In this document: one piece after another, positions 1-1,224 of the stretch
How the letters are laid out: every line of letters begins with the position of its first letter
Position numbering within the stretch: position 1 is the first letter of the stretch
NCBI RefSeq assembly: GCF_003334335.1
Contig: NZ_QOWQ01000117.1
Reading direction: 5' to 3' (one strand)
Length of the DNA stretch: 1,224 nucleotides
Source of the DNA: Escherichia coli
GTDB taxonomy: Bacteria; Pseudomonadota; Gammaproteobacteria; Enterobacterales; Enterobacteriaceae
The notes under the pieces: model-generated
What the model saw: the letters and a program-made list of their open reading frames with translations, nothing else
What the model was told of the DNA's origin: nothing
Databases searched by the model: none
Program-made: the position numbers and the translations under genes

Positions 1-991
1 TAATGAAATTCCGCCGCCGCGCTCCATCACATTCCATATCTGGACGGCGTACAGTCCGTTCACCACCTGGGTACAGATTGTCTATGACTGGCTGGATGCA
101 CTGAAAGATCCCAACGGCCTGAAAACCTTTGTGAACACCACGCTGGGCGAGACCTGGGAAGAGGCCGTGGGCGAAAAACTCGATCACCAGGTGCTGATGG
201 ATAAGGTTGTGCGTTACACGGCTGCGGTGCCTTCCCGGGTGGTTTATCTGACGGCGGGCATTGACTCGCAGCGAAACCGTTTTGAGATGTATGTCTGGGG
301 ATGGGCTCCGGGAGAGGAAGCCTTTCTGGTGGATAAAATCATCATTATGGGGCGTCCCGATGAGGAAGAGACGCTGTTACGTGTGGATGTGGCGATCAAC
401 AAAAAATACCGCCATGCAGACGGAACCGAAATGACCATTTCCCGTGTCTGCTGGGACACCGGGGGGATCGATGGCGAAATTGTCTATCAGAGGTCAAAAA
501 AACACGGTGTTTTCCGGGTGCTGCCGGTAAAAGGTGCATCTGTTTATGGCAAGCCGGTGATCACCATGCCAAAAACCCGCAATCAGCGGGGCGTGTATCT
601 GTGCGAAGTGGGGACGGACACCGCAAAAGAAATTCTCTATGCCCGTATGAAAGCCGATCCCACGCCTGCGGATGAAGCCACGTCGTATGCCATCCGTTTT
701 CCTGATGATCCGGAGATTTTTTCGCAGACAGAGGCGCAGCAACTGGTCGCGGAAGAGCTTGTGGAGAAGTGGGAAAAAGGAAAGATGCGTCTGCTGTGGG
801 ATAACAAAAAGCGGCGTAACGAAGCGCTGGACTGCCTGGTGTATGCCTACGCGGCATTACGTGTGTCCGTGCAACGCTGGCAGCTTGATCTGGCTGTACT
901 GGCAAAATCCCGGGAAGAAGAGACGACCCGGCCAACCCTTAAAGAACTGGCAGCGAAGCTGTCCGGAGGAGTGAATGGTTACAGTCGCTGA
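1..991 (+). CDS. A: Terminase large subunit (lambda gpA-like), C-terminal portion; 5'-partial, reading frame begins at position 2, stop TGA at 989-991
   Basis: The frame is open from the first full codon at position 2 through 989-991. The ORF track starts it at GTG 131, but that GTG is an internal valine codon: the 43 codons upstream are stop-free, read as plausible protein (…FHIWTAYSPFTTWVQIVYDWLDALKDPNGLKTFVNTTLGETWEE…), and no Shine-Dalgarno motif precedes 131. From memory, the Trp-rich acidic sequence and the …TLKELAAKLSGG tail resemble the lambda gpA family. It is immediately followed by a gpW-like gene, which is lambda gene order (A-W-B). Confidence 0.88.
   Translation, partial: NEIPPPRSITFHIWTAYSPFTTWVQIVYDWLDALKDPNGLKTFVNTTLGETWEEAVGEKLDHQVLMDKVVRYTAAVPSRVVYLTAGIDSQRNRFEMYVWGWAPGEEAFLVDKIIIMGRPDEEETLLRVDVAINKKYRHADGTEMTISRVCWDTGGIDGEIVYQRSKKHGVFRVLPVKGASVYGKPVITMPKTRNQRGVYLCEVGTDTAKEILYARMKADPTPADEATSYAIRFPDDPEIFSQTEAQQLVAEELVEKWEKGKMRLLWDNKKRRNEALDCLVYAYAALRVSVQRWQLDLAVLAKSREEETTRPTLKELAAKLSGGVNGYSR
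965..970 (+). promoter_or_regulatory. Shine-Dalgarno sequence for the gpW-like gene, embedded in the terminase coding region
   Basis: GGAGGA lies 4-5 nt upstream of ATG 975, a perfect match to the anti-SD complement. Confidence 0.7.
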
Positions 992-1181
992 ACTGCAGGC
1001 GCTGCGTCAGGCGCGCCTTGATTTATTAACCGGTAAACGGGTGGTGTCTGTCCAGAAAGATGGTCGCAGAATTGAATATACGGCGGCTTCTCTGGATGAG
1101 CTTAACCGGGCGATCAATGATGCGGAGTCGGTACTGGGGACAACCCGGCGTCGCCGTCGTCCGCTGGGAGTGAGGTTATGA
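975..1181 (+). CDS. W: Head completion / head-tail joining protein, gpW family (68 aa)
   Basis: ATG at 975 is preceded by GGAGGA (965-970) and the ORF ends at TGA 1179-1181. The product MVTVAELQALRQARLDLLTGKRVVSVQKDGRRIEYTAASLDELNRAINDAESVLGTTRRRRRPLGVRL is 68 aa, the same length as lambda gpW. As I recall lambda gpW, it shares the core L-x-TGKRV-x-x-VQKDGRR-x-E-[FY]-TA-x-S and a C-terminal Arg cluster. It sits directly after the terminase large subunit gene. Confidence 0.9.
   Translation: MVTVAELQALRQARLDLLTGKRVVSVQKDGRRIEYTAASLDELNRAINDAESVLGTTRRRRRPLGVRL
1166..1175 (+). promoter_or_regulatory. Shine-Dalgarno region for the downstream (portal-like) gene, embedded in the 3' end of W
   Basis: GGGAGTGAGG contains GGGAG 7 nt upstream of ATG 1178 and GAGG 2 nt upstream of it; the start overlaps the W stop codon. 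Confidence 0.6.
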
Positions 1182-1224
1182 AACGAACGCCTGTCCTGAT
1201 TGATGTGAACGGCGTTCCGCTTCG
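1178..1224 (+). CDS. Start of the next head gene, probably portal protein (gpB-like) by synteny; 3'-partial (MKRTPVLIDVNGVPLR…)
   Basis: ATG at 1178 overlaps the W stop (ATGA, 1178-1181) and is preceded by GGGAG/GAGG at 1166-1175. The frame is open to the window edge. Only 15 codons are visible, so the portal assignment rests on lambda-like gene order, not on sequence similarity. Confidence 0.55.
   Translation, partial: MKRTPVLIDVNGVPL

What the first reader, a model, noticed from the sequence alone, without database searches (positions are those of the whole stretch)
1..991. Window captures the terminase C-terminal region expected to carry the portal-docking tail
In lambda gpA the extreme C-terminal segment (about the last 30 residues) has been reported as required for prohead/portal binding, and a basic/leucine-rich segment just upstream has been proposed as a zipper-like motif. 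Here the corresponding region reads …KWEKGKMRLLWDNKKRRNEALDCLVYAYAALRVSVQRWQLDLAVLAKSREEETTRPTLKELAAKLSGGVNGYSR, a basic cluster followed by a Leu/Ala/Val-rich amphipathic stretch and an acidic/Thr-Pro linker. How far this tail diverges from lambda would indicate the portal specificity of this phage.
Basis: partly seen in the sequence, partly recalled or inferred. Interest (0 to 1): 0.3.

Follow-up and report, generated by a model that had tools for sequence, protein, structure and literature searches.

The report
Phage 21-type terminase C-terminal half
The window holds the nuclease half and portal-docking tail of the large DNA-packaging enzyme of a phage 21-like E. coli prophage, a gene whose tail function was mapped decades ago by swapping it with phage lambda's, so the finding is correct but ordinary.

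Summary
Bases 2-991 (+ strand) encode the last 329 residues of a gpA-family large terminase, and the quoted peptide is exact.

The DNA is 100% identical to an E. coli prophage and 98.9% identical to phage 21. The protein is 98% identical to phage 21 gp2, and its last 106 residues are identical. Related sequence is found in 1,954 of 5,426 complete E. coli genomes.

Residues 10-289 match Pfam GpA_nuclease (E = 9e-72). The predicted fold matches solved terminase nucleases.

The final 32 residues form the tail. They are 31% identical to lambda, against 65% for the nuclease domain. The tail has two short helices, a polar linker and a flexible nine-residue end. This is the segment that lambda/21 hybrid genetics defined as the prohead-binding specificity domain.

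- The "basic/leucine-rich zipper" lies inside the nuclease domain and carries invariant residues corresponding to lambda E586 and D589.
- The gene immediately downstream is gpW, not the portal.
- The conserved "SGG" near the tail's end is also the ribosome-binding site of gene W.

This is an already known feature, and interest is low.

The parts
2..991 (+). 3' half of the large terminase gene (phage 21 gene 2 / lambda A homologue). It encodes residues 314-642 of a 642-aa protein. The stop codon is at 989-991.
   Evidence: ORF and translation. 98% identical to phage 21 gp2 and 63% to lambda gpA. Annotated as terminase large subunit in phage 21, PhiR5_1 and E. coli genomes.
29..868 (+). gpA-type endonuclease domain with a predicted RNase H-like fold (window aa 10-289).
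   Evidence: Pfam PF20454 GpA_nuclease, E = 9.2e-72. AlphaFold2 mean pLDDT 93.4. Foldseek top hits are Sf6 gp2, HK97 TerL, the HCMV UL89 and HSV UL15 nuclease domains, and RuvC.
263..265 (+). Asp88, the equivalent of lambda gpA D401. Invariant acidic residue of the nuclease domain, inferred to be catalytic.
   Evidence: Invariant in 91 family members. Position mapped to lambda by the pairwise alignment.
455..457 (+). Asp152, the equivalent of lambda D465. Invariant acidic residue.
   Evidence: Invariant in 91 family members.
806..880 (+). Basic cluster KKRR (aa 269-272) followed by the long conserved helix NEALDCLVYAYAALRVSVQR (aa 273-292). The helix carries invariant Glu274 and Asp277, the equivalents of lambda E586 and D589. 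This is the stretch once proposed to be a 'leucine zipper'.
   Evidence: Lies inside the Pfam nuclease match. E274 and D277 are invariant and R272 nearly invariant. Predicted helix 274-293 with pLDDT ~98. 73% identical to lambda over aa 261-297.
893..988 (+). C-terminal tail (aa 298-329, AVLAKSREEETTRPTLKELAAKLSGGVNGYSR). By homology this is the prohead/portal-binding specificity segment.
   Evidence: Identical to the phage 21 gp2 tail. 30.6% identical to the lambda tail, against 65.3% for the rest of the protein. Most family matches end before it. Predicted helices 297-309 and 313-320; the last 9 residues have pLDDT ~60.
938..967 (+). Conserved short amphipathic helix and turn, LKELAAKLSG (aa 313-322). 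The family pattern is [LMI]-x-x-[LYVIM]-[AGY]-x-x-[LM]-[SGA]-G.
   Evidence: Alignment of 17 distinct tail types. Predicted helix 313-320 with pLDDT ~90.
965..971 (+). Shine-Dalgarno sequence GGAGGAG of gene W, embedded in the terminase codons for Gly322-Gly323-Val324.
   Evidence: Annotated as a ribosome-binding site in M81255 (record 2777-2781 = window 965-969). The same arrangement is present in every tail type examined.
975..1181 (+). Gene 3, the gpW-type head-tail adaptor (Ad1), 68 aa. It overlaps the end of the terminase gene by 17 nt.
   Evidence: ORF. 55% identical to lambda gpW, E = 1e-19. PHROG 75 'head-tail adaptor Ad1', E = 3e-29. Matches PDB 1HYW gpW.
1178..1224 (+). First 15 codons plus two further bases of the portal gene (phage 21 gene 4 / lambda B homologue). 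There is an ATGA stop/start overlap with gene W.
   Evidence: Annotation in phage 21 and PhiR5_1. The full PhiR5_1 portal matches the lambda portal chain 8K38_A at E = 2.5e-214.

Best explanation
The window is the 3' half of the large terminase (TerL) gene of a phage 21-type lambdoid prophage of E. coli, followed by the gpW adaptor gene and the start of the portal gene.

The encoded 329 residues form the endonuclease domain, which nicks cosN. This domain has an RNase H-like fold. Its invariant acidic residues D88, D152, E274 and D277 correspond to lambda D401, D465, E586 and D589.

A 32-residue C-terminal tail follows the domain. It consists of a short helix, a charged Thr/Pro-containing linker, a conserved amphipathic helix (LKELAAKL) and a flexible nine-residue end (SGGVNGYSR).

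By homology with lambda gpA, the tail is the tether that docks the terminase-DNA complex onto the portal dodecamer of the prohead. Docking lets the ATPase motor start translocating DNA.

The tail is the fastest-diverging part of the protein and is phage-type specific. The 21-type end is neutral to basic, whereas lambda's end (SGEDE) is acidic. This matches the known inability of lambda and 21 terminases to use each other's proheads efficiently.

Shown here: gene identity, domain boundaries, conserved residues, predicted fold, the tail's divergence and its linkage to portal type. Inferred: physical binding of the tail to the portal, and which tail residues set the specificity.
For: - Identity. 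The window is 100% identical at the nucleotide level to an E. coli prophage and 98.9% identical to phage 21. The protein is 98% identical to phage 21 gp2, and all five differences lie upstream of residue 224. It is 63% identical to lambda gpA. Gene order is Nu1-A-W-B.
- Nuclease domain. It matches Pfam GpA_nuclease over aa 10-289. D88, Q90, D152, E274 and D277 are invariant across 91 diverse relatives. The AlphaFold2 model has mean pLDDT 93.4, and its best PDB matches are terminase nuclease domains.
- Tail divergence. It is 30.6% identical to lambda, against 65.3% for the domain. Database matches usually end at aa ~286-313.
- Tail architecture. It is conserved across 17 tail types. The predicted helices are 297-309 and 313-320, and the last 9 residues are of low confidence.
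- Linkage to portal type. In 59 distinct viral loci, tail type always travels with nuclease and portal type, and the tail diverges faster than either.
- Literature. [quoted passage not shown] Truncating the last few codons of lambda A abolishes prohead binding (PMC4856287). C-terminal residues of TerL contact the portal in lambda, P22, T3, T4 and phi29 (PMC10810279).
Against: - No binding was measured or modelled here, because no multimer prediction is available.
- No solved structure exists for any gpA-type terminase (PMC9410871). The fold and the tail conformation are therefore predictions.
- The tail's co-variation with the portal is what tight genetic linkage alone would give, since the genes lie within ~2 kb. 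It is not independent evidence of co-evolution.
- Conservation of the 'SGG/SGE' residues may reflect the overlapping ribosome-binding site of gene W rather than a protein interface.
- In the HK97 motor the nuclease domain body itself sits against the portal clip (PMC10359639). The tail may therefore not be the only contact.
Confidence: 0.9

Rival explanations
1. The tail is mainly a flexible spacer. Its apparent conservation comes from nucleotide-level constraints: its last codons double as the ribosome-binding site and start region of gene W. On this view, portal contact is made chiefly by the body of the nuclease domain.
For: The codons for S-G-G, S-G-E or L-G-G at the end of TerL contain GGAG(G/A) 5-10 nt upstream of the W start codon in every tail type examined. 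In the 21 type the last five terminase codons overlap the W reading frame. In the HK97 packaging complex the nuclease domains sit directly under the portal clip (PMC10359639). The last 9 residues have low model confidence.
Against: A nonsense mutation a few codons from the end of lambda A abolishes prohead binding (PMC4856287). The conserved amphipathic helix LKELAAKL lies upstream of the ribosome-binding site and keeps its hydrophobic pattern across 17 tail types whose other residues differ. A tail of some kind is present in all 91 diverse family members, with a median length of 34 aa.
Confidence: 0.08
2. The basic/Leu-rich stretch (aa 269-304) is an independent leucine-zipper or coiled-coil module. 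It would dimerise two TerL subunits on the symmetric cosN site, or bind DNA, and this rather than portal docking would be the main role of the C-terminal region.
For: Hydrophobic residues occupy a/d-like heptad positions (L276/L279, Y283/L286, V290/W293, L297/L300), as read directly from the sequence. [quoted passage not shown]
Against: The stretch lies inside the Pfam nuclease domain. It begins with the family-invariant residues E274 and D277. The model breaks the helix at aa 294-296. At the lambda leucine-heptad positions (L588, L595, I602, L609, L616) the 21 type reads L-Y-V-L-R, not a leucine repeat. This reading concerns aa 269-304 and does not conflict with a docking role for aa 305-329.
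Confidence: 0.15
3. The gene is a decaying remnant in a defective prophage and no longer functions.
For: Many truncated and chimeric 'terminase' proteins from E. coli genomes appear in the protein search. Fused or frameshifted copies exist (L025 and L075).
Against: The reading frame is intact to the native stop. The protein fragment is identical to that of the phage PhiR5_1, whose record names E. coli C as host. The W and portal starts are intact, with their overlaps preserved. Only 1.2 kb is visible, so the state of the rest of the element cannot be judged.
Confidence: 0.05

Closest known systems
Phage 21 terminase large subunit gp2 (GenBank M81255, AAA32340; genus Jouyvirus)
   Same: 98% identical over the 329 residues, with the last 106 residues, including the whole tail, identical. 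The gene order is the same (gene 2, gene 3, gene 4) with the same 17-nt and 4-nt overlaps.
   Different: Five substitutions, written as window residue, position, phage 21 residue: N1D, S78A, V130A, T153I and A223V. All lie in the nuclease domain. The window protein fragment is identical to that of phage PhiR5_1, and the window DNA is identical to an E. coli DETEC-S792 prophage.
Phage lambda gpA (NP_040581), C-terminal endonuclease domain plus prohead-binding tail
   Same: 63% identical overall. The domain order and the acidic residues (D401, D465, E586, D589) are the same. The tail has the same length (32 aa after 'QLDL') and the same architecture, including the T-L-x-x-[LY]-A-x-x-L-S-G helix.
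   Different: The tail is only 30.6% identical. After 'LSG', lambda ends in acidic EDE, giving the last 12 residues a net charge of -3. The 21 type ends in GVNGYSR, with a net charge of +2. The overlap with gene W is 4 nt in lambda and 17 nt here. From the literature, the two have different prohead-binding specificities.
Solved large-terminase nuclease domains (Sf6 gp2 4IFE/5C15, HK97 TerL 6Z6D, HCMV UL89 3N4Q, HSV pUL15 4IOX)
   Same: The predicted RNase H-like fold matches them with Foldseek probability 0.96-1.00 (1.00 for the six best hits).
   Different: Sequence identity is only 10-13% and TM-scores are ~0.3-0.55. None is detectable by sequence search. The gpA domain is larger, ~290 aa against ~220.

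Membership tests
gpA-family large terminase (Pfam PF20454 GpA_nuclease + PF05876 GpA_ATPase) | Significant match to the GpA_nuclease profile across the whole domain | tested here: met
   E = 9.2e-72, query aa 10-289 against model positions 3-287 of 294. Also PHROG 15 'terminase large subunit', E = 1.3e-154.
gpA-family large terminase (Pfam PF20454 GpA_nuclease + PF05876 GpA_ATPase) | Conserved acidic residues of the RNase H-like nuclease centre (lambda D401, D465, E586, D589) | tested here: met
   D88, D152, E274 and D277 are invariant in a 91-sequence alignment with 30-94% identity to the query. They map onto the lambda residues through.
gpA-family large terminase (Pfam PF20454 GpA_nuclease + PF05876 GpA_ATPase) | RNase H-like fold resembling solved terminase nuclease domains | tested here: met
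   AlphaFold2 model with mean pLDDT 93.4. The best PDB matches are all terminases, followed by RuvC. This rests on a prediction, not an experimental structure.
gpA-family large terminase (Pfam PF20454 GpA_nuclease + PF05876 GpA_ATPase) | N-terminal packaging ATPase domain in the same polypeptide | not testable with these tools
   This part lies upstream of the window. Near-identical full-length genes are 642 codons long (PhiR5_1 and phage 21). Close relatives carry PF05876 together with PF20454.
gpA-family large terminase (Pfam PF20454 GpA_nuclease + PF05876 GpA_ATPase) | Lambda-like head-gene synteny: small terminase, large terminase, gpW, portal | tested here: met
   gpW and the portal start are in the window. 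Nu1/gene 1 lies upstream in phage 21 and PhiR5_1.
Lambda/21-type C-terminal prohead (portal)-binding specificity domain | Located in the last ~32-38 residues, directly after the conserved 'RWQLDL' end of the nuclease domain | tested here: met
   Tail aa 298-329 aligns column for column with the last 32 residues of lambda gpA.
Lambda/21-type C-terminal prohead (portal)-binding specificity domain | Sequence is of the phage 21 specificity type | tested here: met
   100% identical to the phage 21 gp2 tail.
Lambda/21-type C-terminal prohead (portal)-binding specificity domain | Physical, type-specific binding to the cognate portal protein | not testable with these tools
   Known only from genetics and biochemistry in lambda and 21 (Frackman 1984 and Yeo & Feiss 1995, cited in PMC9026076).
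bZIP / leucine-zipper DNA-binding motif (Davidson & Gold 1992 proposal for gpA) | A basic region followed by one continuous helix with Leu at every seventh position over 4-5 heptads, forming an independent module | tested here: inconclusive
   The positions equivalent to lambda L588, L595, I602, L609 and L616 read L276, Y283, V290, L297 and R304. The model breaks the helix at aa 294-296. The stretch lies within the nuclease domain and carries invariant E274 and D277. An a/d-type hydrophobic pattern persists, so a coiled-coil contact cannot be excluded.

The most novel reading that the evidence does not exclude
The short terminal peptide after the conserved amphipathic helix may be a linear docking motif that sets prohead specificity by charge and aromatic content. 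The 21 type reads GVNGYSR, lambda reads EDE, and most distant gpA-family members carry a basic and often Trp-containing end such as ...RRRGGFVQGWR.

This peptide might occupy a portal clip groove that is later taken over by the similarly basic/hydrophobic C-terminus of the gpW adaptor (...RRRRRPLGVRL). That would amount to a sequential hand-off at the portal. Lambda's acidic end would then be the outlier in the family.
Probability: 0.12. Interest if true: 0.4.

Novelty: already known. Interest (0 to 1): 0.08.

Why it matters
It matters little for discovery. This is one of the best-studied packaging enzymes. The exact tail sequence is that of phage 21, the phage used to define the prohead-binding specificity domain of lambda terminase. 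The segment is present in about a third of complete E. coli genomes.

Two modest points of value remain:
- No gpA-type terminase has a solved structure, although the lambda portal and gpW do. A terminase-portal complex for lambda or 21 would therefore still be informative.
- The overlap between the tail's conserved 'SGG' and the ribosome-binding site of gene W should be kept in mind when tail conservation is read as evidence of a protein interface.

Tried and rejected
- **Original papers.** I tried to read Sippy & Feiss 1992 (PMC206162), Wu et al. 1988 (PMC1203432) and Ortega et al. 2007 (PMC2082050). None is held. The exact domain size (32-38 residues) and the hybrid-phage details therefore rest on my own knowledge and on citations in later Feiss papers.
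- **Further literature searches.** Searches found no held paper that states the lambda/21 prohead specificity result in its own words.
- **Sequence search of the PDB.** It found no gpA-type structure; the only hit was a chance match at E = 0.92.
- **Non-coding features.** An Rfam scan at E <= 1 found nothing. No direct or inverted repeats of 14 nt or more were found. There were no promoter-like sites and only four weak terminator-like hairpins, all inside coding sequence. I rejected an RNA or regulatory element as an explanation of the region.
- **Minus-strand ORFs.** ORFs of up to 124 aa at 561-935 lie entirely antisense to the strongly conserved terminase frame. I did not pursue them.
- **Test for natural mosaics.** I looked for loci with a 21-type nuclease and a lambda-type tail or portal, or the reverse. 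None was found among 59 distinct loci. The co-variation is uninformative about co-evolution because of genetic linkage.
- **Fused-chain modelling.** I considered an AlphaFold run of portal plus tail as a single fused chain and decided against it. A monomeric portal with a shallow alignment would not give an interpretable result in either direction.

Full report
**1. What is in the window**

Frame 2 of the + strand is open from base 2 to a TGA stop at 989-991.

A 68-codon gene follows at 975-1181 and overlaps the first gene by 17 nt. A third gene starts at 1178 with an ATGA stop/start overlap and runs off the end of the window.

No Rfam family matches the window, and it has no repeats and no promoter-like sites. 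The minus-strand ORFs all lie antisense to a strongly conserved coding frame.

**2. Identity**

- The whole window is 100% identical to a prophage segment in E. coli DETEC-S792. It is 99.9% identical to phage PhiR5_1 and 98.9% identical to phage 21. In these records the three genes are annotated as terminase large subunit (gene 2/A), head completion or head-tail joining protein (gene 3/W) and portal (gene 4/B).
- Related DNA occurs in 1,954 of 5,426 complete E. coli genomes, usually in more than one copy.
- The protein is 98% identical to phage 21 gp2 residues 314-642. All five differences lie upstream of residue 224, so the last 106 residues are identical to phage 21.
- Against lambda gpA it is 63% identical, aligned with gpA residues 315-638.
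- The second gene is 55% identical to lambda gpW and matches the Ad1 adaptor family and PDB 1HYW.

**3. Domain anatomy**

Pfam GpA_nuclease covers residues 10-289 at E = 9.2e-72. The family is very large: 5,182 representatives at E <= 0.001 in a library clustered at 50% identity.

In a 91-sequence alignment with 30-94% identity to the query, the invariant residues are D88, Q90, D152, G178, G204, E274 and D277. The pairwise alignment maps the four acidic ones to lambda D401, D465, E586 and D589.

An AlphaFold2 model built on that alignment has mean pLDDT 93.4. Its best matches among solved structures are the large terminases of Sf6 and HK97 and the herpesvirus terminase nuclease domains, followed by RuvC. 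The fold is therefore RNase H-like. [quoted passage not shown]

**4. The 'zipper'**

The long helix 274-293 begins with invariant E274 and D277 and is among the best conserved parts of the protein. It is 73% identical to lambda over aa 261-297, and the 30-residue window 271-300 reaches 77%.

At the positions of lambda's heptad leucines the 21-type protein reads L276, Y283, V290, L297 and R304. The model breaks the helix at 294-296. An a/d-like hydrophobic pattern remains, and the Feiss laboratory still proposes a parallel coiled coil for this helix (PMC9026076). A dimerisation role therefore cannot be excluded. The stretch is nonetheless not a module separate from the nuclease.

**5. The tail**

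After the conserved 'RWQLDL', identity to lambda falls to 30.6% (11 of 36 aligned columns), against 65.3% for residues 1-297. This makes the tail the most divergent segment of the protein.

Most database matches end between query residues 286 and 313. Every one of the 91 aligned relatives has some tail. The median length is 34 aa, with a range of 7-85. The tails are enriched in Pro, Lys, Arg and Gln.

Among enterobacterial relatives the architecture is conserved:
- a short helix (LxxLxxS);
- a polar linker of variable length;
- an amphipathic helix fitting [LMI]-x-x-[LYVIM]-[AGY]-x-x-[LM]-[SGA]-G;
- 0-8 type-specific residues at the very end.

The model predicts helices 297-309 and 313-320 at pLDDT of about 90 or more, and a low-confidence final nine residues.

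The two ends differ in charge. The last 12 residues carry a net charge of +2 here and -3 in lambda. In the wider family 66 of 91 ends carry +2 or more, and 42 of 91 have a Trp in the last ten residues.

**6. Function**

[quoted passage not shown] A nonsense mutation a few codons from the end of gene A removes prohead binding (PMC4856287). C-terminal TerL residues contact the portal in several phages (PMC10810279).

From my own knowledge, the specificity domain was mapped with lambda/21 hybrid phages to the last 32-38 residues of gpA. This is supported by the titles cited in those papers: Frackman 1984, Wu 1988, Sippy & Feiss 1992 and Yeo & Feiss 1995. The mapping worked because lambda and 21 terminases discriminate between each other's proheads.

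The window's tail is the phage 21 tail, residue for residue.

**7. Linkage with the portal**

In 59 distinct viral loci carrying a complete nuclease domain, tail and portal (1,711 pairs), no locus combines one tail type with another portal or nuclease type. The tail always diverges fastest:

| Nuclease identity | Tail identity | Portal identity |
|---|---|---|
| 0.87 | 0.63 | 0.85 |
| 0.64 | 0.30 | 0.61 |

The genes are adjacent, so this is compatible with co-evolution but does not demonstrate it.

**8. A confound**

The codons for the conserved S-G-G, S-G-E or L-G-G at the end of TerL contain the Shine-Dalgarno sequence of gene W in every tail type examined. Here it is GGAGGAG at 965-971, with the W start codon at 975. 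It is annotated as a ribosome-binding site in M81255. In the 21 type the last five terminase codons also lie within the W reading frame. Conservation of these residues therefore cannot be read simply as evidence of a protein interface.

**9. Verdict**

Three points need correction: the zipper lies inside the nuclease domain, gpW sits between the terminase and portal genes, and the ribosome-binding site overlaps the tail's conserved end. The feature is already known and very common, so interest is low.

The remaining open point is structural. The lambda portal and gpW are solved, but no gpA-type terminase or terminase-portal complex is.

Noticed in passing
window 962-991: The terminase tail and gene W are dual-coded. 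The Shine-Dalgarno sequence GGAGGAG of gene W lies in the terminase codons Gly322-Gly323-Val324, and the last five terminase codons overlap the W frame by 17 nt (lambda has only a 4-nt overlap). In all 30 distinct tail/context variants that had a detectable W gene, the terminal 'G-G/G-E/G-D' codons supply the ribosome-binding site.
   Followed up: yes
window 530-556 (aa 177-185, KGASVYGKP): This is a P-loop-like G-x4-G-K motif inside the nuclease domain and corresponds to lambda gpA K497. G178 is invariant across the family, and Y182 and G183 are nearly invariant in the 16-sequence alignment A1, but the Lys is not. From my own knowledge, K497 has been linked to an ATP-responsive site of the maturation domain.
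   Followed up: partly
L025 (IMGVR_UViG_2703718846_000005), from ~4001 to the end of the ORF: This terminase ORF runs from '...AAALSGG' straight into a C-terminal portal sequence (YSSARASANESW...). That implies a deletion fusing TerL to the 3' part of the portal gene, so the element is presumably defective.
   Followed up: no
L075 (IMGVR_UViG_2884398328_000004), terminase 3' end: The tail reads ...KTLADYARALP and then continues for ~90 unrelated residues. This looks like a frameshift just before the conserved 'LSG' and the gene W start.
   Followed up: no
protein hits (e.g. P0049, P0058, P0068, P0092, P0098): Many E. coli 'terminase gpA endonuclease subunit' proteins are chimeras. They combine part of the nuclease domain with tail-fibre assembly, minor tail protein L, major capsid or portal domains (PF02413, PF05100, PF03864, PF05136). 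These are probably deletion scars in decaying lambdoid prophages.
   Followed up: no
tails of distant gpA-family proteins in alignment A2: Outside the enterobacterial lambda/21 group the extreme C-terminus is usually a basic run followed by a Gly/aromatic motif (e.g. ...RRRGGFVQGWR...KRKGGWARNW...SFATNWRES). Trp occurs in the last 10 residues of 42 of 91 proteins. Lambda's acidic end is atypical. The C-terminus of gpW (...RRRRRPLGVRL) has a similar basic/hydrophobic character.
   Followed up: partly
window 999-1015 (+), and 576-590 and 409-423 (-): Four weak terminator-like hairpins were found, against 1.0 +/- 1.0 expected from shuffles. All lie inside coding sequence, and the two on the + strand overlap each other within gene W. 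They are probably chance matches.
   Followed up: no
lambda locus L003 2613-2636, compared with PMC4856287: [quoted passage not shown] The last codons of lambda A are GCC TTA TCC GGA GAG GAT GAA TGA. Only GAG (third-to-last sense codon) can become TAG by a single base change. The counting in the paper and the reference sequence do not obviously agree.
   Followed up: no

Follow-up and report, generated by a model that had tools for sequence, protein, structure and literature searches.

The nuclease domains of terminases are RNase H-like in nature, and this is textbook knowledge. Catalytic carboxylates are found at the ends of strands β1 and β4 across the whole RNase H-like superfamily, and likewise in all terminase nucleases that have been solved (PMC3592435, PMC5389553). 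The ligands in SPP1 G2P are D266, H400, and D403 for metal A and D266 and D321 for metal B; cleavage is abolished or strongly reduced, in vitro as well as in vivo at pac, when any one of these four residues is mutated (PMC3592435). In G20c, D294, D347, and D429 are indispensable. Although D300 of G20c (equivalent to T4 D409), situated on the next strand, is a conserved residue, catalysis does not depend on its negative charge (PMC5389553). The terminase β-hairpin is "present only in viral nucleases", which separates these enzymes from cellular RuvC and RNase H (PMC5389553). The Terminase_GpA family was classed as RNase H-like in 2014 (PMC3985635). For lambda, a mutational study has been devoted to the acidic residues of the TerL endonuclease; the title of this 2019 paper by Arens, Duffy and Feiss (cited in PMC9026076) calls acidic residues critical for that endonuclease.

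The window, i.e. the whole 1,224 nt stretch of DNA analysed here, shows 98.9–99.9% identity over its full length to DNA of Escherichia phages PhiR5_1, PhiR12, 21, and lambda-like hybrids. Features annotated under the match in these phage records are the terminase large subunit, a gpW-type head-tail adaptor, and the portal. Frame 2 of the plus strand is open from nt 2, and its translation ends with the stop codon at 989–991. The genes of the window are as follows.

2..991, plus strand, C-terminal part of TerL (phage 21 gp2/lambda gpA family), 329 codons plus stop, residues 314–642
975..1181, plus strand, gpW-like head-tail adaptor (Ad1), 68 aa, from the ORF list, PHROG 75 (E-value = 3e-29), and the phage 21 annotation
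1178..1224, plus strand, start of the portal gene, from the sequence and the annotations of matching phages

The order within the window, TerL end, gpW-like gene, and portal start, is the same in phage 21 and lambda, and in phage 21 the same genes come after cosN/cosB and TerS. The gpW-like ATG at 975 is situated 17 nt within the terminase gene (975–991), as is also found in phage 21; the lambda overlap is 4 nt. The portal ATG at 1178 shares an ATGA with the gpW-like stop codon (1178–1181). Open reading frames on the minus strand and in alternative frames across 244–459 were dismissed as by-products of the strongly conserved coding frame.

In the phage 21 record, whose DNA is 98.9% identical to the window, the large-subunit gene spans 709–2637, and thus codon i of the window corresponds to gp2 residue i + 313. 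With this offset GIDSQ contains D401, RFEM contains E408, and CWD contains D465. The window begins at TerL residue 314, and the near-identical phage records encode a full-length protein of 642 aa. Residues 314–642 of phage 21 gp2 and the window protein share 324 of 329 positions (98% identity). The five substitutions are at residues 314, 391, 443, 466, and 536, and apart from these nothing functionally distinct from phage 21 gp2 was detected in the window protein. Residue 466 (nt 458–460), which adjoins the invariant D465, is Thr here and in lambda and Ile in phage 21. Lambda gpA residues 315–638 show 63% identity to the window protein, in an alignment that is gap-free before residue ~531.

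The Pfam family PF20454 (GpA_nuclease, "Terminase large subunit gpA, endonuclease domain") matches residues 10–289 of the fragment, counted from its first codon, with an E-value = 9.2e-72, and the match spans model positions 3–287 of 294. PHROG 15 (terminase large subunit) also matches the fragment (E-value = 1.3e-154); an NCBIfam search with the fragment matched no model. With both the family profile and the gene context in agreement, the protein is a lambda gpA-type TerL.

The initial annotation had singled out two peptides in the range 230–480, each a run of hydrophobic residues with Asp or Glu at its end, as segments with acids of the metal-coordinating type found in RNase H-like terminase nucleases. 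Both peptides are encoded inside that range, at nt 239–319 and 443–478. A simple regular expression for a hydrophobic run ending in D/E finds seven sites in the fragment, in which 47 of 329 residues are acidic. The pattern is weak alone, and so it needs evidence from conservation and fold in order to mean anything.

A library-wide phmmer search gave 5182 relatives at E ≤ 0.001. Conservation was read from an alignment of the query with 110 domain-covering relatives (111 sequences, the relatives being 29–48% identical to the query), which was also the input for the AlphaFold2 (AF2) model. In the 111 sequences conservation reaches 96% or more at just six acidic positions, and every other acid is conserved at 87% or less. 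The segments, the acids, and the elements of the model (by DSSP) that carry them are given below.

239..319, plus strand, segment 1, VVYLTAGIDSQRNRFEMYVWGWAPGEE, strand β1 ending near D401, a turn, β2 (bearing E408), and the beginning of β3
263..265, plus strand, D401 (GAC), Asp in 111 of 111 sequences, near the end of β1, in GIDSQ
284..286, plus strand, E408 (GAG), 96% conserved, on β2, 7 residues past D401
443..478, plus strand, segment 2, RVCWDTGGIDGE, strand β4 (148–152) ending at D465 and a loop into helix α2 (158–168)
455..457, plus strand, D465 (GAC), Asp in 111 of 111 sequences, last residue of β4, in CWD
470..478, plus strand, D470-G-E472 of GGIDGE, D470 identical in 2% of sequences (the column is mostly F/Y/H) and E472 in 7%
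752..754, plus strand, E564 (GAA), 96% conserved, directly before the terminase-type β-hairpin
755..802, plus strand, β-hairpin, fragment residues 252–267, directly before helix 274–293
821..823, plus strand, E587, 99% conserved, at the start of the C-terminal helix
821..880, plus strand, putative C-terminal catalytic helix, fragment residues 274–293, beginning N-E587-A-L-D590
830..832, plus strand, D590, 100% conserved, at the start of the C-terminal helix in the motif N-E587-A-L-D590
893..988, plus strand, C-terminal tail, fragment residues ~298–329, two short helices and an end of low confidence (DSSP, pLDDT)

The flagged segments hold seven acids, of which three belong to the six highly conserved ones of the fragment (hypergeometric P = 0.035), and they include two of its three invariant Asp. 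The initial annotation had named beforehand a lack of conservation among homologs as evidence against its own reading; D401 and D465 do not vary in the 111 sequences, E408 is kept in 96% of them, and the reading is upheld by this as well as by the fold. In segment 2 the acid of relevance is the first Asp (W-D465); D470 of GGID and the terminal E472 are unlikely to be catalytic because they are not conserved. The remaining acids of segment 1, E418 and E419, are 72% and 86% conserved in the 111 sequences. Judged from the alignment, D401, E408, and D465 are probably the acids that matter, with D470 and E472 irrelevant and E418/E419 probably irrelevant as well. The other predicted active-site acids, E564, E587, and D590, are encoded at nt 752–832, beyond the range 230–480.

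The AF2 model of the fragment has a mean pLDDT of 91.3 and a pTM of 0.83, and confidence falls below 50 only at residues 1–8. By DSSP, the N-terminal elements of the model are helices 23–34, 37–47, and 62–66. These are followed by a sheet with strands 82–90, 93–102, and 106–116, helix 122–132, and a small hairpin 135–145; next come strand 148–152, helix 158–168, strand 173–179, and then an insertion. The C-terminal part consists of a β-hairpin (252–258/261–267), the long helix 274–293, and two short helices. The predicted topology is β1(D401)-β2(E408)-β3-α1-β4(D465)-α2-β5 ... hairpin-helix(E587, D590). The model thus displays the β1-β2-β3-α-β4-α-β5 sheet and C-terminal helix of the RNase H-like/RuvC-like terminase fold, superimposable on solved nucleases, and the predicted positions of the carboxylates are the β1 end (D401), the β4 end (D465), and the C-terminal helix (E587/D590). 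On the model this is the canonical RuvC/RNase H-type arrangement of acids. The tail that follows corresponds to the C-terminal tail of lambda TerL, a portal/prohead-binding tether (PMC4856287, PMC9026076).

The best structural matches of the model are isolated nuclease domains with 164–183 aligned residues. The figures for these matches are 13.8 for E217 TerL and Sf6 gp2, 12.8 for G20c, 12.7 for HCMV UL89, 12.5 for SPP1 G2P and P22 gp2, 12.3 for HK97, 12.2 for P74-26, 12.1 for D6E, 12.0 for HSV UL15, 11.6 for T4 gp17, 11.1 for PhiV-1, and 11.0 for RB49. The next class is RuvC with 8.5, followed by other RNase H-like or actin-like folds. Foldseek searches of the model against the PDB and BFVD give the same picture, i.e. 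terminase nucleases. From the structural matches, the Pfam match, and Foldseek it follows that the region is the nuclease and not the end of the ATPase, a choice that had been left open.

An alignment to solved terminase nucleases had been proposed as a check. The fold of the model matches these nucleases, T4, SPP1, and P22 included, but alignments by hhalign of the GpA nuclease profile with the single sequences of Sf6 gp2, SPP1 G2P, and T4 gp17 give a probability below 1%. Against a 76-sequence profile of Sf6-family nucleases the probability is also below 1%, whether the query is the whole domain, only the core, or only the C-terminal segment. In the insignificant alignments of the C-terminal pieces, NEALD is placed beside NHTID of SPP1 and NLAD of Sf6, which is suggestive only; in the insignificant alignment with SPP1, β4 is mis-registered and D465 is out of register with D321. 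In a statistically insignificant hhalign alignment, E564 is also found opposite a Glu that the Sf6 family has at the corresponding place (LTAE vs. LRSE/LFAE). Kinship to the solved terminase nuclease families is visible at the fold level only, as is usual between terminase families.

Neither the fragment nor the family profile, searched against PDB sequences, gave a terminase or a GpA-family structure. The matches obtained were set aside; these were a chance match to PilT and zinc-ribbon entries that match the N-terminal part of the profile, outside the window. In the ATPase half, also outside the window, a zinc-ribbon-like sequence, CPxCG...CxxC, is present at residues ~240–279 of phage 21 gp2 and lambda gpA. 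The family profile matches the TFIIS zinc ribbon 1qyp with an E-value = 0.0019. A CxxC...CxxC pattern is found in 71 of 93 full-length homologs, and lambda and phage 21 display CPHC plus CEHxxC.

It is highly probable (roughly 0.9) that the two segments carry D401 and D465 of the RuvC/RNase H-like nuclease active site of a phage-21/lambda-type TerL, in the arrangement proposed. An assignment of metal ligands is put forward because local contexts and spacing parallel those of the known triads. By analogy with SPP1, G20c, and T4, D401 at the β1 end would provide the carboxylate at the centre, bridging both divalent metal ions (A and B), and D465, the last residue of β4, would complete site B. 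Site A, which would activate the attacking water, would be completed by the pair E587 and D590 with which the C-terminal helix opens. E408 on β2 may be an accessory or second-shell acid, like T4 D409 and G20c D300, and E564 before the β-hairpin may be a conserved accessory acid. The clustering of the carboxylates and the binding of two divalent metal ions would be as in the structures and mutants of SPP1 and G20c. By analogy with the lambda literature, the small subunit bound at cosB would position two such nuclease domains, and these would nick cosN on its two strands, 12 bp apart.

A wider form of this reading is put forward tentatively, and is more doubtful than probable. The acidic constellation may be larger than the canonical triad, with six acids in total and with E587 and D590, in a RuvC-like i/i+3 arrangement, both ligating metal A. 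E564, at the β-hairpin base, would then be specific to the family and might serve in site-specific cosN nicking or strand separation. The lambda literature gives the metal role to E586 and is not known to give it to D589. Since E586 is the residue assigned there, D590 (lambda D589) is perhaps an under-appreciated ligand.

The region could also be the nuclease domain with the flagged conserved acids in structural roles (salt bridges), so that catalysis would depend on residues elsewhere, e.g. only E564, E587, and D590. This is improbable. In its favour, the placement of the acids is read from the model topology, and profile alignments to the solved nucleases are insignificant. However, D401 and D465 are invariant across sequences that are only 29–48% identical to the query. 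Moreover, lambda mutagenesis (that of Arens and co-workers) is said to have found D401 and D465 critical; the abstract reportedly gives D401, E408, D465, E563, and E586 as the critical lambda residues, and these residues match five of the six conserved acids here after the +1 shift. D401 and D465 are also situated at the ends of β1 and β4, which are the positions of catalytic carboxylates (PMC3592435, PMC5389553). A literature search for lambda gpA D401, E586, and D589 gave almost nothing relevant in the limited library covered, which also yielded no experiment done with the window protein itself.

A still less probable reading places the segments at the end of the ATPase/translocase domain or in its lid, where the acids would serve ATP hydrolysis in a Walker B-like role. 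A P-loop-like motif of gpA, KGASVYGKP (K497), is found nearby (window 530–556, fragment residues 177–185, full-length residues 490–498), and this motif was discussed historically as an ATP-binding site. In the model it directly follows β5 of the predicted RNase H-like fold and is not part of a P-loop NTPase fold. Homologs keep G491 without exception and P498 at 90%, but at position 497 only 36% of them have Lys (25% have Arg). A review describes a putative Walker A motif in gpA, residues unspecified, in which mutation affects helicase activity only. Work cited in PMC3074133 and PMC7229814 (Ortega et al. 2007) is described there as placing an ATP site within lambda gpA's maturation domain. Against this reading, Pfam assigns fragment residues 10–289 to the GpA endonuclease domain, the strand order of the model is RNase H-like and not P-loop-like, and the structural matches are to isolated nuclease domains; together these effectively refute it. 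Least probable of all is that the segments have no special meaning, given that any acidic protein of 329 residues has hydrophobic runs followed by D/E (seven sites here) and that four of the seven acids in the segments are not strongly conserved; the enrichment for highly conserved acids and invariant Asp refutes this for D401, E408, and D465, while for D470 and E472 it holds.

Other parts of the fragment also show features of note. The stretch KKRRNEALDCLVYAYAALRVSVQRWQLDL (window 809–900, fragment residues ~270–300) is the one read as a basic-region/leucine-zipper in the older lambda literature. Its first part (274–293) is, in the model, the putative catalytic C-terminal helix with E587 and D590. 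In lambda TerL, a coiled-coil dimerisation helix is situated distal to the endonuclease centre (PMC9026076). At the other end, fragment residues 1–63 (window 2–190) form helices ahead of the nuclease sheet and display the strongly conserved sequences YSP and FVNTxLGExWE (N358 99%, E363 87%). Confidence is lower at residues 51–60 (mean pLDDT 72). This helical N-terminal part (~60 residues) is a possible linker or lid joining ATPase and nuclease.

The finding amounts to recognising, correctly, an active site that was already known, and the gene that holds it nearly copies a classical one from phage. With the window near-identical to the phage 21 terminase gene, it carries little weight beyond correct annotation. 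What is gained is that the choice between nuclease and ATPase is resolved, the flagged acids are sorted, and the rest of the predicted active site is located at nt 752–832.

In comparison with known terminases, D401, E408, and D465 are found at the same numbering in phage 21 gp2 and lambda gpA, and E564, E587, and D590 here are E563, E586, and D589 in lambda gpA (+1 shift). The relation to SPP1 G2P and Sf6 gp2 (Terminase_3/PBSX; 2wc9, 5c12) is more distant, with 9–13% identity to the window protein. Position and context of D401 resemble those of T4 D401, SPP1 D266, Sf6 D244, and G20c D294; the first strand with its Asp is vyltagiD here, irqglD in SPP1, kyiatlD in T4, and avvsahD in Sf6. Likewise D465 at the β4 end resembles SPP1 D321, T4 E458, Sf6 D296, and G20c D347, and the second strand with its acid is isrvcwD here, sariiaD in SPP1, cpvyiE in T4, and dhylwD in Sf6. 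The spacing from the first to the second acid is 64 residues here and 52–57 in Sf6, SPP1, and T4. E408 is found 7 residues after the β1 Asp, compared with 8 for T4 D409 and 6 for G20c D300.

In the C-terminal helix the motif is NEALDCLVYA, compared with NHTIDATRYA in SPP1 (N-H400-T-I-D403), and its pattern, N-E-x-x-D-x-x-x-Y-A, mirrors that of SPP1. A GpA Glu (E587) occupies the position of SPP1 His400. GpA also differs from SPP1 and Sf6 in a ~70-residue insertion between β5 and the hairpin and in the extra conserved acids E408 and E564. The SPP1 and Sf6 enzymes are headful (pac) terminases, whereas cleavage by gpA is specific to a cos site. In T4 gp17 and G20c/P74-26 TerL (3cpe, 5m1f, 5tge) the acids of the helix stand side by side (H-D-D), whereas E587 and D590 of the window protein have i, i+3 spacing. 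RuvC resolvase is without the terminase β-hairpin and without an ATPase partner domain and acts on another substrate, and the window protein does not belong to the RuvC family.
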